A stretch of 64,000 nucleotides of DNA from Dimorphilus gyrociliatus (lineage: Eukaryota; Animalia; Annelida): positions 310,001-374,000 of the forward strand of contig CAJFCJ010000031.1 of assembly GCA_904063045.1 (NCBI GenBank), given 5' to 3'. Position 1 is the stretch's first letter, and every line of letters begins with the position of its first letter. Below the pieces are notes generated by a model, which was not told the DNA's origin, did not search any database, and worked only from the letters and a program-made list of their open reading frames with translations. The position numbers were made by a program, and so were the translations under genes. Positions 1-64,000 of the stretch are shown here, in pieces.

Positions 1-937
1 ACCGCCATATTAGCAATATTACCGGGTTGGTCTAAAAGACGGGCGGCGCAATAGCCAGCTAACGTTGTGACAAGAGCAGCTACTAGAGATCGTATTCCTG
101 ACGCTTTTTACATTTTCCTATTTCTATTATTAGTTGTAATGTTTTATCTTTAAAAGATAAATATACGTGTGTATTTGAAATGACAAAAATTGGGCTAACA
201 AAGTCTGCAATACGATGCCTTATTGTTTTTCCGCAGTAAAGCTTTTAAGTTTAACTGCTGTTAGTTTATTCTTTTATGGTATCAATCATAAAAAAACCCC
301 AGATATTTTCATATTATTAGGACTATTCTCAATATGCTTTGTTATTTTCCTTTTAAATAAATTGCACTTTCAGCCAAATTAAACAACCTTAGGATTAAAT
401 TGTATTAAGACCAATAGATGGCTCTGGTTCATTGATTGTTCGATAGGAGTGTAATTAGTATGCAGAATATTTAATATATATTGTATATATATATACATTA
501 ACATTAAAAAAACAAAAAATTATTATGACGCTTATAACTTATATTAACGTAAAGTAGGTTTTTCTTTACAGGTTTAAATCTGCATGACTTATGACTAGAA
601 GATAAAAATAAAAAGGCTTTAACACGCATATACATATGTATATATATGTAAGAATCACAAATGTAGGCTCAAGGACTCACATATGGAATATATAAACAGC
701 TTCTTAGCCGTATGAAGTTGTGTGTCACGTACAACATCTACAACGATTAACACGCACAATAATTAAATTTGTAAATATTCTTTGACTTAGTTTACATTTT
801 ACAGAAGAGAGAAGAGTTGATTGGGTCTAAAATATATATTCAGAAAGAATTATTCCTCTTTTCCTTGTTTGTTACTCTATATTCTCCTTATTTCCTTCAC
901 ATTTTTACACCTCCAAATTTTATTTTCTTTATCTTGT

Positions 938-3900
938 TCATTTATTCTCTATTAATTCGTGCAATTTCCGAACAAGGTCACGAGCAATAGACAAAACTTC
1001 CTTGGCATTGTGCCTTTCAGCCATTTCTGTAAATAAAATAAGAAGGAAATAATGAAAGCTATATGCCTACGAAAAATTATTCTATTTTTTCCATCACGAT
1101 CTGAAAAATAATAAAAACTTACCGTTAAAGAATTTTATAATATCTGTAAAGTCCATATTATTATCGAGTATAATACCCCTGTAAGTTTGAACTAGAGCCA
1201 AGGCAATAAATGAGACAAAATGTTTAGAGCTTATATGCGCTGCTGCCCAAATTGTTTCCCAAACGCTAAAAATATCTTCATAAACGAGTTCTATAGGAAA
1301 GATAATAAAATAAGAACATTAATTATCTTTGTTATATGATTATAAACGAAATTTATTAAATAGATTCTAAAATCGAAATATAATGTAACTAACCCCTTTT
1401 GAAGTCTAATAGAAACCATCTGTAGCAGAAGTAAAAGTGGGTATAATCACCATTATGATGCATGTGTTCGAAAAGTTCGGAATCTAAAATCTGTTAGGAA
1501 GATTTAAACTTGCTCTATAAGAGGGAAGATGTTCGTTTTTTTTTTTAAAATAAATAATTACCTGTATAAGGGAACGCATATTAGCGAGATGTTGATCCAT
1601 TGCAATTCCATGAGGGAAATTTGCAGACATTCTCTTCATTAGTTCGCAAAAGCAACTATATGTTAGTTCTTCATCGTCTAGCACAACAAGAAGAGGTGCT
1701 ACCAAATCGCACATTCCCTGAACGTAACCCACGTCTAAACGCTCCCATACATATGTACACATAATATTACGCAGCTTATCTAAATTGACAGATGTTGAAA
1801 AATAGGGATAGTTTCTGTCGCAACGTTGTACATCCTTATCTATTCGATGCCAATTAAGAGCAACATTTTCCAACATAGCTCCTGAATAAACACCACCATT
1901 TGACGCTGGTGACGTAGGTGTAGAGTGTGGAGTTTGGGTAGCAGGCGGCAGTAATGGGGGTGGTGAACCTAATGAAGTAGGCCGATCTACAGACATCTCA
2001 GATTCAGGACACTCAACCAGCGGTGATTGCTTAGAAGCACCAGTTGATGGTTCCGCGTCATCAACACTTTCAAACACGTCATTCGACAAGCTGGAATCAT
2101 TCCTGACTAGAGTCAACGAATCATTTATATGTGGGTTTGCCAATTTGGCCATGCTAGCTGCCATTAACTCTTTATCTCGTTGGCGAACAATAGCCTCAAC
2201 GGCTAACCATTGTGACATTACATTTTCGTAATGATCTTTCATTTGTCTATCTCTCTCTTTTCTCTCTTCTCGACTAGATCCAGGTGAATAATGCTCAAGT
2301 AAATATGGCCATACCTCCTTCCTAATATTGTGATCGCAACCGCCGTAATAAATTAACTTATGAATGTCATGTATGTTCTCCTCGGGAATGCCATTTCCAT
2401 CTAAACAGGCCAATCTCTTCCAATTCTCTTCTGATAGATGGCCATTTTCATCCGACCCTACTAATATTGGATTGACAAGACCAGTTAAATGTGTTCGAAC
2501 CGTTTTTAAATGCCTGCAATGAGCCAACCATCCGTAAAAGGCTCTCGATATTATCTGTTTTTTCATTGTATCGCAGAGCTGTTTGACAGCTTCCTCATGC
2601 TGCTGTTGTTGTTCCTTTTGCTTTTGTAAGATTTCACTATCGCTAAGAGTACCATCACTAGATACACTCCACCATTTACCATCACTGTGTTGTCTACTAT
2701 TTGGTGGAGGGAAAGGGAATGCGGTTGAATGCGACAATTTTGGTTTTGTTTCAAGTAGGTCAGCAGCTGTTAGGTGAACATTACAAAACAAACTATAAAT
2801 AACGAAATAACCGTCAATTTTTTTGCTAAATTAGAGCGCAAAGGGGGGAAATACATTAAAAAGTATATAATTTAACTTTCGATCAATACTTACTACTACA
2901 AATAGGCCTTGACGTAGAGACAATTCTGAAAACATAATCCGTTGATTCGTCATCTTGTGATTGAAAGTCTTCACATATTGAAAGTGGAGAATTACGACTT
3001 GCTTTACGTTTCATTTTAGGGAACACTTTACCTATGAAATATATTCCTTGTTAAACATCTTCGCTAAAATACTAAATTTCATTATGCCTACTGACTATAT
3101 ACTACAGTATAATAATCTTACCTTTACCTCTTTGTGACCATAATGGTGGATCTAATCTGCCGTTCGGTAGTAAACCATTTTCAAGACAAGAAAGAAATGC
3201 CAATAAATGACCACCTTTGGGAAAATGGATAGGAGGCCTTTGCACTCCATCTTGTCCAACTAAGACAATTGTTCCTCCAGTATCCTCTGATTCAGTATAA
3301 AAAGTACTTTTAATAATATACAGTACAGAACAATCAACTCTTATAACAACTTACGCTTTTGATGGCAATGTAGATAGACAATATCATCTACAAATATATT
3401 CACAGCATAGTCCCAAAGGACGCTGTTATTTCGTTCAGCATCATCGGTAGAATTTCCGTTTTCTTTATGATTACCATTTGTGGAATTGGCTGTTGCCATT
3501 GTCCCACATCCGTTCATTAATTGATTCGGAGTCCATTTTATGCATAGACCATCACCCGACTGATGGAGAGACAAATATCCAGGTAGCTTTTCATTTTCAA
3601 CCTTCTAAAAGATACTCATGATACAACTATTCCCAAAAATAATCGATAAAAATCTTTTTTTTTTTTTTTTTTTTTTTTTTAATACAAAAAATGAATCTAA
3701 TTACCGCTTGAACGTATACATTATTCTTCCCGTAGAGCAATGTTGATTTGGAATTTTGATGAAGGCTTTCGACGTAGTCTTTCGCGGATAATGGAACGCT
3801 CCGCATACTCTCTTCGCTACTTGAACTTGTGTTTCTGCGTACATGTAAACTTGGACGCTTAGGGGAGTCTTGTTTACTTAAATGCTTAGGCTTAACAGCA

Positions 3901-4760
3901 TTGGAGTGTATTCGGTGACGCTGAACTAATTCATCAGCTGGTGGATCGGTCCAGTAATGATCTGGAGTTTTCATCTTTGTATAATCAAGGGCACAAGGTC
4001 CCACCAACAGTGATCCGACAATTGGGCCGTCAACTGGATTAGCCATAAGAGCATCCTTCTCATAATATTTGCTAACAGGTATAAACAGGAATTAAATATA
4101 CTAATGCAGGATGTTTAATAAAGCCGTATTGTTACCTATTATTCTCTGATAAATGGGAAACAATCTTTGCTAATTGCTTCTCGAACAAAGCAATACGAAT
4201 CCATAAATACTTCACTGGATTAGCTGCTTGATTGCGACCTTGCATCAATGATCGATTATTTGATTTCCTGTTTATAAATATAAATGAATGATGCCCATAT
4301 ATTGAGTGGAAAGTTATAAATAATTTAATAAATATATTTAACCTACCCGCTTTCGTATTCTGCCAATGCTTTTGAAACGATTGTAGCAGGTTCGAATGTC
4401 CGACTTAATTTGGAGAGAAGCGCTTGTGTATTAGAACTATTCTTGAATAAACCTAAGGCACGCTTCCGAAGTCCTTGTTGGATACAAACTTCAACAGCAC
4501 CACATAACGATGTAATAGAACTGCTTTCTTCATGCACGAACTTTCTGGTTACAGCTTCCTCCATAATTTGTTTAACCTTATGTAACGAAAATTCTAATGC
4601 AATCGAACGCATATCTTGCAAATGCTTACGGTCTTACCTCTTTCTTCACGTTAGCAAGGAGTCTTTTGTGGATTTCCTCCATTTGTTCTGTTGTATCTAC
4701 AAAAATAAATAATTGTTCGAAAGCAAATTAGATGAAGACCATTAATTTCATACCAGTCAT
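938..4760 (-). CDS. SGSM1: Small G protein signalling modulator 1/2 (RUN + TBC domain Rab GTPase-activating protein), 12 exons
   Basis: Hand-spliced exons 4754-4760, 4638-4696, 4347-4576, 4136-4267, 3705-4071, 3355-3604, 3122-3286, 2894-3031, 1562-2766, 1394-1490, 1123-1290, 938-1026, all GT-AG with compatible phases. The N-terminus [28 protein letters not shown] is characteristic of SGSM. TBC arginine finger [11 protein letters not shown] and glutamine finger YVQGMCDL are intact, followed by [15 protein letters not shown]. The SGSM1/2 split is vertebrate-specific, so the symbol is family-level. Confidence 0.93.
3655..3680. repeat. T26 homopolymer in an SGSM intron
   Basis: Directly visible. 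Confidence 0.9.
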
Positions 4761-5196
4761 TTCCCCTTTAATCGCTAATCAATCGTCAAAGATATAATCA
4801 GTTAATTGGTTAAATTATTTAATAATAAAAAGCTAAGTTTGGTTCATTTTGGGAACATTCTGCGCCGCCATCTGTTCGTTTACTACAGACGACACAAATT
4901 TTCATAATCTTGTAGGAAACAGCAGGATTGATCGATATAAAAATCAAGACCGCAGCAATTAGACTGGTTCTAGATACTAAATTAACCCAACCAGCCCAAT
5001 TCTATGAATCGTCTGCTCGAATTTACTACTGGGTAGAGTTTGTAAAATTAAGTTTGTATTTCTATGGATTCCTACACTTTGAAAGATATAACAACTGAAA
5101 AAGAAGTATTTCTCATCAAAGAGATAGCTATTAGTCAATTTGTGAGATCGATTAACTCCTTCACACTTAAATAAACAACTATTGGTGAGCGGTAAA
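4761..5196. promoter_or_regulatory. Bidirectional promoter region (SGSM <- / -> GT77-like) with a CTCF/YY1-like motif at 4864-4876
   Basis: Start codons are head-to-head, 436 bp apart. GCCGCCATCTGTT reads AACAGATGGCGGC on the minus strand. Confidence 0.55.
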
Positions 5197-6627
5197 ATGT
5201 TAAGACATCGATGGCGGGCTTTATTATTTTGTACGATTATTCTTTTTGTTTACTTAATTTGGCTAAAAAAGAAAAATCAGGAACAAATAATAACACAACC
5301 TCCAAACACAGTGACAATTACCGAATTTTTAAGTTCTAAAAGTAATAATAATCTAATTGATAATGAAATGGTAGCAGAAGACGATTTAAATCGTTTTAGA
5401 AATCATCTCAAGTCTCATTTTAAAACAAACTCTACAATTATAATGACAATCGTTAACGAAGGCTACGAATCAATGCTGAAAAACTTTTATAAAACCTCAA
5501 TCTTACCTTTTAAATTTCAGCAAGTTTTATTTATTTGCTTATCTAAAAGTATTACTATTAGATGGAGTTTCATTCAACATTCCTGTTTTTTTCTGCCACC
5601 AAACAACAATTTAAATGGTGCTGGTAATTTTGGTACAAATGTTTATTATTCAATTACAAACTTGAAATCTTTGCTTGTATTGGAAACTTTAAAAGGAGGA
5701 TATAGTCTTTTATTCACCGACTTAGATGTTATCATCTTTAAAGATCCATTTCCTTATTTTACGTGTACAAAGTGTGATATCCATATGCAAATGGATCGTG
5801 TTCAACACAATACAGGATTTATGTATATAAAACCAACAAAAGCCAGTATAAACTTTTTCAAAGAACTATGGTCTAATTTTAAGTTGAGTAAGAGAATGTC
5901 ACATGATCAAGGCTACTTCAATGAACTTCTTGAGATAAGAAAGCTTAGAAATCAAAGTCACCTTATCAAAATCAATAAGCTTCCTGTCAAATATTTTACT
6001 TGTGGTACTTATTATTTCAACGAAGATAATAGACAATTCGGAGTTCCTGGTTCGAAAGATACCGTTGTTGTTCATAATAACTATATTGGTTCGATTGCCG
6101 CAAAAATTTATAGATTTAAAGAAAACTTTCTGTGGAGTTTGGATACCAGTGGTTATTACTCATCCAGAGTAACTAAATACATATCATATGGTAATTCTAT
6201 TGACTTTCAAGAAAATAATTATCTAAAAGAAATACAAGCCTTAAAGAATGCAATGAAAATTGGGCAATTATCTAAAAGAGTAGTAATTCTACCAAAGTTT
6301 ACTTGCTGCGCCTGTAAAAAACAGAGAAAATCATGCTCAAATTTTTCAACAAAATGCTCATTATTATCAGTGTTGAATATTGACGCTTTTGATAAGAAAT
6401 TTGCCAACCTGTATAGGGAAAGTACTTTCATTCATAATCCTCTAACCAGAAAATTTGATAAGAGTGATATCATAAATCTTAGTCATGATCAGATGTTCGA
6501 AATATCAAAATATTATAATTATAGTATTGTTCATTTTGATCATCTCTATGGAAAGTTTGACAATTATAATTATACTGATAATCATTTTAAATGCGATAAC
6601 TACGAACAGTGGAATCAGAATTTGTAA
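5197..6627 (+). CDS. Type II membrane nucleotide-diphospho-sugar transferase (GT77/PF03407-like), intronless CDS, ~476 aa
   Basis: Long ORF, first ATG at 5197. It has an N-terminal TM anchor (ALLFCTIILFVYLIWL), a DxD motif (FTDLDVIIF), NTGFMYI, HDQGYFN and VVHNNY..KIYRFKE...W, plus a Cys-containing C-terminal extension (VVILPKFTCCAC). Confidence 0.8.
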   Translation: MLRHRWRALLFCTIILFVYLIWLKKKNQEQIITQPPNTVTITEFLSSKSNNNLIDNEMVAEDDLNRFRNHLKSHFKTNSTIIMTIVNEGYESMLKNFYKTSILPFKFQQVLFICLSKSITIRWSFIQHSCFFLPPNNNLNGAGNFGTNVYYSITNLKSLLVLETLKGGYSLLFTDLDVIIFKDPFPYFTCTKCDIHMQMDRVQHNTGFMYIKPTKASINFFKELWSNFKLSKRMSHDQGYFNELLEIRKLRNQSHLIKINKLPVKYFTCGTYYFNEDNRQFGVPGSKDTVVVHNNYIGSIAAKIYRFKENFLWSLDTSGYYSSRVTKYISYGNSIDFQENNYLKEIQALKNAMKIGQLSKRVVILPKFTCCACKKQRKSCSNFSTKCSLLSVLNIDAFDKKFANLYRESTFIHNPLTRKFDKSDIINLSHDQMFEISKYYNYSIVHFDHLYGKFDNYNYTDNHFKCDNYEQWNQNL

Positions 6628-6998
6628 CTGGTCTTAACATTTTTAATATATTTTCATTAATTTTTATAAATAGCAAATAGTTTTTTTATCTTTCAATATT
6701 TGAACGAGTATTGTAACAACAACAGATTAAATCCTTACCTTTAACGAACATTTCATGATCCGTAAAAAATACAAAAATAATAAATTTCATGTTGGTTTAT
6801 CAAGGTTTTGAGGTAAACGAATTAAATTTAACGGGTGAACCCAAAATTCGTTAAATTCTTTTTAATATTAAATGATATGAAATAAATGACAATCCGAACA
6901 AAAACAAACAAGAGATTGCTTCGGAACTTGTTTGCTATTTGCAAGACTTTAATAGCACCGGTATCCCTTCCTATCAAATGCATATGCTTCAAAATTCA

Positions 6999-8528
6999 TT
7001 AATTTACTTCTGATGTATCACCATTTTGAGGTACTGATATAACCTCACATGCTCGCATGTTACGTAATTGTTTTCTATGCTCTTTCTCCATATGATACTC
7101 ATTCACCGGTAATTCCTTACACTATTGAAATGAAATGTCGAAAATATAATAATGAAAATAAAACTATTTTACATGATTAAACCTGTTGAATTAAATAATC
7201 TTCCTTCAGGACTTTGGCAGGTGGGGATCTTAGTTTGGAGAGAATATCGAATTTATTGGTACACGCTTTTAAAACATCATTGGGTAAACACTCCTTTATA
7301 AGTACTAAAGCAACTCGAAACAAAACTTTAACGCCTTCGCAAAAGAACATATCCCAAATACGTTCACAAGTTGGCCAAGGGAAAGTTCTAGTAAAAAGGC
7401 ACATAAACCATTCAATCATAAATTCTGCAGGTCTCACATCCATTGCCTTCTGTTAGTTGTTAATTAAAACAAAGAGATTGTAATTATCTTAAATAAAATA
7501 TATTTGATAATGCGACGTACCATTTTTTTGGACGCTTTCGGATGTACATATTTAATGAGATTCATAAGGATTTCTGCGTCGAGACGTAGAGTTCGTAAAC
7601 CATCGTCGAAATAACCACAAATGTATTGGTCGCAAATTCGAATAAGTGTCCAAAATGCCTCATGCTCTGGCATATGCATTAAAAGGAAAGCAGCAACTGG
7701 TCCTTGGCCTTGACAATAGCCAGTTCTGGGACGAGCATTAGTAAAAGCGATGAGGACATTTGCCAAACTTTCTTGGCCTAGATTGCTCTTGCCATTTTCA
7801 TAGAACAGTTTATTATTAGGAAACTGTCGTCCAACATCTTGTTTTATTTCCATTACGACTTCAGGATTAGTATTGGCCGTGAGATAGTGCTAGAACAAGA
7901 AAATTGACTGTAAGATAGACTTCAAATTTCATTGGATAACAAAGGAAAATAACGCACATTATACATCTTATAAGCTGCATCTTTGTCTTCCTTATAACTC
8001 TCAAAGTTTTCTTCAGTACCAAAACGAATACGAATAGATTCATTATCACTTTTACATAAATGTTGCCAGGCTCTTGCTCGTAGTGAGAACGGTATACCTT
8101 TACGGCATCTTTTTCGAATCTGTTATGACATGCTTAGTTGTAAATTATATCATAAACCAAATAAGTCATACATACCAAAGGGAAACGACGCTCAATTGTT
8201 CTATCCCATTTACCAATCATCTTTAGCCATTTATTTTCCCGCTTACGTAATTTCTTAGTATCTTTAATTGATCTGAAAAGTTTGCAGAATTAAATATTGA
8301 ATATTTACAAAGTTATTAAATAAGCATTTGAAGTATATCTTCTGCTTGGTTGAAAATCTTGTTAATATCTCGATAGAACTGAAACAGAGTTACAGACATT
8401 GATGCTTACATTTGTCGATGATGATACTGTGAACAATCTGATCGAAAGCCCAACATGTCATGATGAGTCTCAGATGGAGCTGGAGGTTCCTCTTCCATGC
8501 AAAACGAATTTCCATTTGGTGTTGTCAT
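6999..8528 (-). CDS. TBC1D10A: TBC1 domain family member 10 (EPI64-like RabGAP), ~6 exons
   Basis: Spliced peptide pieces LRKRENKWLKMIGKW, IRKRCRKGIPFSLRARAWQHL, IKQDVGRQFP (Arg finger), GYCQGQGPVAAFLLMHM (Gln finger) and EWFMCLFTRTFPW...IWDMFFCEGVKVLFRVAL. Stop TAA at 6999-7001. The start at 8528 is less certain. Confidence 0.88.
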
Positions 8529-9989
8529 ATTCTAATTCTTTAAATTGAAAACATATAATTGTCTGTAATTACAGTTGTAAGGCTGTCCCACCTAATATTA
8601 CAACCGAAAAATATATACAGTTCCAGTTCTAAAAAATTTGAGACTCGATGCTCCACGTGATGTTTTCTCTGCGATAATTCGTCGCTGAATGCCAACCTCC
8701 TTCGTTCTTACCAGTTTATACTGTATGTTCAGGTTGTTTTACCTAAATTTTGCCGCTGAAATGTTCAAAACTAAAATATAGAATTTCATGATATATTGGA
8801 TTATCACAGAAGATTTTCCATAAAAATTATGATAGTCAATCACAGTTAGTATTACTTTAATATAAATTGCTGCTTGTAATACTTGATCCTTCGATTAGAC
8901 ACTAAAAATATGATTATAAAATTATCTTCCTGACGACTGAAAAACTCAATTTTTACTTAACTACTCAATTTTGTTTATCGCTCTTTTAAACATTCATCGC
9001 TTGAAATTAGTACATAAACATATCTTAATAAACAAGTAAACAATTTTTTAGTACTCTATATAAAAAATGATCTAAATTGTATCCAACTGTACCAGTCTTT
9101 TCCAGCTTTCTTTTCACGATTCTTTCAACTTTTAGTTAAATATTTTATTAAAATAGATATTTCATAAAACAAACAATGAAAAAAAATGTTAAGAAAGCAT
9201 ACAGAAATATAAAAAATGGAGTATTTAATGAAATAAACAAGAAAAATGTCTAGAAAATATCAATTTCTTTTACAAATAATAATTTCTAAATGCATATTAA
9301 AAAATAGATAAAAATTTGAATTGAATAATTTGTATATAACTATGTCTTGACTGATTTTTATAATGGATATCTATTTTATGAGCCTAGAATTTGCCGTTGT
9401 CTTAAACAAACTTTCTATTAGCCAAAATGACGTGAAATTTCTATTTTTACATATTCAAATAAAGTTTAAAATACGTAATATTCAAATTTCATTCAATTTA
9501 TACAACAGAAATCCATGTTTGTTGAATCTAGCATTCTGGTGTTTATTTTTAGCATAGAAACATCTTCAGTTATCTCCCTTCACGAAAATAACAAATTTTA
9601 ATCATGTTAATAAGTTCATAATTTTTTTTAAAAGATAAACTAATAAAAAATTGTTGAGTAATACAACTGAAAATAATCATATAAATAGTTAAATTTACAA
9701 TTAAAACACGTTTCAATGCTTTTTTAAACAACGAGCTTTTATCCGCCTAAATAAGCACGTGATCATCACTCGTGGTAACGAGGAATATAGGTCTGTGTTT
9801 CGTACTCGGTAAAAAAATCTGTGAAAATATTTTAACGAAAGGAAATTTTAATTTTTTCAAATGTAAAGATATAACACAAATCATATTTACTAAAGAGACG
9901 AAAATACGAATATGAGAATAATATCGTTCTTAGTCGGCCATTTTGACCCCAGCGGTGTAATTGAACAAACTCTGCAGAAAAGTACAAAA

Positions 9990-11261
9990 ATGTTGTCACG
10001 TTTCGTATCAGCCAGAAGTTTCCAAGCTTTGTCTGTCTTGGGTCGATCATTCTCGACAACCCAGCAGGTTTATTTGACTTCACTTTTTAGATCAGATGTA
10101 CATAACGTGAATCGGAATAATTAATCTAACCGGGATGTTTTTACACAGGACAGTAACAAAGTGGTGATCCTGGGAGCAAGTGGAGGTATCGGACAGCCAT
10201 TGTCACTTTTAATGAAAGAAAATAAAAGAGTTTCTCACCTCGCTCTTTATGATATTGCCCATACCAAAGGTGTTGCCGCTGACCTTAGTCATATCGCTAC
10301 CCCAGCAAAAGTTACGGGCCATACAGGCCCTGAAGAACTTTCCGCATGTTTACAGGGAGCTGATGTTGTTGTTATTCCTGCTGGCGTACCAAGAAAACCA
10401 GGTAAATAGTTGGACATTTTAACAAAAGGTTATAATAAAACTTCCTTATTGTAGGCATGACTCGTGATGATTTGTTTAATACCAATGCTTCAATCGTCAG
10501 AGATCTGAGTGAAGCTTGCGCAAGAAATTGTCCGGAAGCTGTTCTTTGCATAATTTCGAACCCTGTTAGTTCTTTTTTTTATATTTCATTGAGATTTATT
10601 AAAGATTCAACTTCCTAGGTTAATTCAACCGTTCCTATAGCAAGCGAGGTTTTTAAGAAGGCCGGGGTTCACAACCCTGATAAGATATTTGGTGTGACAA
10701 CTCTTGATGTAGTCAGAGCAAATACTTTTATTGCAGAGGCTAAGAATTTAGATGTCAGCCAAGTTAATGTTCCAGTTGTTGGAGGACACTCTGGAGTAAC
10801 TATTATTCCTTTGGTTTCACAAGCAACCCCAGCTATCTCCTTCCCTTATGTGAGTTAACAATAGTATCTGGTTAACAGTTCAACTTATTGATATTTTATG
10901 TGTCTAGGCGGATCGAGGTCGTATTAGCGAACGCATTCAAAACGCTGGCACAGAGGTTGTTGAGGCAAAGGCTGGCACCGGCTCTGCCACTTTATCTATG
11001 GCATATGCAGGGGCTAAATTTGTTAACTCTATGTTAGGTGCATTAAACGGACAACAAGGTATCGTTGAGTGTGCCTACGTTAAATCTGATGAAACCGAAG
11101 CATCATACTTTGCTACACCTCTACTACTGGGCAAAAAAGGCTTAGAGAAAAATTTGGGATTGGGAAAATTATTGGAATTTGAAGTTGAGCTACTAAAAAA
11201 GGCAATGCCAGAACTTAAAGCTAACATCAAGAAGGGTGAAGACTTTGTTAATGGAAATTAA
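9990..11261 (+). CDS. MDH2: Mitochondrial malate dehydrogenase, 5 exons
   Basis: Exons 9990-10067, 10149-10401, 10455-10564, 10619-10849, 10908-11261. Transit peptide [11 protein letters not shown]; motifs [54 protein letters not shown] and [11 protein letters not shown]. Confidence 0.97.
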
Positions 11262-11869
11262 AGTAAACAGTCTCGTTTCTGTTCTTATCAGATTATGATG
11301 AAATTGTCCGCCATGATACTAAAACAAAAAAATCCTGTATAGAGACAAAATATACTTTGTGGTAAAAATTGTATAGTTTTAAAGTGTTTAGAGTGTAGTT
11401 ATGCAAAAAACAATCGCCAAATGCCTCATGAGACATCTTACTTTCTAAAAGTTATTAAGGCATCAAATCTCTATTCTTCAACATGCAATACAAGTTTAAA
11501 TATTTCAATTTTAAATGTTGATTTCTTTCCTCCCCTAATCGTCGTTCAAATTCAAAACCAATGCCACAGTTACCTATAGTCTCCATCATAAGATTATAAT
11601 AATAATGTTGATGTGCATTTTTCACAAAATTCAATAAAATTTATTCTGTATTTAAAACGATCAGTTGATCGCTGCTCTTTAGAAATAACGTATGTTCGAT
11701 AAATTTCTCAGAAGACTATCTTTAAAATTAACATGACATACTTCTATGATTCGAACTGTTGCAGACATAAGAATGTAGCTGGAGTTAGTTAGGTGATTTA
11801 AGCCTAGAATGAGTGTAGCGGAAGTCGTAATCTGATACACTAGCTCCACAAGGCAGTTTGTCGGCAGGT

Positions 11870-12645
11870 ATGTTACGCTGCACTCTGATCATTCTGTGTG
11901 TAAAAGCTTTGCATTCCCAAAAAACTCACAATGCATTTTCGCCATCAGTTCTAATTGGATTTCCTGAATACTGGAAGCCGTATACACTGCAGATCGCATT
12001 ATTATGTTCTTACGATCTCGAGTTTGCTAACGAAACAGTTGGAAAAGTTGTTCCTGGAGACGATCAAAGACCAGAAGTGGCTCTTATTGATTTTCAATCG
12101 AAAGATTTGTATGAAGAATATAAAAAGAGAATATCAACTAAAAATAGAGGTGGTGAAACAAATCCATTTGCATTTTACGTCAAGAAAACCAATAATATAA
12201 TAGAATCAATACTCAATTCTCGTTGGATGAATTATTTTGAAAGTCAGTGGTTTCGACACAGCTTAAATGCTTGCGAATGGAATTACTACACTTACAAAAA
12301 GTTAATAGGTATAATTTAAAAACTCTTTTAAGATGTATCCGATAAAAGAAATTATCAATTTTATTATCAAATTTAGATCTGCCGTCATCTTACGACCTTA
12401 TAAGAAATAAATGGTGCCCTAAGCCCGCTAACGAAACCACTTGCAATAATACAATGGAATTAAATGTTGTATACAACACTTCATGTTTGGATAGATCAAA
12501 AATTTCTAGTGTGCATCTTAATATCCCGCCTAAATCAATTTGCTATAGTACAGCTAGTAGGAGCGCTCGTTGTAATTCTTGTATGTATAAAATTGTTGGT
12601 ACTATTTTCTTCATATACCTTTCGTTTATTGTAACATGTATATAA
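11870..12645 (+). CDS. Orphan secreted, probably GPI-anchored protein, 2 exons, ~235 aa
   Basis: Exon 11870-12308 and exon 12377-12645 join in phase 1 (708 nt, ending TAA). N-terminal signal-like MLRCTLIILCVKALHS, several N-x-S/T sites and Cys residues, and a terminal hydrophobic tail (IVGTIFFIYLSFIVTCI*). No family recognised. Confidence 0.6.
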
Positions 12646-12722
12646 TATGAAAAAAAAAAAACAAAGTCTGATTATATATACAACATCAAAGCTGCTGCTG
12701 ATGTCCACTGTTTTCGATGCTA

Positions 12723-14484
12723 TCACTGCTGTTTGCACGTTTGTCCGTCTTTATTCTGAAATAATCACGCGCGTTCAAAAAAAATTTTTTATAAATGCAC
12801 TGAATAATCAAGTGTATTTTTTTAGAATGAAACATATTACGCTACAAAATTACACACAGGAAGCGTTAAGCAGCACGAGAATATCGAATGGTGATAAAGT
12901 ATATATTTATATTAAATATATAAGCTTTAAAGAACATGCACAATACTACGAAATCTTTTCCTGAACACAAACAAGTCGAAATTTTTGGCTTTCTATAACT
13001 ATACCTTCATTTCATAATCTGAATCGTTTTCTTCGTCATAGTCTTCTTCCTTTTCTTCATCTTCGTAATCCTCCTAATAAAAACGAAAGTATTTTATTTG
13101 GTGAAGGTATACAAACGTATTAAAAAGATTATCAAGGTCTTACATCATCTCCATCTTCTTCAAGCGCTTCGCCAGTGAAATAAAGAACAGCTCTCGGTAT
13201 TAGTCTTTCACGAATGAAGTGTCCGACTTCGTAATCAGAAGCCAATAGCATATCAGTTTCCTCTTCATTTGCTTCATCTTCTCCTTCAGTATGTTTAGGG
13301 GGATCGAAAAAATTGAAGAAAGAATCTCTTTTCACTGTTTTCGTGACAGTCCTACGGGACCCATGAGATTTATGCTTTTGTGTTTTCCTAACCACTTTTA
13401 CGGTAGCATTTTTATCTTTCTTCCAATCGATTTCGCATCTGAAATACATAAATAATGTAATACATGAATAATTTTATAAAAATAACAAACTATATTGCAC
13501 ATAAAATTTGATATAATTGTTATATTATGGATTTTTCATCATATCACAATGTTGTTATAACTACTTCAAAATAGTCTAGTAAAGTAGCTATAACAACAAA
13601 GACAAAATATAAATTGTTTAACGAACCCTTTACAGGCTACGATCTCCGCTCCTTCATATACTAAAGAGTCTTTGTCGTCTGGTTTGATGCAGAGGGTATA
13701 GTCTTTGGTCAAAACTTTATTAGTAAAATATTCATTTTCAGCAAAGACAAACTCCAAAGTGAATCCAGGATTGGATAAATCTCTCATAACCACTCGAATA
13801 TCTGTTAGACTTTCTAGAATTGGTTCGTCGTGCTCTTGTAGCATTTCATTCAGCAATGGTACATTTTTGAAAATGGTTAACCAAAAAGTGGGAACCCCAG
13901 TAATGTTCTTCTCTTCTTCTTCTTTGTTTTCTTTTTCTTTATCTTTCGATTCTTCTTCCTCCTCCTCCTCTTCTTCTTCCTCTTGATCAGTTGGCCAATC
14001 GCAGTCAGAATCAGTCGGTTCCACATTTCCGTTTAGAATATTAAATCGCTGTGAAATAAATATATATTTGTAGTGCTTATTTTCTTTGAATGAATAACAA
14101 TTTCAAACATACTTGTTCTCGAAGGGGTTCCAAATTTTTAGCTAACCTACATTCCAGCTCGTGCAACTCTTCGTGGAATGTACCTTCAATCATGTGCATT
14201 TTATGCTGCAGCTTTTTTAGGGCTCTAATACGTCTCTTTACAGCCTTGGGCAAATTTTCTATATAGCCGGATGATAGGCCAACCATGTTGTCCATGTTCT
14301 TCTGCACGGCCGCCAGAAATCCGGGATCTTTAAGTAGCTGTGCACTGAAGTCTTTAACAGTTTCCTCTGAAAAAAAATCGAAAGTTTTTAGATGCTCGAG
14401 AATGGTACATTATAAAGATCAATACTAACGTTGAGCTTGTTCAGTATCTCCAGTAGTTTCTATTGAAGTTTCTTCCTCCGCCAT
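12723..14484 (-). CDS. NAP1L1: Nucleosome assembly protein 1-like, 6 exons
   Basis: Motifs YIENLPKAVKRRIRALKKLQ, GVPTFWLTIFKN, FTLEFVFAENEYFTNKVLTK, GCEIDWKKDKN, DSFFNFFDPP and DYEVGHFIRERLIPRAVLYFTGEA, with an acidic tail. The last exon 12723-12755 encodes NKDGQTCKQQ* (CAAX-type CKQQ end, as in NAP1L1). Confidence 0.93.
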
Positions 14485-15024
14485 AATACCTATTTAATAT
14501 TAAACTTATATTAATCGTTTATATTTTGGATATTAATAAATTAGGGGGATAGTTAAGTCACGCTCAGCAAACTGCCACCACGTGAAGCGGCTAAGTGAAG
14601 ATATTAGTCACGTTAGGCTTAAAAACGCCTTAAATATATATAATGCGCTCGATGATGTTGATAGAATGTATTATTCACTCACTGTCTAGACGTATGCTAT
14701 AAAAATTTAAATCAGAAACACGATAAAAATGCTTTATTACGTTTTTCCTCTCCGAAGAAGTGTATGAAGGCAGCGTTAAGTGTTAAAGGACCGGTGATTG
14801 GCTACTTTTCCAAAACATCCAATCAGCATTGACTTCCTAAAATGGCGCTAATCGTTTACGATTCACAAAGAATATCTTAAATATATAAACTACCAGTTAA
14901 TGCTGGCCTGCAACCGTAAAACACACAGGGGAAATGGGCGATATAAGCCTAAAAATGCAACTTTTATAAAATCAACTTTTTAACAATTTTGAAAGTATAT
15001 CGTAGTAGTTTGCTCTGTGAAAGG
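14485..15024. promoter_or_regulatory. Bidirectional promoter region (NAP1L1 <- / -> DEPDC5)
   Basis: Start codons are head-to-head, 540 bp apart. It contains an E-box CACGTG (~14579) and a YY1-like AAAATGGCG (~14840). Confidence 0.55.
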
Positions 15025-15904
15025 ATGGCGTCTGAAAAGATTGCAATGAAAAACAAATTGAAATCTGTCAAAATAAGCTCCCACACAAGCAAAAGTGCTA
15101 ATCAAAGTATAGTACTAATTTTCGAAGTGAGTATGTGTAAGACTAATATATGACCTATAATCCATATAGATTCCGATATACTAGTGTCAAAAGATACATG
15201 TGCATTTGATGAGTCGGATCTCATTAAACTTATTGTGACAAAATTCCAAATTCCCAACGGAAAAGAAATACTTTTGTATGTACTTTAAGTAATTTTTAAG
15301 AAGTGTTACTAATTAATTAAAAATGTAACCATTTCAGAAGTCTTGTCATGCAGCCAGCTATATCTGAACCATCCAGCAGAGCAAACACAAGCTCAGGTAA
15401 ATTTATAATTACTATAATTTAGTTTTGTTATAGCTTTTAATAAATAGCTATTCTACTATATTTTCCAAAATTGTAACTTTTAAAAAAAATTACTATAAAT
15501 AAAAACAGAAACAGTGAGTGTCTCTAGTGAATTGGCAAATGAATTCCATTTAAAAAGATATCATGACGCCTTAATACAAGTTGTCAATTCTAAGGTAACG
15601 AATCTTTTTTTTATTTATTAACATTTGTATAAAAAAAATCCAGGAAAAAAATAATAACTCAGAGCAAACTTAAAACCTCCTGAGTACTAATATACCGTTA
15701 TAATGCTAAATTTGTTTTTTTACTATTATAATTGGCCTATGCATATTTTAAAAATTTTTGTTCTTTTACATCTTTTATTATTATTATTATTATTACATTT
15801 TAGGTGTATACCGTGGATTTTGTGGAAGTTACATTCAAAGATCAATATTTTAGTAGAACGGATATGATGAGATTAAAAGAACGCTTGGTAAATGAAAAAG
15901 GATA

Positions 15905-15935
<31 letters not shown>

Positions 15936-18900
15936 GGCTGTTAAAAAAAATAGTAATAATCTAATTTTTTTACTGTTTAGACAAATACATGCGTTTATTT
16001 GAATAAAAAAATAGAATTTTCCGGCTTAAGGTTTGTAAAAAAAAAAAAACAAACAAAAAAATAGTAATACTAATATATTTTTAATAGAGTTCAAGTAGCG
16101 GAGATTTGGAGAGGTGGCAAGAGAGTTAGTAGTGGATATGTTTCGGAAACTAGTCGTGTAGCATTTAGATCTTATACAGCCCAAGTGAATATCTTTATAC
16201 AAATGTCGTCGGAAATGTGGAATTCCGATACGAATGGTTATTTATATTATGAAAGAGCGTTAGACGGATTTTTAACTGATTTATTTGATACATGGCAAGA
16301 TAAGCATTGCAATCATGACGTTACAATCACTCTATTCTCAAGAGTTTATTATACGAATATTTGCTCCAGAAGTGAGTAATTAACGCTTTTCTTTAATTAC
16401 ATGTATATTTTTTTCTATTTTACATTCGCTATAACACACCTCCATCCTCCTCCGTTACCCATGCCTCTTTTCACATTCCTCTATTTGTTTTGATTTTAGA
16501 CAAGAAATTAAATAATGTATTATTTATGATAAATAGCTCAACTACCACCTGCAATGCAAGAATGTATTCAACAAAATAGCGATGGAGAGTTTTTTGAAGA
16601 TTTCTATAGGTATAATAACGTTTTAAAATACGATACCTTTTAGCTTTTTCCGCAAAATAATTTCCTTATTGATTCTTTTCTATCTATTTGATAGAGTTGT
16701 TGTACAAAATGAACGATACGACGATTGGACTCCAGTTATTAATACTTTAAGAAGGATTATGAAAAATTATCGTACTAGTATATATAAATACTACGAGAAT
16801 TCGATAAAAAGTACTTTATTGCAAAAGCCTGTTATAGTAATATCAAATTCAATAAAAGGGAACGTTTTAGAAGTTCTTAATATGAGCTTGAACGGTATGA
16901 TTTACGGATAAACCGTTTTAGAATACGTTTTAGAATATTTTTTTTAACAATATTTTTCATTTATCCTCAATAGTTTTTGAGAAATATTATCTTGATCGAT
17001 GTTTAGATCGAACTGGTAAAGTTTCGATTGTTGTTTCACCCGGTGCTGGCCTCTTTGATGTTTGTAGTGATATGGTACGTGTTACCAGACAGAGGACTTT
17101 GGATTGCGGTAATTGCTCGGATTTAGTTTGTTTGGGTCAACAACCCCTACATGCTGTACCGCTGCTAAGGGTCAGGAATTTTTCAACAAGACAAAGTGAC
17201 TACGATTACGTTGTACCAAATTGGATAAATCATAGTTTTTATTCAACAGTTGTCGGAACTGGTTTGTTTTCATAATTTTTAAAAGAACAGCTTTTTTTTT
17301 TAATTATAATTTTGCTAATTTAAAAACATCTGCAGGTAGAAATAAACAATTCCGTCCGAGAATTTCCATTCCAATGCTAGTTAATAGGAAAGATGGACTT
17401 CATGTGCCAACCGAGAATTCTTTGAACAAAGCTGAAAATCAATCGAGTGCTACTCGCTATAAAATTCCAAGTAAATTTTAAAGGATTTTTTCTTTGAAGT
17501 AATAGAATATAATCCCCATTCTCAGTTCTCTTACCATTTTCTTCCGTCGTTTTCCTCTTTCTATCCTTAGTGATTTTCACTTTCTTTGAAAATATCTTTA
17601 TGTTTAAGCTCTCTGTTTTGTTAATTTAAAAAATAAATTAGCAAAGAAAAACCTAATCGTTTTAATATTAATCAAATTTAATAAAACAGCTCCGAGGAAA
17701 ACAAGAAATAGAATATGTAATGGAAAGGGGAAATTTACTAAAGAAGGGTATGAGGATATTGGAGATGAATATTTCGAAGAACACGATAGGAAAATTTTTC
17801 GAAGGCTTAATACAAACAACTCTGAGTCGAATTTAGTGAAGATAAGCAATGGTATTCCTAAGAAGACGCTACCTACTTCAAGGAGTCCAACGAAAAGGTC
17901 CAGTCGCCAACGTCATAATTCTTTTCCTGAACAGACCCGTAAACAGGGATTGGTTAAGCGATCAGTATCATTCGATTCGCCAACTAAGCGAAATGACGAT
18001 ATAAGCAAGAAAAATGAGGATGTTGAATCTGTAACTAAAAGTATTAATCCTTTTATACCGTCTCCCATTCACGTAAAAGTCGCCATGACGCCGAGTAGAC
18101 GGCGATGGACTCACGCTTTCCCAATTAACCGTCATGGTAATAGCATTCAGTTACATCACAAGCCGATTGACTTGAATTGTCAAAGGAATTACTCTGAGGA
18201 CGATTTAGCAAATAAAGGCTTAGAATTAACGGATAATTATGTATGGGGCGTGACGGGAGAACAAAGTTGGTCAGCTGAAATATCTACCGGTGTTGATTGG
18301 AAAGCGCTTTGCTTACCTGCGTGTTTTCCTCTAACTACCGATTTTTTACCATCGGATAGGGTTTTAAACAGTTGCTCATTTTCCCAAAACGACTACCTTT
18401 ACGATCCCAGGGACTTTCTTTTTTCTCTCGAAGCCTATAATGCAGAACAGTTGTTAAAAGAATTTATGTACCAAAGACTATCTCACGGCTATCAAGCGAT
18501 AACCGTTGACAAGAAAAGCTGTCGCTATTTATCTTTAGGTGAAACTGTTCATAAAATGGCGATAGATAGATCGGAGAACGGGGATAAAGTAAAAATAACC
18601 ACCCATAAACCGAAAGCACGACCAACGAATACAATTTTATCCTATAAGTACCGTTTTCAAGTTCCGGATAGCATAAGCTACGACGTTTCCTGGACAGATT
18701 TTGTGTGTAAAGCTACGGACGATATAAATTGGACGTATCTTGATTCTTATTTAGCCTGTAAGGGAAGATCATTAGATTATACTGTTGACTCGTCAATGAA
18801 ATATTGGAGAATGAGATTTATATTGATACCCCCATATCATTATTCGCTGAGTAGGAAAATTATGGAAAACGATTTAAAACGATGCAATATTTATAACACT

Positions 18901-20397
18901 TTAAAGGATATAGACTGTAATAGAATGTGTACAACATTTACGGATACAATTGAAAGTTTATATCAATTAAAAAGGAAAAATAGTTTTCAAAAAACCGTTA
19001 AAAATTGTCCTAGAAACGTTTTGAAGCAAAGTTTATCGTTGAGTTTAACATCGAGTGAATTTGTATTAAATTACAGTTCAGATTATTCCATTATTGCTGC
19101 CGAAATGAAAGATAGCGCAACTTTTAAAGCTTTCAAATTTAAGAGTTGCGATATTAACTATTTTGTTGTTGCAGACGCGTGTGAGTGGTTAAAAAATAAG
19201 GTTGTCGACGTTAGTACAAACGAACAAGCCATAAAAGTATTACAAGAGATGTATAAGCAAAATCTAATAGATATTGCGTCACCGCATCAAGAAAATATTA
19301 GGGCATTAAAAATGGGCTTTTGCGTGCTATATTTAATCGATGAAAAAAAGAAATTGTTCAATAAGGATTTAAATCACTTTACCAAAATTGATTTTTGCGA
19401 AGAAGAATGGTACTTTCATTCGTTCAGCAAGAATGGATTTGAAAAGGATGCAAGGATCCCATCACACGAACCGAAATATGTCTTTTCGCGGTTGGACTGT
19501 AGTGAAATTGCTCACGGTAATCGTGAAGAGTGGTTGCATTTAAAGCACCATCCAAGCTATTGTCCATATACTGCCTTCGAATTAGAATTTCAGAGCGTAA
19601 ATTGTTCAGGTGCTACTTTATCAGATCTAATCGGTGCTTGGCACCGAAAGTCTTTACCAGCCAGTAAGCAAGAAAGAGAACCGGAAGATTGGTTGGATAC
19701 GGTGCATATTGTGCCGATCCCTTGCGATCCCTTCGCTCTGCCGTACACGGAAAATTCTGATCCACTTCGAGGACCAATATTCGTCCCATTAAATATTCAC
19801 TCTGTTTGCGACAAACAATTACATCCATTCGAAGACTATGAACCATCTACAAGGGAAAATCGTTTGAAACTCTTTCAGGAAAAAATTTTGCTTAGCTTTG
19901 GATTCCTACCAATTGGGATCCATGCCAATCAGAAAAATCAGAATATTCAAGATCAGTATATACACGCTAGTGGCGGCATGCTGGCTCTAATACCAGATAT
20001 GAGAGCTTTACCTGCGTCTAGTCGGCCCGATTCATTACCAACAACGCCCAGACGTCAATCAAGGCGATTTATAAATTCGTCGTCGCATAATCTCTATATT
20101 GAATCGAGAATGAGTGGCGAGGCGCCTGGCGCTGGGTTTTTATGGGCTTGGAACTATATGCTAAACGGGAAATGGAGAAATAAGTCTACGGGTGACGAAG
20201 CCTTTCAAGATAAGATGTTAGCTGATTTTAGATTATTCTGCCAGAACAGCGAAAATCGTTTAGTAGAATTTTGGAACGAATGTAAATGTAGCGTTAAAAA
20301 AATGGGCCCAAGAAGAAGGTCATTTAGCGAACCGGCCAATTCAATAAAACAGAAAACAAGACCAACAGAAGCTCACAGAGACTCTTGCCAATTTTAA
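15025..20397 (+). CDS. DEPDC5: GATOR1 complex subunit DEPDC5 (Iml1), multi-exon
   Basis: N-terminal exons give ETVSVSSELANEF, VDFVEVTFKDQY, VNIFIQMSSEMW and LYYERALDGFLTDLF...NHDVTITLFSR. Further matches are IVVSPGAGLFDV, DLVCLGQQPLHAVPLL, RRRWTHAFP, VDWKALCLPACFPLTTDF and a C-terminal GFLWAWNYMLNGKWRNKSTGDE. The last exon is a ~2.7 kb open frame ending TAA at 20397. Confidence 0.95.
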
Positions 20398-21409
20398 AAT
20401 TTCACAAAATGGGATAGGAATAGTATTTAAAAAAATAATAATTATAATGACAAGAGTTATTAAAAATGAATATTATAATATTATTAATATAGTGGTGAAA
20501 TATGTATATATTAAAAATAGATTGCTATATATCTTATACGTATATACAGTATTATACGTGTGCATGTCCGTATATTGAATTTGCAATCTAATTTCTTAAT
20601 TGGAAAAGGGAAGAAGAAAGGTAGAGAGGAAAGAAAAGAAATTTTGTTTATCATTTATAACAGCTAGATTGATATTTATGTATACTGTATCAAAATAAGA
20701 TAAAGGTAAATTTGTTCTTCCTTTTCCTTTTCCCCTCCGCGTTGCCGTTTAATTTTTCTATATAGTTTTGTTTACTTGTAATAATAATAATAATCATAAT
20801 AATAATAATAGTAAGTATAATTCTGGTAATATGGGAATGTAGTGAATTTACTTGTTCGAATTAATAATAATTCTCTGGAATTTACTCAAATGAAATATAT
20901 CGATATATAGAATATATAAATAAATAAATATGTATATATATTCTATACTGAATAAAATAAATAACATACAAACAGGTTGAATAATGTATTGTGTATTAGA
21001 TATTGTCAACGAAAACAACATTATAAACATTCGCCTGCAGCCAGATGGCGTTGGAGCCGAGAAAAAAGTCATCAGCATAATTAATGCGCGCACGTTTGGA
21101 AAATTAGTTGAAGCAGAAAAGATTAACCTTAAACCTAAAAGTAGTGAAGACTTTAATCGAAAATCGTCTTAAAGCCTTGCATACTTTTAGACGAAAGGCG
21201 AATAGAGGCTATTAGAAAGCGTTGTTTTGTTTACATTTTAAAAGAAATGTTAAAGCATTCAGAACACACAAATTAGACGTATATACGTCAATCAGAAGCG
21301 TTCAGCAAACTAGGCGGATTAAGGTGAATTTTGAATGAAGTTGCGTGCGTTCGCTTCATTCTCAAAGTAATTTCCTTTTTCAATTAAAACGAAAAGCGTT
21401 TTTCTCTCG

Positions 21410-21475
21410 ACGCCAGGATGTACATCTCTGCGTTCAACTGCAAAATAGTCTGAACGTTTAGATGTACACACCGGA
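21410..21475 (-). ncRNA. mir-1998: microRNA precursor, probable miR-1998 (mature 3p arm 21416-21437)
   Basis: Imperfect hairpin: TGTACATCT/AGATGTACA (9 bp) plus CGTTCA/TGAACG (6 bp) around a short loop. The minus-strand 3' arm reads UUGAACGCAGAGAUGUACAUCC, which matches my recollection of annelid miR-1998 (UUGAACGCAGAGAUGUACAUCA) except at the last base. Not checked against a database. Confidence 0.75.
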
Positions 21476-22568
21476 GAAGAGAAGTTATTTCGTTTTCAAT
21501 ATGACGTATTGATACAAATATATACTTTTTCATATATATAATACATTCATAAATATATGTATAAATCTCCATATTTATATGAATATATATATATATATAT
21601 ATATGTATGTATATACCGTATATAAATGTGTAAATATCTACTAAAAGCATCCTAGATATATACGTGTATCTAAATAGGCAACTATAAAAAGCCAAATATA
21701 ATTTTTCAGGTTCAATCTTGTCTTCTCTTCGTCACTTCTATTAGAAAATTCAAAAGCTTCTTTTACAACTTCTGTTCGTGCACGCCTGTTTTGAATAAGG
21801 ATGTTGAATTATTGAAAATTTCTCGTTCATAATTATGCTTCGTCACTCAATAAATAATGAAAAACTTGGAGGAAGAGGTAAAAGAGAAGGTACCGGTAGG
21901 GGGAGAGAAGGAAGGGGGCGGGTATAGAAGCGGGATTAAAAATTTTAAAAAAAGGGGAGGAGACAAAGAGTAAGAGATTAACGATAAAAATGGGGAGATA
22001 TTTTTCCGAAGGCAAGAAACTATGCCAGAAGGTAAGGAGGGGCGCAAGGGGATGATTAAATTTATAAAGGTAGACTGTAAATTATGAATGAACGAGGAAA
22101 AGACACGAAAAGGGCAATAAAAAGAGTAAGGAAACAATTGGAAGAAGAAAAGAAGGAGAAGAAGAAGAAGAAGAAGCGGAAGAAGAGGAAGAAGACGGGG
22201 AATATATACGTAAAGTATATATATATATATATGGGAATATATCGAAAGGAAGAAAATTATAAGGTTAACAACAAAAATATATAATAAAGAAATAGGATTA
22301 TACCAATACAAATAAAATTGACCGACCGCGCAAAATTCAAACGCGTTAATCAGGAGTTTTTTTCTCTGCATTAAAAGCGTTGTGCGCGCCGTCACGCTCT
22401 ACTGCAACGGAAAGTCAGGAGTGAATGATATACGTTTCGCAAAAGGCGAAACGACGCAAAAACGCCTTTTTACATAATCGATAAGTAGCAGGTAACTGGA
22501 ACGTCAATGTTCAGTTTGAACAAGACTTCTGTTTGTCTTGTTTGACAAGAACGATTTTTTCTTCACCG

Positions 22569-22570
<2 letters not shown>

Positions 22571-22606
<36 letters not shown>

Positions 22607-22614
22607 CATATATA

Positions 22615-22648
<34 letters not shown>
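22571..22648. repeat. Two adjacent (TA)n microsatellites
   Basis: Directly visible. Confidence 0.9.
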
Positions 22649-22652
<4 letters not shown>

Positions 22653-24958
22653 CGGTACACCAATACACTGTATATGAAAATATGAAAAAAAAGTTGGAGA
22701 AAGAGTTGACGTAATTGTTGTCTGCTTACTTAATTAGATTATACAATTAAAGAAAAGTTTAAAGAAATACCATAATAAAGTATTATAGGCGTTGAAGAGT
22801 CGTCTTCGGAGGTTGGCAATTGAATGAATAAAAGTTGCAAGCCAAAACTCGCTATATATAAGAAGATTTGCGGTTGAATGCAACTAACTACACGTTAATC
22901 TACGTGTCCTAACTTGAAGAGAGAAGGGAGTATAAGTTAAAGAAAGAATGTTTAAATACTTACGAAAGCATGAACGGTTGTAGTTTAAATATACGCACCT
23001 CCTCCTCGGCCGAAAATCCCCGACTGGCCGTCCAGAAGTAAACGCACGGTTTTAGCGCCATATCACCTTGACAACGCCGGTAAACATTGCCATATTCTCT
23101 CCCCTTCCCCCTCCCCCCTCACCGCTACTTCTTCAAATGCCCTGAACGATTAATATGCAAATGCGTAAACCGGCGACGTGCACGAACTCGTTCGTTGGCT
23201 GTCCGGAGTGCGGCGTTCAAAGCGTCACCCGACAGTATAGCGTCGCTTTTTGGCGCCTATACGTGTTCGGGCCGATCGAAGGCGGCTGGAAAACGAGCAT
23301 TGACAATAATGAATTAGTGATTAGGGCGGTCGCCTAATTGTTCTCTACATTCTTATCAACTAACAATAGATCGTTTGATTCAACTTTATACAGGTCGCAA
23401 TGGAATTCGATATTCTTTGTTACCCCATTTTATTATTATTACTATTATTTCTCCTCTCTTTTCGTATTCTCTATTGTTTATAACAGAATGGCGACCTCCG
23501 CTGACTAGTCTAATAATTCATAACTCTGATCAAACTTTACTATATTCCCTTTTCCCTAAAGCGCCGTCAATCGTTGATCAATAATAGAAATTTCAATTCT
23601 TTTACTTAAAGCTTCTACCTTCTACTCTTTCTGTCAATCGATATGCGTTCAATTGATCGGAACGCGAACTGCATTCAAACTGCCTCGCTACGCCAATCAA
23701 TTTTCGTTCAAGCACCATTCGACTCGATCGAAGACAATGGATTAAATCGCAATTTTCTCGTTCACTCTTTTTTTTCTTTCTTGCTTTATTTATTCTTTCT
23801 GTCTATCTATCTTCAACCTTTATAATACATATTTATGTATCAGTTGCGTTCGCGCAGTTCTTACTACTTGATTATTAATTAGTGGCGCATAAATTATTGC
23901 TTATAATACTACAATATGCGACAACGAAGCTTTTGTTAGTTTATATATAAGATATTTATACAAATATCAATTTTTTAAAAGATATGTATTATTGTAAAAA
24001 TGAAAGAATGAATTACACTCCCCAAATCTTCAAAATTGCACACAAACTTAGGTCTATTCCTTTCAAATCAGCTCAGAATAAGATTTAATCCCTAATCATC
24101 TGCTTGTACTTGTATGTGCGCTATACTCGTTTATAGGTATATAATCCGTTTATAAAACTGTTCAAAACTCTATAAATTACGATATGTGTATGTACATAAG
24201 AAAGAAAAACTGCAATTGAATTGACGTCCTGCAGCGCAACCGCACTCAGTCCGCTAAAACTGCAATCAATTTCACATTTCAAAATGAAATTTCCTCTACT
24301 ATTATACAAAGGCTTCATCAACATAACAATAAATCATTGATTCGACTTCGACTAGCTCTAATGCTACTTATATACTGTTCAAAATTTTTTCTCCTTTTAC
24401 TCATTCTCTTAGCCCCATTTTACCCCTTACTTCTCTTAATTCTATATATTGCGGTCTAGTACAAGCATATTATACGACACAGGCTTATTGTTCAACTTAA
24501 GAAGATTTCTATTGAATTTTTATTGCCTGTTCAAACCGTTTCGTAGTTTCAATCTATAATAAAAGTGACGACCTATGGCGCGTAGGGTGCAAAATCAATG
24601 CAAGTTTTTGCAGTTGCCAAGCGCCTTTTAACAGTTTTTTTTAAACGGACTAAGGTGTATAATTACTAATTAACATAAACCGTCGATTAAACGACCGTCG
24701 TTGACGCGTTATATTGAAGAGATGATATGCCCCCGCAAGGTAACGACAATCATTTAGGCCTACTGAAACAAAAAAAAGCATTCTTTTCAGAATAACTAAT
24801 GAAATTACTAACGCCACCTATAATCTATCTAATAAACTACTAACTTCCGGCAAATTACACTAAGCAAAATTGCTCGCTTGATAAGGTAAACGCATACATT
24901 ATTTCCCTAATGTTGATAATTTTATTCTTGATCTTATAAAATAAGATATCGAAAAGTG

Positions 24959-26221
24959 ATGGACCAAGTTATAGAAACGTTTAAAAAGGCAGACTGCGTG
25001 TGTTTCGATGTAGATTCGACCGTTTGTACAGACGAGGGAGCTGATGAACTTGCGGCTTTTATGGGAGTGGGTGAACAGGTTGCTAACCTGTTAGTATTTT
25101 CTAATTATATATATTAAGAACCTTTCCTTTAAATATAGCTCGCAATTAGTTGATAAAATGTAATAAATACAAATATAAAATCCAGCACAAACCAGGCTAT
25201 GGGTGGCTCAATGACATTTCGAGAATCTTTAGAAAAAAGACTAGATATTATGAAACCTGATAGGAGCACTTTACAGAAATTCGTTACATCTCGACCCCCT
25301 TCATTAACTAGCGGGATTAAGTAAGTAAATAAAATATGCACAGCTATAAATACTTTATGGAACGAACTAAAAGAATATTCTTCATGTTGAATAAGAATTC
25401 TTTTTTTTTCTCCATCTATTTTGTCTATCAATCGTATAATCTTTGATGATATTTTAACTTATTTACGCGTTCTACGACTCATAAATACGCTTTTTCCTCC
25501 AATAAAAAGGGCATTTTAAATTGGCAACGATTCGAGTGGAACAATAGTATGAAAAGATTGTAACAAAAAAAAATTATGAAATATTGACATTAATCCATCA
25601 AATATTAATCAACCAGATAGACAATTTCTGAATATTAACAACAATAAAAAAATCTTAGGAGCTTAGCTTATATATAAAATTCAATCACAAAAGGATAATT
25701 ATTAAAGGGAATTGGTGAAACGATTGCAAGACAAGCAAGTGGTTGTATATCTTGTTTCTGGTGGATTCAAGACCATAATTGAGCCTGTAGCCGATTCTTT
25801 GTTAATACCAAGAGAGAATATTATAGCGAATGAATTTATTTTCAATGATGACGGTAAGAGTTTTGTTTTAATTGATATCCTACTTTATGTTATAGCAGCT
25901 ATTTAACTTGTAGGAAGCTATAAGGACTTTGATAGAAATGCACCAACAAGCGCTTCCGGTGGAAAATGTCGAGTTATTGAACAGTTAAAGGCATCCTATT
26001 CAACTATTGTACATATTGGCGATGGTGTAACAGATATGGAAGCCTCTCCACCTGCTGTATGTATAGCAAACAGCATTCTAAGATATTTACATTAACAAAT
26101 TTTTTATTCTTAAAAATAGGACGCGTTCATTGGCTTTGGAGGTAATAAAGTACGTGAAGCTGTTAAAAAAGAATCCAAGTGGTTCGTCATGTCATTCGAT
26201 GAACTCTTGAAAGTTTTATGA
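24959..26221 (+). CDS. PSPH: Phosphoserine phosphatase (HAD family), 5 coding exons
   Basis: Motifs CVCFDVDSTV (catalytic DxDxT), QAMGGSMTFRESL..RL, VYLVSGGF, HIGDGVTDMEA.PPADAFIGFGGN. All introns are GT-AG; stop TGA at 26219-26221. Confidence 0.95.
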
Positions 26222-26698
26222 CCAAATAGAGATAATAACTAGATTAAAGAGTTACTTTTACAAAATAAAAAGCATGGTAAAGTCATAGAAAACATTAATA
26301 GAAATTCGCAATAAAAAGTAATACATTAAAAATTAATAACAGATATCTTTTTTAATTGTTTGATTAATACGTTATCGATTAATTTTTACGGTAAACTTTT
26401 TTCTTCTTTATCGTCTGCAAAATGAGTATTGTAAATTATTGATATAGAAAAGGTATAGCAGCGCCACACGGTGTTTTCTTGGTGCTTAGATACGCGACAA
26501 CTGTCAGAAACAACTTATTTTTTTGAAGTACCATGTTGACATAATTGTTAACGGTAGTAGTTATATCTCGAAAAAAGGAACTTTTTAACTATTAATGAAC
26601 AATTAGGTTAGTTTTTTCATAATAGATTGATTAAATTACATTTCTTATTTTAAAAAAAGTATATTTTACAGGGAATTTGACTCTAATTATAACAGAAA

Positions 26699-28093
26699 AT
26701 GCAGTATAGATTTAAACCGGACGTTAGAAAAGAATGTACGTACGGTTGGTACCCTTCAGTATCACCTTTCAGGCGTACTAGACCTTTTGGAACACCACGT
26801 AATATATTTTATATTTTAAATATAATTTTCTCCTTGTTTACAATGGACATTTTATTGTTAAACAGTCTCTGAAAAAAGCGATCAGTCAAGATCCGCATCG
26901 GTTATGCTGGGAATATCTGGTGTGAAATGTCCACAATTTAAAAGAACGCCTCAAAGTACGAGAGAAAGAGCATCATCCGCTCAGCAGATGACGTAAGATA
27001 ATTATTTCCGCTATTTAAATAGTAAAATTACGAGAATATTGTCAAGTATGAACAATGAGTAAACAAACCTCTCCATCATTTACCAGCTGTCAAAGCTTTT
27101 ATTATGATTAAGTATGTTATTGAACTGCGCGAAAGAGCTGATCGGTTGTAATAAGCGACGTGGATGAATTGAGTTAATAGAACTAATCCTTTATAATGTT
27201 TTTCCCTTTAATACTTATTAATAGATTTAATAGAAAATATTTTTTAATTAAAGTCCAAAGCCACCAGAAGGACTAAAGAATGCGTGGCAACAGACTTCAG
27301 AAAGACAAACGCCTATTTCGGCTTTGTCGAACTCATCAGTTGAAATTCCGTCGCCAAAAGTCGGCTCTCCGCTATCATTTGCTGAGCGGAGACCTGAAAG
27401 AATAAGAAGTGCTTGTACTATTGAAAGACCAAGAGTTCAAATTCAAAGGAATATTCAGTCTGCAGGAACATCAAGGAATTCAACAGTAGATGGTAGATGT
27501 GCACCAACACCTCCGTGTATATCATCAACAGAAGGGCTTATTAAAGAGGAAAAAGAGGAAGGTGAGGTCGTTTTAGATTATGATGAACAGTTGAAAAAGC
27601 ATGGATGGAAAATGGAAATTCCTGGAGATCCTTTTCACTTAAAGTAAGCTTAGAAAGCTCAATTGTTTACTTTCAAAACATTGGTTCGTTGTCGGCTTGT
27701 TTGAAGAAATTCAAAACAAGCTTTTGTAATTCATAAAATGTTTTTAGAAATGATCAATACTTTGCATTTGCTGCCAGTATTATATATGATTATGACAATT
27801 ATTATCGCGTTGTCAAGGCTACAATTTCCCTTTTCAATAACAGGCGACGATGCATACCGAAAAGGGCCCCTTATACTCAAGTTGTTAGTGAAGCTGAAGT
27901 TCCTCCTGAACCTCCAAAAACATTTGCAGAGAACAAGGAGACTTTCTTTTATAATACAATACCCAGAAAGCCAATGTCCTACACTGTGTATCCCGGATGG
28001 CCGTCCGAAACGTTCCTCGCTAAACGTCAAAAGTTACAACAGAAAGAAGGAGGGATGAATTATCGTTATAGAAATTTTAGTTTTATCTACTAA
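26699..28093 (+). CDS. Uncharacterised Ser/Pro/Arg-rich protein, ~4 coding exons
   Basis: Four segments (from 26699, ~26864, ~27254 and ~27845) splice in compatible phases into one open frame ending ...MNYRYRNFSFIY*. It contains ordered-looking motifs LKKHGWKMEIPGDPFHLK and FFYNTIPRKPMSYTVYPGWPSE. The start codon is uncertain and no family was recognised. Confidence 0.55.
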
Positions 28094-28308
28094 TAGAGAT
28101 GCTAAGCGAAAAACATCTTTACGCCTATATTTACTCTGCAATAGAACGCTTTTTTTCCATGTCATTTTCTGCAGGTTGAATAAATTACTCTCTTTTTGTA
28201 TTCAGATTGAAATTCCATTCTCAATATTTGACATGAAAAAAATATTTTTCTCTTTAAAATGACTAGCAACGATGCTAATGCAGTTTGTCACGTTTACAGA
28301 AAAAGTCG

Positions 28309-31194
28309 TTACTGCTGAGCATGGTAACTGCTGGCCATGGCTGAATAATTCTGCATCTGATAAGGTACCATAGTATTCAGAGTTTGGGAGGCCGCGTTAG
28401 GTCCAGCCGCATTAGGGAGTTGTATATTTACAGCAGGTGGCGCGGCCGCAGCAGCTGCAGCGGCGGGGTAATGCACATAGAGATGCGGCGCCTGCGGTGT
28501 GGACGTTGGGTAAGTATAATGAGGCGGAGATGCTTGAGCACAAGTAACAGTCGTTCCGTATGGTAACATGACAACGTTGGGATGTTGAATTGATTGACTT
28601 GGTGGCAGTAGAGTACTCTGATGCTGATGAGGAGCCATATGGGCGGGAGGCATCGGTACAACATTGGTTGGGTTGTTTTGCCATTGCGTATAGTACTGAG
28701 CATTCTGATGCATTTGTACAATCGGTGGTCCTGTTAAAGAACCAGGCAAAGAATCAGTGTTGCTTACTACAGCTGCAGCAGTAGGAGTCTGTTGAACGGA
28801 TACATTTGGTTGTGCCGTTGGAGGCCGTAAGTTGTTTGCATTGGGTGTTGCTCCATTTCCTTGAATGGACACGGTAGCTATGATGAAATAAACGAAAAAA
28901 GGATTTATAAAAGGGATTAGATAAGCAGTTCTTTTGTTTAACTCTTGTCAAGCTTAGTTAGTGAAAAGTTGGCGGTTAAGTCTGCGAAGAGAAATATAAA
29001 TAAAAGCTGCTTTACAATAAATTATTATTAACATAACATTGTTTCTTCAACTTTGCTAAGCCAAGGATTATTAAAAAAAAAACTCAAATTCCTAACCCTC
29101 GCTCAGAGACAATAAGGATAGAATAGCTCTTGAACGCATTATTAAAGGAATATAAGAGTGGTTAAATTCCTTTTTCCTAGCTTCAGTTTTAAGTAAAAAC
29201 AGCGAAACATGAGGTGATAGAAAAAAAATTGATTAGAAAATAAATTTACCTCTTTTCGGTTGGTTTTGTTGAGGATACCGGTTTTGAACTTGATGAGGGG
29301 TTTGTGCCGTGATTGGTTGAAACGGCTGCATTACTGGCGCATGAGCGTAAACTGGTGAAGTTTGAGAGAAATGTTGAGGCATAATAATTTGTTGTTGCCT
29401 CTGAGCTTGATGAGGAGGAGGAGGAGGAGGTTGCTGTTGTTGAACGTAAGTGTTCTGATGAGCAGTATTAACCGTCGTTGCGGCCGAACCTCTTGGAACA
29501 AAATCTTTCGCATTAGGATTCAGCTTAAAAGTTTGGACGGTCCTTTAAGAATATAATCAAAATGATTTATGGCAATTAGTAAATTATTTATAATAATACA
29601 AACGTTTGTTTCGTAGCACCAGTGGAAGACGTAGAAGTTGTAGAGGTAGTAGCACCGTTTGTTGGAGAAGGTGACTTTGAAGGTTTTGTGTTGCTGCTGC
29701 GCTCTTCGCTTTCCTTAGATAAATGGGGTATATTGAGTTTGTCTTGGAAAATCTTAAGATCCTTTATTGTGTCCTCCTTCGACGCTGGTGCTGAACGTTT
29801 GGTATCCTTTCGCTTCTCTTCAACTGTCTTATTATTTGTCGCTTTCAGAGGTGGCTCCTCTGTTGAAGCTCTTTCGGGAGTCGAAGTCGGCTTTTCTTCT
29901 CCACTTGTGCTTCCTTTCGCTTTTTTCGAAGTATTTGAACTCTCTGCAAGAAATCACGTGGTTTTATAATATTACAAAAAAAAACATTTTTTAAAAAAAA
30001 ATACTTACGTCTGCGATGAGGCGGAAGATATCTATCTGGTTGAGGACGATGAACAGCACTATATTTGGCTTCCTCTTCACCATCGTCGTCGTCGGCGGCA
30101 CTTTTACCATTAATGTCGCTTTGTTTCGTATTTTCAATTTCTTTCGCAATTTTTTCGGCTTTAGCCTGAAGTTCCAGACCTTCCTCGCTTTCGTCTTTTA
30201 CAAGTTCCGTTGTATAAGCTAACATAGACGGGTCGAAAGTCGAACCAACATTAAACAATTTACTATTCGTCTGGAACATATCGTCGGGGTTCCATCCAGT
30301 GCTTTTAGTATTTTCTAATGTCATATCATCTCCTATTTCCTCCTCTCCATCAAAATAGTCGACAAATTGACGTTCTTCAGTTTGTCCATTATAGGACTGA
30401 TGTATTTCTTGGTCAGTTTGGAAACTCTCCACCATTAGAGGACGAATTTCATTTTTCTGTTCCAAGTCATTATCTATAGCCTCCAAAGATATAACGTCTT
30501 TACGAGCGAATATTATTTCGGAGCTAATGCGATTACTATGAACACCATAACTGCCACAAGGTTTAGACTCTTCATCCTGATCCAGTCTATGTGGGACTTT
30601 CAGGACAACTTTACCCTCAGGTGAGAGAGTCTCCAAAACGCCTTCGTATATGCAGTTATCACTTGTATAGGCACGAACAAAGCGACCCAAAAGGGTTCCC
30701 AGCACTTTAGACACGTCGGAAGAAGCGTATATTCCTTCCGCCACGCTCGCCATTTCTTCTCGTTCTTCGCTGCTAAAGTCACCGTCCCTTTCTGTGTTAT
30801 TTCTGTTTTTAAACATCTCTTCCTCAAGTTGTTTGGAGTCTTTAGCGTCCTCAGCTCGAGGCATAGGTAGAAGAGCGTTAGGACTGCAATAAGAATACCA
30901 ATCTATAATATCCATCGTTTAGAATTGTGAAGCACGTGCTTTACAAGCGGATATGCAATGCACGTTGTTCTTTGAGTATGTTTATTACACCGGCATATAG
31001 TACTCAAATTAATTAAAAGTGTTTTTGAAATTTTGAATTAAATCTCGCAGATCTAACATATTTTCAATCACATAAATGTTCAATAAAATTAAGAATGGTA
31101 AAAAATTTTATAATAAGTAAGATTACCTAACATAGGTAGATGCTAGCGGTAATTTCTTCTTTCCTTTAGTGGTGCATGAGGTTGGCGAGGCCAT
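28309..31194 (-). CDS. ATXN2: Ataxin-2 homolog (Lsm, LsmAD, PAM2, Q/P-rich tail), ~5 exons
   Basis: Lsm domain EGIYASSDV..VLGTLLG...IYEGVLETLSP, LsmAD GWNPDDMFQTN..F.V.STFD...AEKIAKEIE...EEAKYSAVHR, and PAM2 motif KLNPNAKDFVP at ~29500-29530. Exon 1 (from ATG 31194) joins in phase 2 to the 29845-30915 ORF frame. Confidence 0.9.
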
Positions 31195-31976
31195 TGTTTT
31201 GTAAAACTCTTCCTAGATATGGCTTAAGCTGCAATCGCAACAACAAGCAAGCTTAATTTAAAGAAATTCTTAATCATTTAATTTAAAGCTAGAGTCTTAC
31301 CCTGATTTAAGTTTCATAAAACCGAAATATGTTTGAAAAACCGCTAACGATCAAGAAAGTAGCGACCAGTTAAAGATGTCGGCCAGCATATTGTATTAAT
31401 GCGCGGTGTTAACGTATGTTCTAAAAAATAAAGTCTATTTTCGTTTATAAGTCTTGTATAAATTTTAAACATTTTTTTTTTTGGTAAGGTTAATTTTAAA
31501 AATAGCAATAGCAAATAGTTACGAACTATATTCTTAAATTTCTATTTATCAATCAATACCAGATGACTCTTACGAATAAACTCGTCCGGTACATTTTCGG
31601 AACTCTGGACTCGTCCATCTATTCCTATACCGGTCAGCTATTGAATTACCAAACCGATTTTTCCTGTAGCCAATCAAAATCGATTTAAAGCATGGAAAAT
31701 TCATAAGAAGTCGACGGTGATTGGACCACTCCTAGAGCCGGTGTTGTCATGTCGTCCAATATACAATATACAGTAATGTATTAGAGGAATATTGGTATTG
31801 TATAAAATTTAGCTCAAGTTAATTATTACTCTTTAATTGAATTCTCAACCAGTGATCTTCAATATTTGTAAGTAAATTAATCTTTCTCTATTAAAATAGA
31901 TCTTTAAATAAACAAAATTTTAATGATTTTCTTCGAAAACTTTATATACATGATCAGCTTAAAATATCTACACGAG
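31195..31976. promoter_or_regulatory. Divergent promoter region (ATXN2 <- / -> ELOVL4-like)
   Basis: Start codons are head-to-head, 782 bp apart, with locally GC-richer blocks. Confidence 0.45.
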
Positions 31977-33746
31977 ATGGAGTTAATCACCGATAAAATA
32001 AATCAAATTCAAAAATTTTACGAATGGAGTCTCTTAAGAGCAGGTATGATCATATAGTAGTCAATAATTTACAAATATTACGCTAGCGTAGGGACTCACA
32101 TTCCAACACCCTTAAAAATGGGCTTGTCTCAACAGATAAAAGAGTGGAAAACTGGCTTTTTATGGAAGGTTACACACCCACGCTACTTCTTACATTATCA
32201 TACTTACTGATTGTTCAAGTCGGTCCAAAGATAATGAAGAATAGAGAAGCCTTTCAATTACGTGGTATCCTGATAATCTACAATGCTTTCTTAGTCCTTG
32301 TCAATTTGCATATTTGTACGGAATTATTTATTGCCAGCACTAAACTGGGTTATAGTTACGTTTGTCAGCCAGTAAATTATAGTTCAAACCCAGATGAGAT
32401 GAGAATTGCTAAGGCTTTATGGTGGTTCTATTTCTCAAAATGTCTTGAATTTGGTGACACTTTTTTATTCATTCTTCGAAAAAAGAACAATCAAATATCC
32501 TTTCTACATGTTTACCACCACGCCACCATGTTTCCCATCTGGTGGATTGGTGTTAAGTGGGTTGCTGGTGGTCAATGTTAGTTAATAAATAACTAATTAT
32601 ATTTTTATATTTGTAATTACTTGAATGTTTATTTTTTTAAAACAGCATTCTTCGGAGCAATGGTCAACTCGTTTATACATGTTATAATGTACTCCTACTA
32701 TGGTTTTGCTGCTTTAGGACCTCAATATCAAAAGTACTTGTGGTGGAAGCGTTATCTGACAAGAATTCAATTGGTGAGTTCAAACTGAGATTTATCATTT
32801 TTTCATCATTCTAGAATGATTTTGAAGAGGAAGAACAAAAACCGTTTTTTTTGCTGGTTTTGCTTATGTGCGTTGTTTTAGTTTATCAAATAGAAACAAA
32901 GGAGGGAAAATAGAAGGAGAAAATAGAGGAACGATAATAAAATGTTCATTTTCTTCCATTCTTCGCCATATATTAGTCATAATTTTTTATTCTTTTTAGA
33001 AAAATCTATTATACTTTTTTGATAGTATGAAAGACAATAAGAATAGATATTTTTAACTATAGTAAAATAAAAAGTCTAGTAGTAAGTAGAAATAATAGAT
33101 AATATAATGTTTTTTTTTCTGCCTTTTTTTTTTTAAAAAACAAATTGTTTTGGTTTTATAGTGAAAAAAGAACTCTTTTAAAAAAGCATACACTTATTAA
33201 TTAATTAAAAAAAATTAGATGCAATTTTTTGGTGGATTGGTCTACGGTTCGCAAAGTTTATACTTTGAATGCGATTTTCCCCGTTGGATCCAATGGATTT
33301 CTGTGGCTTATGGTGTGACCATAACCATACTGTTCCTGAATTTTTATTATCACGCATATATTAAAACAAGCGATAAACGGTTAAAGGTAATTTAGATGTT
33401 TTTTTGACAAATATTTGTTATGTTTGTTTAGGTTCAATTTGTTGTTGGAATGGCGCATGCTGCGCAATCATTACTTTTCGGTTGCGATTTCCCAACCTGG
33501 ATGCATTGGGCTTTAATTTTCTACGGCCTATCAATCCTTCTTTTGTTCTTAAACTTCTATTTTCACGCATACGTGAAATCCAAAGGAAAGAAGGTATAGT
33601 GTTGTATTATTCATAGAATAAAAGTATTTTTTATCATTATTGTTAGACATTTTGAATGATGATGACTAGACAAGAATGTATTCAATTTAACTTCTTTTCA
33701 GGTTAAAAGCAACGGAGAACACAAAAAGAATGGAAAATCTGACTAA
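31977..33746 (+). CDS. ELOVL4: Very-long-chain fatty acid elongase, ELOVL4-like, with two alternative versions of exon 4
   Basis: Motifs [22 protein letters not shown], histidine box [24 protein letters not shown] and WWKRYLT. Exon 4a is 33219-33386 and exon 4b is 33432-33593; 4b ([14 protein letters not shown]...LFLNFY) closely resembles vertebrate ELOVL4. The last exon 33702-33746 has a Lys-rich ER-retention-like end. Confidence 0.92.
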
Positions 33747-34351
33747 AGCATTGTTTTCACGTGTTAGAGTATTTTTCAAAAATAGATGTTATTTTACACT
33801 TTAATACAGAATAAAATTGAAATAGTAAAATAAGATACTTTGTCCAATTTTTCAAAACCGGAACTTAATTAATTTAAATTTCGCGCCCCACCATTCGTAA
33901 ACGGTGATTCATAAACCGGTCAGAGGGATTTCCAAGGCACTCCCGGAACCGCACATTGCATTTTCTATTATAGTTAAATTTATGATTTTAAATATATTTC
34001 TTTTATTGATACCATGATCTTTTTTAAACGATTGATGATGGAGAGAAAAAAGTAAACAACAACATATATATAAATATAAATAGAATACGGTCAGTATCAA
34101 CAGATGTTACTAAGCTGTATGCTTTTCTTGTTTCCTTTTCGTAATTTTCTAACAATAATAATCTTAGCTGATATAAAGAAAGTTATATCTTTTTATGATT
34201 ATATTAAAAAAAGGAATTTTTATTTTATATATTATATAAGTTATTTTTAAAAGAACAGAACATTAAATAAATATGTTGCCTAAGTATCGACATTTTCAAT
34301 CTCTTTTTTACCAATAGGTTCGAGCTAATATGAACAAAAGCGCTTAGAAAC

Positions 34352-35395
34352 ATGACATATTTGGCCTATATTATCCATCTTGTTAAGAGAATTTTGAAAG
34401 CTCCAAAAATCGCAGCACTTGTGACTGTTCTATTCTTTTTAGCAGAAAATGTAACTGAATTAGCTATTAGATATGTACCGGAATTCAATCGTCTAAAACA
34501 GGGAATTCATAATTGTGACAGGCTACCAAAGATAGATACATATGGAATAATGTGCCCTTTTGATAAACCGAGCTTATATGCTACCAATGATGTTATTATT
34601 TTAACATATGCCAATTCTGGATGGTCGTCTCAAGTAACCAACTGGATTTGTAACGCTAAAAAAGCGAAATTATCTAATTTATTAGTTGTAGCTGTTAACG
34701 AAGACTTATGTAAAAGCTTAGGATCGATTGAAGGCGTAAAATGTTGGACACCTTCACTCTCACCAGCATTTCAGCATTTGAAAGACAAAACTATGCAACA
34801 ATCAAGATTTAACGCAAGTGGGAAAGCCCAATGGGGAACTCAAAAATATGGATTACTGTTAAAATATCGGACTTTAGTCATATATTCTCTACTCAAATGT
34901 GGACATCCGCTTCTACTATCTGATACGGATGTTATTTTTCTAAAGTCTCCCTTAAATTATTTAAGGCAGCTTGCTTATGGGAATGGTTCAAATATAGATA
35001 CTCTCAATCCTAAAAACGAAATGATCTTCCAGAAAGACGCAACCGGTTGGAGAAGATTCGACAGTTGGGGCCTAAGAGGTTGGCTTGGTAATTGGTATGC
35101 TTGTGCCGGTTTTGCATACATCATACCTACTCCTGCCATAATAAAATTTTGGGAGGGAATGCTAGCCTTCCAAGAATTTGATTGGAATGATCAAGTCGGT
35201 GTTAATTTATGCTTGAGATATTCTAACCACAGAGTTCGTTGGACGACACTGGACTCGCAAATATTTCCAAATGGTAGAATGGTGCAGGATGGATACGAAA
35301 TGAATCAAGATCCTTTTGTTATTCATTTTAATTGGATTCACGACTTTAACGATAAAATTAAGTATATGAAATTAAGGAAACTTTGGTGTGGATAA
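34352..35395 (+). CDS. Nucleotide-diphospho-sugar transferase (GT77/PF03407-like), intronless CDS, 347 aa
   Basis: N-terminal TM anchor (IAALVTVLFFLA), ILTYAN..W...NWICN, LLVVAVNEDLC, DxD motif LLSDTDVIFLKSP, CAGFAYI, NDQVGVN, L...IFPNG and VIHFNW...KIK.MK...LW. Confidence 0.82.
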   Translation: MTYLAYIIHLVKRILKAPKIAALVTVLFFLAENVTELAIRYVPEFNRLKQGIHNCDRLPKIDTYGIMCPFDKPSLYATNDVIILTYANSGWSSQVTNWICNAKKAKLSNLLVVAVNEDLCKSLGSIEGVKCWTPSLSPAFQHLKDKTMQQSRFNASGKAQWGTQKYGLLLKYRTLVIYSLLKCGHPLLLSDTDVIFLKSPLNYLRQLAYGNGSNIDTLNPKNEMIFQKDATGWRRFDSWGLRGWLGNWYACAGFAYIIPTPAIIKFWEGMLAFQEFDWNDQVGVNLCLRYSNHRVRWTTLDSQIFPNGRMVQDGYEMNQDPFVIHFNWIHDFNDKIKYMKLRKLWCG

Positions 35396-36757
35396 TCGTA
35401 TCAGCTCGGAATTAATAATTATGCAATACTCATTTTTAAGGGAAACGTAAAATGAGTTTACTAGCAATTAGTATTTTTAGTATTGCAATTACAGCAGTTC
35501 TTATAATAATCTGCTTTAAATCAGTATTACTACTATTTTATACAATTAAGTAGACTTATTTTATGGTCCCGTTTTCTCGACAGTTCTGTTCCTTTTAAAC
35601 AGTAATTTAAGTTTTTTTCTGTGCCTTTAAATTGCAAGTTTATTACATTGTCATTCATTATCTCTTAAGAAAAAAAAAGCCCCTCCTGTAAAAGAAAAAT
35701 TATCTTAAATTTCTTTATTTAATTACCTATTTAGCAATACTATACTTTGTTGTAAAAAGTTTCGATTTTTTGTTCACTTTTTTATTTGGTTTTGTTGGTT
35801 CTCCACGGCTTTTTATGATAATAAAGAAGAAAAAAAAAACAAAAACGGAATCGTTCATAGCTATAATCTTGTGGAAAGGCAATACTTTAAAACTATTATT
35901 CATTTCAAAATTGTTACTTTGTGGGCGTTTCACTACGATTACTAAGAAGTATTTTCCACGTTTTGGTTGATAAAATACACATATTTATAAAAAGTTATTA
36001 AAGGATCATCTATTTTTTCTTTTAACTTTCCATTCTGTTTCGATCTAAGTAAATTATTATTTGAAACAGATGATAAGAATACGTTTATATTCTTTAAAAG
36101 ATATTTAAATTTTATATGGCTTTAGAGAGATGGCGCTGTTAAAAAAATAAGGCTGTTACGTTTAGAGTTATTTACTCTTTATAAAAAATCATTTTTAAAG
36201 ATACTAAAAGTATAAACAAAATTATAATTAAGCTATTTTAATTTAATACTGATAATAAATGGGAAATTTTAATGAATTAAGCTATATATGGGATAAAAAA
36301 CACTTGGTCGGGGGGTGAGGTAGCTATTTGGAATAGCCTTTAAGAGAAGGCCGTGGACGGTCGAAAAGGAGCTGCCTCGCCCAGAAAAAGAATTTTAGAC
36401 ACGTGTTTCATACAGGAAACTTGTTTACAGCTCATTCCGAAAACAATTTTAAACTTCTTATAACGTTACGTAGACGTTGGCGAGAAGATTCTAAAGAGTA
36501 TGTTATCTACGTATTGAAATTTCTACCTTTACTTTCAACGATGTTAAATCCTGTTCTGACCGCGCCCTTTTTTAAATTTCTGTGATCAAGTTAAAGGTCG
36601 TTAGAAATTGATTTCCTTATCATAACATTTTCTAAATAAAACTATATGATAAGGAACGTAGTAGGCTGAGATAATGTTAAGACGAGAAATAGCAGTAGCA
36701 ATAAATGAACTTGTTTAACCAGTTGCTAACTATTTCAGATTAGGCTGTTCGAATGAT

Positions 36758-39700
36758 ATGCCAGGAGTCATGAATAATCCAGACTATCCACAGTAAGTAC
36801 AATTTGTTTACGCCCATCTATGAGCAAAAAGACGTTTTTTAGTTTGTTTGTTGTTGAAACCTTTGATGGTTCTCAACATTGAATGAAACCGCTTGTAAAA
36901 GCTGTTGTTCATGATAACGAGAGAAATTTTAGTTCCTGGTAAGATAAGAGAAAAAACCTTTTTTATCATAAAATCTGTAAATGATACAACTCCTTCTCTC
37001 CAAAAATCTAACACTGTTAGTTAGATATTAGAGTCAGTCTGTATAGTAAAATTAAATTCCTTATCAATGTCTTTTGACTAGATTTGATAATAAAATATTC
37101 ACGGTATCTGCAGGGATCCAGATCCATATTTTGCTTATCACGACGATTATAAGAGTTCAAGGGATAGAAGGTTCGATAGAGATCAAGAAGACCACTATTA
37201 CAATGAGAGGCCAAGAAGAAACAATGATTACTCCGAACAATCAAGAGAGAACAGCGGTCGCCGAAGAAATGATAGACGAACGTATGATAACGATTATCAA
37301 TCAATGCATGACGAAAGAGAAGATTTATATTCCAAAGTGAGACGTCCTCACAGAGATCGCGATGGACAGAATATAGGTGCTCACAACGTCGTTGAATCAT
37401 ACAACAACAGCGAAAGAGGTTAATTTTTTTATTTTATTTTTTTAAAGTATAGGAAAAACAAAAATTATTATTCCTCGCACGTTTGTTGATTCAATATATT
37501 TGAATGTAAAGTACGAAATATTTTCTTGATTAGTAAAATTGATAAAGCAATTCTTTTGAGCAAAGATATTTATGAAGTTATCAATCATAAAATTTGTTTT
37601 ATCTATCCTCTTCTGGTTATTTATTTTAAAATATCAGTATTTTGTTTCAAATTTTTATGTTTTAATGTGCAATAAAAGTATTAGTCTCTTATTTTTTAAG
37701 GTATCATTTAACTACGAACAGGTCAAAGAAGAAGAAACGACAATATGAATAGAGAAGAAGGACAAATTATTGATCTTGATCATTTAGTCACCATGTCAAT
37801 GGATCGAGGTATTTTCCATACAGCTAACTCATTTATCTTACTCATATTTCAAATGATTTTTTATATTATGTTTAGTGAGAGACATTAAAGAAGGAATTGA
37901 ATATCTTAGAGGAATTAGACAATGGTTGAATAAATTACACTGTTCTATAGAGGTAGCTAGGGGAAAGCTGTTTTGCTACGAGGCTGGAACTAAAAAAGAA
38001 TTAGAAGTTTACCCTCTCGACTCAATCAGTCACGTAACTCCCGTAGAATCGATAGATAACATTTACAACAACGTTATTTTATTTGTAATTAACGGTGAAG
38101 TCACAAGGGAGTTGGCAGCCTTTCAATGTGTGGATAGGTCAGCTCACGAAGTAGCTGACATGATCGAAAGAGCTAAGATGATAAAAAGAGATCGTCCTAT
38201 ATCTCCTCAACCTTCTGAACGATATACGGATGAGGACAAAAAAATTGTTATGAATCGAGTAAAAATGATTGAACAAGCCCAAACATCTCTACAGGAAGCA
38301 GGCCCTTACGTTGCTGGTCAAACAAAAGAAAAATTTCGAAAGTCTATGAGAAGGAGTAACGAGCGTCACGATAGTAATGCGTCTTTGCTTGATGAAAAAA
38401 CAGAAAGGGATTCGCAAATGTTAAATCGATGTTTCGACGATATTGAACGCTTTATTTATAAGCTGCAGCAGGCTGCTGAGTATCATAGACGCCTTAAGGC
38501 GGCTGGAAGAAGAAATAGAAGGGACGACGGAATTCTAACTGAGCGTTCTCGTCCACCTCCTTCTAAGGAATTCATCGAAGTTTTTCAGAAATTTAAACTT
38601 TCGTTCATTTTATTAGCCAAGCTTAGGGATGATATTTTCCGGCCTACTGCACCAGAACTTATTGCCCATCTGTTCACTCCTTTAAATATAATAGTCTCGG
38701 CATCAAGAGATCCTGAGACAAACCAACCAGAGATCGCCTCGAAAGTTGTTAGCCCCTTACTAACTAGACAAGCTAAGGAATTACTTGAAGAAAGCCTTAC
38801 TGAACGAGAAAGGTTTCTCTGGGAATCTCTAGGCCCTTCTTGGACCCAAACAAGAGAAGAATGGACGGGATATGTCCCACCGTACTATCCCAATTTTGAG
38901 GGATTAAGTTCAAGGCAAGATGTCACATCAGAAGCAGAGTTTGATCATGTTTGTTTTCTTTCAAAACTAATTGTTTAACATAATAAGAATTTCCTACTAT
39001 TTTCATTAGCCAAGGCAGCCGCGTGGTCGACGACACGAAGATAGTAGCAGATATGAAAGAGAGAGGCCAAGACAAGAGAGCAATGGTCAAAAACGAGTTC
39101 CCGACACATGGAATTCTGAAGGTCTTGGATACGGAGATGACGTTAGTAATTTTAGTCATTTAATTTACTCTAAATTATATCTATTCTATCTGAATTTAAT
39201 AATTGTAGGAACCAGTTCAACCAGAAGTTGTACGTAGAGAACAAGCAAGGCATTCGGCAGAAAAACCAAAAGATTACGATTCCAATCCTAGAAACAGTCG
39301 CGAGACTAACAAATCATCAAACAAAGCTCAAAAAGCAGTTACCGAAAAGTTACCTAGTAATCCAGAGGAAAGAAATTTAGAATTTTATCGCAGACTCTTA
39401 AACGAAAATGCAGAGTAAGTATTCCTGTACATTTATTAGGCTATAATTATGCTCTTTGATTACGAACTTGTTTTGTTATAGTATCGCCAAGGCAACAGCC
39501 TCCAGAGAAGGAAGCAATAATAAAGAATTAGATGTATATAGCGGAGAGTATCTAAAAGTAATAATTTCAAAAAAACATACATACAATACTTATATTTAAT
39601 AATTTTAAATGTTTTTTTTTCTATATTAATTTTAAGGTTCTAGACCACTCAAGAAATTGGTGGAAACTGATGAATGCAGATGGAAATAAGGGCTTTGCTC

Positions 39701-39875
39701 CTTTTAATATATTGTCACCAATTAATGGAGATTTACAGCCTCCAGCGGTACGTAACTAGCACAATTAGAATATTGTGTTATCAAACCAAAAAACATGTGT
39801 AAAACGACTGGTTCATTCAAGTTTTTATATTTTAGATATAATAACTCATTTCAATTCTAGTATATACAGTACACA

Positions 39876-39915
<40 letters not shown>

Positions 39916-42235
39916 TATATATATATATAAATTATATTCGGGGTTAAACAGGAAGAGAGGCTTATAAGACCAAACATATAATATATAGAATACCTTTTTA
40001 TATATATTTATATATATACAGTATATATATACATGTATGTATTAAAGAATTTTTACGTCTATTTATATTTATTAAATCTATGCCAATCGACAAGTTCCAA
40101 GAAATGTGATAGTTTGCGTGATTTTTTTTTAAATTTGTGATACATATCGTGGATTCTTTTTATGTATTTTGACAATGAAATTAATCCCATAGATGAAAGC
40201 AGCGATTTATAATAATTTTTTTAGTTATATATCTAATTTTTAATTGATTTCTTCTTCTCTTTCTGTTGAGTGAGTGTACAATGGTGTATATTTTTTCAAA
40301 CATAAGCAGCCCACAAGTCATAGACGATCTGTTTCGTCTGAATCAAGTGTTAGTAACATTCCGAAAGCACCACCTCCTCCTCCTGAATCATGGAAATATG
40401 AGCGTCCAAACGGTTCTCGTAGCTCAATTCCAGGTGAATTGTCTGTTGATATTTTGATTTGAGATATCTTAGCTGCTTCAATTGATTTTCTTTTCCTTAT
40501 ATACGACACAAAGCAAAAAAATCAATGTTTTTTAAAACAATAATGCATATGTTTTTACACACAAATTTTAATATTTAGTGTAATTATGTACCATTATTAA
40601 CATATCATAAGATAATTTTTATACTCTTTTACAAGAAAACAGTAGCTAGGTTAAAAATATTTAAAATGTATATACCTTATTTTTTCTAAACTTCAAAACG
40701 ATACACAAATCGTAATGGATAAAAGTTGTTAATCCCCTAGCCTCGATTCCTATATATGTTTTTTTTAATCCTTTATTGCATGCCATTTTATTTTAATCGT
40801 TTAAGTTTTACAAACAAAAATGGCTGCTTATAAAGTTTAGTAAAAATTTATTTTTTGTTATACTTTTTTTTTCCCAATTTTGTCTTGTATTTGTTTCTAA
40901 CATTCCAATTCCATCTTCCTGAATCTGTGCTACTTTGTTTTCTTTTTATTAATATTAATTTTACAAAAAGTCTACGAACGTGATTTCTGTTAATTATTCG
41001 AGAGACTTGGAAAAAAAAACTATTTAAGAAAAGAAAAAAAAATAGCAAAAAATAGTAAAACAATGACTTTTTCTTGTATTTATATCGAATACATTATTTG
41101 GAAAAGAAATATAATAGTTGTGTTTTTTTTTTATATGATTTTTATTATTATTATCATTATTTTTGATTCCTTCAACATTTTTGCTTCCACCCCAACCGCT
41201 TTTTCTGTACATATAGTATACACATACGCACAGATACTTAAATACATATATATATATATGTATGTATATATATTCACGTACATAGTTATACCTATAGACA
41301 TATTATAATTGAGAAGCATCTCAATGTTTTTTTTTTTTTTCGCACTTTTCAACTGCTCGTCATCTTGATTTTTTTTTAATTTATCCTTTTAAATACATTA
41401 ATTTAACTACAACAAAAAAGGACCATGAAGGAATAACATAAAAAAAAGAATCTATTTTGTCCTTGTTGTAAATTATAGAAAACAATAATTAAAATCCAGT
41501 TTTTTGGATTCATTTTCCGATTGCTTACTGAACAGAAAATGATTCCAACGAAGTACAACAACAGAAGAAGAAAACTAGTAATTATGAGCGAGATGTGAAA
41601 TATTCTAGTGAGTTTGAAGATTGCTGAAAAGAATCTTCCTTTTCTTATAAATTTTATTGGTATCTATTGTAAATATTTCCCATTTCGATTCAAAGAGCAA
41701 GCGAGTCAGCAAGATACGCTTAACTTAGAATTGAAGAATAGGTTAACGATGGGAAAGACAGAAAGGGATCAGTTTAGATCGAAACAGAGAGTGTCCGTAA
41801 CGATCATCTCCGATAAAAGCTCGGCGGACGAAGTCAGAGAATGGTTAAGAAATAAACGTTTTGATAATGAGTATGTTAATCTCATTTTGAATAAAAATAG
41901 CATAGCAAACAGCTAATAAATATGTATTTCTCCAGAGTAATTGAAGCTTTACAAGGAAGGTCTGGTAGAGAATTGTTTGATCTAAGCAAAAGGCAAATTG
42001 AGCAAATATGCGGATATGATGAAGCTGATAGGTTGGAGACTCAATTAAATGTTCAAAAAGGAAAGTGTGGTGTAGGTATTTTATTAAAGATGGTAATTTT
42101 TCTAAATAGCTTTACGTAATATAGTACAAATCTAAGGAATCTGCCGAATTGCAAAGAATTCTTAGATCACGAAAATCAATATTAGAAGGTTCGTCATTTG
42201 CTAAAAGTTTTCCTCGTCGTATATCTAACCTATAA
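36758..42235 (+). CDS. EPS8: Epidermal growth factor receptor kinase substrate 8 (PTB, SH3, SAM-like effector domain), ~12 exons
   Basis: PTB domain (LDHLVTM...ELEVYPLDSI...LAAFQC), the EPS8 core PPPSKEFIEVFQKFKLSFILLAKL...ELIAHLFTPL, an SH3 domain (KELDVYSGEYLKVLDHSRNWWKLMNADGNKGFAPFNIL) and a C-terminal SAM-like domain (SSADEVREWLRNKRF...GRELFDLSK). Start and last exon are less certain. Confidence 0.9.
39861..39930. repeat. (TA)n microsatellite with CAG/CTG interruptions, in an EPS8 intron
   Basis: Directly visible. Confidence 0.9.
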
Positions 42236-43502
42236 TTCTTTTGCCCGACAGATAATTAATCAACTTTTCATTACTGGTGCCTTGATTTACGGCTGATAAG
42301 GTTTTACGCACTTTTATGCCTTATTAAGCGATGAAACCTAAGAAATGTGATACTATTTGTTGTAGTTTTATTCTTTTTCGCTTCGAAAATATTATGCTAT
42401 TATACAATTGACTGTATTCTCAGAAAATGTGACTATAAGTGCACAATATTTCAAAAATTACACTGCAGTTAACCTCTTTGGCAAAGAATAATATGTGATC
42501 AAAATAGTTACATATAGTCGTTATTTGTTTGTTTTTATTAATGATTCAACATTATCTCTTTTTACACTTAAATAAACTACTCTTCCATGGTTTGGTGCTA
42601 AAGTCTATTGTTTTGAATTTACATAATGTTACTTTTTAAAAGAAGGAATTAATTAATTAATCATAATCGAATTATAGGGGGAATTGGTTTCCATACTAAA
42701 ATAAAAATATTCCAATACCTTCCGGTCTCCCTCATTTCCACCTATCCCCTTTTTTCACTCAATTCTTGCAACAGATGCTACTTTTTATCGACTATTATGA
42801 CTAGAGAAAGCAGCAATCTCAAAGACTTGCTATGATTGTAGATAATGACAAAGATCCTTTCTGGATTACTTTAATAAATACTATTAATGATCAAGTATGT
42901 AAAACAATATTTGTATTAGAATAATTTTCGCAATAGTTTGTTCTCTTCTTTTAAATGTAGAAAATAAACAAAACCGAAATAATTTATTGATTTTTCTTCT
43001 CATTGCGGTAACTTGGCGTTAATTTTCTAAAGAGATTTACTGAATATCAAAATATGTTTTTTTAAAAAGTTATGTAAATATCTATCCGAAAAGTTTTTGT
43101 TGTATAAAACCTCTTTCAAAAGAAAATTTCCATTTGTTCAACGTTTAGAGTCATGCGTTAAAATGTGAAATATGTGACGGTTTAGTATGTTTTTATGCAT
43201 TCTTTTTAAGATAAAGCACGATCTATGTAGTTCTAGTTTATGCTATTTGCTTATTTAGTCCCGCTTTCGAACTAAGATAATACTTTTAAGTATATGAACG
43301 AAAATGGTAAAACTGTAGAAAGACTGACAAAAAACAAGAGAGAAAGAGTGATAAGTAATAATACTACAATATATAAGGTGAGAATATGATATAGAATGCA
43401 ATATAGCGAATAGTAAATACGAACGATTTGAATTCTTTTTAAAGAGTAGTTAAAAGTTAAAACAGAGTCTTAAAATTAAAAACAGGTTACTTTCTTTTAA
43501 AA

Positions 43503-46500
43503 ATGGCGCTTCACGATAACGAATTTGTCAATTCCTTACACCAACAGGTTTGAAACAATGTAACTCTGAATATTTAAGTAACTTTCTATCAATAAATAAA
43601 TATTAATCATAAGATAATTTTGACTGTTTCTAGGTTAAAGATATTATTCCTGATCCCATTGAAAGAGATGAGCTATACAATTATTTGAATATATATAAAA
43701 GGTATTACTTGCAAAGATATACTAAATAGTAAATATTGTATATAAAATTTGTTAAAATAACCAATGCAGCACGGAGAATATTCAACAGTTGATAATCAAT
43801 TTGTGTAAAGTAGTAAATTGTCCGGAAAAGCTAGATGTTTTTAACTTGATAAGGTAAATTTAATTGACAAATATACCACTAAGCTTGAGAATAATATACT
43901 TCTTTTCTTCATTTGTTTTCATTCATTATCCATATTAGTATCTGTTGCTTCTTTTCTATTTAGGCCGTACGTTCTACCGCAGGATCAATATGTATACGAT
44001 CTACAAGCGCCAATCCCCAAATCGGGATATAGAAATATCATTTTAAAGCGTATAAATAGCTCGGATAGTTTGGGATTTACTTTCCGCGGAGGGTTTCAAA
44101 ATAGCGTAGGCGTTTATGTATCATCAGTTGCAAAAAATTCCCAAGCCGAAGAAAAAGGTTTAAAAGCCGGTGACGAAATTATAAGCATGAATGGATTTAC
44201 AATTAAACAAGCTGTTTATTCCGAGATAATGAAGTTGGCTACTTCCTATAAAGAAATCTGCTTAAAAATTAAACGTAAGTTTTCATGTTTACGGGTAACA
44301 ATTATTATATATCAAAAGAGGAAGTGAAAAGAAAAGCTCTTATTTTTTGTTTAGATATCGGTATGCTGCCAGTTAAAAGGTATATTTATTGAAGGATTTA
44401 TAATTCTTTTTTGACGTAATTCAATATGAAATTAATAGACATGCGCAAAATCCGATACGGTGGGAGTATGTTGCTAGGCAGGAAAAAAGTTTAGTAAGTT
44501 TTTAGCCTGATTGAAATTTTTCCAATACAGTTTTTGTTTTGTTTGTTGTTTTAGTCGAGAAATAATGCGTCAACAGAGGAAATATGTCTATTTCTTTATA
44601 TTCCTTTGGATTCATCTATCGGTTGTAGGTAATTATAGAAATGGCTGATAGTTAATTGAAGGTCTTAATAGGTCGTGAACTAACTCATGTTTCTAAATAG
44701 CATTGCTAGCGACAGGGAGGGGGAAGGAAATGTAACTGTTCAAGGAATTAAGGAAGGCTCAGTTGCCGATAAGGTTGGATTAAAGAAGGGCGATACGATA
44801 CTAAACGTAAATGGGACAGATTTTGAAGGCATATCTCACTCTGAGGCAATTGTTGCTATGAAAGGCAGCAGACATCTGAAGATGACTATTTGTAGATCGT
44901 TAGAATCAACAACTACAGGCCAATTAGTTAGTTACGAAATTGTTTACCGAATACTTAATTCTATTGATATTACATTTTTATCCTAAAAGGAAAGAAGTAA
45001 TGAAATACTATCAATGGAACACAAAACTAGCGGAAAAAATTCATCAGATGGCGCTGTGGAGACAATAAACAGTTTTGAAAAAGAGATCGTCACACAAAAA
45101 CCTCAATATACTGGAGTAAAATTCGTGACTTTAAAAATCCTTTATAAACCTTTCTTTAAATCCAGAATAAACTTTATCTCATTTTAGAATGCAAATCCAC
45201 AAGAATTACACGACTTGGAAAGAGAGGATATTACTGAAAAGAGGGAACAGCTTTCTAATGTATGTTTATTCTATCTTGTCATTAGTTTTATTACATTTTT
45301 TATGGCTGTTTTAATTGTCAGGAGACTCAATTGCCTAGAAAAAAACCTGATAGAATAGTTATACCGACTGAAAATTCAAATTATGAATTGTTGCCTACTT
45401 CTCCAGTAAGTAAAAATTCTTCAGTATAATTTTTTTAATATATATATATAATCAGTTTCTTTTAATAATATTCGTCTTCGTAAGGTTGCCAAATCGTATA
45501 TGAGCAATGAGAGAGCTCCGAGTTTTAAAATACAAAAACCAGTTTTACTCAGCCCAATTGGAAATCGTCATAGGTTTGTCTTCTTTTTTATACTGTATAT
45601 ACAGCATATATATATATATATATATATATATACTGTGTATATTTAATATACTATATAAATTTATATATAATATATGTTAAATCGAAATTACATCTCATCC
45701 ATACTTTATTCAATTCTATTCTTCATATGCATTGAAGATTTGAGTTGGTTACTATTATTGAGTTCAGTCTGCAAAGGCAACGAGAGGATTTAGGGTTGTT
45801 CTGTCTAAAAAGTATATAATCTGTATTCTTTGAAAATTGTAATTTCAACGAAATACGTATATATATATATAAATTTATATCTATATACAGTATATTAGTG
45901 TCTTAAATCTGTATACAAATTTCATACTATAAATAGCAGTATATAAATATATATTCCATGTATAAATTAACAGCGTAATTAAAGAAGAGGCTAGATTCGA
46001 TTTATCTTTATTAACAGATCAACTTTTCCAACCAACACGATTGGTAAGCTTCTCTTTTTTTATTGATTGTTATATACATCGTTTTATTGATAATTTCTTT
46101 TCGTTAGTTTACTAATGAGGAAATATCAGGTCGTCACGTGATACTCTGTAGCGTTCCAATAACGGGCAGTTTAGGTATGACACTAGAAGATCGACTAGGG
46201 CACGTAATCGTATCGAATATTGTTAATGGAGGAGTAGTTGACAAATTGAAAAAAATTGATATTGGAGATGAGCTTTTAGGATTCGACGATTACAACGTTT
46301 TGAAAATGGAATTTGAAAAAGTTGAAAACTTATTGGCAAACGCTTGCACCGCAAACTCTAAAGTTGGTTATTTCATATTTTTTTCATTATAACGTATAAT
46401 TGATTATTTAACGTTTGATGTATCAATTACAGGAATATCTAAGATTAATTATAGCCAAAACCCCATCATCAAATCAATACTATGCAGTTGAAATGTGAGT

Positions 46501-46877
46501 AAGAGAAAATGTTTATATTGGGGAAAATAAGTCAATTTTTTCCCCCTAATTATTCATCAAGTAGCGCGTACTTGATACTAATTTGTATTTACTTTATGCA
46601 AAAAAACAGTTTAAATTCAAATAAGCACGATAATGCGAGTAAGTAAACACAAAACTAAATGGTGAACAGTAGAAAATTTATAGTAGCAGTTATATTGTAA
46701 AGTTTATTAGTATAGTACAGTAAAAAATTATTTAATAAATTTTTGGCTTATGGTTATTTTTTTATGTTTATTTAAAACTTTCAATATTTCTTATCTATTT
46801 TTTTTTTAAATTAATAGTAAATAGTACATTAGTTCCTTATTGTTTTCTTTTTCTTGAAACACAGTACCCGTCTCTAA
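43503..46877 (+). CDS. USH1C: Harmonin (HHD-PDZ1-PDZ2-PDZ3 scaffold with C-terminal PDZ-binding motif), many short exons
   Basis: N-terminal harmonin-homology domain (ERDELYNYLNIY...LDVFNLIRPYV), PDZ1 SLGFTFRGG followed by HIGMLPVK...IRWEYV (harmonin HIGLIPVK..LTWQYV), PDZ2 SIGCSIAS, PDZ3 SLGMTLE. The end ...YAVEITRL* aligns with human ...YDDELTFF*. Confidence 0.88.
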
Positions 46878-47441
46878 CATAGATGATTATTGCAAAACAA
46901 TGGAGAATTATAAGAATGAAAGTACAGATTCGGATATTCCAATAACTATAATATGAAAATGTACCTATATTTGATAAGGGAAAAAATTGTCGATAATTTA
47001 GTTACTTTTTTAAGCAGTAGATGGAGTTATTTTGTCTCTTTTGCACTAGTTTCCATAACAAAATACAAATTTAAGCCTATAAAAACCAATAAGTAACATT
47101 TGTTACAGTTGCTTCGTATAATTTTGCAGTTGTCTGCTAGGACTTTCTTCCTTTTATTTTTCTTGTTTATCAACAAACGACGTTTGTTTACGAGTCCTTT
47201 TTCATCCGTAACGGTTGTGCTATTATTGATTTTCTATAAGCCATTGATAAAGCACGCTTATCAATAATACTGTCTCTACTATGGAGAGATGAAGTAGTTT
47301 ATAACTTGCTTTTCATTCTTATCGGTATTATCGGTGGCGTTAAATTTATATTGATACTGGAGGTTTGAGGTATTCTTTTTATTTAATTATGAAATAAGTC
47401 GGTGGAAAAGATAGTGGAAAACATAAAGAAGATCGAAAAAA

Positions 47442-49104
47442 ATGGTGGACCGTTTACAGCAACCAGAGGAACGTCAAGCGGGTATCAGGAAAAATGTATA
47501 TCGAAACATGGCCGTTTTGACCTCATCTTTTTTTTGTGTATATATATCTTATATGTCATTGGAGAGTCTACAAAGCTCTTTAAATTTCGAGAATGGTTTG
47601 GGAACAACCTGTGTCGCCATCATATATGGTGTTCTGATAGTATCATCGTTCTTAGCACCACCCTTTATTGAAAGATTCGGAGTAAGGAATGTACTATTAT
47701 GTGGCTGGTTTTGTCACACGCTGTTTATATTGGCTAACATGTGGCCTCATTGGGCAACTCTAATTCCAGCCAGTATTCTAGTTGGTGTGGCTTCTGGTTT
47801 TATATGGGTTGCTCAAGGATCTTATGTTTCAAGATTAGGAGTTCGTCTATCGGAAGCCTCATCCCTGGCCAGTGAACCGGCTATGGGGCGTCTATTCGCT
47901 GCTTTCTCTGCTGTTTTGGCACTTATGCGTTTATTTGGTTATGTTCTTTCTTCACTAATCCTTTACAGCCATAAATCGAATGAAAATTTGGACGTAAATG
48001 GAACAACAACTCCCCGACCAATATTGAAATGTGGAGCATTACACTGTCCGATGGAACAAACTGATCATTTCGAAAAGCCCCCAAAAAGAATTAAATACAT
48101 CTTATTAGGCATCTATCTAGCCTTTAATATTCTAGGAATATTCATAATCCTTGCTCTGCAGAATATTGGTGAGCAAAGGGAAAACCGTCAATCGCCGGCA
48201 TCCTTTGGTTCAGCTTTTAAGAAAAAGCTGAAGAGAACTCTACTACTCTTTCGAAAGCCTTTAATGTCAGCGTTGTTATGTATTACAGTTGTTAATGCCC
48301 TAAATGAGGCCACACTACATTCCTCTTTTACCCAATCATTTGTTATATGCACTCATGGCGTTAAGATGGTTGGTTTAGTCCTATTGGTAACCTGCACAGT
48401 TTATCTAGTCACCAGTCTGATAGTTGGATGGGTAGTTCGTTATATACCATCCTCTGTGATGGTTTTCGTTGGCTTTTGTGTTTTAGCTGCTTTTGCTTTG
48501 ACTGGTCTATTTCTACAAACTGGACCTGAAATGTTTAGTTCGCTTCTACTTCTATCTGCCTCCATTGGTGCAGCTTTGGGCATCCTACTTCCGGCTAAAC
48601 AAAGTTTGTACTCTTTTTTTCATTAACTATTAGCAGATTTCTTCCGTTTCCTTTTAAATCCGTTTTTTTTGTCTTTATTCTTGTCTTTCTTTATATTTTC
48701 TTGCCATAGCTTCTCCATATATCTAATTGGAAAAAGATTTTGAAACCTATTCTTAAAACTCTATATATTCTCCTCTTTTTTATTTTTAAACAGCATTGGC
48801 CGGATTTTGGTTCAAGGATAGAAAAACTGAAGCTTACGGTTTAGAACAATCGTTCAATGCATTAGTTCAGTGCATCGCCTACGCTTATTCCAGATATTTA
48901 TGCATCAGGGTGAAATTTTATATCTTCCTTGGTTTCTTATTGATCGCTTTTGTGATCTACACAATTCAAGTTATACGTAAGAAGGCGTTAACCCTAACAA
49001 CCCAAAATAATAATTTAGACACTACTGAAATGAGGAGATCCAGATCGTTATCGGCCAGAGAGAATAGTGAAGCCAGTGAAGCACTAGTCCCTATGGACAG
49101 ATAA
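47442..49104 (+). CDS. UNC93A: UNC93-like MFS membrane protein, 2 exons
   Basis: Exons 47442-48603 and 48794-49104 join in phase 1. Motifs RNMAVLTSSFF..Y.SY.SLESLQSSLN...LG, ANMWPHWATLIPASILVG and IWVAQGSY, with many TM helices. Confidence 0.85.
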
Positions 49105-49952
49105 AAAGAAGAATGGCAAAGCCACTAATTATCAATCAGATTTTCTTACTCTTTATGAAATTAGAATTAAAAAGAAAATGAAAAAAAAGGACAAATCGAA
49201 AATTGTTATTTATATTTTATAAATTGGGTTTTTCTTTTTTTTCCTCTTCAATATTAAATCTTTTATGAAGATGCTAAAGAAAGGGCGTGTTGTAAAGAGG
49301 ACAGGGAGAGAGAGAGGGATATCTCTGTCAAAAAAAAAGAAAAAAAAAGGACATATATATTCTTTTATAACTGGAGTTACTTTGCTTTTCTTTGTCACTG
49401 CATTTTTCATATATATATATATATATATATTTTTTTTTTCCATGAAAGAGCGTTCCGATTCGTTCCGATTATGAACATATTAAAATACTGTTGTGTAATA
49501 TCAATCTATTGAATTGTTACTTTAAAAAGTCTTGGATTATTTTCTTTCTTTTCTTTTTGCTCAAAATCGTTTTTTCCCTATCCCTTAAATATTTTTCATC
49601 TGTTCATCTACCTTATCATTGTTTCCAGTTTTTAGGTTAGTCTTTCTGGTTTTTAACGAGTTTTTATTTAAAAAAATAAAGATTGATATATATATATATA
49701 GATATATTTATTAAACATCATCCTTTATTTGGTACAATAATGAGTTGTTTTTAAATAAGAAGATTTTACTCATCCAAGTGAAGGAACTCAATAGGTAGCT
49801 ACATTAAAAACATATAGAACCCCTCGCTGTCTATAAAAGCGGGCAGGTATTAACGGTGAGGTTCACTTTACGAATTTTGGCAATTGGAGGAAGACCACTT
49901 GTTGGTTGTTTGACTTTTTTAAACATTTTTTTGTTGGGAAAAAGTATTAATA

Positions 49953-51271
49953 ATGGTTTCGTTGAAATTTCTGTTAGGTTTCGTCTTTTTAATAGGAGGT
50001 AAGTTATGAATATAATACAAATTTATCTATTTGGAAACCTTATTAATATTCCCCCCTTTCGAATGTACAGTCGTTGGAAGTGAAAGCCTAAAATGCCCTC
50101 AATATTACCAAGAAGTAGAGGGTGGTTGTTTCAGAATTGTGTATATTAAAGAGGTACGAATTTTGAATGACTCCATTTTTCATTTATTTTTTTTTATTGT
50201 AATAAAAATAATTAAACGACCAAAAATATTTAGGGAGGAACAATCGTAAATAATAGAGAGACGGCTACACAGTTTTGTAAGTTGGCGTTTTTTGATTCGG
50301 TATCTCAAATGCAGAATGTTGAGTCAATTGTTCGAAGTTCACATGCCGAAAAATTTACTTCGGTTGATCATTTATCTTTCTGGTTTGGTATGTCGAAACA
50401 TGGCAACCATTGGAAATGGGAGCGTTTCGGGAACGAGACAATGATATTTGATCAAATGATGTATGGCATTATATATGGTCGAGTATTTCCATCTTGTCTA
50501 GATTATACACAGGCAACGTTGAACATTTATCAAATTGTTGAAACTCAAATTATGACGACAAGTAATAATGCTACCGCCGATGGTTTAATATGTAGAGCCG
50601 ATTATGAAAAAGGCCCTGAAAATGTTATTGAAGGCGATCCGCATATAATTCAAAAGTTGTTGAAGAGTGAGGAGAAGTTTTGTTATGATCTTATTGGCAA
50701 GTCTGGTGATGTTTTTACATTAATTGATGATAGAGCATCGGAAGCAACTGTAATGGCCGAATTAAAAGACGATTATTATTTTCATAAAGTTATACTAATT
50801 AGCGGAAAAGATAGAATTGTTATCTCTGCCGATTACGGGGTTGTTGGTGAAAAGAAGATGAGCTGGTCGGCGGGAGATGGTATGAAATTGTTTAAAAAAG
50901 GGATTGCCATTGCGAAAAAAGATTCGCTATTCTATGTGCTTTTGGGTGTAAACGACTTGTATGGTATTAAGATAGTAAGAAAGCAAAAGGATTGGGGCTA
51001 CTACATTGACGTCTTGTTCGATCAAAGAAAGGGAATTCAAAATATTAATTCACTATCTGGTGGTTTGTTTGGTTGGGTTCAGAGTGGCGACTACGAATTT
51101 AATTTTCCAGTTCAAAGTCATACAGAGGGTAAAAAGCTTCGAGGATCTATTCAAGTACGAGGTAAACTTTTCGACGCTTTCTACATAATCGGCTTGGATG
51201 GAAAACCGTGTTGGTCTCTTCCAATCGACCATATCCTATATCCAAGAAATTCTAATCACTTTCGCCTGTAA
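49953..51271 (+). CDS. Secreted protein: signal peptide + C-type-lectin-like domain + GDPH + inter-alpha-trypsin inhibitor heavy-chain C-terminal domain, 3 exons, 388 aa
   Basis: Exons 49953-49998, 50071-50153, 50234-51271 (1167 nt, in frame). Signal MVSLKFLLGFVFLIGVVGS. CTLD pattern CP..Y....GGCF...A.QFC.LA...FWFGM...WKW...C...LICR. Then EGDPHII...CYDL.G..GDVFTLIDD....V.AEL...YYFHKV...SW...GGLFG...IQVRGK...PCW, aligning by eye with the ITIH1-3 C-terminal propeptide. Confidence 0.8.
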
Positions 51272-51429
51272 CTACTAGAATTACATCTGTAGAAACAATG
51301 CTATTTGCATATATATAAATAAATATATATGTTCATATATGTATAAAAGAAGTATTATGATATATACATAAAAAAATAGAATACAAGAATTATGATAAAG
51401 AGAATTGATATGAATGTTTGGTATTTTAG

Positions 51430-51650
51430 GGGATTGCTGCTTGTTGCTCATGCAATTGTATCATAACCAAATGTATCTACCTTGGTTATGCTAAATTAAT
51501 TGAATATTTATTTGCACGCATGCGCTTTGAGAGACTTTTCACGGGCTCGTGAAAGGAGCGTGCAACGATTATGACTAGGATTCTATACCGTGCTGTAAAC
51601 ACTAAGAGAAAATGTGGTTCAGTTGAATGACGTTTCTCTTTTGAAAGTAT
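51430..51650. repeat. Diverged non-coding duplicate, copy A (NRF1-like ACGCATGCGC core)
   Basis: Aligns by eye with 53490-53700; core 51516-51580. Confidence 0.6.
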
Positions 51651-52487
51651 AGAATTAGTCTTGTTTTTTTTTTCCCATTTTTATTTATTTATGCGTAATA
51701 TATTGATATTTTAGAGTCCAACTGACGTAGAAACTATACGCTCAAGTAACAAAAATACGTTTCATCTTATTTTTCGTTTTATTGCCATGTTTACGCTTTA
51801 AAATTAATGCGTCTGCTATTGTTCAAATGAAATGGCGCGATATATCTCTAAATAATACGCCCTAATTTTCTCTTGTTCGTTCTTTTTTGTTAAATCAACT
51901 TTTTATTTGGGCACGTTATCCTTCTAAGGCCTATCTTGTTTAAAAACTTCTTTTATTTTTTCAATGTCACATTGGTCTTTTAAGAAACTCTCCTCTTCTT
52001 TTCACCAATACGCTCTATTTAATTTTTGAATTTATAAAAAGGAAAAGAAGCTTTTTATTTGTTTTCTTTTTTCTGGTTCTTTTATGCGATTTTGTGGTTT
52101 TTGTGTGTATAATTTATAAATATGTGTGTGTATGTGTGTATTAAAAGAATTCAATATATCCGCATAATGAAGAATAATAACATTCTTTCAAGATAAAGAA
52201 TGAATAACAACCCAACACTATTGGTAAGAGATAGCGAGAACGTTTAAGGTAGCTGCTCTTACGGACACTGCATTCCGACTATCGAAAAGTATTCTATTTT
52301 ATAAATAAATGAGAAAGGTAGTTCTTATGTTATTCCTCAAGCATCAATAAAGTTGACAATCTTAATTATCGGCTAAATTAAAATTATCTAAAAGATAATG
52401 ATATATTAAGATTCCTTAAGGCTTTCTTTATCATAAACCCATTAAGAATATCCGGATATAGATGTAGATTTAGATATGTAACGAGGT

Positions 52488-52490
<3 letters not shown>

Positions 52491-52520
<30 letters not shown>
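52491..52520. repeat. (GA)n microsatellite; similar tracts at ~58979-59005 and ~62787-62830
   Basis: Directly visible. Confidence 0.9.
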
Positions 52521-52522
<2 letters not shown>

Positions 52523-53489
52523 GGGAAAATACTCACACAGATACAATGCTATAACCTTGAAAAACAAATAAATAAATAAATAAATCTTTAAGAGATAAAA
52601 TAAATAAATTTAATACCATTATTGTTAAGGAAGTTTAGAAAAGAAACTAGGAAGAAAGCTATCTTCTAATAGTTGAAGATAGACATATTTTTTGCAATTT
52701 AAAAACGTATGAAAAATAAAAATGATATATAGAATGAAATTTAACAAAATACTTATTTATATAAGGATTTATTTTTATAGTTTAGATTAGGATCAGGGCT
52801 ATATTTGTAATATGAAATTGAAATTATTATATATGCATATATACAGTATATAAATTTACATACTGTATATGTTACCTTTGTTATAGAAATATATTATAGA
52901 ATATGTTCAAGGTTGTTAAATTGCTAAATATGAAAGAATAAAAGAGAACTAAGTCAGCACATTGAAATGAAAAAGTCTTTCGTTGAATTTTCCTTTTAAG
53001 TTTATAAAAAGGAACAATATAATCAACCGAGATATTTTGTCTAAAAAGATAATGAACATAGTCATCCTTATCCTTATTCCATATTAGATATAATGGGAAA
53101 TCGTTGAAAATAATCGAAATCAGTTGTAATCTTTCGATCAACAGTTAAAAATATGATATAAATGTATGAGAATAAACTAGACAAACAATTAGAATTACGT
53201 AATAAACAACATTCTCTTGTCCTCTTTCTAGTAAGAGGATAATATCTAGGAAATAAATGTTGATGTTTGCATATGGTATTGGTATATTATATAACCTATT
53301 TACAAAGGAATCTCTCTGATTCATACGATTTTGCTGTAATTTACCCCTGTTTATCTTTAGAATGTATTTAACAAATGACTTAATAATCTCTACTATTCAT
53401 AATCAATCCAGATAAATATATCATTTTTAAGAAAAGAAGAACAAAAAACCCATTTGAATTTCTTAATAATAATCTAATACCTCGAAACA

Positions 53490-53700
53490 GGGATTGTTTG
53501 GTATTTGGATATTTTCTAAAGAAGTAGGCCTGTTTATATGTTAATTCATATGAATATTAATAAGTACGCATGCGCTTACGGATCAGCAACCGAGCTCGTG
53601 GAAGAAACGTGAAATGACTATGACTTGGGTTTTGCCATAATCATTTGGAAAGAAAGCAAGCTTGAATCGCGTTTAACCGCTGAAATTGCAATATCTTATG
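53490..53700. repeat. Diverged non-coding duplicate, copy B (NRF1-like ACGCATGCGC core)
   Basis: Aligns by eye with 51430-51650; core 53566-53629. Confidence 0.6.
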
Positions 53701-54987
53701 AAATACATTTACCATAAGAAGGTTAATAAAGATTTTGGAAGGCATTTACCTACTTTCAACGGTTGTGTTTACGTTGGAAGACCCGGCTTCTATTGTTAGA
53801 AACGATTGGAAGATATTCATTCTAAGAAGGCCTACATATCTTTTTGTTTATTATTTGTAGGGTGAGTTTTTAACGATCTGTAATCCATTATCTAATCTAG
53901 GTAGAGATAAGATTTTACTAGAAAGTCGATGTTGTTAATAATCGAATAAGAATTAGACGTTCAGAACTAGATTTTTTTATTATTCTCTTCATAGAAAAAC
54001 CTTGTATACATGTTAAATATCACGTGGAATGCGGCTGATCAGCTGATTAGTAAGACGGTGTTATGCTTACGTATATTTTAAAATTATCTTTAAATTGTCT
54101 CTATTAAAGAAGAAAGGATACTAGTTTCGCATTAATTGAGAGATTAAGATCTATAATTAAATGCTAATTCGTGGAACACGTATTTAATGAGTTAGCGCTA
54201 ATTTTACATTTAAAAAAAAAAGCTGTTAAGGCCGTCCGTTTTTTTTTAGATACTTTTTCTGATAAGAGACATTTTTAAGACATAATATGTATATGATAAG
54301 AGAGAGATATATATATATATAGAGTATATACTCTATAAGCTGAATATGAATGAGGTTAATATCCTTCTTTTGTTCGCCAATCCCTTTTTATTAAAACTGT
54401 AATGTAAAATTAGAGCTTGAAAGTTTTTAAAAAACTTAAAAATAGTATTAGGTTAGTCCCGCCTTAATCTTTAGAGAGGCCCTTCTTTTTTTTTAGACTT
54501 TTAATCAATTGCACAAGGAAAAACATAACAAAGTACAAAATACTTTGTTTAGTAGGTGGATAAAAAAAAAATAATGTACATATGACAAATTTTAGGATCC
54601 GGTATAAGATTCCTTGTATGTCCCCGATATCATCCGCTATTTACATTGTTTCTGATCAACAAGTTTTATTTTTATATAGGCCAACGCAAATCAAAGTATG
54701 ATAATCTGATAGTTTATTACGTTGTTCTGAAAATTGTTATAAAAAGATTGTAGATACTTCTCCCTTAACATACTTTTATCAGATTCTGCTCGAGACAGAC
54801 AATAACAATACGATAGAAATATTTTAAGATTTAAGATGGACGTTCTTATGTTCAGCCCTTATGTAGGGTTAGTTTATAATTAGTTTACTTATTAATATTC
54901 AGTTGACATAACTATGCATAAATTAGCATATCGATTTAATTAATTCGTTGATTAAATGTGCCTCTTTTGACTTTTTATTACAGGAGA

Positions 54988-55677
54988 ATGGTTAGTTGCG
55001 TCGAATTACCGATTGCTAGCGAAGCAAAGAAGACTCATAATAAATTGTTTGGAAAAATCTTTAGAAATAAACCTGTTGAGGAAGTTCAAAAGAAGAGAGA
55101 ACCGGCTGTCAGGGCACAAAGGCGATGGGTGAGGGTTGTTAAGGACGATCATAATGTTGGCGAGGAAAACACAAATCCGCATGTTATAAGGAAGTTTACT
55201 AAAGATTACGTTGAAAAGCAACAAAGACGAATGCTAGAAGCGCAAGAAAGAATCGAAGATGATGTGTTCAATTCGGAAAAGGAAACAACTGAAAAACAAC
55301 AAGAGAGAAACCGTTCAAATTCACTGGATAGGCAACCAACCTTTACGAAAATAGTCAACAGACTTTTCCGTTCAAAATCTGATTCATCCGTCAAAACACA
55401 AAACCGACACGACCGCCATTCCAAAGAGAGGAAAACTTCCGCCGATAGTTGGACTCAGGGAGTACCGTACAGTTTAGAATCTTGCGTAAATACAATACTA
55501 AAGAAGAGCGGATCACCCGATTCCAGTAACGATGGATCCGGAAAGAAATGTACAAGATTCTGCGAAGAGGTTGAAATTTTAAAATTAGATTACGAAGATT
55601 TGGACAAAAAAGAAATTGTTTCTGAGCCACTACACGACACTTATAAGATGTGCGAAGATGAAGTAAATGAAGAATAA
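54988..55677 (+). CDS. Uncharacterised charged protein (229 aa) with SILK-like and RVxF-like PP1-docking motifs
   Basis: Open frame of 690 nt starting just after an acceptor-like TTACAG (54983), with protein-like composition. Motifs TILKK and KKCTRFCEEVEIL lie near the C-terminus. No family recognised. Confidence 0.55.
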   Translation: MVSCVELPIASEAKKTHNKLFGKIFRNKPVEEVQKKREPAVRAQRRWVRVVKDDHNVGEENTNPHVIRKFTKDYVEKQQRRMLEAQERIEDDVFNSEKETTEKQQERNRSNSLDRQPTFTKIVNRLFRSKSDSSVKTQNRHDRHSKERKTSADSWTQGVPYSLESCVNTILKKSGSPDSSNDGSGKKCTRFCEEVEILKLDYEDLDKKEIVSEPLHDTYKMCEDEVNEE

Positions 55678-58600
55678 AGAATTATATATATATATATATA
55701 TATATTAAAAAGAAACTGTTACGTTCTTTTATAAATTAATCTTTTTATATATTATCCTAATTCCTTTATTGCATTATATTTTCTAGTTTTAATAGACAAA
55801 AAAAAGAAATCATAAGAAACCAAAAATGCATGGTTTTTATATTTGTATAATTAAAATGTTTGTTTTATATACTCTATTCCTTTTCCTTCTTCTTATTCTT
55901 CTCCTCCTTTTCCTTCTTTGTTTCTGTTTTTTTTTTACACTTGATCGTTTATTGTTTTATAAATTGTTGATTGATTGATTGGAAACATTAAAATATTGAA
56001 CCACTTGTAATAGCATTTTGCTGGTGCTTCATACCTTAATTATTGTTACATATACATATATATTTCATGTAATAGTAAAATTCTACAGTAATATGTATTT
56101 GAATTGGTGTCTATGCTATAAATAATTCAGCTTAATATTTGCATACCATATACATCGCTACAGTTGTCACTTAAATAAAAATAAACTAAATGGACTATTA
56201 AGATAATTGCGCAGTCACTTTTTTCCTTTTACATCTGCTTATCATAATAAAATATAAGTAAATCCAGGTTAGCTCATCGTTTCGAAAGTGGCGCGATTGC
56301 CTTGAATAAACAAGGTCATGGTTAAACTGGTCTCATTTTCCGTATCCGGTTGGAATATTTTATCGTTTTGCATGGAAGATAGGCGCTAAATTTGAATTGT
56401 ATTTCTCGGTTGGTGTCGCCATCTACAGTCTCGTAAAGAAGAGATCAACTGAAGAGAAGAAAAAAGGGAAATTTGGACAAAAGAAAACAAGTTGAGCATG
56501 TATAAGTAAACGAAAAAAGTAATAGCCGAGGGCCAGATATATTCGAGTATTATTCGCTTAAAAGCTGTCGAACATCCCTGGAGAGAAAATGAACCTTAGA
56601 CCCTGGCCGCTACTTGTCGGGATGAACAGTTTTAATGAGCGCTCTCGCATGTTCATCTGACCGAACGACATTCGGTACACGTGAGCTTCACAATAAGTAT
56701 TAGTCGTCATGTTACTGACCCTGTTCTAGATCAAACGCTCTGAGAAAAAAGTGCGGCGAACAGTCAATGAGGCAAAAAGAGAACGTCCGCGAACTGAAGA
56801 GAATAGATGAGAAATTTCCTACAAGCTGACATGCTTGACGTTTGTCTTTTTGTTGTTTGGCGGCGAATGTTTGCTGCCATTTTCGGTCGGCTGGTCATCT
56901 TGATTAAGTGTGCAGTTCTTTCGAACTTAATTCTTTTCCCTAGTTCTTTTCCCCTTTTTACTAGATTTGATCTAAAAAAAACGCCTATTTTCCCTACCGA
57001 CCATACAATTCATTATTTTCCCTGATTTTCAAATCTAATCTACAAAACAGGTGCCGGTTAATTTTCCACGACCTTGAACAGATTAGCGTCTGTGAAATTT
57101 CGACATCATTATTTCTCTCGGCTCATCGCTGCGCTCATTCAACTGCCTAGCTCTCCAGAGGCGCCAGATGCCGTTTCGCCTACTCTGTCCGTCCAGCGAG
57201 CATTGCGGTTATTTCGCGCTTAAAAAGAGCGCTTAGTTTATTGCATACAGCGCTCAAACTATACTTATGTTCTCTATCAAACCCCCCTGTTACTTTTTCA
57301 CTCCCCCCCACCCCCATCCCACCCCCCACTCCTATCTCCCTTCCCTTTACCTGATTGTTACGAAAAGTAAGAGGGGTAACCAAAAGAGAAAAAAAAATCG
57401 ACGCCAATTACACATGCCTTAACGGCGTCTACGGCTCACGCCTGCTCAACGGCGCATGATTTTATGTAACGCCTCTCTCCGTGACATTTCCGCGTTTGTG
57501 GGGAGAAGAGCGATGCAGTTTAGCGGAAAGGTGCAGCTCGACTGATCGCGCGGAAAACGGTGTCGGATAGTTTTGCAGTTTGACAACGGCACGATTGGTT
57601 GCCGATACCAATACCGATCCTCATTATTTTCTTCGTTTCACTTGGGTACATTTCTTTTCTGCATTCGCCTAAATGAGGGAAAAAATAGACTTGTAAGAGA
57701 GATACAAATGAATAAAACAGTTCAGAAGAGAGAGAGAGAGAGGCTTGGAAAGCAGCGAGCGGCCGTGCAAGAGAGATAGTCAGATTGAATAGGGGCTGCG
57801 GGGGGAGGGAAGCAATCTGATTCTTCTCTCGAACTTTATTGTACAGACCGCCCCCTTTTCCACCGCAAAACCGACTGATGCGGCGTTAAATCAAGCTGAA
57901 AGATTAGCCGAAAGTAGATTACTTAGCCTCGCAACTCGTCGGCGTGAGCCGACTGTATAAAATCGAATTTCGTTCCATTAGTATAGGCGGTCCGAGGTTG
58001 CCACCCACCTGCGAACGCTTGAATGCAGCAAAATATTTCCGGATTCTTGATGGCTTTCCTCTAATCGGCGGAACATTACGTTTCCTTTGACCGTCGGTCA
58101 AAAGCGAAAAGCGGCAGATGCCCTTTCCTTCCAATATATAACAGATGCTTATAATGATTAGGGCGCTTCGACTATAAATCGTTCCACAGTGGGTGGCGAG
58201 CTACTGTACGGGTCATTGAGAGAGATTAGTAGTAGATAATGACCAATGCGATTATGCAAATCTCTACCCTAAATTTTTTCAGCTCTTGTACTAAAGTCTA
58301 TAAGTATATAGGCTGAAAACAGTAGATAATTCCTCATTCCTTTTAGCACTAACTGCTCGCCTTTTCTATTGTATAAATCAAGCATGACTAGGAAAGCCGC
58401 AACCGTTATTTTTCTATTTAAATGTAAGAATATAAGAATATTTATATATATTTATACAATATACTCTTAAATGCTATATCATATGCTAAAGGTATATTTA
58501 CTCTATACAGTATATCAAAATACCGTGGTGTATACTGTGTATATTACTGTATGGAAAATTATGTCATTCCTAAGTCAATTCATCTCGAAATCTTGCTCTC

Positions 58601-58974
58601 TCAATCTTCTCTCCAGTCTCAAAGAAAATATCATATCTTGGCTGCTAAACTTTTATGAATATACTATAGCAATTTCATGGAGCTAAGAGGAACCATTGGT
58701 GCGGAAGTTTAGATGCTCAAAGCGAGCTTACACCGCAAAGCTGCAGCCGTATATGTGTTATACTGTATAGTCTTCTATTTCCGTTGTAGTCGATGGAAAA
58801 GTCCTAGTGAAAAAAAAGTAATTATTTCGAGAGAAAAGGTTAAAAATTGGGAAAGAAAATTGGAAACAGTAGAAAAAAAACTTTATCTTCATGATAACAA
58901 TCGATAGAGAGCAAATGATACAAAGAGAATAGACCAGAAAGAGCAAGTAAAAGATAAAGAAATAGTGACAGTTA

Positions 58975-59009
<35 letters not shown>

Positions 59010-62000
59010 CTACCAACTCAAAATTATTTGCGTGACGTTCGATTGGCATGTCGACCTAGTTGAAAATTGGCTAGTATTGAGCCGAAAGTGTGTCATTTAT
59101 CCGTGTTGGACGCCATTTTCGACGTCTAACTGAATTTTTCACAAATAATCATTTTGACAACGTGTCATTTCATATAATCTTTCGGCACCTGCTTATAACA
59201 TGTACTTTTAAGGTAGACAAAAAACGAAAGCCTATAAAAAAAATAAATGAATAGGCAAAGGATAAGAAAATAAGAAATAGAGAGATTAGAATGGAACAAA
59301 TTAAAAAAAAAGAGTAGGTGGAGAAGAAGGAGTAGAAGGAAGAGAGGAAAGAGGGGGGGGAGAGGAGGAAAGATAGGGGAGGGGGGCAGGAAGGCAAAAA
59401 AAAAAATAGGTAAAAAATAGGTCGACCTGACCATATTTCACAGATGGTTGCATTTTACTTTATTACTAGTTGGGGTAGATCTCTTCTACTGCTATTTTTT
59501 GTTGGATAAGTATCATTTAATGTTCTAATATATCGGATAGTGAATATATAATGTTATAGTTTACACACTAGGATATAAAAAAAAGTGAATTGTTCCACAA
59601 GAACGATCAAACCTTTGAATATAAAAGTGTAATTGTGATTAGTAGTCTTCTGATCTCTTCTAAGGCTTTGCGCGCAGAAGATGAGGATAATTTCATATTT
59701 ATACGCACCTGGTCTGAGGATTTTGGGTGTGGTTAATCTTTCTTTTTTTTTCTATAAGATATTAGCTTTCACTAGCGTCTAACTTATGTTCGAAATTGAA
59801 AAGCGCCGCTTTGGGAATATAAACGAATAGGGAATAGGTAAGAGACAGAGGGACAGAGGGACAGAGGGAGAGAGGGAGAAAAGGAGTACACGATTGGGCC
59901 GCAACGGGCCCTTCATCTTATAATGCTCAGCTGTCAGCACCAATGGCAGCGAGTGATGAGTGAGCATTCAACAAATGGTTGAGGTCGGTTAGAGACTAAA
60001 CAATCATTTGTTTAATTGCTGTAATTATTGGGATGACAATAGAATCTTTTGTGCAATGACCGTCTGTTGCTTTGGAATGCGGTGAGCAATTGAACGCTTC
60101 GGCTTCTTCTTCTCTTTTACGTTCCATCACCACCACTCCCCCCTCCCCCTATTTATAAGGAGGTAGAGAAAATATCTTACTCCACTTAAAAAATTCTTCA
60201 TCTTCTTTTTATCTTACATAAACGTTATTAAGTGAAGAAAGGTAAAAATTCCTTTCTTTCGAGTCTCTTTAAATACATTCACTCTTTCCTCCTTTTACTC
60301 TCTTTCTTATATTTCCCGTCCAAGCCAGAAACATATATATATCCTGTATATATAAATCTCTAGGTAGTAGTGTATTGGGCTATTAGCACCTTCTACACCT
60401 AATCACATTTTCAGTTCCGCATAAACAAGCTCATTCATCACGCATCAGTAGGACGGCGCACGCATTCCTGCACCAACACCAAACCAAGCCCCCCATGCTA
60501 TCTCACGAGCAGCAAATTTTTTCAGCTTCAACTGTTATCTACTGTTCGAAACGACCGCCATCGGTCGGTGCCAGGGCGCTCGTTTGCTGGCACTCGGCTG
60601 GTGCCGATTAAATGCGCCGTTATTAATTGAATTAATTTGCGAAGAAATGAGAGAATATTTAGTTTTTAAAAACTTATTATAATTAAATATGCATTGTATA
60701 AATATTCGACTAAAGTTCGTTCAACCGTCAATCTTTTAGCTATCTTTTCCCTTTTCATCTTTCATTAATTTCTCTTTATATCTTTGAATATTTCACTTTA
60801 AATTGTAATTTATTCGAAATTCTTTTAAAATTAGCCTAATTTCTTAATTTTTTAATAAAACAACGCTCATTTAAGTGGAAAAAACCACCATAGATTAAAT
60901 AATTAATAGTAACAGAATAGAATAGTGTCGGACAACTTGAAAGAAGGTTTCATTGTATAATGAAAGAAAAGTCTACCCTTCTCGCCCCGACCAATGAACG
61001 CGTGCCAAAATCTGACCACGTGACCAAGTGGCGCGGCCACCAAAGCGCGTAATACGCCAACCAACGGTGTATGGCAAAGAAAAGAACTGTTTTTACGGTG
61101 GTAAGTCTTTTTTTTTTTAAACTAACAGTTGAATAAGTAATTTTCTTCTTTTTTTTATATGACAAACTTAATAAAAAGCAAACTTGACGGAAAAAAGTTT
61201 TTAACCGAGAAAAAAAAAACCGTTATAAATTTTTTATTAACAACTTTTTTTTTATTTCTTCGTCTGCAAAAAAATTATATTTAAAGCGAAAAGAGAAAAG
61301 TTTGTATGTCTGTGTGTATATGTTTATATGTTTATAGTTTTTTTTTAAAAAAAAAAATTATAGGCGTAACAATTTGTCAATTTTCCTCTTAGACGCTGAA
61401 AATTAATGAATAGGGTTTCGGAAAAACGATACTCGTTATATCTATCGTTAAAAGGAAAGCATATGTTTAAAATGTTGATATAATACGAATGTATATATTT
61501 AAAGAAAACGTATTAATATTATATAAGATGACGAATATAAAGATAAATAGGGAAGAAGAGTTAGGCAACAAATGAAGTGTTGTATAAAATGTACAAATGT
61601 ACATTGTATATAATAAATCCCGCACGCGCCATTTAATGCAACTCGGTTCAGGCCAGTACACCCGGCTTGTTCAAGCAGATGATCTGCATGTTTATGGTTG
61701 GTGCGTGCACTATTTTTGCGACATTAAATGGCTTGTTGATTTTCTATATAATGATTATTTAAGCTATTATTTCCATTCCTTTTCACTCTTTATACAATGC
61801 TCAATTGACTCAATTCTTAAAAAGTAACCAGTAAATTTTTATGATTTTTCTCTTTTTTTTTTAAAAAAAAAAGTATATGCATATATAAATAAGTTATTAA
61901 TGAACCTTATTAGTTTTGCTTATTTGTTCTTTTTTTTTTTTAGTCAGCTTTTCCCTACTCTCCCTTATCTTCTTCCTTCTATATCTCTTCTTCTTATATT

Positions 62001-62786
62001 TTTCTATTAAAAAGATTTAACCTAATTAATTCTGTCTTCGAATAAAAAATGATGTACGCCAAAAGCATATATAAAATCCTATCAATCTTTGACATTACAG
62101 CATTCACTCAAGCAAACGACTGCAATCGATATTCGCATCATATTCTAGTAAATTTTCTAAACCATAGACAAATCATTTTCTCTTTCTTCATTTTTCCCTA
62201 AAAATTCATTTCTTATCTTCTCAATTTCAATAAAATTATACTAATATACATATCATATTTGAATATAACTTGGGGCTATATAATTCCCAAGGCATTATAG
62301 TCATCCCAACGCCCCGATTGCGATGAAACCTAATGGATTTATATATATATTAATGAGATAATACGGGTATTGGATAGACAGGGGCAGATAGACAGAAAAA
62401 TAGAGAAACAAATATAAATCTGATACTTTTAGTTATGGAGATCGTTGACGCAACGTTATTCAACTTTGTTTCATTATGAAAAAATGATAGGCGGGAGTGA
62501 AAAGTACTCAACGAAGATAGAAATTGTTACTCTCTTTCGTTGATAGATGGGTAAATATCTTCCCGCATATAGGAAAAAGTTGTCTTTGTCCGTCTTCCCC
62601 CTTTGAAATGTCCGCTAAATGATCGCGATTCGTACGGCCACAATCGTTTAATATCCTTTTTATTTTCTTTTAATTTATTTCAAAAATCTATTTTTATTTT
62701 AAACAAATTCGAAAAAAATCTTAATAAAAGAAAAGTAACAAGAGAGAAAGATAATGAGATAAAAAATAAAAGAAATAAAGAAAGGC

Positions 62787-62831
<45 letters not shown>

Positions 62832-63022
62832 GTAAATAAGAAGATAAGGATAAAAAAAAAAGAAAATAAAAACAACAAAAAATCCTTAAAAACAAGAGAA
62901 AGATAAACAAAATTCAATCTCTTTTATTCCGTTTCCGCCACCTTCTTCCTCTCTCTCCCTTCATCTAATTAATTCTCGTACACTGCGGGTAAGAATGACG
63001 TTTTTTGTATTAATTCAAAGAG

Positions 63023-63036
63023 CCGGTAGATGGCGC
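63023..63036 (+). promoter_or_regulatory. CTCF-like binding motif CCGGTAGATGGCGC
   Basis: Close match to the invertebrate CTCF core (T)AGATGGCGC. Related copies occur at 4864, 21041, 36128, 45046 and 56415. Confidence 0.45.
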
Positions 63037-64000
63037 AACTAATACTGATACTAAATGAAAAAACCGCTAAATAATAGAAGAACTTTCGAATAGAAGTTTT
63101 CTTTTCTTTTCATTGAATTGTTTATTATAGAAGGGAGAAAGTAAAAGTATTAAAAATAACAAAAAGCAAAGTTTATAGAGTTGGTCTGAAAATATTTAAG
63201 AATTGAAACTAAGAATCGATAATTAACATAGTATCTAATTACTAATCTACATTGTTTCCTTCGTGCCTTTTCCGCTTCCATTAACAGATTATTATCTGAG
63301 CGTCGAATTTCGAATTCGTCGCCGTATTCTATATTTAGATCTTTGACTGAATTAATTGCAATAAGAAATTATCCTTGATAAAGAATGTGGTAAGGTCTGA
63401 GGGAGCCTTGCGTTTTAATTGGCTATATTAAGTAGAGAATCAAATTGTAGCAAGCTATTTATATATATGGATAGAATATTTGAAGATATATATATATATA
63501 TATATACAATATATTATAGTAAAAGAAATGAGTAACCCCTCTGAAACCTTCCTTTTATTTATCATAGCGTAATTCCCTGTCTTCCTTCATCGAATGGGAA
63601 AATTGCTATATTTTTTGCAGTCACGTTCACGGCCCGCCCACACGACAGCAATTATCGTACACAAATCCGAATGTAACGTGTTGTTTATGTGTATTCAGGA
63701 AAAGTTGTAGAGGATATAGCTGCAGGGTACTGAATAGGCCAAAGGGCGAGGAGAGATGAAAGAGCGCGAAATGTTTGCGGACAACAGCTAATTGGTGCAG
63801 GCTGAAACCCTAGCCGGGCGCCGTTGTTAGCGCTTTCTCATCATTTATTGCCTTCAAAGAGCAGTTAATTTAACTCATCGCTAATTAGTAGTGTTTACTC
63901 ATTACGTAAGATGGAACGCCGTTTACTTTTTATTGCTTATTGCTTTCGCCGAATTGGTCTTTGTAGGGGGTGAAATAGGAAGAGGAGGAGTTCTAGTACT

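What the first reader, a model, noticed from the sequence alone, without database searches (positions are those of the whole stretch)
33219..33593. Tandem duplicated, probably mutually exclusive exon pair swapping the last TM helices of a fatty-acid elongase
Seen: after exon 3 come two homologous phase-0/phase-0 exons. 4a (33219-33386) encodes [56 protein letters not shown]. 4b (33432-33593) encodes [54 protein letters not shown]. Both keep Q, C-x-FP, W, Y and LFLNFY, but are otherwise diverged with no stops, which suggests both are under selection. The intron between them is only 45 nt, whereas the shortest other introns I reconstructed here are 53-54 nt. Including both exons would be in frame and would duplicate helices. 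Established: very short separating introns are a known steric mechanism of mutual exclusion, and residues in the TM6-7 region tune chain length or substrate in elongases (yeast Elo/Sur4 'caliper' lysine; Cys versus Trp in rat Elovl2/Elovl5). The aligned position is Met in 4b (as in ELOVL4) and Ile in 4a. Inference: one compact locus yields two elongases with different specificities, standing in for a gene duplication. Caveat: 4a has a weak, A-rich acceptor.
Basis: partly seen in the sequence, partly recalled or inferred. Interest (0 to 1): 0.75.

Follow-up and report, generated by a model that had tools for sequence, protein, structure and literature searches.

The report
Swappable exon pair in worm elongase
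An ELOVL4-type fatty-acid elongase gene of the tiny marine worm Dimorphilus gyrociliatus has two old, selected, alternative versions of the exon for its last two membrane helices; oysters, lamp shells and ribbon worms have the same pair, so one gene very probably makes two enzymes with differently shaped fatty-acid pockets.

Summary
Exons 4a (33219-33386) and 4b (33432-33593) are homologous (50% aa), both phase 0/0, 45 nt apart, and both match the same part of Pfam ELO. 4a is not a decaying copy. In a related dinophilid genome it is intact, 82% identical and under purifying selection (dN/dS 0.14-0.20, p=2e-5), while flanking introns are unalignable. The pair is ancient: the same a-then-b arrangement, with a 44-69 nt intron, occurs in oyster, pearl oyster, Lingula and the ribbon worm Tubulanus, and a-type exons form one clade. 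Oyster isoforms share identical flanks and carry either a or b, which is true mutual exclusion. A relative's mRNA uses 4b and skips 4a. I found no RNA containing 4a for this worm, so either-or use here is inferred. Both versions keep the catalytic Gln and the disulfide Cys. They differ at a residue that lines the acyl pocket (Leu in b, Ser/Gly/Ala in a) and at a TM6 His/Tyr. This is a new member of a known kind, and I found no paper describing it. The scan holds 35 other such exon-pair notes for this genome, none on this gene elsewhere.

The parts
31977..32043 (+). Exon 1 (start codon to phase-1 donor)
   Evidence: Read from the sequence. Matches the N-terminus of the relative's transcript protein P0001 and L007:5809-5874.
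32136..32576 (+). Exon 2: TM1-TM5 part with the HxxHH box ([10 protein letters not shown]) and the Cys partner of the loop disulfide
   Evidence: Translation. 93% identical to P0001 and 89% to L007. dN/dS 0.04-0.06.
32646..32773 (+). Exon 3, ends in phase 0 with ...YLTRIQL (holds the Q211 equivalent)
   Evidence: The donor GTGAGT is conserved in L007.
32774..33218 (+). Intron 3 (445 nt) before exon 4a; A-rich, weak acceptor region for 4a
   Evidence: Only 46% identical to L007, i.e. essentially unconstrained. The TTAG|ATGCAA acceptor is conserved.
33219..33386 (+). Exon 4a (a-type TM6-loop-TM7 module, 56 codons, phase 0/0)
   Evidence: The orthologue L007:7141-7308 is intact and 82% aa identical. 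dN/dS 0.14-0.20, Fisher p=1.9e-5. Falls in the a-type clade with mollusc, brachiopod and nemertean exons.
33387..33431 (+). 45-nt intron between 4a and 4b. It holds the 4a donor (GTAATT), an in-frame stop two codons in, and the pyrimidine tract and acceptor of 4b
   Evidence: 80% identical to the 43-nt counterpart in L007, against 41-46% for the other introns. It is the shortest strongly motif-supported intron among those inferred in 264 kb.
33432..33593 (+). Exon 4b (b-type, canonical ELOVL4-like TM6-loop-TM7 module, 54 codons, phase 0/0)
   Evidence: 94% aa identical in L007 and present in the relative's mRNA P0001/L006. dN/dS 0.09-0.14.
33594..33701 (+). Intron (108 nt) between 4b and exon 5
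   Evidence: 41% identical to L007.
33702..33746 (+). Exon 5: 14 C-terminal residues plus the stop codon
   Evidence: The counterpart is spliced to 4b in P0001 and found at L007:7669-7716.

Best explanation
This is the D. gyrociliatus copy of an ancient lophotrochozoan pair of mutually exclusive exons in an ELOVL4-type 3-ketoacyl-CoA synthase. Exon 3 is spliced either to 4b or to 4a. 4b has a strong acceptor, the canonical ELOVL4-like sequence, and is the default. 4a has a weak, A-rich acceptor and is presumably a regulated minor form. Each exon encodes a complete TM6, TM6/7 loop and TM7 module. Both lengths are multiples of three, so double inclusion would stay in frame and escape nonsense-mediated decay. 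It is probably prevented because the 45-nt intron is too short: the 4a donor and the branch site and acceptor of 4b crowd each other. The two products share the catalytic core, but TM6 and TM7 differ at tunnel positions. Most notably, the residue aligned with acyl-pocket residue I242 of human ELOVL7 is Leu in b-type and Ser/Gly/Ala in a-type. TM6 has His in b-type (H221 equivalent) and Tyr in a-type. So the gene likely yields two elongases with different acyl-chain preferences. Shown: homology, selection, orthology of the pair across phyla, either-or use in oyster, and 4b use in a close relative. Inferred: 4a use and exclusivity in this worm, the steric mechanism, and the specificity difference.
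For: Both exons are real ELO modules. Purifying selection on 4a: in the genomic contig of a relative (L007) it has the same length, no stop or indel, and 82% aa identity. Differences by codon position are 7/4/15, pN 0.086 versus pS 0.43, Fisher p=1.9e-5. The flanking introns are 41-46% identical, while the 45-nt intron is 80% identical and 43 nt long. The a-then-b pair occurs in Magallana gigas (44-nt intron), Pinctada (59), Lingula (59) and Tubulanus (69). The a-type exons of all these taxa, plus 4a, form one clade (88/87); the b-types sit with single-exon ELOVL4s of an echinoderm, an acoel and a bryozoan. Oyster isoform X1 (P0277, also seen in many RNA-derived Logan contigs) and P0108 are identical before and after the exon but carry a or b respectively. 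The 298 versus 295 aa of X1/X2 listed in PMC4550275 fits 57 versus 54 codons. Tubulanus RefSeq X1/X2 diverge exactly at the exon 3 end into b or a. The relative's mRNA joins E3-4b-E5 and skips 4a. A dinophilid-specific paralogue has E2+E3+a-type fused in one exon, with no b and no 3' introns, as expected if it was copied from a spliced a-only message. Both versions keep Q214, C231, F253 and other invariant positions. Disjoint a/b columns fall at the equivalents of H221, I242, F247, L250 and L251. In C. elegans, 3n-length exclusive exons typically rely on introns below the species minimum (PMC4165533).
Against: No transcript or protein containing 4a from D. gyrociliatus or its relatives turned up. 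The searches were a word search for 31-98 aa fragments, a tail-restricted search of 142-453 aa proteins and a full HMMER scan (best hit 62% identity). The 4a acceptor lacks a pyrimidine tract. 45 nt is only just under the 47-48 nt introns that look real in my rough 264-kb survey, and the species splices short introns efficiently (median 66 nt, PMC7854359), so steric exclusion is not secure. In Pinctada, Lingula and Tubulanus the intron is 59-69 nt. The I242 mapping rests on one phmmer alignment with a nearby indel. Capitella has lost the a exon, so it is dispensable in some annelids.
Confidence: 0.72

Rival explanations
1. The a-type enzyme is made without strict exon swapping. 4a is spliced in and its donor is not used. 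The 45-nt intron is retained, and translation stops two codons into it (...KRLK-V-I-stop), with 4b and exon 5 becoming 3' UTR.
For: An in-frame stop follows the 4a donor in both dinophilids (GTA ATT TAG versus GTA ATC TAA). The two substitutions there are silent in that frame. RefSeq isoform X2 of Tubulanus is exactly such a model: a exon plus the retained 69-nt intron read to a stop at its end. The Pinctada model P0123 also reads through. If the intron is too short to splice, this outcome is expected whenever the 4a donor fails to pair with the exon 5 acceptor.
Against: Oyster mRNAs splice a directly to the last exon. The 4a donor AAG|GTAAT is well formed and conserved. AT-rich introns hold stops by chance, and only two substitutions are informative. 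Such an mRNA would carry a premature stop upstream of a junction.
Confidence: 0.18
2. 4a is an unused relic in this worm. Its role was taken over by the a-type-only paralogue on contig C2, and only 4b is ever expressed.
For: Only the 4b isoform was found in a relative's transcriptome. The 4a acceptor is weak. 4a evolves faster than 4b (82% versus 94% aa identity, dN/dS 0.14-0.20 versus 0.09-0.14). Capitella lost the a exon. An a-only paralogue exists.
Against: The paralogue predates the split of the two dinophilids and is present in the same sample as L007. Even so, 4a has since kept its frame, length, splice sites and a strong excess of synonymous change, while neighbouring introns diverged beyond alignment.
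Confidence: 0.07
3. Both exons are normally included together, giving a nine-helix protein with a duplicated TM6-TM7 module.
For: Double inclusion is in frame and would keep the topology of the C-terminus. The 45-nt intron has good GT and AG signals and is only slightly shorter than other introns of this genome.
Against: The relative's full-length mRNA has 4b only. Oyster and Tubulanus isoforms carry one or the other. No protein of 142-453 aa carrying the dinophilid 4a, which would include a two-exon product, was found. The six-helix barrel of ELOVL7 leaves no place for two extra helices.
Confidence: 0.03

Closest known systems
Magallana (Crassostrea) gigas ELOVL4 isoforms X1 (XP_011450775, 298 aa) and X2 (XP_011450777, 295 aa)
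   Same: Orthologous tandem a-type and b-type exons in the same order and phase, with a 44-nt intron between them. Transcripts carry one or the other between identical flanks.
   Different: The oyster exons are spliced to a longer C-terminal exon, and RNA evidence exists for both forms. The literature lists the two only as separate sequences in a table and tree, not as an exon switch (PMC4550275).
Tubulanus polymorphus ELOVL4-like isoforms X1/X2 (XP_074661921/XP_074661922)
   Same: The same a-then-b exon pair, and the two isoforms diverge exactly at the end of the preceding exon.
   Different: The intron is 69 nt. The a isoform is modelled with that intron retained and read to a stop, not spliced to the last exon.
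Sterically enforced mutually exclusive exons (alpha-tropomyosin exons 2/3; C. elegans let-2 exons 9/10 and egl-15 exons 5A/5B)
   Same: Homologous tandem exons whose lengths are multiples of three, separated by an intron at or below the species' minimal size, so nonsense-mediated decay cannot police double inclusion (PMC4165533).
   Different: In C. elegans the gaps (14-30 nt) are far below the ~40 nt minimum. Here 45 nt is only marginally below the shortest inferred introns of 47-48 nt, so the mechanism is less certain.
Human ELOVL7 structure (PDB 6Y7F)
   Same: The swapped exon corresponds to residues 213-264. These cover the catalytic-pocket Gln214, the loop Cys231 (disulfide) and the TM7 acyl-pocket residues F238 and I242.
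   Different: ELOVL7 belongs to another subfamily and has a 3-residue longer loop. No alternative exon is known for it.
Elovl2/Elovl5 chain-length determinant (Cys versus Trp, W231C in lamprey Elovl2)
   Same: Shows that one residue in this part of an elongase can add C22-to-C24 capacity (PMC4746653). This supports the idea that swapping the module changes specificity.
   Different: That case is a fixed difference between paralogous genes, not a splice choice. I did not align that residue to the a/b diagnostic positions.

Membership tests
ELO / GNS1-SUR4 elongases (Pfam PF01151), ELOVL4-like | Significant match to the ELO profile | tested here: met
   4a scores 34.3 bits and 4b 39.7 bits (cut-off 27) on profile positions 183-241. 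All top homologues of exon 2 carry PF01151 and are mostly named ELOVL4.
ELO / GNS1-SUR4 elongases (Pfam PF01151), ELOVL4-like | Histidine box HxxHH on TM4 | tested here: met
   HVYHH is present in the exon 2 translation. The motif is described in bioRxiv 10.1101/2020.11.11.378570.
ELO / GNS1-SUR4 elongases (Pfam PF01151), ELOVL4-like | Catalytic-pocket glutamines (Q211, Q214) and the loop cysteine (C231) with its partner | tested here: met
   Exon 3 ends ...IQL. Both 4a and 4b begin xQF and keep the Cys at position 18. These positions are invariant in 13 a-type and 12 b-type exons. The partner Cys is in exon 2 (YSYVCQP).
ELO / GNS1-SUR4 elongases (Pfam PF01151), ELOVL4-like | Condensing activity with acyl-CoA and malonyl-CoA | not testable with these tools
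   Needs expression and fatty-acid analysis.
Mutually exclusive exon pair | Tandem homologous exons of the same phase and nearly the same length, each with its own splice sites | tested here: met
   168 and 162 nt, phase 0/0, 50% aa identity, AG and GT present and conserved in L007.
Mutually exclusive exon pair | Both copies under purifying selection | tested here: met
   dN/dS is 0.14-0.20 for 4a and 0.09-0.14 for 4b against L007, with Fisher p about 1e-5 for each. The a and b clades span four phyla.
Mutually exclusive exon pair | Mature mRNAs contain exactly one of the two | tested here: inconclusive
   Met for the orthologous oyster pair. 4b-only mRNA is seen in a close relative. No 4a-containing message was found for dinophilids.
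Mutually exclusive exon pair | A mechanism that blocks double inclusion (here: an intron too short to splice) | tested here: inconclusive
   The intron is 45 nt here, 43 nt in the relative and 44 nt in oyster, but 59-69 nt in three other taxa. The inferred lower edge of intron sizes in this genome is 47-48 nt, from a rough survey of 264 kb.

The most novel reading that the evidence does not exclude
A splice switch more than 500 million years old, kept in annelids, molluscs, brachiopods and nemerteans, toggles the size of the ELOVL4 acyl pocket (Leu versus Ser/Gly/Ala at the I242-equivalent, His versus Tyr on TM6). What is counted as the single invertebrate Elovl4 would then really be two enzymes with different chain-length or unsaturation ranges. 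In dinophilids the a-form was additionally frozen into a separate gene through a spliced message.
Probability: 0.4. Interest if true: 0.65.

Novelty: new member of a known kind. Interest (0 to 1): 0.5.

Why it matters
Marine invertebrates are studied for their ability to make long-chain and very-long-chain polyunsaturated fatty acids. Their Elovl4 is usually treated as one enzyme, and one cloned isoform is assayed. A conserved either-or exon that replaces TM6-TM7, including a pocket-lining residue, means those assays may have covered only half of the gene's output. It also offers a natural module-swap experiment on how ELOVL enzymes set chain length, which is still open since the ELOVL7 structure. 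For genome annotation, gene models in Pinctada and Tubulanus read through the short intron, and oyster isoforms have been counted as separate sequences.

Tried and rejected
- **Fragment search:** a word search with 4a alone, for RNA-derived fragments of 31-98 aa, found no candidate.
- **Tail-restricted search:** searching with the a-only paralogue P0003 (142-453 aa) gave only Pinctada and oyster, and no dinophilid 4a isoform.
- **Full HMMER scan with 4a:** 172 hits, the best only 54-62% identical and mostly genomic ORF calls of a-type exons from unnamed sources. None came from dinophilids.
- **P0011 locus look-up:** failed because only the longest product of a gene is on record. Solved by using P0121 instead.
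- **Helobdella locus:** the 3' exons are not in the fetched stretch, which has assembly gaps, so it is uninformative.
- **Competing RNA pairing as the exclusion mechanism:** inverted repeats in 32774-33701 are AT-rich and of low complexity, and the one touching a conserved island is not conserved in L007. Rejected for lack of evidence.
- **tRNA and Rfam scan of 31000-35000:** nothing found.
- **First version of the intron survey, without motif filters:** gave a flat, useless distribution.
- **Literature searches for a described exon switch in ELOVL genes:** found none. One search failed on term length.
- **Joined spliced protein:** All work was exon by exon or with natural full-length proteins of relatives. 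For that reason no structure prediction of the two isoforms of this gene was made.
- **Human sequence:** no contig was taken for human.

Full report
**1. What is in the sequence**

The window comes from the annelid Dimorphilus gyrociliatus. That identity is taken from an earlier scan note; the assembly is 77.9 Mb in 349 contigs.

On the + strand lies a five-to-six-exon ELOVL-type elongase gene:
- E1 31977-32043
- E2 32136-32576, with the HVYHH box
- E3 32646-32773, ending ...YLTRIQL in phase 0
- 4a 33219-33386
- 4b 33432-33593
- E5 33702-33746

The two exons align without gaps at 50% identity, E=4e-23. Each alone passes the Pfam ELO threshold on the same profile positions, 183-241 of 242. The intron between them is 45 nt.

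The 4b version of the gene model is confirmed junction by junction by P0001. This is a 281-aa protein from an RNA-derived Logan contig (L006) of a relative that is 93% identical in exon 2. It reads E3-4b-E5 and lacks 4a.

Searches were made exon by exon or with natural proteins of relatives.

**2. Is 4a alive?**

A genomic contig of a second relative (L007, 89% identical in exon 2) holds both exons:
- 4a at L007:7141-7308: 56 codons, no stop or indel, 82% aa identity.
- 4b at L007:7352-7513: 94% aa identity.
- They are 43 nt apart.

Nucleotide identity by segment:

| Segment | Identity |
|---|---|
| E3 | 0.87 |
| Intron before 4a | 0.46 |
| 4a | 0.85 |
| Short a-b intron | 0.80 |
| 4b | 0.90 |
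| Intron after 4b | 0.41 |

So 4a and the short intron stand out from neutral surroundings.

The differences in 4a fall 7/4/15 by codon position. dN/dS is 0.14-0.20, compared with 0.09-0.14 for 4b and 0.03-0.06 for E2 and E3. The excess of synonymous change has Fisher p=1.9e-5. 4a is therefore a protein-coding exon under purifying selection, though somewhat less constrained than 4b.

**3. The pair is ancient**

A search with exon 2 brought in full-length relatives. The two RefSeq isoforms of the nemertean Tubulanus polymorphus are identical up to ...YLTILQL. After that they carry either a 4b-like or a 4a-like module.

Fetching genomic loci showed the same arrangement, a-type exon first and b-type second, in four taxa:

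| Taxon | Locus | Intron between a and b |
|---|---|---|
| Tubulanus | L010 | 69 nt |
| Pinctada imbricata | L011 | 59 nt |
| Magallana gigas | L012 | 44 nt |
| Lingula anatina | L013 | 59 nt |

Capitella, the bryozoan Watersipora and the brittle star Amphiura have a single b-like exon.

In a tree of 44 exon peptides, all a-type exons form one side of a branch with support 88/87. That side includes 4a, its dinophilid orthologue, the bivalve, Lingula and Tubulanus exons, and several unnamed genomic ORFs from the full HMMER scan. The b-types group with the single-exon ELOVL4s. Fifty columns cannot resolve more than this, but 4a is clearly not a recent local duplicate of 4b.

**4. Either-or use is shown in oyster**

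Oyster isoform X1 (P0277) carries the a exon and was recovered from many RNA-derived contigs. The UniRef protein P0108 carries the b exon. The sequence before the exon (...YLTMLQL) and after it (the KHDDGS... tail) is identical in both. The exon sizes, 57 versus 54 codons, match the 298 versus 295 aa of X1 and X2 listed in PMC4550275. That paper treats them simply as two sequences.

I found no paper that describes an exon switch in any ELOVL gene.

**5. What differs between the two modules**

4b aligns to residues 213-264 of human ELOVL7 (6Y7F). According to the structure paper (bioRxiv 10.1101/2020.11.11.378570):
- Q214 helps form the malonyl pocket.
- C231 makes the loop disulfide.
- F238 and I242 line the acyl pocket.
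- F253 lines the cysteamine pocket.

Across 13 a-type and 12 b-type exons, the equivalents of Q214, C231, F253 and other core positions are invariant in both types; the F238 position is an invariant Trp in both. Five columns are disjoint:

| Exon position | ELOVL7 equivalent | a-type | b-type |
|---|---|---|---|
| 9 | H221 | Tyr | His |
| 28 | I242 | Ser/Gly/Ala | Leu |
| 33 | F247 | Val/Ala/Ile | Leu/Phe/Gly/Met/Ser |
| 36 | L250 | Ile/Thr | Leu/Phe |
| 37 | L251 | Ala/Ile/Thr | Leu/Gly/Cys/Ser/Met/Val |

A smaller residue at a pocket-lining position suggests a roomier acyl pocket in the a form. This is an inference and rests on one alignment with a nearby indel.

A single residue in this part can change chain-length capacity, as shown by W231C in lamprey Elovl2 (PMC4746653).

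**6. How exclusivity might be enforced**

Both exons are multiples of three, so double inclusion would not be cleared by nonsense-mediated decay. In C. elegans, such clusters typically have intervening introns below the species minimum (PMC4165533).

The median D. gyrociliatus intron is 66 nt, and short introns are spliced efficiently (PMC7854359).

My own rough survey covered the window plus 200 kb of contig C2. It looked for GT...AG segments whose removal joins two 50-codon open frames, filtered by splice motifs. It gives a peak at 52-69 nt and a lower edge at 47-48 nt. The few shorter candidates have poor motifs. Under the strict filter, the 45-nt a-b intron is the shortest of all.

The intron is thus at or just under the limit. 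Its shortness is conserved (43, 44 and 45 nt in three taxa), and its sequence is 80% conserved. But the margin is small, and three taxa have 59-69 nt, so steric exclusion is likely rather than shown.

An alternative route to the a-type protein is retention of this intron. An in-frame stop lies two codons into it in both dinophilids, and the Tubulanus X2 and Pinctada models are of that kind.

**7. The a-only paralogue**

Contig C2 carries a second ELOVL4-like gene (L003). It has an E1-like exon, one intron at the ancestral position, and then a single exon that fuses E2, E3 and an a-type module and ends in KKKKQ-stop. It has no b exon and no E5.

On exon 2 alone it groups with the window's gene inside a dinophilid clade (SH-aLRT 99). 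Its orthologue P0003 lies in the same sequencing sample as L007, with the same neighbours. The duplicate therefore arose in the dinophilid lineage before the two species split.

Its 3' intron loss fits copying from a spliced a-only message. That is indirect historical evidence for such a message.

It also shows two things. The exon pair does not stand in for gene duplication in this compact genome. And 4a stayed under selection despite the paralogue.

**8. Verdict**

- **Observation:** confirmed.
- **Novelty:** a new member of a known kind. The isoforms exist in RefSeq for oyster and Tubulanus, but the switch appears undescribed.
- **Context:** the scan already holds 35 notes of tandem alternative exons in this genome, so the class is common here. 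This gene had been noted only at this same place.

Noticed in passing
L003:617-1662 (G000:C2:4391036-4392081, + strand): A second ELOVL4-like gene. It has an E1-like exon, one intron, then a single exon fusing E2, E3 and an a-type TM6-7 module, ending KKKKQ-stop. There is no b exon, no E5 and no 3' introns. It is a dinophilid-specific duplicate, probably made through a spliced a-only message. Another ELO gene lies next to it on the opposite strand (L005).
   Followed up: partly
window:33219-33593 versus L007:7141-7513: Synonymous divergence is lower in the two alternative exons (dS 0.3-0.6) than in constitutive exon 2 (1.1-1.7). This is as expected if splicing signals constrain silent sites, but the sample is small.
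   Followed up: no
window:33387-33395: An in-frame stop lies two codons after the 4a donor (GTA ATT TAG). In the relative it reads GTA ATC TAA, and both changes are silent in that frame. This could be chance, or a sign that the unspliced form is translated.
   Followed up: partly
window:32830-32850: The only conserved island (15/20) in the otherwise unalignable 445-nt intron before 4a, around AACCGTTTTT. It is a candidate splicing regulatory element. No conserved pairing partner was found.
   Followed up: partly
window about 10107-10148 (+) and about 28731-28767 (-): My open-frame survey proposed 42-nt and 37-nt introns here with weak splice motifs. If real, they would show that introns shorter than 45 nt can be spliced in this genome.
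   Followed up: no
L011:15383-15615 (Pinctada) and L010:11812-12030 (Tubulanus): The public gene models P0123 and XP_074661922 end by reading through the short a-b intron to a stop. These may be annotation artefacts of an unrecognised exon switch, or real retained-intron isoforms.
   Followed up: partly
PMC4550275, Table 4 and Elovl tree: Oyster ELOVL4 isoforms X1 and X2 were entered as two sequences (C. gigas 6 and 7) in a gene-family survey. Exon-switch isoforms can inflate apparent Elovl gene counts in molluscs.
   Followed up: no
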